A stretch of 64,000 nucleotides of DNA, taken from positions 1 to 64,000 of IMG/VR virus record IMGVR_UViG_3300044981_000152, one strand, 5' to 3'. Shown piece by piece: positions 1 through 64,000 of the stretch. The first letter of the stretch is position 1. Each line of letters begins with the position of its first letter. Source of the stretch: a virus. The position numbers and the translations under genes were made by a program. Below the pieces are notes generated by a model. It made no database searches and was not told the DNA's origin. It saw nothing but the letters and a program-made list of their open reading frames with translations.

Positions 1-1
1 C

Positions 2-280
2 GCCACCACGGTCCCCGGCAACCTGGCCCCGTACAGCGTGTACTGGGGCACCAACACCGGCATGTACCCGCTGTCCGCGGGGCTGGAGAACATCTACCTC
101 ATCAACAGGGACCGGAACTACGTGATTCGACCCTATGTTCGAGAGTGCCTGCCTGTCGATGTGTATCCGACCACCAGCTCTCCGGATACGCTGCCGTTCG
201 CATTGGTCGACGACACCACGTTCGCGGTGAGAGGCCCCAAGTACCTCGGCCGTTTGGCGCGAGTCGCGACCAGCGTTTGA
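2..280 (+). CDS. Probable major capsid protein, C-terminal fragment (5' end outside window)
   Basis: Frame is open from position 2 to TGA 278-280. It lies upstream of the connector and tail genes, and the ...PDTLPFALVDDTTFAVRGPKY ending resembles capsid C-termini. Confidence 0.6.
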   Translation, partial: ATTVPGNLAPYSVYWGTNTGMYPLSAGLENIYLINRDRNYVIRPYVRECLPVDVYPTTSSPDTLPFALVDDTTFAVRGPKYLGRLARVATSV

Positions 281-287
281 GCTGGGC

Positions 288-388
288 TTCTAGCCTTCCG
301 GTCTAGACCTGCCGGGAGACTAGAACTCCGGAGTACTGACCGGGCCAGGACCGTGCCGATTCCCGCTGCCGGCGCTGTCCTGGCCCGG
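288..388 (+). promoter_or_regulatory. Two tandem stem-loops after the capsid gene
   Basis: TTCTAG-CC-TTCCGG...CCGGGA-GA-CTAGAA (288-325) and CCGGGCCAGGAC...GTCCTGGCCCGG (340-388). Confidence 0.5.
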
Positions 389-408
389 CGTTCCGAGGAG
401 GAACCTTC

Positions 409-651
409 ATGCACATCAAGAAGAACCGCGGCGGCTCGGCCATCCGCTGGCGCGACGGCCGCGAGTACTCCTGGCCGGAGGACGGGTCGGTGTGCGAGGT
501 GCCGGACGAGCTCGGCCGGGACCTGCTCAGGCTCGACCCCGGCGAGCATACGCGGGTCGAACCGCCCAGGCCCGCGCCGAAAGCAGCAGCGACAAAGGCG
601 GCAGCCCCGGAGGCGGCGAAGCCCGCGGCGCCAGCCTCGGCGGGCAAGTAA
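409..651 (+). CDS. Small capsid-associated hypothetical protein with Ala/Lys/Pro tail
   Basis: GAGGAGG RBS, 80 aa, directly after the capsid gene. Confidence 0.7.
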   Translation: MHIKKNRGGSAIRWRDGREYSWPEDGSVCEVPDELGRDLLRLDPGEHTRVEPPRPAPKAAATKAAAPEAAKPAAPASAGK

Positions 652-656
652 GCCGC

Positions 657-1289
657 TCACGTCGCCCGCGGCTGGCCCATGACCTCGGCGATCAGGCCCT
701 GCGTCAGCGGCTGGTGGGCGATCAGGAACTCCTTACGGCCCGGCTGCGTCGTGACGCCCGGGATGTGGTCCGGGCAGAGCACCTGGCCGCCGGTCATGAC
801 GATGCCGGCCTGGACGTTCGGGCAGGCCTGCGGGTTCGGGGCGGCCGGGTCGGCGGATGGCTGCAGGTGCTGGGGCAGGAACATGAGCACGTTCACCTGC
901 TGGCGGCGCGGGTCGTCCGGCGGCCAGTGATACGTCGCGGCGATCATCTCAGCTTCGGCGGCTTTCAGGTCGTCGCCGTGCTGGCCGACCCAGCTGATCC
1001 GGGCGATGACGCAGGTCGCGCACTGGAACGGGCTGCCGATGGTGCGGACCGGGACCTGGGACAAGGCCTGCGTCATCGCCTGGAACAGCATTCCGGGCAG
1101 CGTCTCCTTCAGGGCGCCGGCGACTGCCTCGCCGATGAGCTTAGAGGCGTTCGGCTGCAGGCCTGGCGGGACGCGGTGCCCGTTGGGCGTGTGACCGGGC
1201 GGGGCAGCCTCGTCCGTCTCGGAGGCGGCATCGGCAGCGGGGATCTCGGCGGCCTGCTCGTCGTCGGCGCGGCGCGGGTGGTTTGTCAT
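657..1289 (-). CDS. Hypothetical protein (CxxC), antisense to late operon
   Basis: Protein-like ORF that fills the gap exactly. CATAAT-7nt-ATG suggests a leaderless start at 1289. Confidence 0.7.
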   Translation of the reverse strand: MTNHPRRADDEQAAEIPAADAASETDEAAPPGHTPNGHRVPPGLQPNASKLIGEAVAGALKETLPGMLFQAMTQALSQVPVRTIGSPFQCATCVIARISWVGQHGDDLKAAEAEMIAATYHWPPDDPRRQQVNVLMFLPQHLQPSADPAAPNPQACPNVQAGIVMTGGQVLCPDHIPGVTTQPGRKEFLIAHQPLTQGLIAEVMGQPRAT

Positions 1290-1327
1290 GCACCGCATTA
1301 TGGCAGCGAGTGGAGCAAGGCGGTGTC

Positions 1328-1996
1328 ATGCCCGACGCAGACAGCCCTGTTCCCTTGTGCTCGGTCAGCCAGTTCACGTCTGGGCCATACACCGATCTAG
1401 TTTCCGGCTACTCCTCGACGGCCTTGTCGGACCTGATGATCGAGGCGACGCGGGCGTGCGAGTCGGAGGTCGGCCACCGGCTGGCCCCGTTCACGGGCAT
1501 CACCGAAAGCCACCGGCTCGAGGGGATGGACCCGGACGAGTACACCGACTCCGCCAACCTCCCGATGGACCTCCAGGGCACACTGGGCAGGTCATACGCG
1601 TACGCGCTGGGCGCGAGCACCCTGGTCCGGCACTGCTGGCTGAATGAGAAGCCGGTCCGCTACCAGGAACTGTGGTCATACTCGGTTTCCCAGCTCAAGC
1701 TGGTCCGCTCCTACGGCGGCAGCGAGCTGCTGACCCCGAGCCAGTACACCGGGCCGGACATCGACACCGGGCACATCTGGCTGAACCTGGGCATCTTCGC
1801 GCCGATCGGATCGTACGCCTACCCGGTGTACTCGGGCGGGTACACGGCGGCGATCCCCGGTGACCTGGTGCGGGCCTGCCGGTACATGGCGGCGTGGATG
1901 GCGATCCGGGACCTGAACCCGAACACCACCGACCATGACCCGGAAGCGCTGCACACCGACGCGCTGATGCTGCTGTCGAACTATATGCCGACCTGA
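1328..1996 (+). CDS. Head-to-tail adaptor (connector)
   Basis: Position, plus the LMIEATRACE and Y-x-GGY..IPGDLVRAC motifs typical of gp6/gp15-like adaptors. Confidence 0.65.
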   Translation: MPDADSPVPLCSVSQFTSGPYTDLVSGYSSTALSDLMIEATRACESEVGHRLAPFTGITESHRLEGMDPDEYTDSANLPMDLQGTLGRSYAYALGASTLVRHCWLNEKPVRYQELWSYSVSQLKLVRSYGGSELLTPSQYTGPDIDTGHIWLNLGIFAPIGSYAYPVYSGGYTAAIPGDLVRACRYMAAWMAIRDLNPNTTDHDPEALHTDALMLLSNYMPT

Positions 1997-1998
1997 CC

Positions 1999-2289
1999 GT
2001 GGCCGCCCGCAAGGTGGTTCACGAGAAGCCGCGGAAGCAGGACGGGCGGGGCGCCCGGCATCCGTGCACGGTCGGCAAAGCCAAGGCGAAGGCCGCGCCG
2101 AAGCCGAAGGTCAACGCCGCCGCGACCAAGAAGGCCACCGTCAAGGCCGCCAGGCGCGCGGCCGGGAGCCGCAAGGCCAAGGTCGGGGCGGCTAAGAGCG
2201 CGGCCAGGACGGTCAAGGCCCGCGTGGCAGCGGCGAAGACGGCAGCGCGGGCGTCGGGGAAGACCGCGGCAGCTAAGAAGCCGTGCTAG
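1999..2289 (+). CDS. Lys/Ala-rich basic, histone H1-like protein
   Basis: 96 aa dominated by K/A/R. Fills the gap between connector genes. Confidence 0.6.
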   Translation: MAARKVVHEKPRKQDGRGARHPCTVGKAKAKAAPKPKVNAAATKKATVKAARRAAGSRKAKVGAAKSAARTVKARVAAAKTAARASGKTAAAKKPC

Positions 2290-2303
2290 CGAGGCGGTGA
2301 CCG

Positions 2304-2792
2304 ATGTCGACCGCTGACGTAGTGGCCAGGGAGACCGCCTGGCTCCAGGCCGCAGGCGATAGCCTGCCCGCGCTCCTGACGGCTAACAGCGGCCCGTGGC
2401 AGGTCGTCCAGGCGTACTGGCCCCGCACCCCGCACGCCAACCAGCGCGGCATCTACGTCGTCCGGGCGAGGCTGCTGGACCCGCGCGTGTCGTCCCAGCG
2501 GATCCGGCCCCGCTACCAGCTCACCCTCAAATGCGTGTGGCCGGTCGTGGCCACGTCCGCAGGGCTGCTGGAATCCGAGCAGCAGAACCTGGACAGCGCC
2601 CTGGACCCTTTGATGCAGCGGATCCGCGGCCCCGTCGGTGATAAGTCCCACGGCGGCCGGTTCCTGAGCGCGGGGGAGAACCCGCGCACGGTCGACGTGC
2701 CGTTCGAGGACCCGGAACGGACCATGGCCGCCGCGAAACGGCTCCTGGCGACGGTCGTTTACTTCATCGACGATTTCGAGATCAGCGGCTGA
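2304..2792 (+). CDS. Putative tail terminator/completion protein
   Basis: Size (162 aa), position before the tail tube genes, RBS GAGGCGGTG. Confidence 0.5.
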   Translation: MSTADVVARETAWLQAAGDSLPALLTANSGPWQVVQAYWPRTPHANQRGIYVVRARLLDPRVSSQRIRPRYQLTLKCVWPVVATSAGLLESEQQNLDSALDPLMQRIRGPVGDKSHGGRFLSAGENPRTVDVPFEDPERTMAAAKRLLATVVYFIDDFEISG

Positions 2793-2817
2793 GCGGCGGT
2801 CACGACGCCAGCCCCGC

Positions 2818-3384
2818 TCAGTCCCTTCGGCAGTCCGCGTCCCGGCAGCCCGGCCCCGCGCTGCATGGCTCGTACGAGCCGCCGCCGTCCAGCCGCCGGA
2901 CCTCGCCCAGCGCACATTCCAGTGCGCTCACGGTGTCCGGGTGGTCGTGGTGGCAGCGCCAGGAGTCGCGCCGGGCTGGGCGGCTTCCTTCCGGATAGGT
3001 GGCCCTCACCGCGCCGTAACGGCTCCCGCGCCAGCCGCTGCCGCCCGTCATGATGTCCCGGCCGCGGTCCCGCGCCAGCTGCTGAAGGCTGAACTGGCGC
3101 CTGTAGTCCGTGGCCGTCATCACGCCACTGCGGTTCCTGGCCTTGCCTAGCTCGTCGCGCAACCGGGTGACCTCGCGGGCCCACTCTGCCAGCGGATGGG
3201 TACTCAGGTGCGAGGCTACTTGCACCTCGACGGCCATAGCCCGGCGCCGGGCTACGTCAAGGACCGGATCGCCGAGGGACGTGATCAGCTCCGTCTCGCT
3301 CATCGGCAGCTCGGCATGCGTCCATTCGCACAGCGGGCAGTGGTAGAGAGTCGTCCCGGCCGGAAGCTGCTCAGTGTCGCTCAT
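2818..3384 (-). CDS. Hypothetical Cys/His-rich protein, antisense
   Basis: Start overlaps the stop of 3381-3671 (ATGA). Contains CPLC...H and CHHDH motifs. Confidence 0.6.
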   Translation of the reverse strand: MSDTEQLPAGTTLYHCPLCEWTHAELPMSETELITSLGDPVLDVARRRAMAVEVQVASHLSTHPLAEWAREVTRLRDELGKARNRSGVMTATDYRRQFSLQQLARDRGRDIMTGGSGWRGSRYGAVRATYPEGSRPARRDSWRCHHDHPDTVSALECALGEVRRLDGGGSYEPCSAGPGCRDADCRRD

Positions 3385-3671
3385 GCGGACACGCGCTCCA
3401 GTTTCCAGCCGGCGCCGAGGATGGCGCGAGCCACGGCGCGCGGAGCGTGGCTGCTGACCATTGCGGCGGCGGTCTCCAGAACGTCCGTCAGCTCATCCAT
3501 CTCGGCTGACGGTTCGCTCTCGTCCGCCAGCGTGACCAGGTAGGCAACCCACTGCCGGAGCTGGGCCAGCGTGAGCCAGTCGTGCGGTGGCACCACGTGC
3601 ACCAGTACCTGAAGGCCCGAGTCATCGATCTGGACGGTGCCGGGGACGTCGTTGATCGGCAAGTCGCTCAT
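3381..3671 (-). CDS. Hypothetical protein, antisense
   Basis: TACCGT-7nt-ATG leaderless-type start and a protein-like sequence. Confidence 0.65.
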   Translation of the reverse strand: MSDLPINDVPGTVQIDDSGLQVLVHVVPPHDWLTLAQLRQWVAYLVTLADESEPSAEMDELTDVLETAAAMVSSHAPRAVARAILGAGWKLERVSA

Positions 3672-3700
3672 GGCCATCACGGTAGCGGCTAGGCGGGTGG

Positions 3701-4876
3701 ATGACCTACCTCAGCAGGACCGCCAAGCTCGGGATCGCCGCCGAGGCGACCGCCAGCCAGTACACCGCGCCTGTCTTCACCGTCCCGTTCCTGCCCGGCG
3801 CGACCCGGTACTCCGATCACATCACCCAGCTGTACGACCGGACCGCCCGCGCCACCGACACCGATACCCAGGACATCCAGCAGGGGCCCTGGTGGTCGGC
3901 GTGGCAGGTCACGTCCGACTGTTACGCGGACTGGGCCGGGTTCCTGTACCGGGCCCTGGTCGGCCCGGACACGTTCACTCCGGGCACCTCGACAACGTTC
4001 GCCCAGCCGTCAGCGGCCGGGGCGGCGTCGGTGTACCTCGCCGCCCCGCCGCCGGCGGGCGCGGTCATGCAGCTCGGCTCGGGCACCGCCCTTGAGTGGG
4101 CGCAGACCGGCACGCCCTCCGGATCCGGCCCGTACCTCGTGCCTGTCACCAGCCCGGTCACGGGCCTCCGGTTCGGCCACGGCGCGGGCGATCCGGCCCT
4201 GTCCCGCGCCACCCACGTGTTCACCCAGCACCGGGTCATCGGCCAGGCGTGGCCGTCGTACAGCTTCACCAGCGACGACGGGACAGAATCGCTCGGCTGG
4301 CCGGGCTGCTTCCTCGGCGAGGCGCGGCTGCAGGTCCGGCACGACGCCTGGGCGAAGCTGGTCTCCAAGTGGAACGGGTGGCCGCCCGCCGCCGCGGCAA
4401 CCTTCACCGAAGCCGAGACGGGCGCGCAGCCGTTCGCCGGATGGTCCTGGCAGGTCACCACCGCCGGCGGCACCTCGACCCGCGGCGTCGACCTGGACCT
4501 GGCGCTGGCCCGGAAACTCCAGGTCACCCCCGCCTGCAACGGCTACCAGGGGCCGTACTTCATCGGTGCCGGGCCGCTGAACGCATCGGGGTCATACTCG
4601 GCGATCTTCGGCACGACCGCCGACCTGAACCTGTACCGGCAGGCCATCCAGGAGCCGGCGGTCATGACGCTGGCCCAGCCGGTGCTGCAGGGCGGGTCGT
4701 CGATCGCGGTCACCGCGTCGCTTACCGGGTGGACGCAAGGCGAGGTCTCGCTGGCCGGCGACTACGTGACGGCCAAGTTCAGGTACAGCGGGATCGCGAA
4801 CACGACGGATTCGCCATTCGCCGGGGTCGGCAGCGTAGTCGTCCAGAACTACTATCAGGCCGCATATGGCCCCTGA
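3701..4876 (+). CDS. Tail tube-like protein, paralog 1
   Basis: Shares DIQQGP, LRFGH and NGYQGPYFIG motifs collinearly with 5573-6844. N-terminus LGIAAE.T...Y is tube-like. Confidence 0.7.
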   Translation: MTYLSRTAKLGIAAEATASQYTAPVFTVPFLPGATRYSDHITQLYDRTARATDTDTQDIQQGPWWSAWQVTSDCYADWAGFLYRALVGPDTFTPGTSTTFAQPSAAGAASVYLAAPPPAGAVMQLGSGTALEWAQTGTPSGSGPYLVPVTSPVTGLRFGHGAGDPALSRATHVFTQHRVIGQAWPSYSFTSDDGTESLGWPGCFLGEARLQVRHDAWAKLVSKWNGWPPAAAATFTEAETGAQPFAGWSWQVTTAGGTSTRGVDLDLALARKLQVTPACNGYQGPYFIGAGPLNASGSYSAIFGTTADLNLYRQAIQEPAVMTLAQPVLQGGSSIAVTASLTGWTQGEVSLAGDYVTAKFRYSGIANTTDSPFAGVGSVVVQNYYQAAYGP

Positions 4877-4903
4877 GCCGGTCGTTTTAGCGAACGATTC
4901 CAG

Positions 4904-5161
4904 TTACCGGGACAGGCGCCGGAAAGTGATCTGGAAACGCCAGCAGAGCCGCCCCGGCTGCTCGGCCGTCATGATCCGGGCGGTCTGCCAGTCCGGCCGG
5001 CAGAGGGTCGTGTGACGCAGGGCGTACATCGCGAGGCGCGCAGCCAGCCAGCGCGGGCCGCAAGCCTGGATGTAGGCGCTTCCCCGGTCGTCCCAACTGC
5101 GCGTGCCGATGTTGAGTGTCCGCGCGATGCCCTTGCGGTGCAGCCAACCATAAGCGCTCAT
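4904..5161 (-). CDS. Hypothetical protein, antisense
   Basis: GACCAT-7nt-ATG leaderless-type start. Fills the gap between the tail genes. Confidence 0.5.
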   Translation of the reverse strand: MSAYGWLHRKGIARTLNIGTRSWDDRGSAYIQACGPRWLAARLAMYALRHTTLCRPDWQTARIMTAEQPGRLCWRFQITFRRLSR

Positions 5162-5316
5162 GCCCGCCATGGTCCCACGCCTGAACTGTCACGCGAGCCG
5201 GGGGCCGGGGCTGGTGGAGGTGCCGGAAGCGGGCCGGTGCCTCCTCCTGTCCCGGTCACCCGCTACCGGTCATCACCCGCGCCCGTCGCCCCTTCTCGCC
5301 GCCTGGAGGCCGCCGC

Positions 5317-5571
5317 ATGCCCGAGTACCGCTTCGCCGGCCCGGTCCCCTACGACTACCCGGCCTCCAGGGACGCTAAGGGCGCACCCCTCGGAACCGTG
5401 GAGCCCGGCGCTACCCAGGATCTGGACGAGGCCCCCGACTGGTGGTGGGTGCCCGCCGGCGACGGCGGCGGCGGCGGGAGCACGGAACCCGCCGGCCCGC
5501 AGCCGGCCCCGCCCGCAGCCATCCCGCAGCCCACCGACGAGGCCGGCGTGACCGGCAGCGAGGAGAACTGA
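5317..5571 (+). CDS. Small acidic hypothetical protein
   Basis: GGAGG RBS. Abuts the next gene. Confidence 0.7.
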   Translation: MPEYRFAGPVPYDYPASRDAKGAPLGTVEPGATQDLDEAPDWWWVPAGDGGGGGSTEPAGPQPAPPAAIPQPTDEAGVTGSEEN

Positions 5572-5572
5572 G

Positions 5573-6844
5573 ATGCCTGCGCCTGCGCCTCCGACCACCG
5601 TCTACCCGGTATGCGAACAGCTCCTCCAGGCCGCCAAGGAGATCGGCGGCTTCGCCGTCTCCCCGGCCACCCAGGCGTCGTACTCCAGCATCCCGGTCGC
5701 CGGGTTCACCCCGTCGCCCAAGGTGACCTGGATCGAGGACAGCTCGATGTGGGGCGACTTCGTGAAGACCCACGACGTCCAGCAGGGCCCGATCTGGGCG
5801 GAAAGCGAGATCAAGGAATCGCCCCTGTACGGCGACACGTTCCCCCTGTTCGCGTACAACCTGATGGGCGACCTGGTGTCCACGGGCACCACCGCGTCGC
5901 CGACGTGGACGACCTCCGGCGCCCTGGCAGCGGGCGCGACGAGCATCCCGGTCACCTCCGGGTCGGTCGCCGTCTCGGGGACCTTCATCCAGGTCGACAC
6001 CCTCGCCGGCGACACCGAGTGCGTGATCGTCGGCTCCGGCTCGACGTCCACCAACATCGTGCTGAACGCGACGACGCCGCTGCGGTTCAGTCACCTGACC
6101 GGGATCACGATCACGACCGTCGTGGCACCGTTCACGCACACGATCAGCCTGCTGAACCCGTACGGCAACACGGGCGTCACCACAGGGCAGGGGCCGACCC
6201 ACACGTTCGTCCACCGGACCAACATCCCCGGCGTCGGCAACAACTACGCCTGGTCGTTCGCCTACGGCGTGATGAGCGAGATCTCGATCATGGGCAAGGC
6301 ATCGGGGGCGCTGACCTGGGCCGGGAAGGTGACGCACTACTCCCGCGCCTACCCGGCGTTCGTCCCGCTGCCCGGCTTCTCGACAGTGCGGATGATCCCC
6401 GCGTGGAAGGGCCAGACCACCGTCGCGTCCTCGGTGCTGAACGACGTCACCCAGTGGACGGTCAAGCTGGCCCGGCAGGTCGAGACCACGCCCACCGCCG
6501 ACGGCTACCAGAACCCCTACCTGATCGGCCGCGGCAACGTCGACGCCACGTGGAACCTGACCTACGACCCGGCCCTGGACGAGTCGCCGCTGTCCCACGT
6601 CCTGACCAACGACCAGCCCACCTTCGCGTACTCGATCAGCAACGGCGGCTCCGGCGCCGGGCTCGTGGCGTTCAACATGGCCGCACAGCTGGCCGCGTAC
6701 AAAGATTCCCCACTCAAAATGGATAAAACATTTTTTGGTTGGGAAGCGACAGGAGATTTTATTGGTAACACAACTAATGCCGGAAATAGTCTAGGCCGGA
6801 GCCCCATCAGCCTCGTCTTCCAGAACGCCACCCCTACTTACTAG
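5573..6844 (+). CDS. Major tail (tube) protein, paralog 2
   Basis: Lies directly upstream of the chaperone and tape measure genes. Thr/Ser/Gly-rich beta protein ending in N....Y. Confidence 0.75.
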   Translation: MPAPAPPTTVYPVCEQLLQAAKEIGGFAVSPATQASYSSIPVAGFTPSPKVTWIEDSSMWGDFVKTHDVQQGPIWAESEIKESPLYGDTFPLFAYNLMGDLVSTGTTASPTWTTSGALAAGATSIPVTSGSVAVSGTFIQVDTLAGDTECVIVGSGSTSTNIVLNATTPLRFSHLTGITITTVVAPFTHTISLLNPYGNTGVTTGQGPTHTFVHRTNIPGVGNNYAWSFAYGVMSEISIMGKASGALTWAGKVTHYSRAYPAFVPLPGFSTVRMIPAWKGQTTVASSVLNDVTQWTVKLARQVETTPTADGYQNPYLIGRGNVDATWNLTYDPALDESPLSHVLTNDQPTFAYSISNGGSGAGLVAFNMAAQLAAYKDSPLKMDKTFFGWEATGDFIGNTTNAGNSLGRSPISLVFQNATPTY

Positions 6845-6901
6845 ATGTAACTAGGCTGCTTCTTCCTGTGACATCTTCCCCTTCCCGCAAAGCGAGGCTG
6901 A

Positions 6902-7369
6902 ATGAAGCGTCACCTGGTCCCCGGGACCGAGCACTGGTTCGACCTGAGGGACCTGTCCGAGCTCAACAGCGACCACCAGGACGAGTACAACGCCGCCGCG
7001 ATCGACATCAGGCTGGCGAAGCAGAAGGCCGCCGCCGAGGCGATCGCCGCCGCGAACCCGGCCGTGATCCCGGACCCGGACCAGGACATCCCGGTGCGCC
7101 TGACCGCGGTCGACACCCGGCCGGTGCGGGACCTGCTGCTGTCGTGGATCCTGGCCGGTTCCTCGTTCGGCGTGCCGCTGCCGTGGCCGCTGCCGCTCGT
7201 CCCGTGGAACGTGCTCCGCAAGGCGCTCGAACCGTACTACGACGCGCTCAACGGCGAGATCCCCGAGGTCCCAAAAGAGGCGCCGACCGGTTCGGATGGC
7301 AGTACCACCTCGGCGAGTACCTCCGGGGAAACTGTCCCTGCCCCCCCGGCGGAGCAACCCCCGGCGTGA
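6902..7369 (+). CDS. Tail assembly chaperone (gpG-like)
   Basis: Between the tube and tape measure genes. Contains an in-frame slippery heptamer. Confidence 0.7.
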   Translation: MKRHLVPGTEHWFDLRDLSELNSDHQDEYNAAAIDIRLAKQKAAAEAIAAANPAVIPDPDQDIPVRLTAVDTRPVRDLLLSWILAGSSFGVPLPWPLPLVPWNVLRKALEPYYDALNGEIPEVPKEAPTGSDGSTTSASTSGETVPAPPAEQPPA

Positions 7370-7500
7370 TCCGGCACGCCCGGTGGATCGCGGAGGGCCG
7401 CGTCCACCCGAGAGGCCCCAAGGACATCCCGCTGGCGGTCGGCAACTGGGTGGACCCGGTGGCGCAGGCGCTCCACGCGATACGGAACGGGCGGCAATGA
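7270..7500 (+). CDS. -1 frameshift extension of the chaperone (gpGT-like)
   Basis: C CCA AAA at 7270-7276 fits X XXY YYZ in the chaperone frame. The -1 frame stays open to 7500. Confidence 0.65.
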   Translation, partial: PKRGADRFGWQYHLGEYLRGNCPCPPGGATPGVIRHARWIAEGRVHPRGPKDIPLAVGNWVDPVAQALHAIRNGRQ

Positions 7501-7501
7501 C

Positions 7502-7915
7502 GTGAACCTCGCCGAGTTCGCCGCCGCTGCGCGGGACCTGGCGGAGCGAGCCAAGGCTGAGCTCGCGATCGAGGTCGCCCGCGCCGGGGCGAAGGAGCTG
7601 CTCGCCGCGCTGGAGGTGACGACCCCGGTGCGTACCGGGGCGCTGCGGGCCAGCGAGGAGATCCGCGAGGTGAGCGGCTCCGGGGCGTTCGCCACGGCAC
7701 TGGTCGGGCCGGACATCGTGTATGACCGGATCCAGAACGACGGCGGCACCATCCACGTCAAGCGGGCCAAGGTGCTGGGAACGCCCGAGGCCGGGTTCTT
7801 CGGCAAGCAGGTCACGATCAAGGGCCAGCACTACATGGAGCGGGCTGAGGAAGAGGCCGCGCCGATGGTGGAGGCGGCCGGCCGGGCCGTGCTCGACGAG
7901 ATCCTGCACCTGTGA
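7502..7915 (+). CDS. HK97 gp10-like morphogenesis protein
   Basis: TPVRTGALRAS, Y..IQNDGG and GQHYMERA motifs. Confidence 0.8.
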   Translation: MNLAEFAAAARDLAERAKAELAIEVARAGAKELLAALEVTTPVRTGALRASEEIREVSGSGAFATALVGPDIVYDRIQNDGGTIHVKRAKVLGTPEAGFFGKQVTIKGQHYMERAEEEAAPMVEAAGRAVLDEILHL

Positions 7916-7960
7916 CCTGCCCGATCCGCTGATGGCCTCGCCGGGTGGTGATGACGGGCC

Positions 7961-10900
7961 GTGATCAACGACACCATCGTCATCAACGCCGAGGAGGCGA
8001 TCGGCCAGCTCGACGCCTTCGCAGCGGCGGCGGACAAGGCCGAGGCGTCGCTGGCCAAGCTGAACAGCGGCGGGGCGGGCGGGGCCGGGGCGGACAAGCT
8101 CGCGGCGTCCATGGACAAGGCCGCGGCGTCCATGTCCGCGGCTGCCGACCGTATCGAGGCGGCATCGACCCGGGCCGCCGCGTCGATGGGCCGGCTGTCA
8201 ACGTCGGCGCGGGAGGCCACCGGGGGCCTGGACACGATCGCCGGGAGCGCCGACAAGGCTGCGGCAGCCGAGGACAAGGTAGCCGGGTCCGCTGACGCTG
8301 CCGCGGCAGCGCTGGACAAGCAGGCTGTCGCCGGCGAACGGGCCGGGGGATCCAGCGAGGCGGCGGCTGCCGGCGCGACGAAGTTCTGGGACGGGCTGAA
8401 GACCGTCCTGCTCGGCGTCGGCGTGGCCGCAGGTTACGGCATCGATCGCGCCATGAAGTTCCAGAGCCAGATGCTGCTGCTGCACACCCAGGCGGGCGTG
8501 TCGGTGGCCGACACCCAGAAAATGTCCCAGGGCGTGCTGCTGATCAGCACCCAGACCGGGCAGTCCCTGACCGACGTCGCCGCGTCGGCGTACCACGTCG
8601 CATCGAACATGGAATCGGTCGGCGGCACCGTCCCGCAGATGCTCAACGCGGTGAAGATCGCCGCCCAGGGCGCGGCGGTCGGGCACTCCAACCTCGTGGA
8701 CACCACCAACGCGCTGACCAGCGTCATCGCCTCCGGTATTCCCGGCGCGAAGAACTACCAGCAGGCGATGGGCGCCATCAACGCCACCGTCGGCGCCGGC
8801 GACATGACGATGCAGGACCTGTCCGAGGCAATGTCCACCGGCGTGGTCCCCGTCGTCAAGGGCTACGGGCTGACGCTGAAGGACACCGGGGCGGCGCTGG
8901 CCACCTACGGCGACCTGAACATCCGCGGGGCAAAGGCCGGCACCGAGCTGCGGATGGCGGTGCAGGCCCTGGCGGTCCCCGCAGCGACGGGGAAGGCGGA
9001 GCTCGCGTCGCTCGGGCTGACGACGAAATCCCTGTCGAACGACATGGAGTCCGGCGGGCTGCTGAAGGCCCTGGACGACCTGAGCGCCCGGTTCAAGGCG
9101 AACGGGATCGACGCTCACAACATGGGCGGCGTCATCACCGACATCTTCGGCAAGAAGGCCGGGGCGGGCTTGTCCCTGCTGATGGAGAACCTGGACCGGT
9201 TCCAGTCCAAGTACCCGGCGCTGACGAAGGGCGCGAACGACTTCAATGCCGCGTGGGCCGCGACCCAGGCGACCCCGGCGCAGAAGTGGAAGGAACTGAC
9301 CGCCGGGCTGCAGGCCGGCGCGGTCGGGTTCGGGACGGCGCTGCTGCCCGCGTTCTCTACGGCAGTCGGGTGGGCTGACAAGCTGCTGGCCGATATCAAC
9401 GGGTCCAAGTCCGGGGCCAGGGACATGGCCCTGGCGTTCGGCGGCCTCGCTGCCCTGTTCACCGCGAAGAAGCTGACCTCCGGGATCGAGAGCGCGTTCA
9501 CGACCGGCGAGAAGGTTCTGGCCGGGGCCGGGAAGCTCCTCGGCATCGACAAGCTGGCGAACCTCGGGTCGGGCGGCGCGGCGGCCGGGATGCAGCGGGC
9601 CGGGGACACCATGGCCGGGGCGGCCGGGGCCATGCAGCGGGCCGCGGACACCATGGCGGGGGCGGCTGCGGGGAACAAGGAAGGCTCAGCGGCCGGGGGT
9701 CTCGGCGCGCTCGCCGGGGCCAAGGGCGCTGGTGCCGCCGCGGCGGAGGGAGAGGCGGCCCTCGGCGGTCTCGGCGCGGCGGGCATGGCCAGGGTGATCG
9801 GCGGCACCGCCATCTTCGGCACCCTGCGCGCCGGGCTGGCCCTGGCGATCGAGGACGCCATCGCCCGCGCCATCACGTCGGTGATGCCGAAGCCCACGAC
9901 GGCGCAGCAGAAGGCGATCAGCGCCGCGCCGTCCGGCGTGGAGTCCGTCCTGAACACGGTCCTGGGCAAGTCCGGCGCGGGCAACCTCCAGGCCGGGATC
10001 ATGGACTACCAGCACTTCATGCGGTCCCAGGCCGCTGACATCGGCAACTACATCAAGACCGGCGCCGAGTCCGACTTCCATGCCGCCGCGAGCTTCTTCG
10101 GGTTCGGCGGCGGGTCGCGGCCCCAGCCCGCCGCCCCGCCTGCCGCGCCGACCGCCGGCCTGGCCATGCTCGGCGCCGGCGGGCACCCCGGGACGGCGCT
10201 GAAGATCACCGCCGACACGACCGGGCTGGACGCGGCTAAGGCGAAGGTCGCGCAGCTTGAGGACCTGATGCGGTCCGGCGCCGGCGCGAAACTGAAGCTT
10301 CCCCCGCCGGACTTGTCGGCGCTGGACTCGGCGAAGGGGCAGGCGCAGGCCAGGGCGACGGCGATTGAGCAGGCCGCTGACGCTGCGCTGAAGAAGCCGG
10401 TCAAGCCCGCGCCCCCGGACCTGTCGCCGTACGCGGCGGCGGCCGGGCCTGCCCGTGCTGACGGCAACGCGATCAGCGAGGGCCTGGCGCAGGGCATCCT
10501 GTCCGGTGAGGGTGCGGCCATCGCGGCGGCCAAGCAAGTAAGTGCCGCGGTCACCGCGGCCATGGCCACCACCCTGCAGACCCGCTCCCCGTCCAAGGTC
10601 ACGCAGCAGATCGGCGCGAACACCGTCGAGGGCCTGATCACCGGGCTGGAGGGCGGCCAGCCGGCGCTGACCGCCGCCGCGACGGCGCTGGGGAAGATCA
10701 CCGCCAAGGCCGCCGACGTGACCGCCATCGACTCGGCGATCTCCAAGGGCATCGGCTACGCGGGCAAGGACTCGGCGCTGGTGGCGTTCCTCAAGGCTGA
10801 CGAGGCCAAGCTCACCGGCCTGGCCGCGCAGCGGACGAAGCTCGAGACCGAGATCACCGACTCCCAGCAGATCGCCCAGTCGGCCATCTCGGGCATGTCG

Positions 10901-11677
10901 ATCACGGGCGCGGGCTCGTACACCCCCGCGTCAGCGGCCGGGCCGCAGTCGGCGCAGGGGGCTATCGCCGGCATGCAGCAGATGGCAGCCGACCAGAAGG
11001 CGTTCGCCCAGCAGCTCGCCCTCGCGGGGAAGGAAGGGCTGAACGCCCAGTCGCTGTCCCAGATCGCCCAGTCCGGCGCGCCGGCCGGCCTTCCGCTCCT
11101 GCAGGGCCTGACCGGGCCCGGTGGAGGCAAGGCCGCCATCGCCCAGATCAACCAGCTGGAAGCCTCCATCGTGGCCAGCTCCTCGAAGATCGGCGATGTC
11201 GGCGGCCCGGCGATGTACGCCGCGGGGCAGCAGGTCGCCAGCGGGCTCGCTGCCGGGCTCAAGGCGTCACTGTCCGGGGTCGACAACGCCATGAAGTCGA
11301 TGGCCCAGCAGATCGTCGCCGTCATCAAGAAGGATCTCAAGATCGCGTCGCCGTCCGGGGTGATGGCCGAGCTCGGCTTCGAGATCCCGGCCGGGGTCGC
11401 CAGGGGCATCGACGGCGCCTCGGCCATGGCCGAGGCGGCGATGACGCGGATGGGCGGCCGGCTGGCCGGCGGGTTCTCCCGCCCGCCCGGCGGCGGCTAC
11501 GGCGGCGGGGGAGCGGGCGGCGGCGGCACCGTGACCGTCACCAACATCTTCCACGTGACCGTCCAGGGCTCGGTCATGACCGAGCATGACCTGGCCGCGC
11601 ACCTGCAAGACGTCCAGCAGGCCCACGCGAACAACAACTGGCAAGGGGGCTGGCAGGCCCCCGGCCGGGCCGCGTAA
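7961..11677 (+). CDS. Tape measure protein
   Basis: 1238 aa, Ala/Gly-rich helical, with a PhageMin_Tail-like core (G..AGTELR) and two SPS(K/G)V motifs. Confidence 0.95.
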   Translation: MINDTIVINAEEAIGQLDAFAAAADKAEASLAKLNSGGAGGAGADKLAASMDKAAASMSAAADRIEAASTRAAASMGRLSTSAREATGGLDTIAGSADKAAAAEDKVAGSADAAAAALDKQAVAGERAGGSSEAAAAGATKFWDGLKTVLLGVGVAAGYGIDRAMKFQSQMLLLHTQAGVSVADTQKMSQGVLLISTQTGQSLTDVAASAYHVASNMESVGGTVPQMLNAVKIAAQGAAVGHSNLVDTTNALTSVIASGIPGAKNYQQAMGAINATVGAGDMTMQDLSEAMSTGVVPVVKGYGLTLKDTGAALATYGDLNIRGAKAGTELRMAVQALAVPAATGKAELASLGLTTKSLSNDMESGGLLKALDDLSARFKANGIDAHNMGGVITDIFGKKAGAGLSLLMENLDRFQSKYPALTKGANDFNAAWAATQATPAQKWKELTAGLQAGAVGFGTALLPAFSTAVGWADKLLADINGSKSGARDMALAFGGLAALFTAKKLTSGIESAFTTGEKVLAGAGKLLGIDKLANLGSGGAAAGMQRAGDTMAGAAGAMQRAADTMAGAAAGNKEGSAAGGLGALAGAKGAGAAAAEGEAALGGLGAAGMARVIGGTAIFGTLRAGLALAIEDAIARAITSVMPKPTTAQQKAISAAPSGVESVLNTVLGKSGAGNLQAGIMDYQHFMRSQAADIGNYIKTGAESDFHAAASFFGFGGGSRPQPAAPPAAPTAGLAMLGAGGHPGTALKITADTTGLDAAKAKVAQLEDLMRSGAGAKLKLPPPDLSALDSAKGQAQARATAIEQAADAALKKPVKPAPPDLSPYAAAAGPARADGNAISEGLAQGILSGEGAAIAAAKQVSAAVTAAMATTLQTRSPSKVTQQIGANTVEGLITGLEGGQPALTAAATALGKITAKAADVTAIDSAISKGIGYAGKDSALVAFLKADEAKLTGLAAQRTKLETEITDSQQIAQSAISGMSITGAGSYTPASAAGPQSAQGAIAGMQQMAADQKAFAQQLALAGKEGLNAQSLSQIAQSGAPAGLPLLQGLTGPGGGKAAIAQINQLEASIVASSSKIGDVGGPAMYAAGQQVASGLAAGLKASLSGVDNAMKSMAQQIVAVIKKDLKIASPSGVMAELGFEIPAGVARGIDGASAMAEAAMTRMGGRLAGGFSRPPGGGYGGGGAGGGGTVTVTNIFHVTVQGSVMTEHDLAAHLQDVQQAHANNNWQGGWQAPGRAA

Positions 11678-11697
11678 GCCCGCCTCTTTCCAGCCTC

Positions 11698-11723
11698 AGC
11701 CCCGGCCCGCGCGCCGGGGCTTT
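11698..11723 (+). terminator. Putative intrinsic terminator/hairpin after the tape measure gene
   Basis: AGCCCCGGC-CCGCGC-GCCGGGGCT followed by TT. Confidence 0.5.
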
Positions 11724-11750
11724 CCCATGTGACCGCGAAGGAGCGCCAGC

Positions 11751-12242
11751 GTGTCCATTTACCGGGCCTACGAGGTCGACTCGGCCGGCATCTCGATCAG
11801 CGGCACGTCGCTGACCCCGGCGCTGTACATCGCGGCTGCGGCGGCGGCGGACTGCAACGTCGTCAAGCTGAAGGTCGCGGTCGAGGGGGCGTCGTCCCCG
11901 TCGCCGCCGTCCAACGGGTCGGTGCTGTTCACGCTGAACAAGGTCACCGGGGCCGTGGGCGGCGGCGCGACCGTCACCGCCAGCCCGACCGGGCAGAGCA
12001 GCCTCGCTGCGCAGACCACGTTCAAGTCCGGGTCCACGGCGCTGACCGGGCTCACCCAGTCCACCGAGTACTGGGCGACGGTCATCCCGTTCACGACCGG
12101 GGCGCAGTGGTCCGATGACTTCGAGAACACCGGCCTGGAGGTCAACGTCCCCGCGTCGGGCACCTACGCCGTGTACTTCACCGCCGCCGCCGGTGCCGGG
12201 TCCGGGTGCAATGCCCGCGTGATGCTGTGGTTCGCCGAGTAG
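11751..12242 (+). CDS. Small beta-rich virion protein (paralog of 22592-23080)
   Basis: 163 aa, AAGGAG RBS. PFTTGAQWSDDF..GLE matches PQTTGSAWEEF..GYE. Confidence 0.75.
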   Translation: MSIYRAYEVDSAGISISGTSLTPALYIAAAAAADCNVVKLKVAVEGASSPSPPSNGSVLFTLNKVTGAVGGGATVTASPTGQSSLAAQTTFKSGSTALTGLTQSTEYWATVIPFTTGAQWSDDFENTGLEVNVPASGTYAVYFTAAAGAGSGCNARVMLWFAE

Positions 12243-12288
12243 CGCCCTGACCTCTCCGAGAGCCTGCCGGCTGGCATAGGAGGCTGCG

Positions 12289-15200
12289 GTGCCCAGCCCT
12301 GCCCAGTTCTGCAACGGCACCGCCGGCGCGGGAGTCTCCTCGGCGACCGTCTCGGTCACGGCGGCGACCGGCGGCGGGGACGCCCTGGCCGTCATCGTCT
12401 CCATGGGCGGCTCCGGCTCGCCGACGGTCACGTCGGTCACCGACACCAAGTCGAACACCTATACGCTCGTAGCCTCCTACACGACGGCGGCGCCGTTCCT
12501 GTACCTGTACGCGGCGACCGGGGCCACGGCGGCGCTGACCACCTCGGACACGGTGACCGCCCACTTCTCGGGGAGCACCTCGAGCGGCGCGGGGATCATC
12601 GGCGCGGACTGCCCCGGCGTGGCCACGGTCGACGTGAACGCCACGCCGGCGTCGGGCACGTCGACCGCACCGTCGGTCAGCGGCACCCCTGCCGCGTCCG
12701 GCGAGACGGCGATCGCCGCGTTCACGTGGTCCAACCCCGGCGGCTCGGGCACCGTCGGCTCGCCGTTCACCCAGCTCGGCCAGAACCACATCACCAGCAA
12801 CATCTACACGACCTGCTCCTACGACACGAGCCCGCCGTCCGGGTCGCCGCTGACCGCGTCGTATGCGATCAGCAGCACGACGTGGCGGGCGATCCTGGTC
12901 ACCTTCAAGCCGTCCGCGCCGCCGTCCCCGTTCACCCCGCCGCCCCGGCCCGCGAAAGGCGCCCAGGCGGCCGTCAGGGGCTCCGGGAAAGGAGCCAGGG
13001 GCGCCCCGCGGGTTTTCGTCCCGGTCACCCCTTCCGTGTTCACCCTGCCGTCCAGGCCGTCCAGGGGCGCCCAGGCCGCGGCCAGGGGCGCCGGGAAGGG
13101 CGCGCAGGGCGCCCCGGCGGTGGCCATCCCGCCGCCCGCGGTCAACCAGTGGGCGGCCACCTTCAGCCAGCCGTCGTCGTTCGGCACCACCCCGCCGGCG
13201 CTCCAGTCGGTGGTCGTGCCGCTGACCCCGGCCTCCTCGGTCGGCGGCGGCACGGGGATCGTCACGCCGGGGAACTGGCTGTTCTGCATCACCGGGTCCA
13301 ACCAGGACACGCCGCTGCCGGCGGTCACCTGGGGCTGCGCGGACGACATCCACTCCTGGTGGCGGCCGCTGGCCCCGTCGGGGGCCGGGGGGAACACCCG
13401 GTGCGGCATCTGGTACACCCCGAACCTGGCCCGGCAGGCGGGCGCCGTGTACGTCGCGCCGTCCGGGGCTGCGTCCTCGTTCTCGGTGCTGGTCGTGGAG
13501 ATCGCCGGGATCGGCCCGTGGGACACCGTGACCGGCTTCTACGGGGCGTTCGCGAACGCGGCCACGGCCCTGAGCCTGAGCCTGCCCGCGCCGGGCCCGG
13601 CGTCGTTCGTCATCGCCGGCGTGTGCGGGGACCTGACGACGGCCGGGCAGTCGTTCGCGCCGGCCGGATGGCACCCGCTGACCGCCGTCACCGCCAGCAA
13701 CGGCACCGACCATTCGTGTGACGCGGTGCTGACCGCCGCCACCCTGGCCTCCACCGCCTCCCCGGTCAGCGTCACCGCGTCGTCGTCGTCGCCCTGCGAC
13801 CTGTCCGGGTTCATCCTGGCCGTCCAGATCGGCGCCGCCTCGCCCATCCCCTCCGTCCCGGGGGTGAGCCCCGGGTGGGCGGGGCGGATGATCCTGGAGT
13901 TCGCGCCCGGCGGCGGGTTCGGCACCCCCCCGGATCAGCTGAACTGGGTCGCCCTGTCGGACTCGGCGGCGGCACCGGGCACGGTGAAACGGTTCTGGGG
14001 ATGGGCGGACAACTCGGGCGTCCCCTACCGGCTGGGGCAGCTCCAGTCCGGCACCGGCAGCGTGCAGCTCGACAACAGCACCGGGCCTTCCGGCGGGGGC
14101 GGGGGCGACCTCACCCCGTCGAACCCCGCGAGCCCCTTCTACCCGGACGTGACGACCGGGACGCCGCTCCGGCTCCGCGCCGCGCTGGGCACCCTGAGGG
14201 ACGGCACCGTCGTCAACCGGTGGTACGTCATCCAGCGCAACGCCCTGGACTGGACGGAGAAGCGCACCGGCACGCTGCGGAACTGGGTCGAGGCCGGCCT
14301 GACCGACATCTGGTCGGCGGTCGCCGCGTCGTGCCCGTCCCCCTACCGGGGAGAAATCGGGCAGGAAGCCTCGCTGTACGCGTGGTGGCCGATGGACGAC
14401 CAGCCGCAGGCCGGCGGCGTCCAGCCTACGTCCCTGGTCAACGCGGCGCCGGGAAACACGAACGTCCTGAACATCACCGCCTCGCCGGGCGGGGTCACGG
14501 GCGGCCACCAGTACACCACGGCGGGGGTCGACGCGACCTCCGACGCCGACCCCGCCCCCCCGTCGGTCGCCGTCTACACGTGCGGGGCGCTGCAAGGCTG
14601 GATGTACGGCGACCCGCCGTCGTCCCCGCAGTCCTCGGCGGCCGGGAACCCGGTCACCGCCAGCCCCGGCTCGGCGGCATGGCAGCAGGCCGGGATGCTC
14701 GGGAGCACCGGCGCCAACGGCTGGTTCCTCGCCGTCAATGACCCGGCCTTCCCGCCGCTGTCGTCCGGGGTCACGGTGAAGGGCTGGTTCAACGCCGCGT
14801 TCTTCGGCACCGCGACCGCGAGCACCGCCGCAGACCTGTCCGGCGACAACCTGGCCGGGCAGCCCTACGCGCCCATCACCCTGTGCACCCTGTCCACCTC
14901 CGCCGCCCCCGTCGCGGTGCTGCAGCTGGACCGGGCGACCGGGCACCTGAACCTCATCACCTACAACGGCGCCACGGGCACCAGCAGCAGCGTCTACGCC
15001 GGGTCGGACCTGCGGTCGCAGTCCTGGCACTGCGTCGACATCCAGCTCACCACGACCACGTGGGCGGTCCTGGTAGACGGCGACCTCCTCGCCTCGGCGT
15101 CCGGCACCGCCACCGGGATGAGCAACTTCACGTGGCTGACGCTGAACGGCGACTACGGCACGAACGGCGGCGCGTCCCCCTCGTCCATCCAGCACGGCGG

Positions 15201-16617
15201 CAACGTCGCCTACTCCCACTGGGCCGTGTTCGGCGCGTACCTGCCCGCGTGGCGGCTGACCGCCCACTACTGCGCGGCCATCACCGGGTTCGGGCTGCTC
15301 CCCGCCCCCCAGTCGCTGGCCCTGTCCACGGTCACCTCCACCGACACGGGCGGCACCGCGACCTCCTACACCCCCGACGGCACCCTGTTCGACGGCTCCT
15401 ACGGCATCAGCGGGAACGTCTTCACGTTCACCGCCAAGACGGTGGCGGTGGCGGGCACGGCCACGTCCGGGCCGTCCGCCGAGGCGGCCACGGCGGGCAT
15501 CATCGACCCCTCCAGCGGCGACGGCTGCGCCGTCTGGGCATCCTGGTCCGCCCTGGCCCCCAAAGTGCAGGTCTACACCGCCGCCGCCGCGAACGCCGAG
15601 ACCCTGGCCTCGGCCGCGGCCGGGTCCGGGGACTCGTTCTCCTCCGGATACGGGTCCGGGGCGTCCGGCCACGGGGTCTGCCACGTCTCCGGCGGCACCG
15701 GGGCCGCGCCCCCGTCCGGGCCGTCCCAGCTCGGCGACATCGTGGCGCAGCGGATCGAGCGGATCCTGGGCTACGGCGGGGTCACCTACCCCGGCCGGGC
15801 GATCGACGAGACCCTGGCCACCCTCCCGGTCCAGGCCGCCCTCGACGTGGGCGGGCAGCAGGCCGGCGCGAACATCCAGAACCAGGTCTACAGCGACAAC
15901 GGGCTGCTGAACGTCGACAACTGCGGGGTGCTGTGCTACCGGGCCCGGCCCCGCCTGGCCTCGGACACGGTGATCTGGAACCTGTCCTCCGCCGGCCCCG
16001 CCTACGGGCTGCCGTTCGCCCCGGACCAGGCGTTCGGCAACGACCCGCAGCGGGTGTGGAACACCATCCAGGTCGCCCCGTACTCCCCGGACGGCGCCAC
16101 CCCGCCGCTGATCACCCCGTCATCGGCATCCGCGGTGGCCGTCTCGCAGCAGCAGTACGGCAACCGGCCGCTGCCCTGGTCGGTGTCCTACCTGCAGTCC
16201 GCCGCGGCGATCCAGGCGCAGGTGAACTGGCTGATCGCCCAGTTCGGCAGCCTGAGACGGCGCGTGACCTCCCTCAAGGCCGACGCCGCGTCCCACCCGG
16301 CGGCGTGGCTGTTCGTGCTCGGCGCCAACCCCGGCGACCTGGCGCAGGTGACCGACCAGCCGATGCAGGGCGGCCCCCTGTCCGTGGGCACCTACCGGAT
16401 CAGCTCGATCAGCAGGCGGATCACGTTCGGCGCGAACAAGACCAGCCCCGAGGCCAGCCTCACCATCGTCGCTGACCCCGAGCCTGCCTGGTACTGGACG
16501 AACCCGCCCGCAGGCGGCGGTGGCGGTGGCGGGGGCGGGCCCGGCTCCCCGGTCACTGACGAGGCCGCCGCCGCCATCACCGACGAGGCGGGCAGCACCA
16601 TCCTGAGCGAGGGCTGA
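12289..16617 (+). CDS. Large fused tail-tip/hub protein with LamG-like insertion
   Basis: 1442 aa. Tail-hub-like QLDN..DLTPSNPASPFYP motif, LamG-like YAWWPMDD and WHCVDI, and a C-terminal TDE..ITDE.G motif. Confidence 0.8.
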   Translation: MPSPAQFCNGTAGAGVSSATVSVTAATGGGDALAVIVSMGGSGSPTVTSVTDTKSNTYTLVASYTTAAPFLYLYAATGATAALTTSDTVTAHFSGSTSSGAGIIGADCPGVATVDVNATPASGTSTAPSVSGTPAASGETAIAAFTWSNPGGSGTVGSPFTQLGQNHITSNIYTTCSYDTSPPSGSPLTASYAISSTTWRAILVTFKPSAPPSPFTPPPRPAKGAQAAVRGSGKGARGAPRVFVPVTPSVFTLPSRPSRGAQAAARGAGKGAQGAPAVAIPPPAVNQWAATFSQPSSFGTTPPALQSVVVPLTPASSVGGGTGIVTPGNWLFCITGSNQDTPLPAVTWGCADDIHSWWRPLAPSGAGGNTRCGIWYTPNLARQAGAVYVAPSGAASSFSVLVVEIAGIGPWDTVTGFYGAFANAATALSLSLPAPGPASFVIAGVCGDLTTAGQSFAPAGWHPLTAVTASNGTDHSCDAVLTAATLASTASPVSVTASSSSPCDLSGFILAVQIGAASPIPSVPGVSPGWAGRMILEFAPGGGFGTPPDQLNWVALSDSAAAPGTVKRFWGWADNSGVPYRLGQLQSGTGSVQLDNSTGPSGGGGGDLTPSNPASPFYPDVTTGTPLRLRAALGTLRDGTVVNRWYVIQRNALDWTEKRTGTLRNWVEAGLTDIWSAVAASCPSPYRGEIGQEASLYAWWPMDDQPQAGGVQPTSLVNAAPGNTNVLNITASPGGVTGGHQYTTAGVDATSDADPAPPSVAVYTCGALQGWMYGDPPSSPQSSAAGNPVTASPGSAAWQQAGMLGSTGANGWFLAVNDPAFPPLSSGVTVKGWFNAAFFGTATASTAADLSGDNLAGQPYAPITLCTLSTSAAPVAVLQLDRATGHLNLITYNGATGTSSSVYAGSDLRSQSWHCVDIQLTTTTWAVLVDGDLLASASGTATGMSNFTWLTLNGDYGTNGGASPSSIQHGGNVAYSHWAVFGAYLPAWRLTAHYCAAITGFGLLPAPQSLALSTVTSTDTGGTATSYTPDGTLFDGSYGISGNVFTFTAKTVAVAGTATSGPSAEAATAGIIDPSSGDGCAVWASWSALAPKVQVYTAAAANAETLASAAAGSGDSFSSGYGSGASGHGVCHVSGGTGAAPPSGPSQLGDIVAQRIERILGYGGVTYPGRAIDETLATLPVQAALDVGGQQAGANIQNQVYSDNGLLNVDNCGVLCYRARPRLASDTVIWNLSSAGPAYGLPFAPDQAFGNDPQRVWNTIQVAPYSPDGATPPLITPSSASAVAVSQQQYGNRPLPWSVSYLQSAAAIQAQVNWLIAQFGSLRRRVTSLKADAASHPAAWLFVLGANPGDLAQVTDQPMQGGPLSVGTYRISSISRRITFGANKTSPEASLTIVADPEPAWYWTNPPAGGGGGGGGGPGSPVTDEAAAAITDEAGSTILSEG

Positions 16618-17852
16618 TGTCCAAGATCACGGCGTACTCGGCGATCGCCAGCGTCAAGACCGACGACCTGCTCCTGGTCGTGGACGTGCACGACACGAGC
16701 ATGGCGTCCACGGGCACCGACAAGAACATCCAGCTCGGGCAGCTTCCCGCTGTCACCGCGTTCAACGCGAAGTCCTACGGCGCGGCCGGCAACGGCGTCA
16801 CCGACGACACCACGGCGCTGACGAACTGGATCAACGACGTCAACGCCACGACGGCCGGGGCGTTCGCCTACCTGCCCGCGGGCCGGTACATGGTCTCCAG
16901 CGCCCTGCCCGCCGTTACCGCGAAGGGGGTCACGTTCCTCGGCGCGGGCTGGTGCTACACCAGCTCGGAGACGCAGGGGTCGATGATCAGCGCGACCTCG
17001 TCGTTCAGCACCAGCGGGACCGTGTTCACGGTGAGCGGCGACGGCTGCCAGATCCAGGGCATCACCCTGGACGGCGGCGCCCGGGCCGCGAACTGCATCA
17101 CGATCCAGGGCGGCAACTGCCGGTTCTTCAGCGCCGGGGCCCGCGCCCCGGGCAACGGCGGCACCTGCGTCAACATCGCCACCGGGGGCAACTCGGCGTG
17201 GGTGTCGATGTGCCACATCAACGGGGTCACCAACACCGGCAACGGCATCACCGGGATCATGGTCAACGACACCGACCTGATCGTCATCGGCGCCAAGGTG
17301 GACAACACCAACACGGCGTGCGTGCAGATCCTGACCCCCGCCGGCGGCGCGATGATCGTCGACTCCCACCTGACCGCCGGGTCCGGCGGCGGCAACGACA
17401 TCTGGATCAACGGCTCGCCGAACAACGTCGTCATCGCCAACAACCGGTTCGACAACTGCCTCGCCTCCCCGGTGCAGATCTCGCCGGGGTCGTCCACCCC
17501 GGCGAATATCCAGATCACCGCCAACCAGTTCCAGTCCAAGACGATGACCGCCAACACCTTCGCCCTGATCGCCGTCGACACGACCACTCACAGCGTGAAC
17601 GGGCTGCACATCGTCGGGAACGCCGGCTACGGCGGGAGCGGGAACCTGGCCCAGAACGGGCTGGCCGCGCAGACCGTGGCCGGGGCGGCGTCCTCGAGCC
17701 CTACGAAGATCGCCTCGGCCGGGAGCCTGTTTAACTCCAACAACTTCTGGGTCAACTCGACGATGTACGCGGCGTCCAGCAGCCCGACCGTCGGCAGGGG
17801 GAACATCATCACCAATGACGGGGCGACGTACTCGGCTGTGACCGACATCTGA
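16617..17852 (+). CDS. Tailspike-like beta-helix protein (pectate-lyase-3-like), possible depolymerase
   Basis: FNAKSYGAAGNGVTDDTTAL...YLPAGRY motif followed by Asn-ladder repeats (IANNRF, ITANQF, IVGN). Confidence 0.85.
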   Translation: MSKITAYSAIASVKTDDLLLVVDVHDTSMASTGTDKNIQLGQLPAVTAFNAKSYGAAGNGVTDDTTALTNWINDVNATTAGAFAYLPAGRYMVSSALPAVTAKGVTFLGAGWCYTSSETQGSMISATSSFSTSGTVFTVSGDGCQIQGITLDGGARAANCITIQGGNCRFFSAGARAPGNGGTCVNIATGGNSAWVSMCHINGVTNTGNGITGIMVNDTDLIVIGAKVDNTNTACVQILTPAGGAMIVDSHLTAGSGGGNDIWINGSPNNVVIANNRFDNCLASPVQISPGSSTPANIQITANQFQSKTMTANTFALIAVDTTTHSVNGLHIVGNAGYGGSGNLAQNGLAAQTVAGAASSSPTKIASAGSLFNSNNFWVNSTMYAASSSPTVGRGNIITNDGATYSAVTDI

Positions 17853-17898
17853 CCGCCCTGGCCGTAAACGGAGGCGCCGAACCGGGACGGGGGACCGA

Positions 17899-18210
17899 GT
17901 GCCGGACTCCGCGTTGCTGTCCATACTTTCGAGCGCGGGCGTAGCCGGGGTCTTCTGCGTGCTGTTCATCATCGGCATGCTGCCGACCCGCGGCGAAGTA
18001 AGCCGGCTGGAGAAGAACGCCGACGACTGGAAAGCCGCCTTCGAGCGCATGGACGCCGCCCGCGAAACCGAGCGCAAGGCCAACGACGAGCTCCGCGCCG
18101 CCAACATCGTGCAGGCGCAGCGGGCCGACGCGGCGGTGGAGACCGCGAAACTGGCCCGCGAGCTCCTGGAGGACTTCAGGCGGAGGGCCAGCAATGCGCC
18201 TGCTCCCTAA
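17899..18210 (+). CDS. Single-TM coiled-coil protein of the lysis cassette
   Basis: N-terminal hydrophobic helix followed by a charged helical region. Confidence 0.65.
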   Translation: MPDSALLSILSSAGVAGVFCVLFIIGMLPTRGEVSRLEKNADDWKAAFERMDAARETERKANDELRAANIVQAQRADAAVETAKLARELLEDFRRRASNAPAP

Positions 18211-18433
18211 GAAGAAGGTTCACGGCGGCGGGGCCGGGGACGCCATGCGCGCCGCGGCCGAAGCCGGCGTCGAGGCGGGCGAGCGGCTGGCCTCGGCCGG
18301 CGAGGTGCACGCCGCAGCGGCCCGGCAGGCGGCCGGGGAGAAGGGCATCATCGACGACCTGCGGGCCCTGCGGGAACGCAATCACATCGCCGCTCTCATC
18401 GTCGCGTCGCTCCGGGAGGCAGGTGATCACTGA
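18194..18433 (+). CDS. Small hypothetical protein of the lysis cassette
   Basis: GGAGG RBS. Overlaps both neighbours. Confidence 0.65.
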   Translation: MRLLPKKKVHGGGAGDAMRAAAEAGVEAGERLASAGEVHAAAARQAAGEKGIIDDLRALRERNHIAALIVASLREAGDH

Positions 18434-18858
18434 TGGTCAAGCGCGTCACCTGGCGTTCCTGGGCGGCAACCGCCGTTATCGCCGCCGCCTGGCTGGTCTT
18501 CGGGATGTTCTACAGCAACGCCGGCGGCAGCTTCGAGGAGTGGGTCTTCAAGGTCGGGACGCTCGGCGGGACGTTCGTGCCGCTGATCCTGGTCGGCGCC
18601 TACCTGGCCAGCGGGAACCGGGGGACCGCCAACGACGTCGGGGCCGGGATGATCCGCTGCGCCCTGGGCATCGTGATCATCTGCGCGCCGCTCGCCTACG
18701 CCTCCTGGGCCGACGGCGGCGCGATCACCCCGTCGGTGTGGGGGTGGATCGAGGTGTCCGGCCCGGCGGCGGTGTCGCTGTGGCTGCTGCAGCTGGCCTT
18801 GTCGATCTCGCGGACCCTGCGGCACGGCCGGGGCGGGAACGGCGGCGATAAGCCGTGA
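18433..18858 (+). CDS. Putative holin (about 4 TM helices)
   Basis: Four hydrophobic segments and a basic C-terminus, upstream of the endolysin. Confidence 0.6.
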   Translation: MVKRVTWRSWAATAVIAAAWLVFGMFYSNAGGSFEEWVFKVGTLGGTFVPLILVGAYLASGNRGTANDVGAGMIRCALGIVIICAPLAYASWADGGAITPSVWGWIEVSGPAAVSLWLLQLALSISRTLRHGRGGNGGDKP

Positions 18859-19118
18859 CTAGCACCGCCCGCGCCGGCTGGCAGTGCCCGGAGTGCAAAA
18901 CGGTCTACAGCCCGGACGTGACCGAGTGCCGCTGCGCCACCGCAAGGCAGGCCGCTCCTTCGTGGCCGCAGAACCTGACGTGGCCGGCCGTCATCCCCGG
19001 CGGTGCTCCGCATAGCACGTCAGCACCGTGCACCTGCCCTTCAGCATGGGGTGGCCTCTACCCTCCGCCAGCATGCCCGGCCCACGGGCAGACGGAGATG
19101 CTGCAGGTGAGGTGCTGA
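18855..19118 (+). CDS. Small Cys-rich protein
   Basis: GWQCPECK..YSP....C.C motif and a GTGA overlap. Confidence 0.6.
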   Translation: MTSTARAGWQCPECKTVYSPDVTECRCATARQAAPSWPQNLTWPAVIPGGAPHSTSAPCTCPSAWGGLYPPPACPAHGQTEMLQVRC

Positions 19119-19505
19119 ATGCAGCAGCACACCGTCCAGCAGATCCAGAAGGGCCGCAATGAGGGCAAGTACGTCTACACGGGCGGCAACCGGCGAATCG
19201 GCCGGTACATCGAATGCTGCGACGGCGGCTGGGAAGACGAGGGTGTAGGCCACGCCACAGCGGATGAGGCGTACCGGTGTATGCGCGTGCGCCTGCTGGA
19301 GAAGGTGCGCCTTGACCGCAAGCTAGGCGACTGGTCCGGCTGCCGGGCACCATCGACGGACGGAACGCGCTGCGATGTCCCGACGAAGGACGCCGCCGAG
19401 ATCCCGCCGATGCACTTCCTCGAGCCGCTCTGCGACACGCACCGGACGTTCGATGTTGTCCAGGAGATGTGGGGCGGTCCCGGCGACTGGTCGGGATCGT
19501 GGTGA
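19119..19505 (+). CDS. Hypothetical Cys/His protein
   Basis: GAGGTG RBS. Abuts the previous gene. Confidence 0.65.
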   Translation: MQQHTVQQIQKGRNEGKYVYTGGNRRIGRYIECCDGGWEDEGVGHATADEAYRCMRVRLLEKVRLDRKLGDWSGCRAPSTDGTRCDVPTKDAAEIPPMHFLEPLCDTHRTFDVVQEMWGGPGDWSGSW

Positions 19506-19651
19506 TCCCGTGCTTCCTTTCGCCGCCATCCTTGCCCTGACCTGCGCCCTGGCCCTCGACCTCGCCGGGAACGGGCCGAGTACCCCGTTTCGCTGCTGCC
19601 GGGCTCGTGCTCCTGTTCCTCGCCGCGGTTCTTCCCTCTAGGAGGCGCACG

Positions 19652-20032
19652 GTGAGCCGACTGCGCTGGATGGCGCTGCCCGCGGCAGCGGTGGCCGTCA
19701 TCGCCTGCGCCTTGTGGTGGGCCCGGATCCGTAACGAGTTCTTCGTCATTCTCGGCAGCCGCAACGAGGCCGGGGGCTGGTACGGGTTCCACTCGGGTGC
19801 GGGCGGGGCCGCCTGGATGGGCGTGATACCCGCGTTGGCGCTGTTCTACTGGCATGGCACCTGTCATGACAGCCCGTGGTGCCTGCGGTGGGGCAAGTAC
19901 CCGGCCGCAGGCGGCGTCTTCAAGCTGTGCCGGCATCACCACCCGGACCTGCGGGGCATCCGGCCGCACCGGGACCTGATCCACCGGATGCACCGCGAGC
20001 ACCAGGAACGGCTGGCGGGCAGGCCCTCGTGA
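19652..20032 (+). CDS. Two-TM membrane protein with a Cys/His-rich C-terminus
   Basis: GGAGG RBS at 19641, two hydrophobic stretches, CH...CLRWG...CRHHH. Confidence 0.7.
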   Translation: MSRLRWMALPAAAVAVIACALWWARIRNEFFVILGSRNEAGGWYGFHSGAGGAAWMGVIPALALFYWHGTCHDSPWCLRWGKYPAAGGVFKLCRHHHPDLRGIRPHRDLIHRMHREHQERLAGRPS

Positions 20033-20373
20033 CCCACCGCCGCCGCGCCCTGGCCATCATTATTGCCGCTGTCGTGCTCGACGTTGCGCTCGGCGTGGCC
20101 TTCGCAGCCGCCGAGCGCGTGAGTGTCGCGGACGGCCTGTACTGGGCCACGACAACGGCAACGACAGTGGGCTACGGGGATATCACTCCGCACGGCTGGC
20201 TGCCGCACCTAGTCGCGATCGGCGTGATGATCACGGTAATCCCCTTGTTCGCCAGCGCTTTTTCCTTGCTCACAAGCGGCCTCACCAGCACCCACGTGGC
20301 AGCGAGTGAGAAACGGATGAAGGCTCACCTTGAGCGGCGGCTGCGGGAGCACCTCGGAAAGGGGGCGGGATGA
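20029..20373 (+). CDS. Minimal 2-TM potassium channel (KcsA/Kcv-type pore)
   Basis: TM1, pore helix DGLYWATTTAT, filter TVGYGD, TM2. 114 aa, with GTGA and ATGA overlaps to both neighbours. Confidence 0.9.
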   Translation: MTHRRRALAIIIAAVVLDVALGVAFAAAERVSVADGLYWATTTATTVGYGDITPHGWLPHLVAIGVMITVIPLFASAFSLLTSGLTSTHVAASEKRMKAHLERRLREHLGKGAG

Positions 20374-21176
20374 CCGCGAGCGCGCAGGGAATCGACGTCA
20401 GCGACTTCCAGGGACAGTACGGCTGGAGCGCGGCGAAGAAGGCTATCCCGGACCTTGCCTTCGGCGTCTACCGGCTCACGCAGGGCCTCGGTGCCAGCGG
20501 GACGGCATCTCCGGACCCGGATGCAGCATGGAACCACGCCCAGATCGCCGCGCAGGGACTGCACCGGGGGGCGTACCACTTCCTTGACCCGCACCTGCCC
20601 GGCGAGGTGCAGGCGCAGTACTTCGCCGGTGAGCACGCGAAGCTCGGCACGACGGCCGCGGACATGTTCTGGCTCGACAACGAGACGGCCGGCGAGTCCC
20701 CGGCCGCCGTGGCAGCCTGCGCGACCGCGTTCATGACCGAGCTGGGCAAGCTGGTCCCGCACAACCCCCGCGGGGTCTACACGTTCATCGACTTCGCCCG
20801 GCAGGGGAACTGCGCCGGACTGGAGGGCTACCCGCTGTGGCTCGCTTACCCGGCCGCTGACGCGCCTTCCTCGCCGCCGCCGTGGCACCGCTGGACGTTC
20901 TGGCAGTGGGGCACCAGGAACGGCACCGACACGGACGCTTTCAACGGCACCGTCTCGCAGCTTGACGACTGGATCGCGTCCTACCAGCCGAAGACGGGGC
21001 CGTACCGTCATACCGCGCCCGGCAACCGGACGCTCGGTCAGATCGCAGCGAGCAGGGGCACGACACCGCAGCACATCGCCGAAGTGACGATGGGGGCGCT
21101 CTCAAATGCGGACATCGTGACCATCTCGGGGCTGGCGCTGCCTGCCGGTTTCCCGTTTTATACGACCAATCCGTGA
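20370..21176 (+). CDS. Endolysin, GH25 muramidase with LysM-like C-terminus
   Basis: GIDVSDFQG, GAYHF, WLDNE (DxE), LWLA, FWQW and D.DAFNG motifs. C-terminal TLGQIAA..GTT. Confidence 0.9.
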   Translation: MTASAQGIDVSDFQGQYGWSAAKKAIPDLAFGVYRLTQGLGASGTASPDPDAAWNHAQIAAQGLHRGAYHFLDPHLPGEVQAQYFAGEHAKLGTTAADMFWLDNETAGESPAAVAACATAFMTELGKLVPHNPRGVYTFIDFARQGNCAGLEGYPLWLAYPAADAPSSPPPWHRWTFWQWGTRNGTDTDAFNGTVSQLDDWIASYQPKTGPYRHTAPGNRTLGQIAASRGTTPQHIAEVTMGALSNADIVTISGLALPAGFPFYTTNP

Positions 21177-21583
21177 TCCAGCAGCCACCCTTTGACGGCC
21201 TGGGTCATTTCCGCTTCGGGCCAGGACCCGTCCGGCCGGGTGATCCCCGCCAGCCTGCCGGCCAGTTCCCCGGCGAGGCGTTCCCGGCACTCGTGGATCG
21301 CCTCGCTGATCACCTTCGCCACGCCGGCGGGGATGACGAGCACCTCCCCGTGCCAGCCGTCCGCCGGGTCGTCGGCCCAGAAGCCGGCCACGTCAAGGCC
21401 GTAGTGCCTGCTCGCCGAGACGTGCCCGCGCCACACGGCCAGCCCGGATGCCGTGGCGGCCTCCGCGAGCTGCCGTGCTGTCTTCAGGTTCCGCTCCGCG
21501 GCCAGCCTTTCGGCTTCCAGTTTCCGCTCGACCCGCTCACGCACGGCGTCGGCAGCGGCCCAGTCGACCTCGATCTCGCTCAT
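21158..21583 (-). CDS. Hypothetical protein, antisense
   Basis: CATGCT-6nt-ATG start and a protein-like sequence. Confidence 0.65.
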   Translation of the reverse strand: MSEIEVDWAAADAVRERVERKLEAERLAAERNLKTARQLAEAATASGLAVWRGHVSASRHYGLDVAGFWADDPADGWHGEVLVIPAGVAKVISEAIHECRERLAGELAGRLAGITRPDGSWPEAEMTQAVKGWLLDHGLVV

Positions 21584-21876
21584 CCCGTAAGCATGGCACG
21601 CGGGCCGGGCAGCCCCGCATCCTCCGGCCATGGCCCCTGCGGGCCGGGGTAGCCGTCCGGGTAGTAGGCGCACACGATCCACGGGCCGTCCGGGGCGATC
21701 CGGTACCGGGCCGCGCAAGCGTCCCAGATCTCCATACCCGGCGCAGGCGCCCAGTAGATCGCATGGCCCAACGGCGACAGGAAGCTGACCAGCACGGTCC
21801 CGTTCAGCCGCACTAGCTGGTACTCGACAATCGCCGCCGGGTCCGGCTGCGCTCCGCGCACCTCTAGCTCGCTCAC
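21580..21876 (-). CDS. Hypothetical protein, paralog of 26120-26422
   Basis: VEYQLVRL.G..LVSF...EIW..CAAR.RI.PDGPW.V.AYYP.G.PGP.G.WPE is shared with 26120-26422. Confidence 0.85.
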   Translation of the reverse strand: MSELEVRGAQPDPAAIVEYQLVRLNGTVLVSFLSPLGHAIYWAPAPGMEIWDACAARYRIAPDGPWIVCAYYPDGYPGPQGPWPEDAGLPGPRAMLTG

Positions 21877-21880
21877 GGGG

Positions 21881-22099
21881 TCACCGCCGCTCATACCGGG
21901 CGGTGAACGACGCGAGGATCTCGTACTTGTCCGGGGTCACGCTCTTGTCCAGCCGCCGCGAGCAGCCGACGCCCGGGTAGCGGCTGTCGTACCAGTAGTC
22001 GTCATCGAAGCTGCGGACCAGGACAGCGCGATGTTCCCAGTCGACGGCAATCGTGCCTGGTGCCCAGCGGCGGGGCTCGGGCGGCCTGCTGCTGCTCAT
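21881..22099 (-). CDS. Hypothetical protein, antisense
   Basis: CAGAAT-6nt-ATG leaderless-type start. Confidence 0.6.
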   Translation of the reverse strand: MSSSRPPEPRRWAPGTIAVDWEHRAVLVRSFDDDYWYDSRYPGVGCSRRLDKSVTPDKYEILASFTARYERR

Positions 22100-22123
22100 C
22101 CGCCCATTCTGCACGTTCCCCTG

Positions 22124-22154
22124 AGCCCCCTGCCGCCCGGTATGGGGCTTTTCT
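22124..22154 (+). terminator. Putative intrinsic terminator
   Basis: AGCCCC...GGGGCT followed by TTTCT. Confidence 0.45.
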
Positions 22155-22173
22155 CATGCCGGGAGGCAAGCAG

Positions 22174-22572
22174 GTGTCCAAATTGCTCTGGTCGCAAGGA
22201 AGCCTGACCGTTACATCAGTGACGGATCTGGTGAGTTCTTTGTACGTCGAAACCATTTACGGGGTGCAAGACTTCACCATTCACCTCAACCCGACCTCGG
22301 GGAATCTCCTGCTGGGAGCACACGCCGTCCTGAGTAGTTCGGCAACTGGTTACATCCTGCCGCCTGGCGTGGATGGGGGCTACGAAGGCGCAGGTAGTTG
22401 GGGCGCCTGGACGGTCTCAGAGGGGTCCAGTTTTTCCCTCGAATTCTCACAGCCCAACACCAGCGGCGAGAACTGGATGCTGTTCGGCGGTGATTCCGAC
22501 TACAACTCGATGCTCTCCGTAGCCCCCGCCTCGGACAGCGCCACCTTCAATTACATGCTGTTCCTCGGCTGA
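22174..22572 (+). CDS. Beta-rich hypothetical protein (lower GC)
   Basis: GGAGG RBS and GTG start. Ser/Gly/aromatic-rich. Confidence 0.6.
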   Translation: MSKLLWSQGSLTVTSVTDLVSSLYVETIYGVQDFTIHLNPTSGNLLLGAHAVLSSSATGYILPPGVDGGYEGAGSWGAWTVSEGSSFSLEFSQPNTSGENWMLFGGDSDYNSMLSVAPASDSATFNYMLFLG

Positions 22573-22591
22573 CGAGAAAGGGAGTTAGGAA

Positions 22592-23080
22592 ATGGCAATC
22601 TCCGACATCTACACTTTTAGGTCGGGCTCAGTCTCCATCGCGGCGACGAGCGCCACGGCGGTCATGTCCGTAGTGCCGGCCGGCACCACCGTCCGCGGCT
22701 GGGTGGTCGGCGTCCGCGTCGACATCGGCGTCACCGCCGCAGCGGCCGGGAACTCGATGCTGTTCCAGCTCGCCCGGCCCGGCAACACCATGACCGGCAC
22801 CAGCCTCGCCGTCGGCGACCCGCACGACTACTCCGCCCCCGCATCGATCATGGAGTCCTGCACCACCTGGTCGACCGCGCCGACCGTCGGCACGATCTTG
22901 TGGGAGCAGGAACTGCCGCAGACCACCGGCTCAGCCTGGGAGGAATTTCCGCCCCTCGGTTACGAATGGGGCATTCCGGCGATTGCCAACGGCAGCGCGA
23001 ATGCCGGGGTGCATTTGTTCGTGACGGCGAGCGTCGCCACGAGCACCCCGGTGTTCGTTGACTTGATCGTCAGCGAGTAA
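22592..23080 (+). CDS. Small beta-rich virion protein (paralog of 11751-12242)
   Basis: 162 aa with shared motif spacing and a C-terminal Glu. Confidence 0.8.
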   Translation: MAISDIYTFRSGSVSIAATSATAVMSVVPAGTTVRGWVVGVRVDIGVTAAAAGNSMLFQLARPGNTMTGTSLAVGDPHDYSAPASIMESCTTWSTAPTVGTILWEQELPQTTGSAWEEFPPLGYEWGIPAIANGSANAGVHLFVTASVATSTPVFVDLIVSE

Positions 23081-23180
23081 CCCCGTCATTCCGGGAGGCC
23101 CTGGTTGCGGTGCGGGCCGGGGCCGCCCGGAGCGGGAGGAGTAATCCCGCCCCCCTGCCCTCGGGAGGGGGTGAGCCCTC

Positions 23181-24029
23181 GTGTCCTTCACCGTCAAGGT
23201 CACCCTGTCCGGCACAGGTGCCACGAACGACGACCTGACATTGCAGGTCAAGGTACTGACCGGCGCGACCGAAGCAAGCGGGACCAGCGCCGCGAGCCGC
23301 GGCGCGGCCACCGCGCAGGCCAGCATCACGCCGAACTTCTCGCACTCGCTGCCCGTCTTCGCGATCGAAGACGACACCTCCAGTACCGCGTTCACCGCCG
23401 CCGCCAGTAACACGTTCTACAACAACATCACCAACTCTGCTAACGGCGCGTGCGGCGCGGACGGGTACTACTCGGGCACCGTAACCTCCGGTACCCCGGT
23501 CACAGTCGGGTCGTCAGCGCCGACCGGGCAGACCACCGCGTGGGCGGTCTACGAGGTGCCCCCGTCGGGCGGCAGCACGCCCGCGGTGGACGGGTCATCT
23601 CCTGCTGTCGTCAGCGTGCAGGGCAGCGGCGCGCTCACCGGGACGACAGCCGCGTTCACGCCGCCTGCGGGCAGCGTGCTCGTGGCGCTAGTCTCCGCGG
23701 ACGCCAACACCAGCAGCGGCGCCCTCGGCATCGCCATCACCGACACGTCCGGCCTGGGGCTGACCTGGACCGCCAGGGCGAACTCGAACACGACGACCGC
23801 GGCGCCCGCGGCGGCGGTCTTCACCGCCACGATGCCGGGCGCGGGTGTTTCGGGCAAGGCCCAGCCCCGCGCCACGGTCCCGGTCCCGCGGCGGCGGGCC
23901 CCGCGGGTCACGTGGTCTGCGGAGGCCGGGCTGCTGAACGCTCACGGCCCGTCCGGCCTGGTCCCGTCGCTGATGACCAACCGGACTGAGGTGACCGGCA
24001 GGAGCACGGGCCGGATCATCCGCCGCTGA
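23181..24029 (+). CDS. Ser/Thr-rich beta-domain structural protein ending in one QPRATVPVPRR repeat
   Basis: Composition resembles the N-terminus of 12289-16617. Its C-terminal motif matches the repeats of the next gene. Confidence 0.75.
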   Translation: MSFTVKVTLSGTGATNDDLTLQVKVLTGATEASGTSAASRGAATAQASITPNFSHSLPVFAIEDDTSSTAFTAAASNTFYNNITNSANGACGADGYYSGTVTSGTPVTVGSSAPTGQTTAWAVYEVPPSGGSTPAVDGSSPAVVSVQGSGALTGTTAAFTPPAGSVLVALVSADANTSSGALGIAITDTSGLGLTWTARANSNTTTAAPAAAVFTATMPGAGVSGKAQPRATVPVPRRRAPRVTWSAEAGLLNAHGPSGLVPSLMTNRTEVTGRSTGRIIRR

Positions 24030-24094
24030 CCTGGCCTCCCGCGACTACGAGAAGGGGACGCCGCCTGTTTTCGCCGGAGACGCGGAGGTAGCAG

Positions 24095-25777
24095 GTGGCC
24101 GTCAACGGTACCGTCCAGCCCCGCGCGTCAGTCCCGGTCCCGCGTCGAGCCTCTGCGCGGGCAGTGTGGGCGGGTGGCGCAGGCCAGCCGGCCGCGCGGC
24201 CGGTCCCGTCCGGGTGGTTCATCGTCCGCCGCCAGCCTTCCGGCGCGGTCTTCGGTGGTCTGGCCGTCTTCCCGCCCGTCGCAACGGGGACGGTCCAGCC
24301 CCGCCCGACGGTCCCGGTCCCGCGGCGTACGACCGCGCGGGCCGTGTGGCAGCACGTCACCGGCTCTGCGGCGGCTGTCGTCTCCGGGCCGGCCGGGTCG
24401 GTTCAGCCCCGCGCCACAGTGCCGTTGCCGCGCCGGGCCCCCGCGCGGGCCTGGTGGCAGCAGGCCGCCGGCCCCGGCAACGCCCACGGCCCGTCAGGAT
24501 CGGTTCAGCCGAGGGCGGCCGTCCCGGTCCCGAGGCGTGCCACAGCACGGGCCTGGTGGCAGCAGGTCCAGGGCCCGGCCAACGCGCACGGCGGTAACGG
24601 ATCGGTCCAGCCGCGCGCCGCCGTCCCGGTCCCGAGGCGCGCTGCGGCGCGTGTCACCTGGCATGGCGGCCCGGTCCCCGGCATCACCCCGCAGCCGGTC
24701 ACAGGCGGCCTCGTCAAGCGCCGGGCCCCGGCACGGGGCACCTGGCAGGGCCCCGCCGCCGTCACCACCACGAACGCGCACGGCCCGGCCGGCACCGTCC
24801 AGCCGAAGGCCACCGTCCCCGAACCCCGCCGCACCACGGCGCGGGTCCTGTGGGAGTACGGTCTCGGCCCCGCGAACGCTCACGGGCCGTCAGGATCAGG
24901 CCAGCCTCGCGCCACGATCCCGGTCCCGCGCCGTTACCCGGCCAGGGCCTTCTGGCACGGCACGGCCGTCAGGACCGCGAACGCGGTCCCGGTCGTCCCC
25001 GGCACGATCCAGCCGCGCGCCACGGTCCCCGAGCCCCGCCGGTACCCGGCCCGGACGGTGTGGCGGGGTCCTGCCGCTGTTACCACGTCCAACGCCCCGC
25101 CCGTCGCCGCAGCCGCGCCTCCGGCTCGCCCCGTCATCTCCCGCCGGGTCCCCGGGCGCGGCCTATGGCGCGGCACCGCCGCACCAGGCCAGTACAGTTC
25201 CCCGGCCACCGGCGGCCGGGTCACCCGGCGCGCTCCCGCACGGGCCGTCACCCGCGGCAACCCGGCGCCGTTCCCGCCGCCGAACGGCACAGTCCAGCCT
25301 GAACCCACCGCTGCGGCCCGCCGCCACCAGGCCGCGCGGGTCATCTGGCGCGGCCAGGCCGTCCCCGGCCAGCAGGCCCGGCCCGCTACAGGCGGCCTCG
25401 TCAAGCGCCGCACCACGGCGCGCGGCCAGTGGCACGGGGGCGCCGGCGCCCCGCCGCCAGCAGGCACGCCGGGCACGCCAGCGACCGGCGGCCGGGTCAT
25501 CACCCGCCGCCCGCCCAGCCGCGGCCAGTGGGCCGGCACCGTCACCCGCACCGCCAACGCGCCGCCCGTCGCCGTCCCGCCGCCCAGGCCGAGGACCGGG
25601 CTGCCGCGCCGGTACCCGGCCCGCGGCCAGTGGCGGTCCGCCGCCGGGCAGGTCCGGCCGCCGGTCGTGTACACCGCCACCGGCGCCCGGCAGCTCTGGG
25701 CGGCCACCGGAGCACGGCAAGCCTGGACCGCCGGCACGGCACGGCAGGCCTGGACCGCCGGCACCGCCCGCAACTGA
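24095..25777 (+). CDS. Pro/Arg-rich repeat protein (about 15 RRxxARxxW units)
   Basis: GGAGG RBS. Eight copies of QP(R/K)xx(V/I)PxPRR..AR..W, four TGG.V..RR..xR variants and further degenerate units. C-terminal ARQ.W(T/A) repeats. Confidence 0.85.
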   Translation: MAVNGTVQPRASVPVPRRASARAVWAGGAGQPAARPVPSGWFIVRRQPSGAVFGGLAVFPPVATGTVQPRPTVPVPRRTTARAVWQHVTGSAAAVVSGPAGSVQPRATVPLPRRAPARAWWQQAAGPGNAHGPSGSVQPRAAVPVPRRATARAWWQQVQGPANAHGGNGSVQPRAAVPVPRRAAARVTWHGGPVPGITPQPVTGGLVKRRAPARGTWQGPAAVTTTNAHGPAGTVQPKATVPEPRRTTARVLWEYGLGPANAHGPSGSGQPRATIPVPRRYPARAFWHGTAVRTANAVPVVPGTIQPRATVPEPRRYPARTVWRGPAAVTTSNAPPVAAAAPPARPVISRRVPGRGLWRGTAAPGQYSSPATGGRVTRRAPARAVTRGNPAPFPPPNGTVQPEPTAAARRHQAARVIWRGQAVPGQQARPATGGLVKRRTTARGQWHGGAGAPPPAGTPGTPATGGRVITRRPPSRGQWAGTVTRTANAPPVAVPPPRPRTGLPRRYPARGQWRSAAGQVRPPVVYTATGARQLWAATGARQAWTAGTARQAWTAGTARN

Positions 25778-25793
25778 CCCGGAAGGTGGCGCG

Positions 25794-26123
25794 GTGATCA
25801 CGCTGACCCAGCTGGCTCAGAGCACCGAGCCGATCCAGTTCTCCGTCCAGGCCACCCAGAACGGGGTGCCGTACAACTTCAGCGCCGACCCCGTTTATGT
25901 CTCGTTCGTCCCCGAGGGGGCGCCCCCGCCCGACCCCCAGGCGGGCCAGTGGAATACGGCATCCGTCGAGACCGACCCCGGACCGGTCTATTGGATCACG
26001 ATCCTGGTCGGCCCGCTCAACGGCGGCGTCCCGCTCGCCATCGGCACGTATATCGCGTACTGGAAAGTCACTGACAACCCGGCTGTTCCCGTCAAGGCAG
26101 CCGCCTACGTGATCATCTCTTAG
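25794..26123 (+). CDS. Small Ig-like (BppU-N-like) structural adaptor
   Basis: LVGP.NGG..L..GTY..YWKVTDNP.VPV pattern, common in actinophage structural regions. Confidence 0.6.
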   Translation: MITLTQLAQSTEPIQFSVQATQNGVPYNFSADPVYVSFVPEGAPPPDPQAGQWNTASVETDPGPVYWITILVGPLNGGVPLAIGTYIAYWKVTDNPAVPVKAAAYVIIS

Positions 26124-26422
26124 GCGGCTGGCAGCATCCTGGCCGGCCTGGGAAGCCCCGTCTCCGGCCACTCGCCGCGCGGGCCGGGGAAGCCCTCAGG
26201 GTAGTACGCGCCGACGAACCACGGCCCATCCGGCGGGATCCGGCAGCGCGCCGCGCACGGACCCCAGATCTCGAAGCCGGGATCCGGAAGCCATGCCAGC
26301 GCGATGTCCAGGGTCGAGTGGAAGCTGACCAGGATGGCGCCGTCGAGACGGACCATCTGGTACTCGACCACCGCCCCGGCGCGCGGGGGCCGCTGCACGG
26401 CCTCGATCCCGGTCTCGCTCAC
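26120..26422 (-). CDS. Hypothetical protein, paralog of 21580-21876
   Basis: TAGTGT-7nt-GTG start and clear paralogy. Confidence 0.85.
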   Translation of the reverse strand: MSETGIEAVQRPPRAGAVVEYQMVRLDGAILVSFHSTLDIALAWLPDPGFEIWGPCAARCRIPPDGPWFVGAYYPEGFPGPRGEWPETGLPRPARMLPAA

Positions 26423-26452
26423 CCGCTCAACACTAACCGGAAGGAACCCGCT

Positions 26453-26788
26453 ATGTCCGAAACCCCCCCGGCCCCCGCGCCCGCACCGCCCGCAGCCCCG
26501 GCTGCCCAGCCGCCGCATGAGGGGCTGCTCGAGCGGTTTGCCGACCACCTGCCCGGCCACGGCGCCGGCATCACCCCGCCAGCCGCCCAGCCGGGCCCGA
26601 TCCCGCCCGCGCTCCGCTCCGACATCAAGCTCCACGCCGCCGACGTGTTCGACGTCGCCGACCTGGTCCTGCAGGTCACCGAGGCCGTAGACCCGTCAGT
26701 AGCCGGCGTGGACGAGCTGGTGACCAAGACGCTGGCGCTGGCCAGGAACGCCGCCAGGATCGCCGGGCAGGTCCACGCGACGGCGTAG
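26453..26788 (+). CDS. Hypothetical protein
   Basis: AAGGA RBS. Followed by a strong hairpin. Confidence 0.65.
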   Translation: MSETPPAPAPAPPAAPAAQPPHEGLLERFADHLPGHGAGITPPAAQPGPIPPALRSDIKLHAADVFDVADLVLQVTEAVDPSVAGVDELVTKTLALARNAARIAGQVHATA

Positions 26789-26804
26789 CAGCAGCGACGA
26801 GACG

Positions 26805-26851
26805 AGCCCCCGGCTCGCTGGTCCTTCGGGACTGGCGGGCCGGGGGCTGTT
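26805..26851 (+). terminator. Long hairpin with a C(UUCG)G loop at the end of the late operon
   Basis: AGCCCCCGGCTCGCTGGTCC-TTCG-GGACTGGCGGGCCGGGGGCT. Confidence 0.7.
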
Positions 26852-27103
26852 CTGCGTTTCCGGGCGGTCACCGGCGGGTATCACCGGGTCACGAGTCCCC
26901 AGTGCCGGGTGCTGCGCGCAGGCAGCCCCGGCATCGCGCTGATGAGGATAGGCGCGCAGTCAACACCCCCTAGCCTCCCCGGCCGCCCTGGGTCAACCTC
27001 TGCAGTACCTTGGCAAATCCGGAAACCACCCGCCAGGACGGCCGGGCGAGGGAAACGAGGCGCGGACTGGCTAGCTTTCCCTTCGGTGCGATCTTGAAAC
27101 GCC

Positions 27104-27141
27104 AACCGCCGCCCGTCCTGCTAGGACGGGCGGCGGTTTTC
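27104..27141. terminator. Intrinsic (possibly bidirectional) terminator
   Basis: AACCGCCGCCCGTCCT-GCT-AGGACGGGCGGCGGTT-TT, between convergent regions. Confidence 0.75.
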
Positions 27142-27198
27142 TCGTGTCTGACGGTCACCGGGGAAGCGGGAGGTCTCCCCGGTGCCGCGTCACGGCGG

Positions 27199-28116
27199 TC
27201 AGGCTGCGAGGGTGTAGTGCCCCGCGTCCTTGATCAGCGCCGTGGTGATGGTGCCGGTCGGGCAGTTGAAGTACGCAGCGTTGAAGTCAGTCAGCGGCAG
27301 TGAGCAGCCGATGCCCTTCCACTGCTGGTTGGCCTGGTCGTTCTCCTGGAATGCGAGGCCCTGCGTGCCCGCGCCGCCCCACGCCGTGTCGTCGAGGACG
27401 AAGTTCACGCCGCCGTACCCGTGACGGTAGAACGAGGAGTTGTCCAGGCCGATGTTCTGGAACTCGAAGAGCTGGCCTGCTACCTCGACCGGTGCCCACA
27501 GCTGGTACGGGTCGGCGCTGGTCACGGTCGGGGCACCGTGCGCGCCGTCAAGGGTGATCTCGGGGCCGCCGTCCTGCAGCGGGCCGCCGATGAACGTCTC
27601 GCAGGGCCGCAGCACGGTCGCCCACCGCTGGACGCGGTGACCACGGACGGTCCGGTACAGGTCCTGCACCGACACGCAGTAGGCGGTCTGCGCGGGCTTG
27701 GCGCTGTCGTAGGAGGTGAAGATCGGGTCGTTCGCCTCGGCGCCGCCGGGAGTGAAGACGGCCAGGTACTCCCCGAACCCGAACTGGCCGCCGGCGGCCT
27801 CAGGCTCTCCTGCCGCCTGCGCGACGGTGAAGTCCTGCGCGCCGGTGCCGGACGGGTAGTCCTCGGTGTTCACGCCCACGGGCTCGTTCCAGTAGCCGAA
27901 CCCTCCGTTCGTGTTGGGATCAGGGGCCAGGACCGCGAGGGCGAGGTTTCCCTTCGCCGCGTAGGCGAGGGTGGCGCCGCCGCACGCGGTCTTACCCGTG
28001 CAGCTGAGCGATGACGCGGCTGCGGTTCCGGTCGTCGCGATCGCGCTCACCGCCAGCACGCCGCCGACCATGGTCAGCGACGCAGCGGTGGCGAGCACCT
28101 TGCTCTTGATGGACAT
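27199..28116 (-). CDS. Secreted protein, possibly ricin-B/beta-trefoil lectin-like
   Basis: Sec signal peptide (MSIKSK + hydrophobic stretch + AAA), QLW and QQW motifs, several Cys. Confidence 0.65.
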   Translation of the reverse strand: MSIKSKVLATAASLTMVGGVLAVSAIATTGTAAASSLSCTGKTACGGATLAYAAKGNLALAVLAPDPNTNGGFGYWNEPVGVNTEDYPSGTGAQDFTVAQAAGEPEAAGGQFGFGEYLAVFTPGGAEANDPIFTSYDSAKPAQTAYCVSVQDLYRTVRGHRVQRWATVLRPCETFIGGPLQDGGPEITLDGAHGAPTVTSADPYQLWAPVEVAGQLFEFQNIGLDNSSFYRHGYGGVNFVLDDTAWGGAGTQGLAFQENDQANQQWKGIGCSLPLTDFNAAYFNCPTGTITTALIKDAGHYTLAA

Positions 28117-28211
28117 AGAGTCCCTTCCGTTTCGTTTGCTCAGCCAGAGCCCTGCGCCCGGCTGTCTTGCGCCCGGCCCGGATAAGCGGGAGGGACCGGA
28201 GTCTGAGGGAG

Positions 28212-30755
28212 TTACGAGGCCTCGACGTCCGCGGGGGCCTCGTCGAGCAGGTCGAACAGCGCGGGCACCGAGGCCTCACTCGCGGCACCCTGGACGTAGG
28301 CAGCGCCATCGGCGAAGTAGCGGGGGCTCAGCTCGACGCCGACACCGCGGCGCCCGGCCTTGACCGCGCAGTAGGGGACCGTCCCGATGCCCATGAACGG
28401 GTCGAACACCGTCTCGCCCGGCATTGAGTAGCGGACGAGCAGCCGGTCAACGATGTCGAACTGGATCGGGCAAAGATGCTGTTCTTGCCCCTTGCGCTCC
28501 TGGAGCATGTTCAGGGTGCGCATCCGGGCGATATCGGTCCACGCGTCGGGGTGCCAGCTCGGCGGCTGCAGCAGCATGAACCCGGACGGCAGCCGCCCTT
28601 TACGGTCAAGACGCTCGCCGATCGCGACGTGCTGCTCATAGTCGTAGACACTGGCCAGGTAGTGATCGCGGAAACGGCGGAAGATCTGCTGCGCGGGAAG
28701 ATTCTCCAGTTCCTCGGGCAGCAGCGGCCTGTTCCCGCTCGACCGCCAGAAGCCGTGAGCGTCAGTCTGCCAGCGGGCCCGCGAGTACTCGCTCTTGCTC
28801 TTGACCACGGGGACGTCGGCGTAGCCGTCTGAGTTGTCGGTCGGCGGCTTGCGCCATAGCAGCACGTACTCCGGGCATCCGACGCCCATCTTGGAGCCGT
28901 CCTTGCAGTTCTCGGTCCACCCGAGCCGGTAGGTCTGGTTGTTCTCCCGCACGACATCGGTAATGACGGGGATCATCCCGAGCGGCGCGAACCCGTGCTT
29001 GGCGTAGTGGGTGATCGCTTCGGCGTGGAAGTACTGGACCGTCTGGAAGCCGAGCCCCGTCAGGCCCCCCGGAGTGATCCGGTCCTTGACATGGATCGCG
29101 GCCACGCGTCCAGGTGCAAGTACGCGGAACAGCCCGGGAGTCAGGAAGTCCATCTGCTCCCAGAAACGGGAATTGTCCTCGTTATGGCCGAAGTCGTTAT
29201 ATGACGGCGAATACTCATATTGAGTGCTGAATGGTATGGACGTAACAATTAGGTCCACGCTTGCCGTTTCCATCGCGGCGGTTTCGAGTACCGCATCGTT
29301 GTTTACGAGCCGGTAGCTGCCGCCGCTGATCTCGCGTCGTTGTACCCCGATTGACCTGGTAAAACCTCCCGAGAGTGCGTCTCTGGCCAAGCCGCGCTCG
29401 CGGATGATCTCGCCCATCCTGGCGACCAGATCGTCATGCTGCTGCCACTTGCGCTCAAGCTGCGCCCGGATGCCGCGCTCGGCGTCGCTGTAGATGATGT
29501 CGATCCGCACCGGCTCCGTCTGGAGGAAGCGGTGGATCCGGTGGATGGCCTGGATGAAGTCCGCGAACTTGAACCCGATGCCGGTGAAGACCGCGCGGTG
29601 GCAGTAACGCTGGAAGTTGCATCCCGAGCCCGCAATTACCGGCTTGGTCGACAGGACGTTGATTTTCCCGTCGCTGAAATCGATGATCCGCTGCTCGCGC
29701 TCGTCGAGGTCCTGGGAACCCCACACCGCCACGGAATCGGGAACCGCCGCCGCGATCGCGCGCCGCTCGTCCTCCAGGTCGTGCCACAGCAGGAAGTGAT
29801 CATCGGGCGACTCGGCCACGAGCTCCGCCGTCTTCGCAACCCGCGCATCAAGGCTGGTGCGCTTCTCGGCTGCGGCCTCCTGGACGCCGAACGTGGCATC
29901 CCTGAACATGAAACCCTGGCCGTCCTTGTGCTCGCCCGCGCCGAAATACGGCGCCAGCGGCGACGGAACCTCATGCCAGCGGACGTCGAGCGGCGGCAGC
30001 TCGTAGCCCATGTCGTCGTGGCCGAGATCGGAGGGGCGGTTCAGGAAGAGGGCCCACGAGGCGATCCAGGCCCAGAACTCCTCCTCCATATGAGGATGCA
30101 GGGTCAGGTTGTCGGCCTTGGTCGAGTCGCGCTTGAAGAACCGGGTCCGGGCCTGGCCGACGTCCATGATGTCCAGGAATGCCGCGTAGGCGAGCAGCTC
30201 CTCGTACTCGTTCGGGCTCGGCGTGGCCGTGGCCACGAACCGGTAGGCGGAACTACCCTCGTACAGCCGCATCAGCTCGCGGAAAGTCTTTGTGCCGCCG
30301 CGGCCGCGGAGTATCGCCGCCTCGTCGAGCGACACGACGTCGAAGCCGCGCGGGTCCAGCTTCCCCTCGCGCACCGACTCGTAATTCGTGATGTAGATGC
30401 CATCGGCCGAGGCCTCGGCCGATGTGCGGATGAACTGGGTCTCGACGCCGATCAGCCGGGCGTCGCGGGCGAACTCCTGCCGGACGCCGAGCGGGCAGAC
30501 GATCAGGCCGCGGCCGGCGCCGAGCTTCCCGGCGATCAGTCTGAGCGACTCCAGTTGCACCAGGGACTTGCCGAGCCCGAAGGAGGCGAACCAGGCGCGA
30601 CGGCCGCCGCTGACACCCCACAGAACCATGTCCCGCTGATGCGGCTTGAGCGCCGGGTGCACCTCGTCCGGGCCGACGTCGAGGCCTGTAGACGTCGCCA
30701 GCCGGGCCTTGGAGTCCAGGAACGCCCGGTAGCTGAGCGCTGGCCCCTCACCCAT
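28212..30755 (-). CDS. SNF2-like helicase fused to a beta-class N4/N6 DNA methyltransferase
   Basis: Helicase motifs FGLGKS, LDEAA, ATATP and QAIHRIHR. MTase motifs DLIVTSIPF (IV) and FDPFMGIGT (I). AGGAGG-6nt-ATG at 30755. Confidence 0.9.
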   Translation of the reverse strand: MGEGPALSYRAFLDSKARLATSTGLDVGPDEVHPALKPHQRDMVLWGVSGGRRAWFASFGLGKSLVQLESLRLIAGKLGAGRGLIVCPLGVRQEFARDARLIGVETQFIRTSAEASADGIYITNYESVREGKLDPRGFDVVSLDEAAILRGRGGTKTFRELMRLYEGSSAYRFVATATPSPNEYEELLAYAAFLDIMDVGQARTRFFKRDSTKADNLTLHPHMEEEFWAWIASWALFLNRPSDLGHDDMGYELPPLDVRWHEVPSPLAPYFGAGEHKDGQGFMFRDATFGVQEAAAEKRTSLDARVAKTAELVAESPDDHFLLWHDLEDERRAIAAAVPDSVAVWGSQDLDEREQRIIDFSDGKINVLSTKPVIAGSGCNFQRYCHRAVFTGIGFKFADFIQAIHRIHRFLQTEPVRIDIIYSDAERGIRAQLERKWQQHDDLVARMGEIIRERGLARDALSGGFTRSIGVQRREISGGSYRLVNNDAVLETAAMETASVDLIVTSIPFSTQYEYSPSYNDFGHNEDNSRFWEQMDFLTPGLFRVLAPGRVAAIHVKDRITPGGLTGLGFQTVQYFHAEAITHYAKHGFAPLGMIPVITDVVRENNQTYRLGWTENCKDGSKMGVGCPEYVLLWRKPPTDNSDGYADVPVVKSKSEYSRARWQTDAHGFWRSSGNRPLLPEELENLPAQQIFRRFRDHYLASVYDYEQHVAIGERLDRKGRLPSGFMLLQPPSWHPDAWTDIARMRTLNMLQERKGQEQHLCPIQFDIVDRLLVRYSMPGETVFDPFMGIGTVPYCAVKAGRRGVGVELSPRYFADGAAYVQGAASEASVPALFDLLDEAPADVEAS

Positions 30756-30813
30756 CCCCCGCCTCCTGCTCGCTGCCGATCCTGACCTGACCGATCCGGT
30801 CCCTGCGGTGCTG

Positions 30814-32235
30814 TCAGCAGACAGCATGGTCGTATCCGTCTGACCGCTGGACGATCCGGCAATAGCGGTAGCGCACTCCATCTCGAGTGCCATCGCGGGC
30901 GACGATCCGGAAGTCGCCCCTGGTGCGGACAACTACGCGGCCGAGGTGCGACCCAGCGCGCTTGGGGGTACGCGCCCGCACCAGGTCTCCGGTCTGGAAG
31001 CCGTGGACCTGCTTTACCCGCGGCAAGCGCGTTCGCGGGAAGCCGTAAGCGTCGGTGCACGTCCGCTTATGCGTCCCGCGCCCGGTTGCCCTCACTGCGT
31101 ACGTGGCTGCAGTCCCGGCTCCGCGAAGCTGATCCACCTCACCGCAGCACGCGGCATCAAGGGCGTGAGACTTCGGTGTCCCGGTCCGGTGCCTGTTCCA
31201 TTTGGTGCGGGCGCCGGTCCAGCATTCGACGGCGACACCTAGGCTGCGCAGGGCGACGAGACAGGCGTACTTAGTGGAGTTCACCGCTGCCGCATCGCGC
31301 AAAGGAGCCTTGGCCTGCGCGAGGATTTTCGCGAGCCGGGCAGCGTCCGTCACGAATTCCCGTACGGGCATGCTGCCCTTTGCCTGGTTGCACGGGATAC
31401 AGGCCAGGGTGAGATTAGAGACCCGGCTGCTCCCGCCACATGAGCGCGGAACAATATGGTCAATGTTCAGCGGGACGCCTGCCGCATCGCAGTAGGCGCA
31501 CTTCCGGCCCCACTTCTCCAGCAGGTACTCGCGTGCCTCGTACCCGGCAAGTTCCCCCTGCTGGTATTCGGTGCCGCTGATCTCTGGGTTCTGCATGGCC
31601 TGCATGTCAAACCGGACCAGCTCCAGGTCAATCACGCTGACCGGGCACCAGTGCCGGAGTCGCCGCGCCCACGTCTCGACATGCTGAACGCGAGACCGCA
31701 GCGACGGCGCCAGCCAGCCCTTCGGCCTAACGCGGTTGCTGAACCTTGGCGGCCGGTAGCGCAGGTTTGACGACCGCCGCCGCCGCCGGTATCCGGCGCG
31801 CTGCTGCATTCTCTTGTGAATCCCGGCGGACCTATGGGTGATCTCCAGCAGCGCGAGGATGTCGCGGGCGCCGCCGAGTTGGCGGGTAACCGCCATCCCG
31901 GTTGCCTTCGAGCCTGGATCCACGCCGAGGCGAACCGCCCGGCCCGAGCGCAGCAGGGCGCGAGCGCGAGACGGATGGCACGGCATGAGCGGGTTACCCC
32001 GTTTGTCGAGCACGAACACCCGACGGACTCCCCTCGCGGGGGTAACGCCAGCCTTACGGCTGGTCTCCTCTCGGCCATGTTGCGCTCGCGCCCCTCGCGG
32101 GAAGCCGGGTGCCTTTCGGCCGCGCCGCCCCGTTTCGTGCCCACCCCTGGGGTTGTCTGCTGACGGCGCTTCGAGGGTCCGGGGCTGAGGAGGCACCCCG
32201 GAGTCGGTCTTCTGTCCTGCCTGCAACGTAGTCAC
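30814..32235 (-). CDS. iscB: IscB RNA-guided endonuclease (alternative start GTG 32019)
   Basis: VFVLD..G.PLMPCHP.RAR (PLMP), DPGS (RuvC-I), RRRRR..LRYR..RF.NR bridge helix, ELVRFD (RuvC-II), CAYC..DHIVP..N...C..CN (HNH), SHALDA (RuvC-III), GFQTGD. Confidence 0.97.
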   Translation of the reverse strand: MTTLQAGQKTDSGVPPQPRTLEAPSADNPRGGHETGRRGRKAPGFPRGARAQHGREETSRKAGVTPARGVRRVFVLDKRGNPLMPCHPSRARALLRSGRAVRLGVDPGSKATGMAVTRQLGGARDILALLEITHRSAGIHKRMQQRAGYRRRRRSSNLRYRPPRFSNRVRPKGWLAPSLRSRVQHVETWARRLRHWCPVSVIDLELVRFDMQAMQNPEISGTEYQQGELAGYEAREYLLEKWGRKCAYCDAAGVPLNIDHIVPRSCGGSSRVSNLTLACIPCNQAKGSMPVREFVTDAARLAKILAQAKAPLRDAAAVNSTKYACLVALRSLGVAVECWTGARTKWNRHRTGTPKSHALDAACCGEVDQLRGAGTAATYAVRATGRGTHKRTCTDAYGFPRTRLPRVKQVHGFQTGDLVRARTPKRAGSHLGRVVVRTRGDFRIVARDGTRDGVRYRYCRIVQRSDGYDHAVC

Positions 32236-32288
32236 CTCCTAAGCGACTCGGCCTGGTAACTGATGTAAAGGTCACGGGGATCAGTTAC
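32030..32288 (-). ncRNA. omegaRNA (HEARO-like) scaffold of IscB
   Basis: 5' stem GTAACTGAT...ATCAGTTAC followed by CAG, CTACGTT, CCGGGGTGCCTCCTCAGCCCCGG and AACATGGCCGAG, as in IscB omegaRNAs. The 3' end is approximate. Confidence 0.9.
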
Positions 32289-32317
32289 GTACTCCGCTAT
32301 CCGGTCGCCAGCCGCGG

Positions 32318-32554
32318 TCATGCGACCTCCCCTGCGCTCGGGCCGAACTGCTCGGCCTTCAGCCGGTCGACGTACGCCTCGCACTCGCTCATCGGTATGC
32401 GGCGCTCCTGCGGGCCCAGCTCCAGCTTGCGGACCTCGCCGGCGCGCAGGAGCTTGTACAGCTTCGACAAGGACACGCCGATCTTCTTCGCCGCCTCCTT
32501 GTAGGTGAGCATCAGCGGCTCGCCCACGTCGCGTTCGGGGTACTTGTTGCCCAC
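32318..32554 (-). CDS. xis: Excisionase (HTH_17/MerR-like)
   Basis: LTYKEAAKKIGVSLSKLYKLLRAGE....G..RRIP, divergent from the integrase. Confidence 0.85.
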   Translation of the reverse strand: MGNKYPERDVGEPLMLTYKEAAKKIGVSLSKLYKLLRAGEVRKLELGPQERRIPMSECEAYVDRLKAEQFGPSAGEVA

Positions 32555-32600
32555 GCCGCCCGGCTCCTTCGGCTCCAGTCCGTCTCCGGATCATCTCCAT

Positions 32601-32623
32601 CGTGAAGGTAGCACACCTTCACG
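32601..32623. promoter_or_regulatory. Perfect inverted repeat, candidate operator
   Basis: CGTGAAGGT-AGCAC-ACCTTCACG. GTGAAGGTAG recurs at 60543-60552. Confidence 0.7.
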
Positions 32624-32668
32624 CGCCTGTCACCGCCAGCCGCTGCCAGCGGCTGTACCATTTCGGGC

Positions 32669-34054
32669 ATGAGCGATGCACCCAGGACGCGGAGAGCCAA
32701 TCTGGAGTCGTGGACCAGCAGCGAGCCGAACGCCCGCGGCTACTACGAGGCCAAGGTCTGGATGGGCTTCAAGGCCAGCGGCCAGCCCGACCGGCGCCAC
32801 ATCCAGCGCAAGACCCTCGCCGCGGTACGCAAGCGGGTCCGCGAGCTGGAGCGGATGCGGGACAGGGGCGCGGTCGGCCAGTCCGGCAAGGTGCCCACCG
32901 TCGAGGAGATGCTGACCCGGCACCTGACCGTCGTACTCGTCCAGCGCGGCCGGGCCCCCCGCACGATCGCGGACTACTGGTCTAAGTGCCGCAACGACAT
33001 CTTCCCGCGGTGGGGCGGCCAGCGGGTCGACCGGCTGCGCCCGGAGCACATCGAGGACGGCCTGGCCGCGATGCTCGACGAGGGCCACGCGCCGTCTCAT
33101 GTCCGCAAGGTGCTGGCCATCCTGTCATCGGCGTACGAGGTGCAGGCGAAGCGGGCCGCGGCCTACGGGATGGCCGGCGGGACGACGCTCACGAACCCGT
33201 GCCGGTTCGTGGAGCCGCCCGAGCTCGGCGAGGCGAACCGCAAGTCACTCACCCGCAAGCAGGCCCGCGCCGTCCTGGCCGCCGCGCGGGGGCGCGGCCA
33301 GTTCGCCCGGTGGGCGGCCGGCCTCAGCCTCGGGCTGCGGCAAGGTGAGGTGCTCGGGCTGCGGTGGCGGTTCATGGACATCGACGTTCCCGGGGGCGAG
33401 CAGGGCGAGGCGCGCGTCTGGGCGCAGCTCCAGCGGCTCACCTGGGAGCACGGCTGCGATGACGCGCACGCCTGCGGGCGCAAGTACCACAAGACCCGGC
33501 CGTGCCCGGCGAAGTGCTCACGGCACGCCCGCGCCTGCCCGCCGCCGTGCCCGGACGGCTGCGCGGACCACGCGCGGCACTGCCCGAGGCGCAAGCTCCC
33601 CCGCGGTTCGGTGCGGCTGAACGGCGCGCTGGTGCTGCGGGAGACGGTCAAGGAGAAGAAGCGCAAGACCGTCCCCGTCTACCCGGAGGTGTGCGAGGTG
33701 CTGCGCGAGCACCGCTCGGCCCAGTACGAGGCGCGGATGCTCGCCGGGTCCGAATGGACGGACTACGATCTCGTCTTCTGCCAGTGGAACGGCTCGCCGG
33801 TCGACCCGCGGCGGGACTGGCAGGAGTGGGCCCGCATCCTCGAGGCCGCGGGCATCCCGCACGCCGGGGTCCACGCCGGGCGCCACACCGCCGCGACGAT
33901 CGCCATCGGCGAGGGGGCCGCGCTTGACGCGGTGCAGGATCTGCTCGGCCACGCCGACGCGAGGACTACGGCGGGTTACGTCCACACTGCCTCGCCGGCC
34001 GCCAGGAGCGCCGCGAGGGCGGTCGGCCGGGCCCTGTTCGAGGGCGACGACTGA
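32669..34054 (+). CDS. int: Tyrosine integrase with a Cys/His-rich insertion
   Basis: GLRQGE, HAGRH, LGH and TTAGY catalytic motifs. TACCAT-7nt-ATG leaderless start. Confidence 0.95.
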   Translation: MSDAPRTRRANLESWTSSEPNARGYYEAKVWMGFKASGQPDRRHIQRKTLAAVRKRVRELERMRDRGAVGQSGKVPTVEEMLTRHLTVVLVQRGRAPRTIADYWSKCRNDIFPRWGGQRVDRLRPEHIEDGLAAMLDEGHAPSHVRKVLAILSSAYEVQAKRAAAYGMAGGTTLTNPCRFVEPPELGEANRKSLTRKQARAVLAAARGRGQFARWAAGLSLGLRQGEVLGLRWRFMDIDVPGGEQGEARVWAQLQRLTWEHGCDDAHACGRKYHKTRPCPAKCSRHARACPPPCPDGCADHARHCPRRKLPRGSVRLNGALVLRETVKEKKRKTVPVYPEVCEVLREHRSAQYEARMLAGSEWTDYDLVFCQWNGSPVDPRRDWQEWARILEAAGIPHAGVHAGRHTAATIAIGEGAALDAVQDLLGHADARTTAGYVHTASPAARSAARAVGRALFEGDD

Positions 34055-34072
34055 GGCCGCGTGAGCCGCTAT

Positions 34073-34294
34073 TGTGCCCACAAATGGTCCCATTGACGCT
34101 CGCAGGAAGTGGCCGGAAGCCTCTGACCTGGGAGCCGCCTATCGGAATCGAACCGATGACCTACGCATTACGAGTTCTTGGAATACCTCTCCATGCTACT
34201 TTCTGCCGCTGCCGACAACTGCATAACCCCTGGTCAGTACAGCCGTTGATAGCGGCTGAGTGCTGCTGGAATTGTCCCCGGAACTGTGCCCACA
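34073..34294 (+). repeat. Candidate integrase arm-type sites flanking the att core
   Basis: TGTGCCCACA at 34073-34082 and 34285-34294, plus a degenerate ATTGTCCCC at 34271. Confidence 0.7.
34131..34175 (-). other. attP common core: 3' half of tRNA-Thr(CGT)
   Basis: Reverse complement ACTCGTAATGCGTAGGTCATCGGTTCGATTCCGATAGGCGGCTCC contains the anticodon loop CTCGTAA, T-arm and acceptor 3' strand. There is no 5' half. Confidence 0.9.
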
Positions 34295-34363
34295 CTGAAT
34301 GCGTTGCTCGCGGCCTATCGAACACCGGGATTGGTGACATTCCGTAGCGGGCACCATGGAGCC

Positions 34364-34546
34364 ATGCGCGCCTGGATCGAGCTCCCCCCGGACTCGGGAT
34401 GGGGTGCGGTACGCCTGACGAGGTCGGTTCTGGAGGATCTCGGGTACTGGACTGAGGAGGTCCGGGGTACCGGGAACGTGATGCTCCGGTTGTCGGGGTC
34501 CAGGCTCAGTGCGGAGGTGCTGTGGGAGATGCCGGGACAGGGGTGA
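34364..34546 (+). CDS. Small hypothetical protein
   Basis: CACCAT-6nt-ATG start and a protein-like 60 aa sequence. Confidence 0.4.
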   Translation: MRAWIELPPDSGWGAVRLTRSVLEDLGYWTEEVRGTGNVMLRLSGSRLSAEVLWEMPGQG

Positions 34547-34681
34547 ACCTCCAACGGATAGCTCGGTTTCGTTGAAGCGAAGGGCTGGCGCTCCAACGTG
34601 CGTTGGAAGTTCGCAGCGAGGAGAAGGAGCCTCAGAATTCTCCGGGCGCGACCTGGCTGTCACACGCTCGCGTATACAGGT

Positions 34682-34915
34682 ATGGACGAACCTGAATATC
34701 CCAGCGAACCGCTCACGCCCGAGTTCCGGGCGCGCCTCATCGCCGCTGCCGAGCGCCAGCTCCGCGTCCGGCGCGAGATCCTGCTTCTCGCCGGGCATGC
34801 TTCGGGGCACCTGCCCGGAGGTCGGCGCTGGTGTCGCATCTGCCGTAAGAAGTGGCCGTGCGAGCCGGTATTCGATGCGGCCCGGCCGGCGCTGGATGCG
34901 TTCGCTGACATCTGA
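34682..34915 (+). CDS. Small Zn-finger-like protein
   Basis: H......WCRIC...WPC motif. Confidence 0.55.
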   Translation: MDEPEYPSEPLTPEFRARLIAAAERQLRVRREILLLAGHASGHLPGGRRWCRICRKKWPCEPVFDAARPALDAFADI

Positions 34916-34983
34916 GGGTGCCGGGACAGGGCTAGAACAGCAGCGAGGGAGAAGCGCGGCCAGTCTCCTGGCCTGCACCGTTG

Positions 34984-35700
34984 CCGCGTTTCCGCAGGTG
35001 GCGTCTTGAGCGTGGCCAGGATGCTTGCCGTAGATCGGCGGCGGCGAGACAGGGCCGTCCGGGAGGGCCTACGAGCCTAGGAACCCCAGCCCTCCCGGAA
35101 CCACCCGTACGGGAAGAACTCGTGCGCGCCACTGCGAGATATTCAGCGCCGCTCGCAGCCCGGCTCTGGAAAGCAGGCCTTTGCTAAGGGCCTCCAGGCT
35201 GTCAACCGCTGGCCATTCTAGCACTGTGGTTAGATCGGGCAGCGAAGAGAAGGACGGCATACACGGGCTGTGCCGCGCTTGGCCCTGAGCGTTCGTTTGC
35301 CTGCGAGGGTGTCAGCCCAGGACGCTGGCCGGTATGCCAGCGGCCGGTCTCAGCCTAGCGCGGAGCCCGGCCGGGGGTGGCGTCCCGCGTCCAAGTACCC
35401 CGGAGGGGTACAACTGCATCCTGGCAATCGGAGGCAGGAAATATTATAACCGCGATCTGGCCAGGCCGTCCGGCCTGCGATGATTCCGCGTTTCCGCAGG
35501 TCGCGTTTCGGCTGTGGCCCTGCATGCGCGGAGCCCGGCCCCTCGCGTCTTCCTGGCGGTGTCGCGCGGGCCGGGCTCCGTCAAGCAGGGCCAGTCTCGC
35601 CGCGGTCTGCTGACTGGCTGCCGGTAATCGAAGTTACAGACCGCTTCTCTATCCGGCGGCGGTACGCACGCGGTCTCAGCCTAGCGCGGGAGCCCGGCCG
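34984..35700. repeat. Two families of interleaved direct repeats in a gene-poor region
   Basis: CGGTCTCAGCCTAGCGCGG(G)AGCCCGGCCG at 35345-35373 and 35671-35700, with a partial copy at 35526-35540. CCGCGTTTCCGCAGGT(G/C)GCGT at 34984-35004 and 35486-35506. Confidence 0.85.
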
Positions 35701-35865
35701 TGCCCCGTATCAACGGTCCGGGGCGCGGACGGGCTCCGTTAAAGCCGGCCCTGTGTCCGGCACTGCTCCGGTGCGGCGGTCATATCCCGAGCACTTCGAG
35801 GGTGATCAGTCCCGGTTACTCAAGACGGGTAGGCCGCGCCGCCCGGCTCAACCTGCCTCACCAGC

Positions 35866-36312
35866 CTAGCGGTGGCCGTTCCCATTGAACAGCACCCCGG
35901 CTTCCAGGCGGCGCCACACCTCGAGCGCCTCCTGACGCCGGGTCATGCCCGGCGTCGCCGCCGTTTCGCCGCCGTAGCAGCGGCAGGTGCGCTCATGATG
36001 GGCGAGCGGCCCGGCTACCTCCATGAACTGGCATTCCTTGTGGACGTGGCGGATCCCGCCCGTCCTGTCGGCCTTCATGCATGGCATCGCCTGCCCGGAG
36101 TCGCCCGCTTCCTCGCTGAACGGCTCGTCGCAGTGCAGGCAGTTCTCGCCGACAGGGAAGGGCTTGCGCATCTCGGCGATCAACTGGCCGTCCTCGTCGT
36201 AGCAGATGTACGACCACCAGGGCTCGCCGAACCACCCCCAGTTGGCGCGGCGCACTTCGATGGGAATGTTATCGTACGGAGTGCCCGGCTTCCCGGTGTC
36301 AGCACCCATCAC
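35866..36312 (-). CDS. Hypothetical Cys/His-rich protein
   Basis: CLHC, HKEC and CRC motifs. Overlaps the upstream gene. Confidence 0.7.
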   Translation of the reverse strand: MMGADTGKPGTPYDNIPIEVRRANWGWFGEPWWSYICYDEDGQLIAEMRKPFPVGENCLHCDEPFSEEAGDSGQAMPCMKADRTGGIRHVHKECQFMEVAGPLAHHERTCRCYGGETAATPGMTRRQEALEVWRRLEAGVLFNGNGHR

Positions 36313-36964
36313 GGCTCCCCTCGGTTCGCAGTTGCGCAGTCGCTTCCTTCAGCCGTTCCAGGCCCACGCCGCGCTCGCCGTTACGGCCCACGATCCGCAT
36401 GAGCACATCCAACTCGCCCAGCTCGCGCGGCTCGAAGCGCCTGACCGGCTCGACCAGCGCAGCGGCACCGTCAGCGACGCGCCACTGTGCCGCGACCTCG
36501 CCTTCCCCTTCGTCGGTGATGACCTGGGCGTGCAGGTCCAGGTACGGGAAAGCGGCGGCGATGGCCTGCCAGTCCTCCGTGACCTCCTTGGCGGTCGGCC
36601 ATTTGCCGATGTTCCAGGTGGAGCAGCCGATCGCGCCGTCCCAGTCAAGCCAGCCGTGCGGGCCGCCGATCCAGGCCGAGACGATCCGCGAGTTGGTGAG
36701 GTGGTAAAGCGCGAGGCCGCCGATCGACTGGTACCACTCACCAGCGGCCTGCCAGGACATGTCCCAGTAGCTGTAGCCGCCGGCCTCGCGCCGGATCATC
36801 CCGATCCCGAGCACGTCGGCGACGGCCTTCTCCCACGCGCGGTCATTGGTGGAGAAGTACGGGCCGTTGGTCCGCAGCAGGATCTCATTCGCCTGCTTGC
36901 GGGTGACCGGCTCGGGCTTCTCGGGGACCACGATCAGGCGCGGCCACTTGGTCAGGTCTCGCAC
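36299..36964 (-). CDS. Conserved-looking phage hypothetical protein
   Basis: 221 aa, GAGGA RBS, SAWIGGPHGWLDWDG...NIGKWP. Confidence 0.8.
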   Translation of the reverse strand: MRDLTKWPRLIVVPEKPEPVTRKQANEILLRTNGPYFSTNDRAWEKAVADVLGIGMIRREAGGYSYWDMSWQAAGEWYQSIGGLALYHLTNSRIVSAWIGGPHGWLDWDGAIGCSTWNIGKWPTAKEVTEDWQAIAAAFPYLDLHAQVITDEGEGEVAAQWRVADGAAALVEPVRRFEPRELGELDVLMRIVGRNGERGVGLERLKEATAQLRTEGSRDGC

Positions 36965-37001
36965 GGTTCCTCATCCTCCCGTACCTCGCGGGGCACCCCG
37001 A

Positions 37002-37262
37002 TCACGCCCCGATCCCCGCGAGGCGGTTCACGTAAAGCGTCCTGCCGTCCAGCCAGTCACCGAGCCCGGCGTACGGATGCAGCAGCCGCCCGTCGTCGTC
37101 GCGCGTCTCGAAGTTGTCAAACGGGAGCGCGCCGCAGCCGGCGGCCCACCGCGCGGCTGTCGTGACGGGCGCCAGCGTCGACCAGCCCTCACGGACCTCG
37201 ACGGTGACCTCAGTGCCGGTCACGTTCACCGCGATCTTCCGATTGGCGGTCTCAGTGCTCAC
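37002..37262 (-). CDS. Ubiquitin-like (beta-grasp, DUF2604-like) protein
   Basis: 86 aa, GGAGGTG RBS. IAVNV.G.EVTVE, helix, FETRDDDGRLL...TLYVNRLAGIGA follows the DUF2604 pattern as I recall it (WELRD..G.LL...LFLNL.AG.GG). Confidence 0.6.
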   Translation of the reverse strand: MSTETANRKIAVNVTGTEVTVEVREGWSTLAPVTTAARWAAGCGALPFDNFETRDDDGRLLHPYAGLGDWLDGRTLYVNRLAGIGA

Positions 37263-39087
37263 CGGGCACCTCCTTCCACGGGCCGTAGGTGACGGTACGG
37301 GCGGACGAGCACAGCGGAATCGGGCCAGCATCGCACCTCATGGCGCGCTCGGCGCTCGTTGTCGGGGCCGGTGCCCAGGATGGCCGCCTCCCCGCTGAGG
37401 TCGTCGTAGCGGACGCCCCACTCGATCTTCAAGGCCTCGATGCGGCCCGTGATGATGTCCTCGGCTTCGTCCAGCTCGCGGGTGAGGTCGGGCTCAGCGG
37501 CCATAGGTGACTCTCCCTTGCAAGTCGAGCCCGGCGTCACAGTCCGGGCATACGAACCCCACCTGCTCGCCGTCGTGCGTTTCCACTACGACCAGCTGGA
37601 AGTGGGAGCAGTTAACCTGACGGACATAGGTACGCATAGCCAGCCGGTCGGCGGTCAAGTCACGGCCCGGCATCGGTCTCCCCTGTCTCAGCCGGGGCGG
37701 CCCCGGAGGGCACCTCCAGGTTGTCACGTCCGAACGCCTTAGCGGCGACAGCGGAAGCCGCCTCGAAGTGATGGTGCCAGGCAAGGTAGCCGCTTGATCC
37801 AGGGCCGGGTTCATTTTCGTCGGCATGACGGAGGATGGCGCTCGCGATCTTGTCGGCCAGGAGGGGAACGGCTGCTTCCAGGGCTGCGCGGGCGAGTGCG
37901 TCAGGCTCAGGGCTGCCGGGCCGGGTCAGATCGTCACGGAACTGGTCGCGGATGGCGGCTGTAGCAGCAGCGAGAACGGGGGCAGGGATGGGGTCAGGCA
38001 TCACGGCCCGGCTCGATCGCAGTCTGCTCACGCTCCAGATACCGCTGCCACACTGTCAGGCCGTCGTCGCCTTGCATGTAAGGCAGCATCACCTGGGCCA
38101 TGTCGGCCACGCCCGCCTCGATCAGCGCCAGCTGCGCCTCCAGCCAGTCCTTGAGAACGCGCCACGCAACGCGCTCGGCTTGCTCCAGGCTGGTGTACCG
38201 GTTAGGGACGTGACCGCGCCGGTAGCCTTCCTGCAGGGCCTTGTGGGTGCCGCGCACGTTGACCGGGAGCGCGAAGGTCCGCGGCCCGTATGGCGTGGTG
38301 ATCACGAACTGCAGGCCGCTCGGCTTGAAGTTGTCATAGGTGATCCCGATGGCCGACGCACCGTGCTGGGCCAGCCGGGCGATACATTCCGAGGCTGATT
38401 TGGTGGCCTCGATCGTGGTCGTGTAGTTGAGCGGCCCTTTGCCTACGGGCATGGTTCCTCCAGTTCTTCCCGCATCTCACTCATCCTCGGTGCCTTCTTT
38501 CAGCCCCAGCAGGGCAGAAGTGATGGCCAAGCGGATCTCGCATTCTTCGGCGGGCGCAGGGTCGCCGTGCTCGTCGCGGCAGCAGTCGCACAGTCCGTGG
38601 CGCTCGACGGTGACGCAATCCGGGCAGGCTTCGATCTCGTACCGGTCAAGCCCGATGCCTGCCCACGTGCGGTGCTCCGGGCACCTCTCAAGGTGCCTGG
38701 AATAGGCCGTCAGCGAGTGGAGTGCCAGCACTCTCTCAACCGCACAAAGGAGGAGAGGGACGTGCACGGCGCATGTGAGCTTGGGGCGGAAGAACTGGCT
38801 GTCCGCGTCAGCGTATGTCCGGATCTCGTCCAGGCGTTCCCGGATGACGGAGACGGGGGTGGTGGGGTCAGGGTCGGGCATCACGGCCACGCGAGGTTCT
38901 GGCCGGGCCGCTGCACGTCGTGAGCGCAGAGCCAGTCCTCGTTGCCGTCCGGGTCCGTGACCTTATAGGCGAGGTGCGGCTCGGGGCGGTTGCTGTCGGT
39001 CTCGCAGTCGCGGGCCTCCAGCACGGGCATCGTGAATCCGGGCATCAGGCGGTGCTCGATGATGTCGCCGGTCTTGAACTGGTCCAT
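37259..39087 (-). CDS. Run of overlapping small hypothetical genes (37259-37504, 37494-37673, 37660-38001, 37994-38452, 38477-38890, 38881-39087)
   Basis: Tightly packed minus-strand ORFs with RBSs and start/stop overlaps. Starts are approximate. Confidence 0.65.
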
Positions 39088-39143
39088 GGGTTAGTCCTCC
39101 TTGGTTGGTGCCGCCGCGGGGGCGGCTAGCTCGGGTCGCGCCA

Positions 39144-39593
39144 TCAGCACGCCTCCCATAGTGTCCGCGGCATCCGCTCGGTGCCGGTCTGGCCCCGCGG
39201 CCTCGACGGACGGTCCCAGCCGGGATGAGGCGGCCGCTCGGCCACGACCCGCCATCCGGCCGCGCGCAGCGACGCACCGGGCTCCCCGGCCTGGGTGTAC
39301 GTCACCAGGCGCGAATACCCCAGCGCTTTCGCAGCTTTCCAGCACGCCCCGTACAGCATCGAGCAGGCGTTCGGCCAGCCATCCGACGTCACCCGTGTTA
39401 CCTCCAGCGTCTGCCCGTCGTCGAACAGCCGCGCCACCGGCCGGCCCGCAATGGCCACGCCTCGCAGCACGCCCTCCTGATCGGCCGCTCCCACGGCGAA
39501 CTTCATCCCGCGGGGGGGGGCGTGGTGCCGGTGCCACATGGCCGTGAACGCCTTCGCCTCGCGCTGGGAGACGGGGACCAGGTGCAGGGTCAT
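39144..39593 (-). CDS. XF1762-family protein
   Basis: HRHH.PP.G.KF, GRPVAR..DDG.TLEVTR, NACSMLYGA, TYT...E.GASLRAAGW. Confidence 0.85.
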   Translation of the reverse strand: MTLHLVPVSQREAKAFTAMWHRHHAPPRGMKFAVGAADQEGVLRGVAIAGRPVARLFDDGQTLEVTRVTSDGWPNACSMLYGACWKAAKALGYSRLVTYTQAGEPGASLRAAGWRVVAERPPHPGWDRPSRPRGQTGTERMPRTLWEAC

Positions 39594-41105
39594 TCAGAAC
39601 GCCGGCTCGTCGTCCAGGCCCTCGCCGGCCTCGTCTTCGCCGGCTCCATCCCAGCCCCAGCCGCCGGCCGGAAGCGCCGGTCTCGGCTCGGGCCGTTTCA
39701 GCGGAGTCGGCAGGCGGACCACCTGGCATGCGGGGCCCATCACCACGTCGGCGATGATCCGGCCGTCCCAGTCGCGGACGACGAGGCCCTCAGCGCCGAA
39801 CACCGATGCGCTGGCGATCCAGCCGGTGTGGTCGCGGCGGCCGGGTAGCTCCACGCGGCCCCATATCCCGTCAGGCCGGGAGTCCCCGGCCGGAGCCTCC
39901 TCGCCGCCAGCCGGCTCCCGGAGCGCGGCGAGGGTGCGCTCCATCACCTCGCGGATGTCGTCGGTCACCGGGTACGGCGCGTAGCATGCGCACACCTTCT
40001 GCAGCAGCTCCAGGTCGGCCCTGCTGACGGTTACGGTCTCGCTCATCCTCAGTCCTGCCGCCCGGCCATCAGGTGCCGGACCGACTCGCCGATGTGGTCC
40101 AGGGGCTCCCATTCGACCGTCTCGGTCTGCTCGATCACGTGGTGCGCCCCGTCGTAGTCGATCTCCTGACGGCTGACGTAGACGGCCCGGTGCCACGTCG
40201 GCTCGCCTTCGGCCGGCCGGTCGTGACCGTCAGGCTCGGTGCAGTGCAGGTCGATGCGGCCTCCCTTGACCGCGCGGCACTTGCGGGGCTCCGCGTCCGG
40301 CGCGGCCGGGTTCTCTCGTCTCTCGATGCTCATTTCTGCTCCGTCCAGATAGTCACGGTGGCCAGATCCTGGGATGCCATCACCGAGATCACCTCAAGGT
40401 CGTCCCCGTCGATGGCTATGGCGTCCTCAGGCATTGCCTTCAGGTGGTCGATCAGCTGGGTTACGGTCACGGCGATCTCCTTTCCCGTTTGACGGCGATG
40501 CACGGCAGCGGACAGATGTAGACGGCGTAAGGGCTGGCCCGCTCACCGGAGCAGCAGCATCTCAAGGGCGAGCAAGAGCATGGAGACGAGGTTCACCGCC
40601 TGCGTGCGCCGGCTCAAGGTGGCGCCGGCCAGCACGCTGCCGAGCTGGCAGATGCACAGGAGCACCAGCACTCCACCCGTCACGGCGTGCCATGTTCCGA
40701 GGTTCATTCGCTGTCTCTTTTCTCGTCGCCGCGTTCTTCCAGCTCGCACCCGAACTCGTTCCCGCAGCAGAAGTGATGCTCCCTGCACGAGCGTCTCATC
40801 AGCTCCCCGGCGGGCAGCGTCTCACCGGGCGCCAGCGATTCCTTCACGCGGTCCGCCAGCACCTTGCAGAACGCCCAGTAGTGGCCCTGGTGAGAGTTGC
40901 CGGTGTGGTGCCCGCAGCGGGGGCAGACGACACAGCGGCACGCCATGGTCCCGTCAGGCATGTGGTAGACGCTGGGAGCCTCGGCGTCGCACGCCGAGCC
41001 GGGCACGGGGGCGAGGCCGATAACCTCGCCGAGGATGAAGCCCTTCGCGGCCAGTTCCGCTCGCAGCGCGTCATCGGGCGGCGGGGGCATGTCGTCAGGC
41101 TGCAT
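39594..41105 (-). CDS. Run of small hypothetical genes (39594-40046, 40049-40333, 40543-40707 membrane, 40704-41105 Cys-rich)
   Basis: Packed minus-strand ORFs. Confidence 0.6.
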
Positions 41106-41754
41106 GCGGGGCCACCCCCCGCTGTGACCGTTTCCGCGTCCGCTGGTACTCCCGGTCCAGCCCGGCCAGGGCGTCAGGGACAGCCCGGCCCGCGTTGCGC
41201 TGCCGCGCCGCCTCGGCGTGGGCCTGCCGCAGTACCGCCAGCCACGGCTCCGCGGGCAGCGGGGCGACCCGCCGCGGTCCGGCCAGCGCCGCCGGATTCC
41301 GGGCCCACCGGCCGGCCGACGGCTTCCGGGCCCGGTGCGCAGCGTCGTACGCGTCCAGTTCCCGCAGCAGGATCTCCCGGTGCAGCGCCGCCTCCGGGTC
41401 CGGGGGGATTCCCGGCGGGGCCTCGTGCGCGCCGGCGGCGAGGCGGATCAGGGCGTCGATCAGCGGCTGCGCGCGGTGGCCGCCCATCGGGGCCGACGCC
41501 TCGTCGGCGCGGGCCATCGCCTCAGCCAGGACCTCGTCGCCGATGCCCGCGGGGAGCGCGGCGCGCTCGCCGGGGACCAGTCCGCCGAAGACCCCGTACT
41601 GCTCGCCGGCCGACAGCGCGGCCCGCAGGCACCGGGCCCGGACCGGGCAGCCCTGGCAGACCGTGCGGGCCCTGGCCAGATCGGCGGGGGTGTCGGGGAA
41701 GAACAGGTCCGGGTCCTCGTCCAGGCACGCGGAGCGGTCGCGCCAGCCGGTCAC
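41095..41754 (-). CDS. WhiB-family transcription regulator with C-terminal extension
   Basis: W...AC...DPDLFFP, C..CPV...C, GVFGG....ER. Confidence 0.92.
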   Translation of the reverse strand: MTGWRDRSACLDEDPDLFFPDTPADLARARTVCQGCPVRARCLRAALSAGEQYGVFGGLVPGERAALPAGIGDEVLAEAMARADEASAPMGGHRAQPLIDALIRLAAGAHEAPPGIPPDPEAALHREILLRELDAYDAAHRARKPSAGRWARNPAALAGPRRVAPLPAEPWLAVLRQAHAEAARQRNAGRAVPDALAGLDREYQRTRKRSQRGVAPHAA

Positions 41755-41881
41755 AAGATGCTCCGCTCAGCCGCCCGGTCCTTGATGTGTTCCGGGGGAG
41801 TCGTTATCGTCATCAGTGCTTGATCCTTCCCGGGCGGCCAGCCCCTACCGTGTTGCTGGCCGCCCGTCCATCGTTTCCGGC

Positions 41882-42745
41882 TCAGGCTGGCTGGCCGTGC
41901 ATCACCGTCACGTTGCACTCGGCCGCGAGCTTGTCGACGACCTTGGTCACGGCCTCCCGGGCGACCCGTGCCGGCTCGTTCATGAAGTACCCGAGCGCCA
42001 GCGTCTTGTCCTGGCCGATGCGGTACCGGAGCCGGACCGCCATCACGGCCGGCGCGATGTCCTCGTACGGGGCGATCAGGAGGTCGAACTCGTTCGGCAT
42101 CTCGATCGTGCCCCGCTTGGCGTTCTGCCCGGTGGCCGCGATCTCCTCGATGTAGCTGAACTGGGTCTGCCCGGAGGAGACCCGCGTGCCGCTGGTCATC
42201 GCGACCTTGAGGGTGGCCTTGAAGTTCTGGGCGGTCTCTAGCAGGTCGGCGGACTTGACCGCGCCGGCCGGGTCGATGTCGCTGGCGTGCTCCTCAAGGA
42301 ACTCCGCGAACGCCTCCTGCCCCATGAACCTCCGGTCCTTCGCGGTCCAGTCCTGCCACGGGAGCGTCGGTGTCAGGGCCAGGATGAGCCGGTGCTGCTG
42401 CCAGCGGGCACCCTCGCCGGCGGCCAGGCCGTCGCCGTCCGCGTCGGTGCCCCGGTGGGCGTCGAGGACGGCCGTCACGGTGCCCGCGTCGAGATCGGCG
42501 AACACCTCGGAGTCCTCGTCGGCGTGCTTCCCGTAGTACCGGGCGAAGCTGGCCACGTTCCGCACGGTGACCGTGCCGCGCTTGCGCTTGGGGAAGTCGC
42601 GGTACGTGTCGCCGGTCAGGTCGATCTGCTCGAGGCGGCCGCCGGGCAGCGCGACCGCGTAGAAGGCGCCCAGATCTAGCTCGTTCGGCTTGGCGGCGCA
42701 GGTGGCCAGGTCGCGGACGACCTCGGCGTCTATGGTTTCTGTCAT
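41882..42745 (-). CDS. DUF2303 (YfdQ-like) protein
   Basis: AVLD.H...W..HR..L, Q..FAEFLE, LRYRI motifs. Confidence 0.85.
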   Translation of the reverse strand: MTETIDAEVVRDLATCAAKPNELDLGAFYAVALPGGRLEQIDLTGDTYRDFPKRKRGTVTVRNVASFARYYGKHADEDSEVFADLDAGTVTAVLDAHRGTDADGDGLAAGEGARWQQHRLILALTPTLPWQDWTAKDRRFMGQEAFAEFLEEHASDIDPAGAVKSADLLETAQNFKATLKVAMTSGTRVSSGQTQFSYIEEIAATGQNAKRGTIEMPNEFDLLIAPYEDIAPAVMAVRLRYRIGQDKTLALGYFMNEPARVAREAVTKVVDKLAAECNVTVMHGQPA

Positions 42746-43092
42746 TGCCTCACTCCTGGCACGTCGCGGTCCTGGAAGATCGGGAGGGTGTTCGGGTCGT
42801 TGCGGGACAGGTTGCCGTCCTCGTCCGGGTAGAAGATGGACGCCGGGGCCTCGGCCCTCGGCGCGCGGAGCTCGACAGCCCCGGCCACCTTCACGATGTC
42901 GTCGTTGCCGCTGAACGGCGAGACCTCGATGGTCAGCCGCAGGGTGCCCTTCTTGCCGGTCTCCCTGACGGCCGCCACGAGCTCGGCGAGGCGCGTGGCG
43001 GCCTCGTCGGCGACCAGGCCCTTGTTGACTTCGCTGAGCACGTCAGCGAAGGGCCGCACGGTGGCGGCCTGTGCTGTGTTCGTTCCTGGCAT
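42742..43092 (-). CDS. Conserved phage protein usually paired with DUF2303
   Basis: L.ELV.AV.ETGKKG.L.L...F...DGNLSR.DP. Confidence 0.8.
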   Translation of the reverse strand: MPGTNTAQAATVRPFADVLSEVNKGLVADEAATRLAELVAAVRETGKKGTLRLTIEVSPFSGNDDIVKVAGAVELRAPRAEAPASIFYPDEDGNLSRNDPNTLPIFQDRDVPGVRQ

Positions 43093-43131
43093 CGTGGTTC
43101 CTTCCTCGGTGATGGTTTGGTTAGCGGGAGG

Positions 43132-45605
43132 TCAGTGGGGCGTGACTCCGGGGAGCGCGAGCTGCCCGGCGGCTTCCTGCTCGGCCGGGCTCATCGCCAG
43201 CGGCGGCGGCGGGTCATCGGGCCGGTGGAGATTGCACAGGGCGCCGTCCGGGCCGTCCTTCGCCCACCCCTCGTACGGCATCCAGTCGATGACCTGGTCG
43301 GAGGTCTCGAAGTGGATGCAGGACGGTCCTTCCTCCTCGTCGCCGAGCGTGTCACCGCAGGTTCCCTCCTGCCCGTCGGGGGCGTCGCATTCGGCGACCC
43401 AGCACGGGATGGAAAGCTCCTTCACGCGGACAGTAGCCAGCTCGGCCAGGAGTTCCGGGTCCGGGGCGCGGTCCTCGCGCAGTTCGGCCAGCGCCTTGTC
43501 CGCTTCGGCGCGCGTGACGAAGTGAGGGCTCCCGAGCCCGTCATCGTCGAAGTCGTACGGGTTCGGGTCGAGCTCGAAGCAGGGCTCCGGCAGCTGGCGG
43601 ATGGTCATGATGCCGCCGCCCGACCGGCGCCGGCAAGCTCGTACAGGTGCCAGACAAGGCCGCTCATCCTCGGACAGGTGCCGACCCACCGGGCGTTATC
43701 CGGCAGCGGGTGGCCCGTGCCGAACACCTGGAAGTGACGGGCGGTCTTAGGTGCGCCGTTAGTGAACTCGGCCCAGAACTCCACCTCGTCCAGGGTGTTC
43801 CCGTTGGCGACGTGAACCGGGTCTCCGGTCAGGTCGAAGGTCCACGGCCGGTCGTCCACCGGGACCGCGTAGCGGAACATGCGCCGGAGCGGCGCTCCCT
43901 GCTCATCGGTGCTCATTGGCGTGTCCCTTTCTCGTCGGTGCCTCTTTCGCGCTTGTGCCGCACTGAGTGAATCTCCGGCTCCGGGCACTCGCACGGATCA
44001 CCGATGCAGGAGGCGTGGCGGCCGTCGCGGCAGTCCGGATCGAGCAGCGGGCCCGCTCCGACCGCCTCCAGGTCCCGCGGCGGCTCGCCGATGAGGGCCG
44101 AGAACCAGCAGGAGGTTCCGTCCGGCCCCGTGCAGGCGGCCTCGGTGCGGTCGGCGAGCGCGCAGATCCTCTCCCGTTCGGCGGCCCGCATGAAAGGCGC
44201 AGCGGCGAGAAGGGCGGCCTCCAGCTCGTCGCGGGGGAACGGCTGGCCGGTGACGCGGAAAGCGCTGAACGCCTCATCGGCCGCCTCGTAAGCGCCGGCG
44301 GGCAGCGAGTCCTCAGCCATTCGGGGCCTCCCCTTCGTCGGTGCGCTCTTGATCTTGCTCATCGCGTCCGATCACCTGCCGTACGGCCTCAGCGAGATCC
44401 TCCGGCCAGCCTCCGGCCGGGTAGTGCGCCATCCAGCCGTCAACAACCTCGCGAACCTGGGCCTTCAGGTCTGCGACGGCCCGGGCGGCGACAGCGGAGC
44501 CGATCCTCATGTCCAGTTCCCGCTGTTCCGGGTGGCGTTCCTCCCACGGGAGCATCAGGAATCCCGGCCGGTCCTTCAGGGCGGAGCGCTCGGCTTCGAA
44601 GTCGCGGCGGACCTGGTGGACGACCTGGCCGAGCGGTTCGCGGGGGTCGCTCATTGCCCAGCCTCCTGCTCGGGCCGGTCGACCGGCCCGACCGTGATCC
44701 ACCTCACCGAGTTACACCCATCGCACGTGAACGCGACCTCGCGGGGTTCGGTGATCTGGTCTGCGTCGGCGATGATGTAGACGATGCTTGTGCCGCAGTC
44801 GCAGCCGAGTTCGATGCCCGGCCCGCCCTCCGTGGATACCGGGTTGGCCCATAGCAGGCTGCGGGGCGGCGGGACGTAATCGTTGTCAGCCATTTCCGTC
44901 CCTCGGGTCCGCCTCGGTACCGTCCGCGTAGAGCACCCTGACGGGCGTGGTGTCCGGATTGTGGCCGGACAGGATCAGCAGGCAGGCGAAGCACACGCCC
45001 TCATCCGGGCCGGGATTGGGCGCGTCCCAGCCGTAATAGTCGTCCTCCGGCGTGCACTGGTAGGTGCGCTTGCAGCGACTGCATGTCACCTGCTGCCACT
45101 GGAGCGCCTCGTTCAGGTCCATGGCGGGCTCAGCCATGATCCGCCCCTTCGTCGCTGCGATCTTCCGGTCCTGTCCCGGTGATGGCCAGGATCTCCTGAG
45201 CTAGGTGAGGGCAGCAGGACCCCGGCAGCTCAAGGTGCCCCCGGCAGTGGGACGTGATGGTGGCCAGCTTGCGCTCAGCGGCCAGTGCCCGGTCCAGGGT
45301 CCGTTCCAGCACTCCGTCATGCAGGCATGCGGGGCACAGCCGGGTGACCGCGTTACCGGCACCGGCGAGGTCTTCGCGGGCTGTCTCCGGGTCCATGTCA
45401 GCGCTCATGCTGCGCTCCTAGCCGCTGGCCACCCGGCCGCCTCCGCATCCCACCAGCAGTACCAGGTGTGACCGCAGACCGCGCAGCCGTAGGAAGCTCG
45501 CAGGCTCCCGCGGTCCTCAACGGGATCGCCGAGGGGCAGCGCTACCGGGGCATCGCCGGGGAAGCACTCGGGGCAGGCGTCGGCCAGGGTCGAGGGCGTG
45601 CTCAT
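43132..45605 (-). CDS. Run of small hypothetical genes (43132-43608, 43605-43916, 43913-44320, 44313-44654, 44651-44893, 44886-45137, 45130-45408, 45405-45605)
   Basis: Chain of overlapping ORFs, many with CxxC pairs. Confidence 0.65.
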
Positions 45606-46972
45606 GCGGCACGCTCCAGTCCGCCCGAGGGGCTCCAAGGGCGGTACAGGCTGGTGCACCTCGCGTAGTGGCCCTGGAAAGCCAGCGTCACCGTGGCCTG
45701 CGCGCCCTGCCTGTTCTTCGCCACGATCAGGTCGATCTCCCCGGCCCGCGGCGACTCGCGCTCGTAAGCGTCCTCGCGGTACAGCAGGATCACGATGGAC
45801 GAGTCCTGCTCAACCGAGCCCGACTCGCGGAGATCGGCGAGCAGCGGCCGGTGGTCGGAGCGCATCTCCGGGCCGCGGTTAAGCTGGCTGCCGACCATGA
45901 CGGGAACCTCGAACTCCTTGGCCAGCAGCTTGATGCCGCGGGAGATCTCCGACACCTCGGCCTGCCGGGACTCGGTTTTGCCGGCCGAGGTCATGAGCTG
46001 GAGGTAGTCGACGACGACCAGGCCGGCCGGCGTCCCGGCCCGCCGCATGGATCGCAGCTCCGACCTGATGCCCTGCACCGTCAGGTACGGATCGTCGTTG
46101 ATCATCAGGTGCGGGCATGCGGCCAGCTTTCCGTACGCTCCCGCGATCCGGTCCCAGTCGCCGTCATCCAGGCTCGCGCCGCGGATACGGTGAAGGCCGA
46201 CGCCGCCCTCGGCGGCCAGCAAGCGCTCCGTGCATTCCTGCCCGGACATCTCCAGGCTGGCGAACAAGACCGGGATGCCAGCCGTCAGGGCCGCATGCGC
46301 GGCAACGTTGAACATGACGGTGGTCTTGCCGACCGAGGGCCGCGCCCCCACGGTGACCATCTCCCCCGGCTGGAAGCCCAGGATCACCTCATCCAGGTCC
46401 CGCCACCCCGACATCACCCCGGAGGCCGCGTCCGGGCCTTTCTCGATCCGCTCGAGGGCCGGGGTGGCGAGGGTGGCGATGCTGCATGCCCGCGTCGCGG
46501 CCGAGCGGCCCGTGGCCTCGTCCAGTGCGCGGTATGCGGCCTCGATCCGCTGCGGTATCTCGTCGGCGTCGATATCCAGCGCCCACCCGTACTGCCCGAT
46601 CCGGGTACCCGCCTCGATCAGGCCCCGGAGCGCGGCGTACTTGGCGACGATCCGGGCGTAGTACCCGGCGTTCGCCGCAGTCGGCACCGACGCTATGAGG
46701 GTGTGGATGTACGGGGCACCCCCGACCTTTCCGAGCCGGCGTGTCGCCTGGAGATGGTCAGCGACCGTGATCGCGTCGACCGGGCCGCCGCGGGCCTGGA
46801 GCTCGAGGATCGCTTCGTGGATGACCTGATGCGCCGGCAGGGAATGATCCGAGGGGCGCATCACCTCAGCCACGTCGGCGAGGGCTTCCTTCGACAGCAG
46901 CATGCCGCCGAGGACGCACTGTTCCGCCGCGAGGTCGTGCGGGGGCACGCGCTCGAAGTCGTCGTCGTTCAT
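45602..46972 (-). CDS. dnaB: Replicative DNA helicase, DnaB-like
   Basis: PPHD..AEQ.VLG, GARPSVGKT, SLEMS, VDYLQL, SQLNR, DLRESGSVEQD, AKNRQG. Confidence 0.97.
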   Translation of the reverse strand: MNDDDFERVPPHDLAAEQCVLGGMLLSKEALADVAEVMRPSDHSLPAHQVIHEAILELQARGGPVDAITVADHLQATRRLGKVGGAPYIHTLIASVPTAANAGYYARIVAKYAALRGLIEAGTRIGQYGWALDIDADEIPQRIEAAYRALDEATGRSAATRACSIATLATPALERIEKGPDAASGVMSGWRDLDEVILGFQPGEMVTVGARPSVGKTTVMFNVAAHAALTAGIPVLFASLEMSGQECTERLLAAEGGVGLHRIRGASLDDGDWDRIAGAYGKLAACPHLMINDDPYLTVQGIRSELRSMRRAGTPAGLVVVDYLQLMTSAGKTESRQAEVSEISRGIKLLAKEFEVPVMVGSQLNRGPEMRSDHRPLLADLRESGSVEQDSSIVILLYREDAYERESPRAGEIDLIVAKNRQGAQATVTLAFQGHYARCTSLYRPWSPSGGLERAA

Positions 46973-47703
46973 GCGCCCGGCTTCCTGCGGTCGGTGCCGG
47001 TCATCGCGACCACCTCGCACATTTCCGCGAGGCGGCTGGCGGCACGCTCCCCGATCTGGTCAGCCAGCTTCGAGGGGGGCAGGTTGCTGGTGACGATCAG
47101 CGGCAGGCAGTTGGCGTAGCGATGGTCGATGACGGAGTAGACCCGTTCCTGCGTCCACTCCGATGGCTTCTCCGCGCCGATGTCATCGATGACGAGCAGG
47201 GCAGCGCGCTGGCAGTCGCGGATGGTCTGCACGGCGGCATCGCCGGGGCGCAGGTCGTCTAGCAGGTCGGTCAGGCGGGTGAAGATGACGTTCGGGGCGG
47301 TGCGGGCGGCAGGCCCTCCCCAGTCCACTGCCGGGGGTTCCTCGCCGTGCGGCCTGACGCCGGTCGCCTGACACCAGGCGGCGAGGGCCATCCATGCGGT
47401 GTGGGTCTTGCCTGTCCCGACCTGGCCCGCGAGGTACAGGCCCTGCGCCTTCCTGCCCCGCGATGCCCACTCCGCGGTGGCGGCGGGGATCTCGACGGGG
47501 GCGCGGAACCTCGGCGGGGTGAAGCACAGGATCGCCTCGGCAAGTTGTTCCCTCGCGCAGTGCGGGCACTCTGCCGAGGCCGGGTAGTCGCCGCGCTCGT
47601 CATGGCGGATCACCGTAGCCCACTTGCCGTCGCCTCTGCACTCGGCTGATACCGCGTCCGGGAAGAACCCGGACAGGTCGCCGTGGTTCTGCTTACCAGC
47701 CAC
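46969..47703 (-). CDS. DnaC/IstB-like helicase loader ATPase
   Basis: GQVGTGKT, LLVIDDIGAE, RY...LP.IVTSN, SRL.EM....G.DRR. Confidence 0.92.
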   Translation of the reverse strand: MAGKQNHGDLSGFFPDAVSAECRGDGKWATVIRHDERGDYPASAECPHCAREQLAEAILCFTPPRFRAPVEIPAATAEWASRGRKAQGLYLAGQVGTGKTHTAWMALAAWCQATGVRPHGEEPPAVDWGGPAARTAPNVIFTRLTDLLDDLRPGDAAVQTIRDCQRAALLVIDDIGAEKPSEWTQERVYSVIDHRYANCLPLIVTSNLPPSKLADQIGERAASRLAEMCEVVAMTGTDRRKPGA

Positions 47704-48595
47704 CGTGGTACTCCTCATCGCTGTAGTTCGCCTGCTTGATGCCGGCCGGGGCCTGCGGCTGCGGAGGCGGCGTGTCTTCGTCCAGCCAGCACTTCTTGTT
47801 GAGCCACGTGGCGGGGTACTTGCCGTAACCCCGAAGCACCTGCGGGTCGTCGCAGTACCGCTTGACGGCCTCAAGGAGCACCTGCGGGTCGGCCCCCTCG
47901 CGGATCGCCTTCGCGTATGCCGTCTCGGCGTCGCCGGGTGCCTTGTGGACCGGGTAGGCGGCGTACCACTCGGCGAACTGCGGGTCGGTCGCCTTCTGGC
48001 CTGCCGGGCGTCCGCGTTTAGGCTTTGCCGCTTGCGGGGGGTGCCCGTTGGCTCCGGCATCGAAGAGAGCGCCGTCGCCGGATTTTGCGGGAGTAGATCT
48101 CTCCGTAGGAGAGATCTTTACTTCCTGTTCTCTTCCTGTTCCGGGTGCAGATTCTGCGGGGGGGTGGTGCAGATCTTGCGGGGGCGCAGGATTTGCGGGG
48201 GGTGCAGATTCTGCGGGGTTCTGACTTGTGGCCTGCGGTGATGCCTGACCCCGCAAATCCTGCGGGGGTGCAGTATTTTCGGGGTGCAGATTCTGCGGGG
48301 GTGCAGATTCTGCGGGGGTGCGGGTATTTATGCGGTAGAGGTTGCAGCCTTTCGGCCCGGCGTTGTACCGGACCTCCAGTTCGCCGAGTTTCACCAGTTC
48401 GGCCAGGGCGGTCTGCACGGCGCGCTCACTCAGCCCGGTCTTGCTGGCCAACTCGGCGTTGCTCGGCCATGCCCAGCCCGGGTACGGGCCGTCGCCCTTC
48501 TCGCGGATGGCCCATGCGACCCGCAGCAGCACCAGCTTCGCGCTGTGCCGGGACCTGGAATGGTCCCAGACCCACTCGCTGACGCTGATGGCCAC
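47693..48595 (-). CDS. Replication initiator (lambda O-like; N-terminal wHTH)
   Basis: AWPS...LA.KTGLSERAVQ..L..L...G, internal iterons, C-terminal F..WY.AYP...YPATWLN..W.DE. Confidence 0.9.
   Translation of the reverse strand: MAISVSEWVWDHSRSRHSAKLVLLRVAWAIREKGDGPYPGWAWPSNAELASKTGLSERAVQTALAELVKLGELEVRYNAGPKGCNLYRINTRTPAESAPPQNLHPENTAPPQDLRGQASPQATSQNPAESAPPANPAPPQDLHHPPAESAPGTGREQEVKISPTERSTPAKSGDGALFDAGANGHPPQAAKPKRGRPAGQKATDPQFAEWYAAYPVHKAPGDAETAYAKAIREGADPQVLLEAVKRYCDDPQVLRGYGKYPATWLNKKCWLDEDTPPPQPQAPAGIKQANYSDEEYHGGW
48143..48322. repeat. Iterons / probable replication origin inside the initiator gene
   Basis: GGGTGCAGATTCTGCGGGG four times plus degenerate copies, encoding PAESAP repeats. 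Confidence 0.85.
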
Positions 48596-48749
48596 CCGTG
48601 GCCGCCTTCCCGATCACGCCCTCACGATTCCTGTCGCTCATGCTCTCCATACTGTACTATCATAGCGGAGAACGTGAGGGAATAATGTAGCGGAGGTCCC
48701 CGCCGTGGATCAACTGGAACTGCCAGCCTGGTGTGGCATCATGGATTCC

Positions 48750-48986
48750 ATGGGCGTCACACCGGAGATGCGCGCCCGGCTGACGAAGGCCGGCCGCAAC
48801 TACACGCGCGCCAAGGAGGCGTTCGACGCTGCCCGCGGCGAGCTGGTCGGGGCCATCATCGACGCGCGCAAGGATGGCACCCTCATCGAGGACATCGCGG
48901 GCCTGGTGCCGTACCGGCAGACGCAGGTGAACCGCGTTCTTGAGGCGGCGGGCCTGACCGAGAAGCGCTCCAAGCCGGAGTCCTGA
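48750..48986 (+). CDS. Small HTH-like DNA-binding protein, opposite to the early operon
   Basis: CATCAT-7nt-ATG start. A...G..IEDIA.......TQV.RVL. Confidence 0.7.
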   Translation: MGVTPEMRARLTKAGRNYTRAKEAFDAARGELVGAIIDARKDGTLIEDIAGLVPYRQTQVNRVLEAAGLTEKRSKPES

Positions 48987-49050
48987 GCTTCCGCCTCCTG
49001 ACCCGTCCCACAAGACACCCATAACGCCGCTCCCCTCATCGCCCGGCCGG

Positions 49051-50922
49051 TCACGCTGCACGCTCCAGGTCCGCACCGGTGATCGCCTCGACCAGCGCCG
49101 AGATGATGACCTCCGCCACCGGCGGCGTAACAGCGTTGCCGTACTGGCGCACCTTCTCGCGCTTGCTGCCGAGCACCTGATAGGCCGCGCCGAACGCCAT
49201 GGCCGCGCCGATCTCGCCGGGCTCCAGCATCCGGAACAGCACGTCCTCGACGCTGACGGCGGCACTGGCGAGCGCCCAGCGGTCGGTTGCGGTGATGGCT
49301 CCCACGGGCTCGGCCGCGGTCCTGGCCACGCCCGTGCCGTAGTACGGCATGAGCAGGTGGGCCAGGTGCTCCCAGGTGATCAGCGACTGATGACCTGCCG
49401 TGGTGAGGGTACGGAACGGCTCGCTGGCCGGGGTGGACATCTGCCCCTGATCACCCCGCGCCGTGTTGTTCCGCATGATCATCGCCAGGCCGGGCGGCGA
49501 GATGAGCGCGTGGTGGGCACCGGAGGCGCTGACCGTGCTTATCGGCCCGGTTACCGGCTGCGCGTCCATGTTGCCGCGCATGACGGCGATGAACGGCGGC
49601 ACGGCAAGCCCGGTCTCGGCTCTGGCCGTCTGGGTCCGCATCGGGTCAGACGCCGGGAGCGCTTCCTTGCCCTCGCGGCCCTCGACGGGGACGAGCATCG
49701 GCGCCTGCGTGACGAGCCCGTGATTGCCCCCGTCCGCGACCACCGTGGCCAGCGGTTCAGTCTCGGCCAGGATTGAGCGGTTGCGCCCGGAGCGCAGCGG
49801 CACCAGGAACGGCGGCGTCACGAGCCCGAACGGCTGGCTTGACGCGGTGAGGGATGCGAGCGGCTCGGTCACGGCCGACGTGCGCAGGTCATCCTGGCCG
49901 CCGCGGTTGACAGTCAGGAACGGCGGGCACGCCAGCGCCTTCGTCGCCGTGGCGGTCTGCGTCGTCAGCGGCTCGTCGACCGGCCATGTCCGGACACCCG
50001 GCCGCCGCTCGAACGTGTTCCCCGCGGCCTCCAGCGTGATCGGCCGCGCGTACCGCTTCAGGCCGGCCTCGATCCGCGCGATCGTCTTCGGCTTCAGCGG
50101 GACCGCACGGTCCCCGATCCGGATTCCGGCGAGGGACCAGTCGATGGCCGCAGCCGCCGGCATCGCCGCAGGCTCCACGACCTGGCTGCATGAGACGCGC
50201 GGGCAGCGGTAGACGTACTGCTGCCGGTAGCGGCCCATGTCGCTGCCCGCGCGCTTCCACCACTGCACCGCGGCCACCGCCTGCTCGCACGACGGGCACC
50301 AGGCCAGCGGGCGCAGCCACCGGTCCCAGTCGGGGTCACGGCCGAGCGATGCCGACCAGTAGGCCAGGTACAGCCGGTCCCTGGACTGCGGCGCGTACGG
50401 CGTGACCAGCGGCCGGGCGTGCATCGAGTTGATCGCGATCAGCCGCGTCCGGTAGCCCAGGTTCGCGATCGAGGCGACCCATTCCCGCCACGCGGTCCAC
50501 GCCCGGACATCGGTAACGTTCTCGACCACCCCGGCCAGCACCGGCCGGCCGCGCAGCTGCATCGCCTCCAGGTACCGGGGTACGTCCCACATCAGGGAGC
50601 GGGACCGGTCGGTGGCCTCATCGGGCAGCGTCTCCCCGAACAAGTCAGGCTGCTTGTCGTAGTCGCGGCGCTGGCCGCGGGCCACGGACCAGGTAGGGCA
50701 CTCCGGCGATGCCCAGAACAGGTCACCGGCGGGGAACTTCTCCACGTCGGCGTCGTGCAGGTCGCCCTGGTAATGCTCGGTGGCGGGGAAGTTGAGCGCG
50801 TGCGACTCGATCGCGCGGGCCCAGTGGTTCGCCGCTAGCCGCGCGGTGACGCCGGGGACCGCTGTCGCGCCCTGGCTGCTGCCGCCGGCGCCGCAGAAGA
50901 AATCGATCAGGGTCAGGCTCAC
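49051..50922 (-). CDS. DNA cytosine-5 methyltransferase
   Basis: FCGAGG, SPEC, ENV, QSRDR and GNAV motifs. Seven P-x-x-(T/S/A)-x-(T/V/S)-(A/T) repeats in the variable region. Confidence 0.95.
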   Translation of the reverse strand: MSLTLIDFFCGAGGSSQGATAVPGVTARLAANHWARAIESHALNFPATEHYQGDLHDADVEKFPAGDLFWASPECPTWSVARGQRRDYDKQPDLFGETLPDEATDRSRSLMWDVPRYLEAMQLRGRPVLAGVVENVTDVRAWTAWREWVASIANLGYRTRLIAINSMHARPLVTPYAPQSRDRLYLAYWSASLGRDPDWDRWLRPLAWCPSCEQAVAAVQWWKRAGSDMGRYRQQYVYRCPRVSCSQVVEPAAMPAAAAIDWSLAGIRIGDRAVPLKPKTIARIEAGLKRYARPITLEAAGNTFERRPGVRTWPVDEPLTTQTATATKALACPPFLTVNRGGQDDLRTSAVTEPLASLTASSQPFGLVTPPFLVPLRSGRNRSILAETEPLATVVADGGNHGLVTQAPMLVPVEGREGKEALPASDPMRTQTARAETGLAVPPFIAVMRGNMDAQPVTGPISTVSASGAHHALISPPGLAMIMRNNTARGDQGQMSTPASEPFRTLTTAGHQSLITWEHLAHLLMPYYGTGVARTAAEPVGAITATDRWALASAAVSVEDVLFRMLEPGEIGAAMAFGAAYQVLGSKREKVRQYGNAVTPPVAEVIISALVEAITGADLERAA

Positions 50923-51633
50923 GACGCGTCGCCGCCCCTCCGGTTCTGTCCCGGCTTGTACCGGGGTGCGAGATCACGTCGCCTGGTCCGTCCCGGCGTC
51001 CCTCGGAGCGATGCCCCGCGCTTGGCCAGCTCCCGTTTCATCTCAGCGCGGAACTCGGCACCGGACAGGCCCGTGGAACCGGCCGGGAGAACGTCAGGCT
51101 CGGACGCTCCCCCTGCCGGGTCTTGTCCGCCCGGGCCCGCTTCCGCCGGAAGTCCCGGCCTGGTCTCGGGCGGCGTTTCCGGCGGCACCCGGCCCGGACC
51201 GAGCCCGGTATGAGCAGGCTCGGGCCGGGCGGGTGCCGCGTTCCCTGGTGCCTGGATGAGGTCAGGCACCGAGGACGAGGTTAGGCCGGACTCCCCCACG
51301 GGATTAGGGGAGCCCGGCTCGCGCACTGGAGCCCGGCCTGGGGGCTCGACAGCCGCGCGTCTGGGGGTTCGGGGGGTCACTTCGGCGCCGCCTTTCCTGC
51401 CGCCATGGCGGCCGCCGCGGTCTCGGGAATCTCGCACTGCGGGCACGCATCCCACTGGCGCGGCCCCTTCTGGTTGCGCGGGACTCCGGTGCCCGTGCGG
51501 GCGTCGTACTGGCGAAACTTCCAGCCGTCCGCGGCTGCCCTGATCCGCGCCGAGGTGGCATCGGAAGCCAGTTCGGGATGCTCGGCTCCGCAGCCGTCGC
51601 AGACGAGCCGGGAGAAGCCGACCGCACGCACGC

Positions 51634-52395
51634 TCACGACACACTCCGAAGCTCGCCAAGCTCCGCCAGCGCCGCCGCGACGGTCCGCTCGTCGGCGCGG
51701 ATGGCGGTCTCCCAGCATTCGCCGCACGCGAGCTTGCCGACGCGGCGGCGCGCGGAGTGCTCGCGTCCGTTGCACAGTGCCCGCGCCTTGCGGGCCAGCG
51801 GGTGCTGGCTGGTGAAGTGGTCCGGCTCCCACACCGGGCCCATCGCGGGCCGCCCGTCCCGCTTGCGGTCCTTCGCCCGGACCCGCCGCACCGCGGACAC
51901 CCCGTCGGATGCGGACAGGTCACCGCGCCGGATCGCCTCCTGCGACTTCACGTCCAGGTCGAGCAGCGACAGGTAATAGCCGACCGTGGCGTCCGATAGG
52001 CCGATCGACCGGGCGATCCGGATGTTGCTGTAGCCCTTCTTGCGGAGCTTGCCCATCGCCTCGGCCTTGTCCATCGGGTTCAGGTCGGCCCGCTGGCAGT
52101 TCTCCACCAGCATCAGTTCCTCAGGCTCGGCGGCCGGGGAGTCCTTGGCGGCCTGGCGGAACGCGATCGGCACCATCTCCAGCCGCGCCCGCTTCGCCGC
52201 CGCGAACCTGCGGTGCCCCGCGATGATCTGGTAGTGGCCGGGCTTGTCCGGGTGGTGCTCGACGACGACCGGCTGGAGGATGCCGTGCACGGCGACCGAC
52301 GCGGCCAGCCCGGAGATGTCCCCCAGCTCGTCGCGGATGTTGTCCGGGTGCGGGTGGAGCCGGCTGATGTGGGCGTAATGCTTGCTGGCGGTCAT
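51634..52395 (-). CDS. ParB/Srx-domain protein
   Basis: P.NIR, GILQPV.V, IIAGHRRF.A, ENCQRADLNP, followed by an HTH. Confidence 0.92.
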   Translation of the reverse strand: MTASKHYAHISRLHPHPDNIRDELGDISGLAASVAVHGILQPVVVEHHPDKPGHYQIIAGHRRFAAAKRARLEMVPIAFRQAAKDSPAAEPEELMLVENCQRADLNPMDKAEAMGKLRKKGYSNIRIARSIGLSDATVGYYLSLLDLDVKSQEAIRRGDLSASDGVSAVRRVRAKDRKRDGRPAMGPVWEPDHFTSQHPLARKARALCNGREHSARRRVGKLACGECWETAIRADERTVAAALAELGELRSVS

Positions 52396-52647
52396 TTGCC
52401 CCCCCCCGCTTTCCTGCGGGCTAGCTCATCCCTGGCGCGCTGCGCGATCTCGCCCGGTTCCGGTTCGGTGTCGCGGCCCCGGTAGGTGTAGCCGCTCATC
52501 GGCGCTCCATCAGCCAGTGCGACCGCCGGCGCCTCCCGGCTACAGCTACCCCGGCAGCAGCAGCAGAGAGGATCACGGCTCTCCGGTACCGGCCGTCCAG
52601 GGCGGAAGAGATAGCGCCGAGGAGGGATGCGGCGGCGATGACGCGGA

Positions 52648-53166
52648 TCATGCTGGCACCGCCGCAGCAATGCGCGGGTACTCATCCCAGGTGCGCCCGT
52701 CAAGCTCGCGGCCCCGGACGTTCAGCGACCTGATGTCCTCGGCTAGAGCGACCATGGCCGGGGTCGGGTCATAGTCGGCGGGTGCCCACGGGTAGCTGTC
52801 CTCATCGACTCGCGCGTCCCGCGACTCCTGTCGCGCCTCCTGAAGTTGGAGCGCAAGCTCGGCCTGCTGGCGCTTGATCAGGAGGTAGGGCAGCACGGCC
52901 GCGATAACTTCGGCGGCTCGGTCACCTTCCAGCACCCATTGGTACTGCGTACGGTGATGCGCCCTGTCTTCCTTTGGCTCGTAAGAGCGGACGCTGCCAC
53001 CGTAGATAGATGCAGCGAGGTCGTGCGGTTCCCTCCGAGTCCCAGAGATGCCGACTCGCGGGGCGCAGTAGGTACGTCCCCGGCGAGTGCTGCTGGACGC
53101 GGTGATGTACCCGTCGCTGTCAATGATTCCGGCGAGGTACGCGAGGATCGTAGGCTCAGGCGGCAC
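52648..53166 (-). CDS. Single-motif LAGLIDADG homing endonuclease
   Basis: AYLAGIIDSDGYI, YGGSV, YQW, LPYLLIKRQQAEL. Lower GC than its flanks. Confidence 0.9.
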   Translation of the reverse strand: MPPEPTILAYLAGIIDSDGYITASSSTRRGRTYCAPRVGISGTRREPHDLAASIYGGSVRSYEPKEDRAHHRTQYQWVLEGDRAAEVIAAVLPYLLIKRQQAELALQLQEARQESRDARVDEDSYPWAPADYDPTPAMVALAEDIRSLNVRGRELDGRTWDEYPRIAAAVPA

Positions 53167-54142
53167 GGGGGAACTCCCTCGGGAAAGGCTCGGGCCATTC
53201 GGCGGCGTTGCCGCCTTTCCGGTCGGCGCAGCCCCATTCGCGGGCGAGTGCAGCGCCGGCCTGCTTGAACAGGAACGGGATGCGGGCGTCCTGGCACTGA
53301 TCCCGCAGCGACCGTGCCCACTCGGGAAGCATCGGCCGCGCACCCGGGCCCGACTCGCCGCCAGCGACAACCCATGACACCGAGCCGGGGCAGGCCGCGT
53401 AGATCTCGCCGGCCGCCGTCTTCACGTCGCCGTAGAGCGCATCGACGAAGACGTTGCCCCGGATCTGGAGGTTGCGGAGGTCGATCGCGCCGAGCAGCGG
53501 CTCCGCGGAAACCCACAGCACGCCGGCGGCGGGCTGGCAGGACAGCAGCGCGTGCACCCGGATCGCCGCCCAGTGCTGATCCTCAGCCGAGACGCCCAGG
53601 CACAGGTTCGGGATCGGCCACGGCGCCTGCTGGCCAAAGTGGGTGTCGATGTAGTCGGCCCACGCCCGGCCGCCGCGCCCGAGGTCGGCGGCCAGCTGGT
53701 CCCAGCGGGCCTCGTACATGGCCCGGAACTCCGGCGAGGTCAGCAGCGAGCGCATCCGGCCGTGCCGCTTCGTCAGGAGCTGGAAGGTGTGCCACCGCGC
53801 CATGGCCATGACGGCGAACACCTCGGCGATGAACTGATCCGGCACGTCCTCGTAGAACAGGTCCGCGAGGCTGTTGACGAACACCTTGCGCGGCTTGCGC
53901 CAGTGCAGCGGCTGCTCTAGGCGTTCAGGCAGGAGGTTGACGCGGCCGGTCCAGTCGGCCCGGCCAGGGGTCTGCACGGTCAGGCCATCGAACGCGGCGG
54001 CTACCTTCGGGTTCGGGTTCCCGGCCCGGATGCGCGCCTGGATGATCGCGTAACAGTGATCACATCCCGGCGACACGCGGGCACAGCCGAGCACGGGGTT
54101 CCAGCTCGCGTCGCTCCACTCGATCGCGGTGTTGTCGCTCAT
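53156..54142 (-). CDS. Phage Gp37/Gp68 (DUF5131) protein
   Basis: IEW.D.SWNP..GC..VSPGCDHCYA, VFVNSLADLF, LTKR, SAEPLLG, WVVAGGESG..ARP, FKQ. Confidence 0.95.
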   Translation of the reverse strand: MSDNTAIEWSDASWNPVLGCARVSPGCDHCYAIIQARIRAGNPNPKVAAAFDGLTVQTPGRADWTGRVNLLPERLEQPLHWRKPRKVFVNSLADLFYEDVPDQFIAEVFAVMAMARWHTFQLLTKRHGRMRSLLTSPEFRAMYEARWDQLAADLGRGGRAWADYIDTHFGQQAPWPIPNLCLGVSAEDQHWAAIRVHALLSCQPAAGVLWVSAEPLLGAIDLRNLQIRGNVFVDALYGDVKTAAGEIYAACPGSVSWVVAGGESGPGARPMLPEWARSLRDQCQDARIPFLFKQAGAALAREWGCADRKGGNAAEWPEPFPREFPRAA

Positions 54143-55486
54143 GCGGCCCTCGGAACTTGCCGGTCGCCAGCGGTCTCAGGCGCGGTAACCGCCGCCTTCA
54201 CGTCGTCGAGGAGAGCCTGACTCGCCGCCGTCACCGTGATCTTCGGCGGGGCCTTTACCGGTGCGACGAGCCGCAGCCTGGCCTCCAGCGTCCGCAGCGC
54301 CTTCCAGCCGGTCCCGAGGGTGGCCAGGTAGCAGGCTGCGCCGATCACCTCGGCTGTGATTATCTCGGGGGTGTTCAATGCAACTCCCCGGCGGCGAGGA
54401 TGAGCGTCACGGTGATCGCCGCGCAGATGACGACCGCGCCCACTGCGGCAGCCGGCGTAAAGGGCTTGGGCGTCTTGCCGATCCGGCCGACCGCCATCAG
54501 CGCGGCAAGAACCTCGAAGGCGGCTATCACGTACAGGGCGTACTTCATGCGGGTCCTCCGTTGCTGTCGTCGCGCTTCCTGCAGTGCCCGCACACCGGGA
54601 GCGGCCCGTGCCGGTCCCGGTGGTCAAGCCACGGCCCTTTCCCCCGGTCACCCGCAGGGCACAGGGGCTTCCAGGAGCCGGGGCGGGCGTAGTGAGCTAC
54701 TGACCCGTTCGGCGAGTAGAGAAGCTGCCGGGGCCCGGGTTCCGCAGGTGCTGCAGCGGGAGCCGGCGAGGCCGACGGGAGATCCTGCATCGGGGGATCA
54801 GGCAGCGGCGACACATCAGCCCTCGGCACCGACGGCGGCGGGCCGGCGTGCAGCCCGACCTTGGCCGGACCGCGCTTCTTGCGCTTGAAGATCCTCACGG
54901 AGTACCTGCCTCTCTGACGGCCTGCCCGGCGGCCAGGGCGATGCTGCCGGCGATCACAAGAGCACCTTCCCGGCGGCGGCCAGGACGGCGGTGATCACCG
55001 ACATGACCACGCACAAGACGGCGAACGCCACCCTGAGCCGCCGTTCTCCCGCCACGGCGCTCCAGCAGGCGAGGCCGAAGGCGGCGACGGCGAACCACGC
55101 GGCGATGAAGAGCACCGCGGCGGCGAGAACGGGATGGGTCGTCACCGAGGCCCCCGTCCCCGGCTTCCGGCCGGCACGGCGATCGCCCGGCCCCGGTAGC
55201 GCCTGGCCAGCCACGGCAGCCGCCACCCCGGATACACGCGCTCCGCCTCCGTCGCCTCGTGGTAGCGGGCCACCAGCTCGTACCACCGGTCAGCCATCGC
55301 ACCGGAGAGGGTGATCCCGTCCCGCTGCGCGCCAGGTGCCCGGCACGGCCGGGACCAGGCCCGGCGCAGGACCACCGCCAGGACGATGATCACGGCGGCG
55401 GTGACCAGGGCGACGGCAAGGTCGACTACGCCGCCTCCGCCATGGCCGCCCCCGTCCGGCGGGGACCAGCTGTACGCCGTCCTCAT
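54139..55486 (-). CDS. Run of small, mostly membrane, hypothetical genes (including 54375-54548, 54545-54898, 54954-55146, 55142-55486)
   Basis: Overlapping ORFs with hydrophobic helices. Confidence 0.55.
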
Positions 55487-56037
55487 GCTGCCGCCCTTTC
55501 CGCCTCGGTGAGCCGCCGCCCGTCGTCCGTCAGCCAGAAAGTGACGCCGGGGCCGTCCGGCCGCTCGAAGTACATGACGCCGACCTCGGCCGGGTCCTGC
55601 CAGGAGAACAGCGCGTAGCCCTTCCCCTCGTCGTGCGGGTCGGTGCGGCCGTCAACGCGGCCGTGGCACTTCTCGCCGCCGAGTCCGAGCAAAACGACCA
55701 AATTCGAGGGCACTGGCCGTCCGCCCTGGCTGGCCCGGACGCGGTGGCCGAGGCTGTAGTGCTGGCCCTTGATGGGGGTGCCGCAGCAGACGCAGCAAAA
55801 GCGGTCGCGGGCCAGTACCAGCGCGCGGACCTCAAGCGAGATCAGGTCCTCGCCGCGGACCGTGACGATCCGGTACGTCTTGCACCGCCAGCATTTCTCC
55901 GCTTTCCAGTCGATCTCCGACCGGGGCCTGAGGTCGGCCGCCCTGCGGAGCGCGATGATCTCCGCGGCCTTCTCTGCCGTGTGCTGCTTGTGGTCGCAGG
56001 CGGCGGTGAGCGTGCCACCTCGGGCGAGGCTGGTCAT
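55483..56037 (-). CDS. HNH-like endonuclease
   Basis: R.LVLARD..CC.CCG...HR....GG...SNLV.L...CHG. Confidence 0.75.
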   Translation of the reverse strand: MTSLARGGTLTAACDHKQHTAEKAAEIIALRRAADLRPRSEIDWKAEKCWRCKTYRIVTVRGEDLISLEVRALVLARDRFCCVCCGTPIKGQHYSLGHRVRASQGGRPVPSNLVVLLGLGGEKCHGRVDGRTDPHDEGKGYALFSWQDPAEVGVMYFERPDGPGVTFWLTDDGRRLTEAERAAA

Positions 56038-56116
56038 GGCGCGAACCTCGCGTCCTTCCGCCACTGGCGCATCCTCCGGCGCTCACCCAGGGCCCGGATC
56101 AGCCGAGCGAGGGCGC

Positions 56117-56539
56117 TCATGAGCCGTACCCCTCGATCGCGTTCCGCTCGGCCCGCTGCGTGGCGCCGATGCTCCGGCAGGTGTCCCAGTCGTCCTTCAG
56201 CAGGCGGAGCACTTCCTTCGCCGCGTCCAGCTCAGCCTTAAGCGCGTCGGCGGCGAACACAGCCCCCGCCGCGGCGAGGCGCGACGCCTGGTCTCGCTGC
56301 TGCTGCGGCCCGTCGGCGGACATGAACTCCTCGGCCCGGACGATCGTGGCGACCTTGACCGCCTCGGCGACATCGGTCTGGAGCTGCCGGATCTCCTCGA
56401 TCTTGTCCCGTCGCATCCGCTGGATCGCGACCATCACCTGGGCGATCTCGCGCGGGCCCAGGTCTTCCGCCTGCCGCCCGCGCGGATGCTCGCCGGGCGA
56501 CAGGATGCGCTCGATCGCGACGGCTTCCAGGGTGGTCAC
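56117..56539 (-). CDS. Helical hypothetical protein following recT
   Basis: GTGA overlap with recT. Coiled-coil-like. Confidence 0.7.
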   Translation of the reverse strand: MTTLEAVAIERILSPGEHPRGRQAEDLGPREIAQVMVAIQRMRRDKIEEIRQLQTDVAEAVKVATIVRAEEFMSADGPQQQRDQASRLAAAGAVFAADALKAELDAAKEVLRLLKDDWDTCRSIGATQRAERNAIEGYGS

Positions 56540-57462
56540 GCGGGCTCGCTCCCCGGCACGAACCCCTCCGGCCAGCCGTCCTCCGGGGTGCTCCTGGCGG
56601 GGTTGCCGAGGTCTTCATCCGCTGCGTCATCATCAGCGACCTGGCCGGGCAGCACGCGGGGCGGCCGCTCGGTCACTTCCCCGGCGTTCGCGGTCGGCGT
56701 GAGGTCGACCCGGATGCCGTTGTCCGCCTGCATCGCGGTGACCATCTCGGCGGACTTCGGGAGCAGCGCGAAGTTCCGCAGGATCATGGTCTTCTTCCCC
56801 ATGGGCAGGAAGTGGTCGGTCCAGGGGCCGACGATCTTCCCGTTCTGGTTCCGCGGCGCATGCCTGTCCCGGTGCTGCTGCATCTCCTCAACTGACCAGG
56901 GGTCGGTGAGGGAGTAGCCGCCGCCGATGACCCGGGCGACCGAGTAGAAGCACACCGGATCACCGTGCAGGCCGCGGTAGGAGGGCTTGTGCAGGAGCTT
57001 GTCGCCGTCCTCGTGGAACTCGATGTCGAACTCTTCGCCCTCGTAGACGACCCGCGACGCGATCCCGGCGAGCTTGCCCGACCGGTAGCCGAGCTCGATG
57101 TACCCCTTGTAGCCGACGACGAGCTGGGCGCGATGCCGGCGCTGGGCGTTGTCCCAGTACGGAAGCGGCCACGCGTGCCCGAGACTGGCCACGCCGGGCC
57201 GCAGGTCAAGCTGGGCGCACGTCATCAGCGACCCGAGGAAGCTTTCCGGGTCGCACTTGTCGAGGTTCTTGATGGTCCGCAGGCACGTCATCGCGTCGCG
57301 GACAAGCTGGGTCGCCTCGCGGCCCTTCGGCATGGCCGCCTGGAATTCCGGGGTCATCCGCTCAAGCTGCTGCGCGAGCGTCCTGACCTGCTCGGGCTCG
57401 GAGCCGTTCCCGTTGCTGCCGTTGCGCTGGGCTGCTGCCCGCGCGGCTAGTTCTCGTCCCAT
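56536..57462 (-). CDS. recT: RecT-family single-strand annealing protein
   Basis: C...S.LGSLM.CAQL.L.PG..LGHA...P, GYKGYIEL..RSG, GPW..HF..M.KKT. Confidence 0.95.
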   Translation of the reverse strand: MGRELAARAAAQRNGSNGNGSEPEQVRTLAQQLERMTPEFQAAMPKGREATQLVRDAMTCLRTIKNLDKCDPESFLGSLMTCAQLDLRPGVASLGHAWPLPYWDNAQRRHRAQLVVGYKGYIELGYRSGKLAGIASRVVYEGEEFDIEFHEDGDKLLHKPSYRGLHGDPVCFYSVARVIGGGYSLTDPWSVEEMQQHRDRHAPRNQNGKIVGPWTDHFLPMGKKTMILRNFALLPKSAEMVTAMQADNGIRVDLTPTANAGEVTERPPRVLPGQVADDDAADEDLGNPARSTPEDGWPEGFVPGSEPA

Positions 57463-57464
57463 GG

Positions 57465-58442
57465 TTACGCATCCCCCTTGAGCGTGACGTTGAACTGGCG
57501 GAATCCCTTGTCCGTGACGACCTCAGCGGCCACGTCGGGATACTTCTCGCGCAGGACCGCGATTCCTTCCTTCGGGACGCTGGTCTTGCTGCGGTTCGCC
57601 CACCGGGCGACGGTCTCGCCCTCGTACGTGGCCGTCCCGGCGTCGCCCATGGCGGCGGTGATGAGCGCCTTGATCTCGTTCTTCCGGCCCTTGGCGGCGC
57701 TCTCGTTGGCGAGCTCCTTGCGGTACTCGCGCAGCAGGGCCACGTCGGCGGCGGACAATTCCGCCGTCTTGCCGTCGTCCGCCTCGGGGTACAGGCGCGC
57801 GATCAGGTCGGCCGACGCGCGGCCTTCGAGGGCGGGCGGGGTGCGGGCCTCGACCAGGTGCCAGAACTCTTCCTCGCACGCGGTCAGGTCGGCGATGAAC
57901 GCCTCGTCCCGCTCGATCCGGCGGATGACCGGGGGCTGCCCGCCGACCTGCGCGGCCAGCCATGCGTGCGGCAGGCCGGTGACCGCCATGGCGTGCTGGG
58001 CCTGCGCCTCGGCGCCGTCGGCGACGATCTCGCCCTCGCCGTCTTCCCACTCGCCGCGGCGGTGGTAGTTCGTGTTCTTGATCTCCAGGATGCCGCCGTC
58101 GGCCGTGAGCCGGTCGACGGACACCCGCTGCCACGTCCGCTCGGCGTGCTGCATGAGCCCGCAGCGGCGGGCGCTGACGCCGGTCTTGAACGTGAACCAC
58201 TCGGCGATGGGCCCCTCGACGTAGTTGCCCCAGGCCATGCCGTCGGTCTGCTCGCGCTCACCCCGGTCGTCGCCGGTCTTGTCGAGGTAGACCTCCATGC
58301 GGGTCTTCCACGGGTCCAGGCCCAGGACCGCGAGGGCGTCGCTGCCGCCGATGCCGTCCCGCCGCAGCCTCAGCCACTCCTCGCGGGGCGTGTCGTAGCG
58401 GGCCACCAGGATGCCGGCCGGCGTGACCTTGCGCCCGGTCAT
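57465..58442 (-). CDS. YqaJ-like (RecE/lambda-Exo type) exonuclease
   Basis: WL..RR.GIGGSD...LG..PW, SVDR, LEIK, Q.QH.MAVTG. Confidence 0.93.
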   Translation of the reverse strand: MTGRKVTPAGILVARYDTPREEWLRLRRDGIGGSDALAVLGLDPWKTRMEVYLDKTGDDRGEREQTDGMAWGNYVEGPIAEWFTFKTGVSARRCGLMQHAERTWQRVSVDRLTADGGILEIKNTNYHRRGEWEDGEGEIVADGAEAQAQHAMAVTGLPHAWLAAQVGGQPPVIRRIERDEAFIADLTACEEEFWHLVEARTPPALEGRASADLIARLYPEADDGKTAELSAADVALLREYRKELANESAAKGRKNEIKALITAAMGDAGTATYEGETVARWANRSKTSVPKEGIAVLREKYPDVAAEVVTDKGFRQFNVTLKGDA

Positions 58443-59965
58443 GACGCACCGCCTGCGGCTGCCCGACCCTCGGCCGACGTGAGCACCTCGGCCAGGGGGG
58501 ATCTGCCCGCGGTGACGTACGCCGGGTCGATCTCGCGGGTCACGAACTCGGCGAAGCGGTCCGCGTCGTCCTTGCCGTCCACGATCCAGGCCGCGACCAC
58601 GCGCTGGAGCTTGGCGGCCTCGGCGTACCCGATCTGCCACGCTTCCTCGGCCACGTGGCGGGCCATGACGGCAGGGTCGGGATGGGTGCCGCGTTCCACG
58701 GCGAGGTCCAGCTGGAAACTCGCCGGGCCAGTGTGCGAGGTCTCGTCGCCGGGCCGCGCGCCGCCGGTCAGGATCACGACGTACTGGCCGCTCATGCCGC
58801 TGTCTCCCGGTCGTTCCGGGGCTCGCACCCCGGGAACACGCGGATCAGCTCAGCCGTCCAGTACGCGACGTGCTCAGCGGCCCGCTCCAGGGCCGTGTGC
58901 AGCGCCTCCGGGTCACCCTTGAGGTCGTCCCATTCGGATGCGGGGTGGATGAGGTCACGCGAGAGCGCGTCGTACAGGTCCAGGGCGTCCTGCAGCGCGC
59001 CGGCCTCGGCCTTCGCGGCATCGCGGACGCTGGCGGGCCATTCGGGGCTGGTGGCGCGGGCGAGGACCAGGAGCCCGTACGCGACGGTCTCGCGGCGGCA
59101 CTCCGGGGTGATCGCCCCGGTCCCGTTGATGATCATGCTGCCTGCCCCTCCCGCCGCCGTTCGGCCTCCACCTGGTGCATGGCGAACGCGATAGCCCGGC
59201 GTACCCCGACGGCGGTCTCGTCGAGTTCCTCGTGGATGCTGCGGCGGGCCTTGCGGACGTAGGCGTGGATGTCCTCGTACCACCCGTCGCGGATGTCCTG
59301 CCCGAACCGCAGCCATACCGCGTCGTCGCCCGCGTACAGGACGACCCCGGTGCCGGGACGCTGCCCGTACTTGTGGTAGTCGCACCGGCACGGCGGCTCC
59401 GGCTCGGGGGCGGGGCTGCCGGTGACGGCCAGGAACGGTCCCGTGTGATGCTCGGCGTAGCCTCCCGCCATCGCTGCCGCGTGCTGCGGTACCGGCACGG
59501 CCGGGTACTCGTGCGCTACTTCCGGCAGGGGGACGAGCACGCCCGCGGCGGACACGGCACGACCCGCGGCCGGCGTCGTCGTGCGCGCGGAGCGGAACCG
59601 GCGGGGCCTGCGGCGGCTCATGACGCCGCCTGCCCGGTGAGCGCGGCGAACGCGGCGTCATGGTCGGGGGTGTAGTGCGCGTCGACGGTCAGCGACTCGC
59701 CGTCCTGGGTCCACCGGCGCTGGGCGAAGTACGTCTCGTTGCGGAAGTCCAGCGGGACGCCGAGCCAGTCGGCGATGGCCTGCGCTTTCGCGAGGCGCTC
59801 GGCGGGGGTGCCGTCGGCGATCTTGATGCTGATGACGGCATCGAGCTTGGGCCGTCCGTCCGGGTGGTTATCCCAGTAGGCGGAGACCTCGGCGAGGACG
59901 ATGCTGCCCCCGGAGGTCCCGTTCCCGGTCGCGAGGGACTTCTCGCGTTCAGTCAAGCCGATCAT
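58439..59965 (-). CDS. Four small early genes (58439-58795, 58792-59136, 59133-59621, 59618-59965)
   Basis: ATGA-coupled chain downstream of cro. Confidence 0.65.
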
Positions 59966-60067
59966 GTCTCGTTCTCCGTTTCCGATATCGGTCTGTTATC
60001 CTTTGGTTGTCCGTTCTCCGGACATCCCGCCCCGCTGCGTCACCAGCGGGGCGAAGTTCCCTCTTTG

Positions 60068-60388
60068 CTAGGCCGCCGCCCCGTTCACCTGGGGCGGGCA
60101 CTCGTGGCCGGGCTCCCACAGGCTGCTGCACCCGACGCATACGGTCGCGAGGCGCGTGCCGGGCCGGCCGTCCTTGCGCTCCAGCGATTCCCCGGAGCAG
60201 CCGAAGACTTCCGCCAGCCGGGCGATCATCGCGGGATGGGCGTTGCGGGTGCCGCTCTCGATCATGCTGACCAGGGCGAGGGATACGCCGAGCCGCCGCG
60301 CCACGTCGCTCTTGGTCAGGCCGGCCTGCTTGCGTGCCCAGGTCACGGCCTGCGGCTCGTGGTCGAAGACTGGCTTGGGGTTGCCCAT
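60068..60388 (-). CDS. Cro-like XRE HTH regulator
   Basis: RKQAGLTKSDVARRLGVS...VSMIESG.R. First gene of the leftward operon. Confidence 0.88.
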   Translation of the reverse strand: MGNPKPVFDHEPQAVTWARKQAGLTKSDVARRLGVSLALVSMIESGTRNAHPAMIARLAEVFGCSGESLERKDGRPGTRLATVCVGCSSLWEPGHECPPQVNGAAA

Positions 60389-60395
60389 GACGGGA

Positions 60396-60424
60396 ACAAT
60401 AGTGTGAAGGGACGTTATATGCAA
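60396..60424 (-). promoter_or_regulatory. Leftward early promoter (leaderless)
   Basis: TTGCAT-17nt-TATTGT-7nt-ATG. A GTGAAGG half-site lies in the spacer. Confidence 0.75.
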
Positions 60425-60557
60425 GTACCTACCGGCACCTTCTCGCACCTTTTTCACAAGCCCTTCACAGACCTGCGCCGAAGTGTTACCGTCACGGGCG
60501 GGCGGGATACGCGCACCTGGTAGACACCTGGTGTGAACCTATGTGAAGGTAGACCGC

Positions 60558-61244
60558 ATGGATACGCGCCCGCCACAGCCCCCCGAAGGCCGTCTCATAG
60601 GCGATGCAGCCGAACGCCTCGACCTCTCCATCAGGGAAGCAGCCCGCCGCGCCGGCATCTCCTACGGCCGCTGGCGCCAGATCGTCCAGGGCTACCAGAA
60701 CGTCTCCCCCGGCAACTACGCGATAGTCCGCATACCCGACACCGGACGCGCGGCCAGGACCCTGGCGAAGATGGCGGCAGTCGCCGGCGTCACGCCCGAG
60801 CAGATGGAGACCATCGGGCAGCGTCCCGCCATAGCCGAGGTGATGCGCAGCCTGCCGGGCGCCCCGCGCCCTGTGCTCGCCGGCGAGTCCCCTCCTGACG
60901 CCCCGCCCGGCTTCATCAGCCGGGAGGCAGAGGAGGCAGCGCGGCCGTTCAGGGACGAGATCTGGCTGCGGCGCGGCGAGTGGAGAGAAAAGTACGCCTC
61001 CGCCCATCCCGGCATCGCCCCCAGCGACATCCCGGAGCCGCCCGGTGCCGCCCTGTTCGGCGAGGGCAGCCCTGACGCCCAGGACTGGGACCGCATGGGG
61101 AGCCGCGGCCTCGACCTCCAGGGGCGCATATGGGTCCTCGCCGCCACGCAGGTCCACGAGGCCAGGGCAAAGGACCGGGAAGCGGCCGGGTTAACCGGCC
61201 CGGTTCGCAGCAAGCCTCGGCAGCGTCGTATTACCGCGCGGTAA
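60558..61244 (+). CDS. Immunity repressor-like HTH protein
   Basis: LSIREAARRAGISYGRWRQI..G HTH, divergent from cro. Confidence 0.8.
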   Translation: MDTRPPQPPEGRLIGDAAERLDLSIREAARRAGISYGRWRQIVQGYQNVSPGNYAIVRIPDTGRAARTLAKMAAVAGVTPEQMETIGQRPAIAEVMRSLPGAPRPVLAGESPPDAPPGFISREAEEAARPFRDEIWLRRGEWREKYASAHPGIAPSDIPEPPGAALFGEGSPDAQDWDRMGSRGLDLQGRIWVLAATQVHEARAKDREAAGLTGPVRSKPRQRRITAR

Positions 61245-61299
61245 CGATACCGGCACGGACATAAGTGACCGCCTGCCGGCTATTGCCGGGCTGCGGACT

Positions 61300-62388
61300 G
61301 TGACACGAGGATTTCTGGTCTACTGGTGCAATGAGAGGGGCACGCTTAGCTCCGAGGAGCGGCGGGCAACGCAAGTTCAAGGGGAGGGCCTGGCGATGAT
61401 GCCGGAGGTTGGCGCACGCGACGGCACGGCGGCAGCGGATTGCGGAGAAGTGGCCCGGCGGATGCAGGTGCGGGAGGATCAGTACGCTGCCCTGCTCGCC
61501 GCCATCGTCGCCGACCCGGACCGGCCGGACCTGGCCCGGTGCCTGTCGCGCCAGACGGCGACGGACCGGGAGCTGCGCGCGTGGCTGGCTGGCCACGAGG
61601 CCGCCGACGCCTACGCTGAGTCCGTAGCCCGGCGGGCCTACGAGCGGGGCCGCGCCGACGAGCGCGCCGCCCAGGCGCAGCGCAAGGGCCGCCACGCCGC
61701 CGTCCCGGCTCAGCGCAGCTTCTTTCCCAGGTTGGTCCAGGGGATCGCCGGGCTGCCGCTCCTGGCCAAGCTAAGTCTCGGCTTCGGCGCTGCCGCGGTA
61801 GTCGCGGCGGGCGGCGCCGGGATCGCAGCGCATACCGTCCTCGCGCATCCCTCCGCCGCCGCAGCAGCCCCGGCCGCCGCCGCGCCGAGCTATGACACCG
61901 TGGCCACGCCGCTCCCGCCCCCGTCCTCGTCGCCAGCCGCTCTTACCCATCCGAAGGTGGACGCTGCGAGAGCGGGCCAGCTCCCCGTGCCCGTCATCAC
62001 GCTCCCGTCCTTCGCTACGACCCCGGCGGCGTCCGCATCCCCACCTGCGCCATCGCCGCAGCCGCCCGCCGCCGGCACGCTCACCGCGTCCACGACGTTC
62101 ATCGACCTCGGCGCGGGGGACCTCCCCCAGTTCGCGATCACGGCGCAGGGCGGCAGGGTCGCATGGGCGGCGAACTGCACCGGCCAGGTACTGGCCTGCA
62201 GCAGCACGAGCGGGCTGCTCGAGGACGGCGGCACGGTCACCGTCGGGATCACGGTCAGCCCCGACGCGCTGCTCAGCGGGGGGGCGGCCGTGATCATCGT
62301 GGACCCGGGGCACATCCGGGTCACCGTGACCTGGCCGGCCGCCCCGGTCCCGTCCGTGAGCGATACGCCGACGCCTTCGTCCTCCTGA
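61300..62388 (+). CDS. Membrane-anchored protein: cytoplasmic N-terminus, TM, Pro/Ser linker, Ig/BACON-like domain (start uncertain)
   Basis: One hydrophobic helix, and L..S...DLG....F.ITA.GG.V.W...SG.L..G..VTV.ITV. Confidence 0.65.
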   Translation: MTRGFLVYWCNERGTLSSEERRATQVQGEGLAMMPEVGARDGTAAADCGEVARRMQVREDQYAALLAAIVADPDRPDLARCLSRQTATDRELRAWLAGHEAADAYAESVARRAYERGRADERAAQAQRKGRHAAVPAQRSFFPRLVQGIAGLPLLAKLSLGFGAAAVVAAGGAGIAAHTVLAHPSAAAAAPAAAAPSYDTVATPLPPPSSSPAALTHPKVDAARAGQLPVPVITLPSFATTPAASASPPAPSPQPPAAGTLTASTTFIDLGAGDLPQFAITAQGGRVAWAANCTGQVLACSSTSGLLEDGGTVTVGITVSPDALLSGGAAVIIVDPGHIRVTVTWPAAPVPSVSDTPTPSSS

Positions 62389-62424
62389 ACCGGGGCCGCC
62401 CGCTGCTGCGCTAGCCTTCCCTCC

Positions 62425-63708
62425 GTGAGCCACCCGATCACGCCCGCCCCAGCGCCGGACCGCCCGGCCGCCTCCGACCTGATCACCGTCCTGCGGGACA
62501 AGGCTCCCAGGCTGGCGATGACGCTGGCCGCCGGGCAGATGGCGTGGCCGCTGGCCGCCCGCCTGCGCGCCCGCGCCCGCGAGATGCGCGCCTACACGGT
62601 CAAGGTGCCCGGTTCGGATGACATCTACGACGACCTCCACGAGTGGGTGCTCGGCCGGCTGGCACCGAGGGAGCAGCGCGCCCTGGTCGCGTGGTCCTCC
62701 AGGCGGGGCATGCTGATGGAGGCGGCCAGCATCGGCGGCCGGCCTCGCGAGCCCGAGCCCCCGTCGCTTCGGCTGCGCTACGACGGCACCCGCGAGCAGG
62801 CCATCACCGCCGGCGGCCACAAGGTCAAGGTGGTCGTGGCCGAAGGCGTCCAGGGCAAGGATGAAAGCACCTACTGGAAGCCGCCCGAGATCGTGTTCAC
62901 CGCATCGTCGGCTGCGGGCCGTGACGCGCTCCTGGCCGAGATCCGGCGCGTGCTGGCCCGCTCCCGCAGCCGCGAGCGCAGGCCGTCGTTCCGCATGCTG
63001 AACTCCTGGGGCGAGTGGGAGAAGCTCGACGACCTGCCGCCCCGGACCCTGGACAGCGTGGTCCTCCCGGACGGGCAGCTGGAGCGGCTCACCGCCGATG
63101 TCGGCCGCTGGCTGGCCAGCGAGCAGGACTACCTCCGCCGCTGCGTCCCGTGGCATCGCGGCCACCTGTACGAGGGGGCGCCCGGAACCGGCAAGACGTC
63201 GGTGGCCCGGGCCATCGCCAGCCACTTCGGCATGGATGTCTGGTACCTGCCCCTGGCCGACGTGAAGAAGGACGGCGACCTGCTGCGGGTCGCATCCAGG
63301 GTCAGCCCCCGGTCCATGCTGCTGCTGGAAGACGCCGACGTGTTCCACGCCGCCACCAGGCGCGACGACGAGAACGGCGTGACGCTCTCCGGGCTGCTGA
63401 ACGCGCTCGACGGGATCGCCACCCCGCACGGGCTGCTCACCGTGCTGACGAGCAACAACCCCGGCGCCCTGGACTCGGCCGTCATCCGGGCCGGGCGGAT
63501 CGACCTGACTGAGCACTTCGGCACCGCCGACGCCATGCAGGTGAGCCGCCTGGTGTCGCGCTGGTACGGGGCGCCGGCCACGGTGCCGGGCGACGTCTGC
63601 GGGATCACCCCGGCCGACGTGATCGAGGCGTGCAAGCGGCACGACGACCCGGCTTCGGCCGTGGCCGACCTCGCCAGCCGGACCGCGGCGGCGGTAAGAG
63701 CAGCCTAA
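62425..63708 (+). CDS. BCS1-like AAA+ ATPase
   Basis: R.LDSVVL, PWHRGHLYEGAPGTGKTS, LLEDAD, VTLSGLLNALDG, LDSAVIRAGRID. TAGCCT-7nt-GTG start. Confidence 0.9.
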   Translation: MSHPITPAPAPDRPAASDLITVLRDKAPRLAMTLAAGQMAWPLAARLRARAREMRAYTVKVPGSDDIYDDLHEWVLGRLAPREQRALVAWSSRRGMLMEAASIGGRPREPEPPSLRLRYDGTREQAITAGGHKVKVVVAEGVQGKDESTYWKPPEIVFTASSAAGRDALLAEIRRVLARSRSRERRPSFRMLNSWGEWEKLDDLPPRTLDSVVLPDGQLERLTADVGRWLASEQDYLRRCVPWHRGHLYEGAPGTGKTSVARAIASHFGMDVWYLPLADVKKDGDLLRVASRVSPRSMLLLEDADVFHAATRRDDENGVTLSGLLNALDGIATPHGLLTVLTSNNPGALDSAVIRAGRIDLTEHFGTADAMQVSRLVSRWYGAPATVPGDVCGITPADVIEACKRHDDPASAVADLASRTAAAVRAA

Positions 63709-64000
63709 GCGCCGCAGCGGCACCGTCCCGCGCTGTCGTCCGGCATCATCGACGCCATCGCCGGGCAGCTCGCCTCATGCCGGAACGCGGGCATCTCGGT
63801 CACCGTCGTCCACGGCGGGTGATCGTATCCCCGCGGACGGGGGACGGCTGGCGGCGGTTCCGGCTGCCGGACCTCCCGCAGGAACGCCGCCGCAGCCGTG
63901 AACTCCCTGCGCGCCCACGCGATCACCAGCACCAGGACGGCGGCGAAGGCCGCCGCCGCGGCGATCCAGTCTCCGCGCCAGCCGAGCGCGCCAGCGGCAC
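63705..64000 (-). CDS. Small membrane protein, 5' end beyond the window
   Basis: Frame is open to the window edge, with a hydrophobic segment. Confidence 0.45.
   Translation of the reverse strand, partial: AAGALGWRGDWIAAAAAFAAVLVLVIAWARREFTAAAAFLREVRQPEPPPAVPRPRGYDHPPWTTVTEMPAFRHEASCPAMASMMPDDSAGRCRCGA

Follow-up and report, generated by a model that had tools for sequence, protein, structure and literature searches.

Why does a phage genome carry a gene for a miniature potassium channel directly ahead of its endolysin gene? Small K+ channels encoded by viruses have long served as popular model systems for channel structure and function. The locus considered here is located in the first 64 kb (referred to as the window) of a 99,220-bp IMG/VR record from a soil metagenome (CheckV 100%, about 70% GC). 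The record represents a soil-derived phage of an actinobacterium, which is temperate, since it encodes a tyrosine integrase (33626-33991). A DNA-level search with positions 16001-24000 against cultured phages matched nothing. The region is preceded by an ORF of tape-measure size, a tail ORF and a tail protein resembling pectate lyases (16617-17852), and the gene orientation flips to the minus strand past the endolysin. A terminator-like hairpin (19492-19510, plus strand), a pattern match only from a consensus scan, ends the preceding gene and is separated by a 146-nt gap from a three-gene unit; a second one (21128-21152, plus strand; pattern match) is located within the 3' end of the endolysin gene. 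Two small Cys-rich proteins of 87 aa (18855-19118) and 128 aa (19119-19505) without a family match closely precede the unit, and in another locus (L100) a homologue of the latter immediately precedes the counterpart of the first gene of the unit (the partner described below).

The first-pass annotation of this region had described a 114-aa protein of TM-pore-TM architecture with an intact filter, and this description proved correct. The gene (20029-20373, plus strand) matches Pfam Ion_trans_2 (PF07885; E 2.2e-13) with 50.3 bits, which is above the curated cut-off of 22.5, as well as PHROG 14690 and PHROG 7872 (E about 2e-14), and a sequence search of the PDB returned KCNQ4, KcsA and Lmo2059, in each case with their pore module. 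According to hydropathy, TM1 spans residues 7-23 and TM2 residues 61-77 with both termini on the K/R-rich, i.e. cytoplasmic side, and the succession of TM1, pore helix, T-V-G-Y-G filter and TM2 of a two-TM K+ channel is present, followed by a conserved amphipathic C-terminal helix. A Thr occupies what we take to be the position of Glu71 in KcsA. Altogether, 258 channel relatives were found; across 30 relatives (52-82% identity) the filter block TATTVGYGD is unchanged, and 22 columns besides the filter are invariant. By its sequence, the product is the pore subunit of a two-TM K+ channel of the KcsA type.

The ORF containing the channel is uninterrupted over 19876-20373, with a third-position GC content (GC3) of 0.51 upstream of the GTG at 20029 and of 0.79 from there onward; the low value ahead of 20029 is explained by the upstream gene, whose 3' end occupies this stretch in a different reading frame. 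Since the relatives are 104-139 aa long and alignable from an identical N-terminus, the step in GC3 together with this shared N-terminus identifies GTG 20029 as the start and 114 aa as the length of the product. A scan of genome contigs with the channel returned only two distant loci. Longer channels (186-195 aa), which are considerably extended at the C-terminus, precede head-tail and major-tail genes in other loci (L115:6342-6926, L118:5281-5841, L119:6336-6923).

Directly upstream of the channel, a gene for a 126-aa membrane protein (19652-20032, plus strand) is located, which we refer to as the partner. Its start is most likely the GTG at 19652, as a Shine-Dalgarno-like AGGAGG (19640-19645, plus strand) 6 nt before this codon supports it over the ATG at 19670. 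Hydropathy and charge, the alignment of relatives and an AF2 model outline a protein whose two TM helices (TM1, 6-22; TM2, 49-65) are connected by an outside loop with a conserved G..Y.F.SG motif and followed by a cytoplasmic tail, in which a predicted zinc knuckle of the form C-x5-C...C-x2-H-H is followed by a basic His-rich helix; the C-terminal 61 residues carry 11 K/R. C71, C77 and C93 are invariant and H96 and H97 are conserved in at least 90% of the aligned sequences. The AF2 model (pLDDT 83) contains two long helices, short beta hairpins across the Cys/His stretch and a C-terminal helix. The partner has no match in Pfam, PHROGs, NCBIfam or PADLOC, and fold searches with the model (Foldseek against the PDB, BFVD, and VIA with a best Z of 3.3) gave nothing beyond noise. 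A profile search of 1.84 billion representatives nevertheless retrieved 1225 partner relatives (cluster representatives) at E<=1e-3, which are 85-190 aa long among the 150 matches listed, and none was found in any of the 50,697 cultured-phage records searched.

The suspicion that this upstream two-TM Cys/His protein goes with the channel was strongly upheld. In every readable related phage locus (about 40 distinct loci from uncultured phages), the partner lies directly upstream of the channel, and in 22 of 31 distinct loci its stop codon overlaps the channel start by 4 nt (RTGA). The same overlap, already described for the window, is GTGA at 20029-20032 with the partner stop TGA at 20030-20032. 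In a six-frame HMM search, each viral locus of the high-GC clade (L001-L004, L008-L027, L041) likewise had the partner as the immediate upstream neighbour of the channel, and over the metagenome loci counted as readable this arrangement was seen in 11 of 13. Starting from the partner, the channel is present in 13 of 17 viral loci and in 11 of 17 metagenome loci, with four of the latter lacking it and two cut by the contig end. About ten loci contain the partner without the channel, and this channel clade was never seen without the partner. From these counts in both directions we conclude that the channel clade always comes with the partner, whereas the partner can stand alone; two loci with shared synteny, L111 and L112, differ in that one has the channel and the other lacks it. 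Partner and channel thus are a fixed two-gene module. Their distances correlate weakly (Mantel r 0.18), so we do not claim co-evolution. An apparent 218-aa fusion of both proteins (L019:4689-5351) turned out to be spurious, as a frameshift joins the N-terminal half of the partner in frame with the channel. At L102:1695-1898 and L104:155-676, a lone partner gene is followed by a 173-aa protein matching PHROG 1128, which is annotated as enoyl-CoA hydratase-like (moron).

The third gene of the unit (20370-21176, plus strand) encodes a GH25 endolysin of 268 aa (Glyco_hydro_25, E 8.6e-23; PHROG 291, endolysin), which has neither a signal peptide or other export signal nor an N-terminal hydrophobic or TM segment. 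Its ATG is linked to the channel stop by ATGA at 20370-20373, as the first-pass annotation had pointed out, and AAGGGGG is located just 5' of the start. In this temperate phage, codon overlap ties the module to the gene of a cytoplasmic GH25 endolysin, at the place where the late (tail) block ends. An endolysin homologue (E 5.5e-114) follows the same module in L099, and close homologues also exist without the module.

The recurrent linkage to lysins that had been anticipated was found in part of the loci. A lysin directly follows in 8 of 20 informative loci (G000, L099, L027, L094, L089, L105, L015 and the partner-only L121), and codons overlap with the lysin start in the window, L027, L094 and L121; in the other 12 the lysin is located 3-60 kb from the module. 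At these sites, the module either follows the head-tail adaptor, precedes the major tail gene, is placed between the tape-measure gene and a tail protein, or stands ahead of an SNF2 helicase or of the large terminase subunit. The adjacent lysins belong to two unrelated catalytic types. The second hydrolase family (e.g. L121:6366-7184, L094:5722-6582, L105:7310-8056) is covered by no catalytic model in Pfam or PHROG and has 632 relatives, many of which are fused to PG_binding_1, as in L105, and some of which are named peptidoglycan hydrolase-like. A comparison with GH25 by hhalign gave a probability of 0.5%, a PDB profile search found nothing, and an AF2 model (272-aa query, four-sequence alignment) reached a pLDDT of 49, which is too poor for a fold search. 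In L116 (2750-9786), a tape-measure gene (PhageMin_Tail) of 1076 aa and a tail protein of 1046 aa flank the inserted pair, and the head-tail adaptor is followed in some loci by a papain-like-looking family without a family match, which has an Ala/Lys-rich N-terminus and a conserved C-terminal domain with an invariant Cys and His (L021:3486-4637, L001:4348-5589, L008:2474-3127).

The description of the channel position as the slot normally held by a holin is an interpretation, and no gene there matches a holin family; searches of Pfam, PHROG and NCBIfam gave no holin match for either channel or partner. In its build the partner is holin-like, as it is small, has at least one TMD and carries a charged cytoplasmic C-terminus. 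A candidate for an alternative holin in this phage, outside the conserved module, is a 141-aa protein (18433-18858, plus strand) located 0.8 kb upstream, for which hydropathy predicts four TM helices; it has no family match in Pfam, PHROGs, NCBIfam or PADLOC and no viral relatives in a pattern scan. A 103-aa protein (17899-18210, plus strand) is a possible lysis accessory; hydropathy places a TM helix at its N-terminus, ahead of a charged tail of coiled-coil-like character, and in L094/L107 a relative is encoded about 3 kb before the module. In the surroundings of the remote lysins (about 3 kb), crude hydropathy revealed only occasional one- or two-TM genes of less than 90 aa, with two of the nine regions being poorly gene-called; these lysins have few holin-like genes beside them, a point in favour of a lysis role for the module.

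What, then, might the module do? The original reasoning, which was modelled on depolarisation by the chlorovirus channel Kcv, is doubtful for bacteria, given high internal K+, low K+ in soil and an E_K at or below the resting potential. A K+-selective pore pulls the membrane potential toward E_K. In a K+-rich cell surrounded by dilute soil water, E_K should be strongly negative, so that opening a K+ channel would be expected to clamp the potential, or to buffer it, instead of collapsing it. Our preferred reading, which we hold tentatively and at not quite an even chance, is that the module is a late-expressed channel with an auxiliary subunit, which acts on the membrane potential and thereby feeds into lysis timing. 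Partner and channel would be translated together at a late stage of infection and would combine in the host membrane into a channel plus auxiliary subunit, and the resulting K+ conductance would couple the membrane potential to the K+ gradient. In an energised cell this conductance would buffer the potential, and in a de-energised cell K+ and turgor would run down; a potential-sensitive membrane step of lysis could thereby be timed, followed by endolysin release. As both proteins are predicted to be N-in/C-in, the Cys3-His knuckle and the basic tail of the partner would be positioned at the cytoplasmic face beside the inner gate and the C-terminal helix of the channel, and gating of the channel by the partner is plausible. 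The partner may itself be a hole-forming or regulatory (holin-like) element; it is more widespread than the channel and can directly precede a lysin in its absence.

The late position, the codon coupling to a cytoplasmic endolysin, the adjacency to two unrelated lysins and what has been reported on actinophage TMD lysis regulators (see below) all favour lysis timing, and a device for timing host lysis is a credible reading of these genes. The first-pass annotation thus stands with regard to the identity of the K+-channel pore, its association with the partner and the recurring lysin linkage, but is weakened by the 12 of 20 loci with a distant lysin. Further points count against lysis timing, namely the lack of a holin family match, the endolysin homologues without the module, the weak Mantel correlation, and the multiple genomic settings, which resemble the behaviour of a mobile accessory cassette. 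A more far-reaching version, which we regard as unlikely, would make the zinc-knuckle protein an undescribed auxiliary subunit of a viral K+ channel, which senses redox, metal or energy state via Cys3-His and gates the pore, and would make the module a lysis clock of the holin/antiholin type, based on K+ selectivity in place of unspecific holes, in a broad group of uncultured actinobacterial phages.

The explanation that survives best beside lysis timing is an accessory (moron) cassette for ion homeostasis without a role in lysis, which we consider somewhat unlikely but to be taken seriously. Channel and partner would tune host K+, metal or turgor for late replication and assembly, and the location beside the endolysin would be one of several insertion sites at module junctions. 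Indeed, the module occurs in many different genomic contexts with most lysins at a distance, and Greiner et al. (2018; PMC6163359) view sporadic phage K+ channels as non-essential. Moreover, at least 15 loci have, immediately before the partner, a gene for a protein with 3-4 TM helices and a length of about 140 aa (L008:4142-4597, L094:4561-4980, L027:4263-4694 and 11 further loci serve as examples). This protein, here termed mini-VIT1, matches Pfam VIT1 (PF01988) in 11 of 12 members and by profile PDB 6IU3; in many phages it would be part of the proposed cassette. Both the diversity of contexts and the company of mini-VIT1 speak for a cassette that serves ion physiology more generally. On the other hand, random placement among about 100 genes would bring the module next to a lysin far less often than the 8 of 20 loci seen for two unrelated lysin families, the codon overlaps with lysin starts also count against this explanation, and a need for K+ early in infection fits poorly with the late-gene position. 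A mini-VIT1 gene was not found in the window, and a comparison of the four-TM protein at 18433-18858 with this family showed the two to be unrelated. In one lineage, a conserved Cys-rich protein of about 240 aa with a CGTGxCRF motif and no family match is encoded ahead of the cassette of mini-VIT1, partner and channel (L097:1550-2269, L114:5191-5979 and six more), which is followed by an SNF2 helicase.

Least supported is a role in superinfection exclusion or abortive infection, in which the partner of a resident prophage would sense an incoming phage and open the channel, leading to energy collapse, by analogy with lambda RexAB or Sbash gp30/31. The phage is temperate, actinophages do possess two-gene exclusion systems composed of a sensor and an ion channel (PMC6426596), and the partner is present in 3 of the 401 Actinomycetota genomes searched. 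However, all three genomic copies lack the channel, neither protein matches PADLOC, and the module is embedded in late operons outside the immunity region, where it runs in the same direction as structural or lysis genes and shares overlapping codons with them. In addition, RexB and gp31 are proteins with four TM helices and not K+ channels, and a K+-selective pore would be expected to depolarise poorly at low external K+. We consider this explanation improbable. A decaying, non-functional gene that was acquired horizontally and is open by chance would agree with the less GC-biased codon usage pointed out earlier, which holds in this genome (channel GC3 0.80, about 2 sd below the mean of 0.892 with sd 0.047, and the seventh lowest among 123 genes), but is highly improbable for a full-length gene with conserved coupling, 258 relatives, an invariant filter and 22 further invariant columns, the more so as GC3 across 31 loci is no lower in the channel than in its neighbours, which rules out low GC3 as a trait of the family.

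While phage mini K+ channels as such are already known (PMC6163359), the partner is absent from that 2018 catalogue, and our literature search found no paper tying a phage mini K+ channel to a partner protein or to lysis. The fixed unnamed partner, the defined genetic position by a lysin and the natural channel-less variants offer three handles that make the question of function testable. Should the module time lysis, the holin paradigm would gain an ion-selective element, and the 114-aa channel and its regulator of about 125 aa would represent a minimal gated system. If it has no role in lysis, the partner would still be a sizeable unannotated family of phage membrane proteins (1225 cluster representatives), whose function needs explanation.

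Several known systems resemble the module in part. Among them are the holin-like TMD lysis regulators of actinobacteriophages, such as LysF1a/LysF1b and LysA2a/LysA2b of mycobacteriophage D29, which are reported to be small N-in/C-in two-TMD proteins with charged tails that are encoded beside or away from lysins and may sit among tail genes (Pollenz et al., PMC13056207; bioRxiv 10.64898/2026.08.27.747656). In D29, such regulators are dispersed, with one after the tape-measure gene, which the placement of the pair in L116 recalls, and energy poisons bring lysis forward (bioRxiv 10.64898/2026.08.27.747656). In contrast to the module, none of these regulators has a Cys/His knuckle or acts as an ion-selective channel, and they share no sequence match with it. 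Lambda RexAB and mycobacteriophage Sbash gp30/gp31 are likewise two-gene phage modules, with one protein believed to open an ion channel in the membrane (PMC6426596); they differ in being expressed from a prophage immunity region and in the absence of homology and of a K+ filter, and their channel protein, which works with a cytoplasmic sensor, has four TM helices compared to two in the window channel. With the VIT1/CCC1 Fe2+/Mn2+ transporters (PDB 6IU3), mini-VIT1 shares the GxxDGL and GMxxGxxxS motifs of TM1-TM2, and later TM helices align as well; at about 140 aa it lacks the cytoplasmic metal-binding domain of VIT1, and such a stripped-down transporter-like protein carried by phages appears to be undescribed.

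Phage mini K+ channels were catalogued in 2018 with their function untested (Greiner et al., Viruses 10:456; PMC6163359), including those of Mycobacterium phages Myrna and Phabba (119 aa), Streptomyces phage BillNye (123 aa), Acinetobacter phage ME3, Pseudomonas phage ventosus, Vibrio phages and Lactobacillus phage PLE. Like the window channel, these are two-TM proteins of tailed phages with about 115-125 aa and a G(Y/F)GD filter (PMC6163359). The channel of BillNye, a cultured Streptomyces phage, is a distant relative (35% identity over half of the protein, E 1e-2), and its gene is located among tRNA genes with neither a partner nor a lysin beside it, which also counts against a general link to lysis. 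Kcv of chloroviruses (94 aa) is a minimal viral K+ channel of similar size, which puts a K+ conductance into the host membrane. It is located in the internal membrane of the virion and acts at entry. The window channel, by contrast, belongs to a tailed phage without such an internal membrane, its gene has a late/lysis position, and its best sequence matches are bacterial and KCNQ-type pores. Counterparts with solved structures are KcsA of Streptomyces lividans (PDB 1BL8-type) and Lmo2059 of Listeria (4H33), with PDB matches of this type covering channel residues 8-104 at E 1e-7 to 1e-6; they have in common the two-TM pore, the TATTVGYGD-type filter and the cytoplasmic C-terminal helix. Compared to these, the window channel is shorter, viral and encoded together with an obligatory-looking small partner.

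Follow-up and report, generated by a model that had tools for sequence, protein, structure and literature searches.

In the 64,000-nucleotide stretch of viral DNA analysed here (the window), a gene for a helicase and DNA methyltransferase has two beginnings, separated by a mobile element that encodes an IscB nuclease, of the family ancestral to Cas9. The question raised by this locus is whether the element is a working RNA-guided homing unit that replaces the start of the gene it enters, as an earlier note on the sequence had proposed, or the remains of a past event. The reading best supported, at a probability of roughly one half, is that a non-autonomous ISC-type element (omegaRNA plus iscB, of the IS200/IS605 type) is present as a relic of past insertion or recombination, and not as a working drive.

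Two starts for one gene

The element sits 33 bp into the helicase-methyltransferase gene, counted from its original 5' end (Table 1). The preceding xis gene ends in GCATGA, and its TGA stop overlaps the orphaned ATG at 32321 as ATGA. This ATG, preceded by GGAGGT (32330-32325), opens a leader (leader 1) that encodes MTAAGDRIAEY and ends in TAC (32291-32289); the frame then continues into the scaffold as VTDPRDLYISYQAESLRR before stopping at 32232. On the far side of iscB, AGGAGG (30767-30762) and six further bases precede a second ATG at 30755, which begins leader 2 (ATG GGT GAG GGG CCA GCG CTC AGC TAC, MGEGPALSY) and leads through a TAC at 30731-29 into RAFLDSKARL. Both junctions end in TAC, and the reading frame is rejoined at an invariant tyrosine. 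The gene body is full length and intact, with 98-100% coverage by 120 homologues among the matches listed. DNA homology to element-free alleles starts at the TAC at 30731, and the native allele would have joined the leader 1 flank directly to CGGG.

Table 1. Features of the split gene start and its surroundings, with window coordinates
Feature	Position	Strand	Basis
Helicase/N6-N4 DNA methyltransferase gene body, resuming at RAFLDSKARL	28212..30728	-	Pfam PF01555
Substitute start (leader 2)	30729..30755	-	Sequence; family 3' junctions
58-nt tail after the iscB stop	30756..30813	-	Fold z=-0.6; comparison with relatives' tails
iscB, 401 aa from GTG 32019	30814..32019	-	Pfam RRXRR 7e-56, HNH 5e-10; PDB IscB matches
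omegaRNA scaffold	32020..32288	-	Rfam HEARO RF02033
Orphan 29-codon frame, leader 1 into scaffold, TGA stop	32232..32321	-	ORF list
Presumed omegaRNA guide, 16-20 nt of 5' flank abutting the scaffold (GCGACCGGATAGCGGAGTAC)	32289..32308	-	Position relative to HEARO match
Original ribosome-binding site and orphaned gene start (leader 1)	32289..32330	-	Sequence; homology to native N-termini
xis-like excisionase (HTH_17)	32318..32554	-	Pfam PF12728, E=1.8e-6
Tyrosine integrase (lysogeny module context)	32669..34054	+	Pfam PF00589
RecT and YqaJ-type exonuclease (the phage's own recombination system)	56536..58640	-	PF03837 127 bits, PF09588 95 bits

Leader 1 is homologous to the native N-termini of helicase-methyltransferases that are 70-87% identical, including MSTAGERTAAY-REFLDSKARLATSTGLD, MTAEDRIAAY-RAFL and MSAETRIAEY-RQFL. 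The motif [DE]RI[AEGL][AE]Y occurs once in the six frames of the whole window, at the orphaned start, and the likeness is thus no chance match. These comparisons support the orphaned start as the ancestral N-terminus of the gene. The best matches to leader 1 are P0010 (MSTAGERTAAY) and P0008/9 (MTTTGERIAAY), and the same alleles best match the first 30 residues of the body (24/30 and 23/30, respectively). Because leader 1 and the body point to the same alleles, both appear to be native, with leader 2 as the intruder.

Leader 2 resembles the natural leaders of some homologues, such as MTEPALPY and MTALSY, a weak likeness for the ALSY type (roughly p=0.05, an estimate). It is found in none of the 119 other alleles among the matches listed (69-87% identical). 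When N-termini were searched across 5.8 billion proteins, the only matches were P0010 and the protein of the window itself, and none besides the window protein starts with leader 2.

The omegaRNA and the element ends

The HEARO model matches positions 32288-32104 over its full length, upstream of iscB and on the same strand, and the match begins exactly at 32288, directly after the tyrosine codon of leader 1. Its score (43 bits, E=5e-7) is below the gathering score of 83, at which 7 of 13 relatives scanned have no match either. When translated, the scaffold region is 84-87% identical to the corresponding regions of P0122 and P0125, compared with 76-80% for the protein in the same alignment, and the omegaRNA core is highly conserved in this comparison. 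The P1 stem (32288-32280, GTAACTGAT, with 32264-32256, ATCAGTTAC) is a perfect 9 bp closed by a 15-nt loop. In the HEARO model and in relatives, the interior of P1 carries two hairpins that are absent from the window copy; relatives have a hairpin of the type CCCCnnCC-loop-GGnnGGGG in place of the short loop.

In related systems, the guide is the flank outside the scaffold, which is bounded by the RE (Meers 2023, bioRxiv 10.1101/2023.03.14.532601). By position, the presumed guide here comprises the first 11 codons of the gene, fused to the omegaRNA scaffold. No further target for it is present in the 99-kb virus record besides its own site.

The 5' terminus, (C)GTAAC, is common to related elements. 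A subterminal hairpin of the relatives' type was not found in the 58-nt tail, and neither the tail nor leader 2 matches any fetched locus. The subterminal imperfect hairpins used by the Y1 transposase are therefore absent at both ends, and the 99,220-bp record holds neither a Y1 transposase gene (tnpA) nor a second copy of the element. With both hairpins and tnpA missing, the copy appears to be stranded.

Most of this anatomy had been anticipated. The earlier note's ribosome-binding site and ATG after xis are borne out to the base, as are the scaffold beginning immediately after the TAC and the second start at 30755 with its matching tyrosine junction. Its observations that tnpA and a right-end hairpin are lacking, and that the first stem has a loop of only 15 nt, also hold. 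The proposals that the orphaned start now serves as the IscB guide and that the element supplies the gene with a replacement start are supported, the former by an ancestral N-terminus in the 5' flank position and the latter by the sequence at the right junction.

The IscB protein

The likely start of iscB is the GTG at 32019, and its stop lies at 30814. The protein has the split RuvC, arginine-rich helix and inserted HNH expected of an IscB, matches solved IscBs, retains the D, E, DH/N and HxxD motifs, and has all of its RuvC and HNH catalytic motifs intact. However, 22-24 residues of the PLMP domain have been lost in frame after residue 28 (DNA at about 31936/31935). By position, this partial deletion removes the C-terminal part of the domain. 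It is unique to the window copy, being absent from 116/117 proteins and 97/98 loci (about 215 relatives). In IsrB, truncating PLMP abolishes nicking, whereas SL1, the guide-adaptor hairpin, can be lost with nicking preserved (Hirano 2022). By analogy, the window protein is probably impaired as a nuclease, contrary to the earlier expectation of an active enzyme. An AlphaFold model (pLDDT 44) is too poor for the shortened domain to be judged. Unusual substitutions at otherwise invariant positions number 10 in the window protein and 1-16 in its relatives. The closest IscBs (P0122-P0130) are 65-74% identical by BLASTP, and an alignment-based scan of viral contigs for the subclade yielded relatives of at most 55% identity.

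Start codons as landing sites

About 75 related IscB elements share a 3' architecture in which a terminal hairpin and often a ribosome-binding site are followed by RTGR, the start codon of a host gene. RTGR is found at the 3' end of all 40 related elements with defined ends (33 ATGA, 6 GTGA and 1 ATGG), 24 of which have a Shine-Dalgarno sequence just upstream, and related elements in viral contigs have the same junction. ATGG is a target in use (L176, L269, L274 and L279), and the ATGG that opens leader 2 fits the motif. The reading frames that begin at the RTG are real gene starts: TssK, MiaB, GuaB, IspE, PriA, PcaG and HisC align from approximately profile position 1-3. It is on such alignments that the start-codon rule rests, rather than on an ORF-length test (80% compared with 49% in the control, p=7e-5), which is weak in high-GC DNA.

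This clade thus lands on the start codons of genes that are often essential, and actinobacterial copies bring a ribosome-binding site with them, which explains how such insertions are tolerated. The pattern merits explicit description, although the N/ATGA and GT/GR targets are already published (Kapitonov 2016, PMC4810608; slashes mark junctions here and below). The substitute start in the window appears to be an extension of this habit of supplying translation signals.

Comparison with known systems

The closest parallels are ISC2 transposons (PMC4810608), which are likewise non-autonomous, with a single iscB encoding RuvC and HNH domains, a conserved 5' terminus, no target duplication, and RTGR directly after a ribosome-binding site on the 3' side. 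In contrast, the window element lacks both subterminal hairpins and is present as a single copy, its boundary with the host gene lies 27 nt beyond RTGR on the 3' side, and it sits 11 codons inside a gene, not before a start. In ISGst5, too, the omegaRNA precedes iscB and is delimited by the end of the transposon, with flanking DNA as guide; IscB is proposed to cleave the site that lacks the element, after which recombination puts the element back, and only about 1.5% of iscB genes are linked to tnpA (Meers 2023, bioRxiv 10.1101/2023.03.14.532601). ISGst5 retains intact ends for TnpA and has a TTCAT TAM (ATGAA in the iscB sense) directly beside the element, whereas the predicted empty site of the window element lacks such a TAM and the ends of this element are degenerate.

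The protein shares the order PLMP, RuvC, bridge helix, HNH and TI with DtIsrB and OgeuIscB, and the RNA shares a guide-adaptor stem and pseudoknot with theirs; the IsrB TAM is NTGA (PMC9581776, PMC9640706). Unlike these, the window protein lacks the 22-24 PLMP residues and the RNA lacks the inner hairpins of the adaptor. Finally, the free-standing phage homing endonuclease genes SegF and Mob (PMC13565253) are also selfish nuclease genes between conserved phage genes. Their intronless homing is accompanied by co-conversion that drags flanking markers along, and the foreign 27-nt leader could have been acquired in this way. By comparison, recognition by the window element would be RNA-guided, its homing is putative, and because it interrupts a gene it must supply a new start. 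Life cycles of this kind are expected to end in degeneration after fixation (PMC13565253), and the window copy may exemplify that stage of decay.

Origin of the split start

In the relic reading, the gene would now be translated from the strong ribosome-binding site, ATG and eight further codons at the 3' edge of the element. The 27 nt of leader 2 most likely came in with the element. They were probably the beginning of a different allele of this gene, with the element once placed canonically before it; recombination may then have moved element and leader together into the window's allele. The loss of both TnpA hairpins and of the PLMP residues argues that the copy is probably immobile and impaired as a nuclease. 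Against a relic weigh the intact RuvC and HNH motifs, the conserved omegaRNA core and perfect P1, a substitution count within the range of relatives, and a PLMP deletion that is incomplete and keeps the frame. Nor does simple homologous recombination account for so exact a left junction, placed right at the terminus of the element. The junctions might have arisen through aberrant cleavage by TnpA, 27 nt past the left end, or through a linear fragment being end-joined. As it stands, the locus is a well-resolved case of an IscB element that splits a gene start without killing the gene.

An ordinary TnpA-mediated insertion is an unlikely alternative, in which the prior allele had a 20-residue leader, MTAAGDRIAEY-MGEGPALSY, and the element landed before the internal ATGG. 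The AGGAGG, six-base spacer and ATGG reproduce the 3' architecture of the family exactly, (C)GTAAC is a complete family end, and leaders in this gene family range from 3 to about 45 residues, one of them a doubled MTTT…MTTT. However, no homologue found has both leader types in tandem, and the alleles closest over the next 30 residues join a leader of the first type straight to R-x-F-L. An unrelated 27-nt insertion would already have to lie exactly between the tyrosine and arginine codons. Under such an insertion, leader 2 would be host flank, the 3' boundary would fall at 30756/30755, and the hairpins and part of PLMP would have been lost later; element-free alleles would read …AEYMGEGPALSYRAF… and not …DRIAEYRAFLDSK….

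An active, TnpA-independent homing element is more doubtful. Here, guide-directed cutting of …GAGTAC/CGGGCG alleles, repaired by RecT and the exonuclease, would copy the element with its substitute start, so that it would act as a naturally occurring gene drive guided by RNA. In favour, the guide reads as the ancestral junction, a carrier is shielded by its own insertion (immunity to its own guide would follow from the anatomy), the catalytic motifs and omegaRNA core are preserved, and the loss of hairpins suits life without TnpA, SL1 being unnecessary for cleavage. The concept has precedent. IscB and TnpB are published as RNA-guided homing-type nucleases (Meers 2023) and homing into co-infecting phages has been proposed (PMC13565253); neither these functions nor junctions of a ribosome-binding site and start codon are new. 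The earlier note's case for a drive is upheld in its guide, substitute start, missing hairpin and tnpA, and RecET-type system (RecT and YqaJ are indeed encoded), but three points weigh against it. The bases expected as TAM at the empty junction, CGGGCG, differ from the RTGR of every relative examined, the PLMP deletion is peculiar to this copy, and leader 2, seen among 5.8 billion proteins in the window protein alone, gives no sign of spread. How a first such unit would form is also unexplained. If active, the element would be a phage gene drive bringing its own gene start into a coding region, with a bearing on how OMEGA nucleases persist without transposases and on phage engineering.

A broader version, rated lower again, envisages an IscB lineage without TnpA that has shed its hairpins, carries a portable "exon" of ribosome-binding site, ATG and leader, occupies the 5' part of an essential phage gene's coding region, and passes between co-infecting actinophages purely by guide-directed cutting of uninterrupted starts and RecT copying; for this, the TAM would need to have moved from RTGR to the bases that follow the conserved tyrosine codon. 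Domestication as a phage weapon or regulator, which would cut or bind rivals with an uninterrupted helicase start without copying itself, is very improbable: the frame is open with intact motifs, the guide corresponds to a kind of sequence that related phage alleles often carry, and domestication is known among TnpB relatives (PMC10705468), but the TAM and PLMP objections apply equally, the record offers no guide target elsewhere, and a locus seen once provides no conservation that would indicate selection.

Element-free alleles

No full-length IscB lies beside the gene in any of the 160 fetched helicase loci, one of which (L044) has a distant 89-residue HNH-type match downstream of the helicase gene, and neither the window's xis nor its integrase occurs in these loci. 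In viral contigs, no relatives of the xis protein were found, and a degenerate DNA pattern for the DRIAEY/RAFLD junction had no match. Element-free alleles are known as proteins or as distant loci. The closest (P0002-P0010) are 82-87% identical, those from a metagenome scan are at most 73% identical among the matches listed, and 401 genomes of the order containing Streptosporangium provided one useful element-free allele, L247 (76%).

Organization of the locus

The virus record that contains the window is 99,220 bp long and was judged complete. The earlier note described an IscB element that separates an orphaned gene start (leader 1) from a helicase-methyltransferase gene now carrying a substitute start (leader 2), and this anatomy proved correct in every element. 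The xis stop overlaps the leader 1 ATG (GCATGA), GGAGGT lies upstream of that ATG, and TAC is the last codon at both element junctions. The omegaRNA begins with (C)GTAAC, the 5' terminus conserved in related elements. Beyond the iscB TGA, no further stop interrupts the same frame for 21 codons, whose third positions are about 90% GC (30750-30816, minus strand), until a TGA that overlaps the ATG at 30755. This stretch may be left over from an ancestral IscB with a longer C-terminus.

Features of the IscB locus and the phage recombination genes
Feature	Position	Strand	Remarks
Integrase	32669-34054	plus	
HTH_17 excisionase (xis)	32554-32318	minus	
Leader 1 frame	ATG 32321 to stop at 32232	minus	MTAAGDRIAEY, then into non-coding sequence
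omegaRNA	from 32288	minus	Rfam HEARO, full-length match, 43 bits, E=5e-7, under curated cut-off
iscB	GTG 32019 to 30814	minus	RRXRR + HNH
Leader 2	ATG 30755	minus	MGEGPALSY; 58 nt after iscB, AGGAGG + six bases upstream
Helicase/N6-N4 methyltransferase	from ATG 30755	minus	847 aa, intact; RAFLDSKARL… after leader 2
RecT + YqaJ-type exonuclease	56536-58640	minus	

Native start of the helicase-methyltransferase gene

The 119 other homologues listed for the helicase-methyltransferase share 69-87% identity, and in an alignment of 23 homologues the tyrosine at the junction of leader and body is invariant. Starts resembling leader 1 are common among them (MTAEDRIAAY-RAFL, MSAETRIAEY-RQFL, MTTTGERIAAY-REFLDSKARLATSTGLD and MSTAGERTAAY-REFLDSKARLATSTGLD), and the best matches to the window over the 30 residues after the tyrosine (24/30 and 23/30) are exactly the alleles of this type. 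The leader 1 motif occurs once in the window in a six-frame scan, and DNA homology with two element-free alleles, L247 and L105, begins at the TAC (TACCGGGCGTTCCT). Because these observations converge, the native gene proposed earlier, with leader 1 fused directly to RAFL…, is borne out; leader 1 is judged to be the gene's real start and the 27-nt leader 2 the intruder. Since other homologues begin with MTEPALPY, MAEPAISY or MTALSY, leader 2 seems to be the beginning of a different allele, although the similarity is weak evidence. Very probably, the substitute start keeps the gene expressed.

Across the N-termini of these homologues (P0002-P0120), the leader before the invariant tyrosine is hypervariable, ranging from 3 to about 45 residues, and in one of them (P0053) it is doubled (MTTT…MTTT). 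Rearrangements may recur at the start of this gene.

The IscB element family

For comparison, 80 related IscB loci were taken from genomes, at 50-58% identity, and viral contigs supplied about 35 more. Copies within one genome define an element of about 1.7 kb. Its 5' end is the omegaRNA terminus. Its 3' end has a GC-rich hairpin and a TCCACG-like box, in many cases followed by a Shine-Dalgarno sequence, then a spacer of 5-8 bases before ATGA, GTGA or ATGG. N|ATGA and GT|GR targets have already been published (Kapitonov 2016, PMC4810608), as has an arrangement in which the right end holds the omegaRNA and the TAM adjoins the left end (Meers 2023, bioRxiv 10.1101/2023.03.14.532601). The reading frames that open at the junction RTG are genuine gene starts, as TssK, MiaB, GuaB, IspE, PriA, PcaG and HisC align from approximately profile position 1-3. 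Because related elements often end in a Shine-Dalgarno sequence and the RTG of a real gene, the provision of translation signals to a downstream gene is, on this comparison, a habit of the family. The AGGAGG-N6-ATGG in the window is the same junction, not an innovation peculiar to this copy.

Seven IscB elements (L182, L204, L206, L213, L221, L241 and L180) abut the start codons of conserved genes to the base; the targets are tssK, miaB, guaB, ispE, priA/hisA, pcaG and hisC, several of them housekeeping genes. Actinobacterial copies carry GGAGG or AAGGAG 5-8 nt before the start of the target gene.

Origin of the two junctions

Instead of an RBS-spacer, 11 codons belonging to the gene itself flank the window element upstream, and homology to the helicase gene restarts 27 nt past the family-type junction. 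We favour a reading in which the element and leader 2 came jointly from another allele, the element having sat canonically before that allele's ATG; the right junction would then result from simple homologous recombination within the conserved gene body. This offers no mechanism for the left junction, which is placed precisely at the element terminus. Alternatively, the target allele could already have carried leaders 1 and 2 in tandem, so that the empty site would read …GCGGAGTAC joined to ATGGGTGAG, rather than to CGGGCGTTC as in the earlier model. A tandem-leader allele would be compatible with canonical transposition, but matches no known allele, and is less favoured than joint arrival.

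Capacity for homing

The copy in the window is best read as a stranded and probably nuclease-impaired IscB element. RNA-guided homing is the published function of the IscB family (Meers 2023, bioRxiv 10.1101/2023.03.14.532601), and extending it to co-infecting phages is likewise an existing proposal (PMC13565253). The earlier note envisaged an active drive of this kind, in which a guide from the orphaned start directs cleavage of element-free alleles and repair with RecET copies the element. In its favour, the catalytic motifs of the window IscB are intact, the protein shows no excess of substitutions at otherwise invariant positions, the omegaRNA core is better conserved than the protein, and the phage encodes its own recombination pair, RecT and the YqaJ-type exonuclease. 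The adaptor hairpin absent from the omegaRNA is dispensable for nicking in IsrB (Hirano 2022), and a search of the 99,220-bp record found no second guide target in the phage.

However, the predicted guide target is …GGAGTAC followed by CGGGCG, whereas every relative examined uses RTGR and the IsrB TAM is NTGA (Hirano 2022). From the PLMP domain of the window IscB, 22-24 residues are missing (A-V-H-R-R-x-P-F-T-I-R-L-K-D-R…V-Q-P), a stretch kept in all nine of its closest relatives and in almost every other relative (116/117 proteins and 97/98 loci). Truncation of this domain abolishes nicking by IsrB (Hirano 2022), and mutations in the PLMP motif reduce cleavage by IscB (DtIsrB/OgeuIscB studies, PMC9581776, PMC9640706). 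Leader 2 itself recurs neither among the 119 homologues listed nor among 5.8 billion proteins, and a full-length IscB adjoins the helicase gene in none of the 160 helicase loci fetched. Transposition is likewise unlikely, because neither end of the element retains a TnpA hairpin and no tnpA was found in the virus record. Homing by this copy is not favoured; the copy fits the late stage of the cycle of invasion, fixation and decay expected for selfish nucleases.

IscB elements in other viral contigs

Several viral contigs hold two IscB elements each (L258/L261, L259/L260, L268/L290 and L281/L304), so these elements do proliferate inside phage or prophage genomes. One small viral contig has a tRNA gene a few hundred bp downstream of an IscB element (L003:2918-2990). 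In the viral contig L287 (IMGVR_UViG_3300035102_000153, about 4266-4330), AGGAGG and the beginning of an ssb-like gene (MSFNKVIMAGRLTKEPE) come immediately after iscB, and the element has no left-end hairpin; it is apparently another stranded phage copy.
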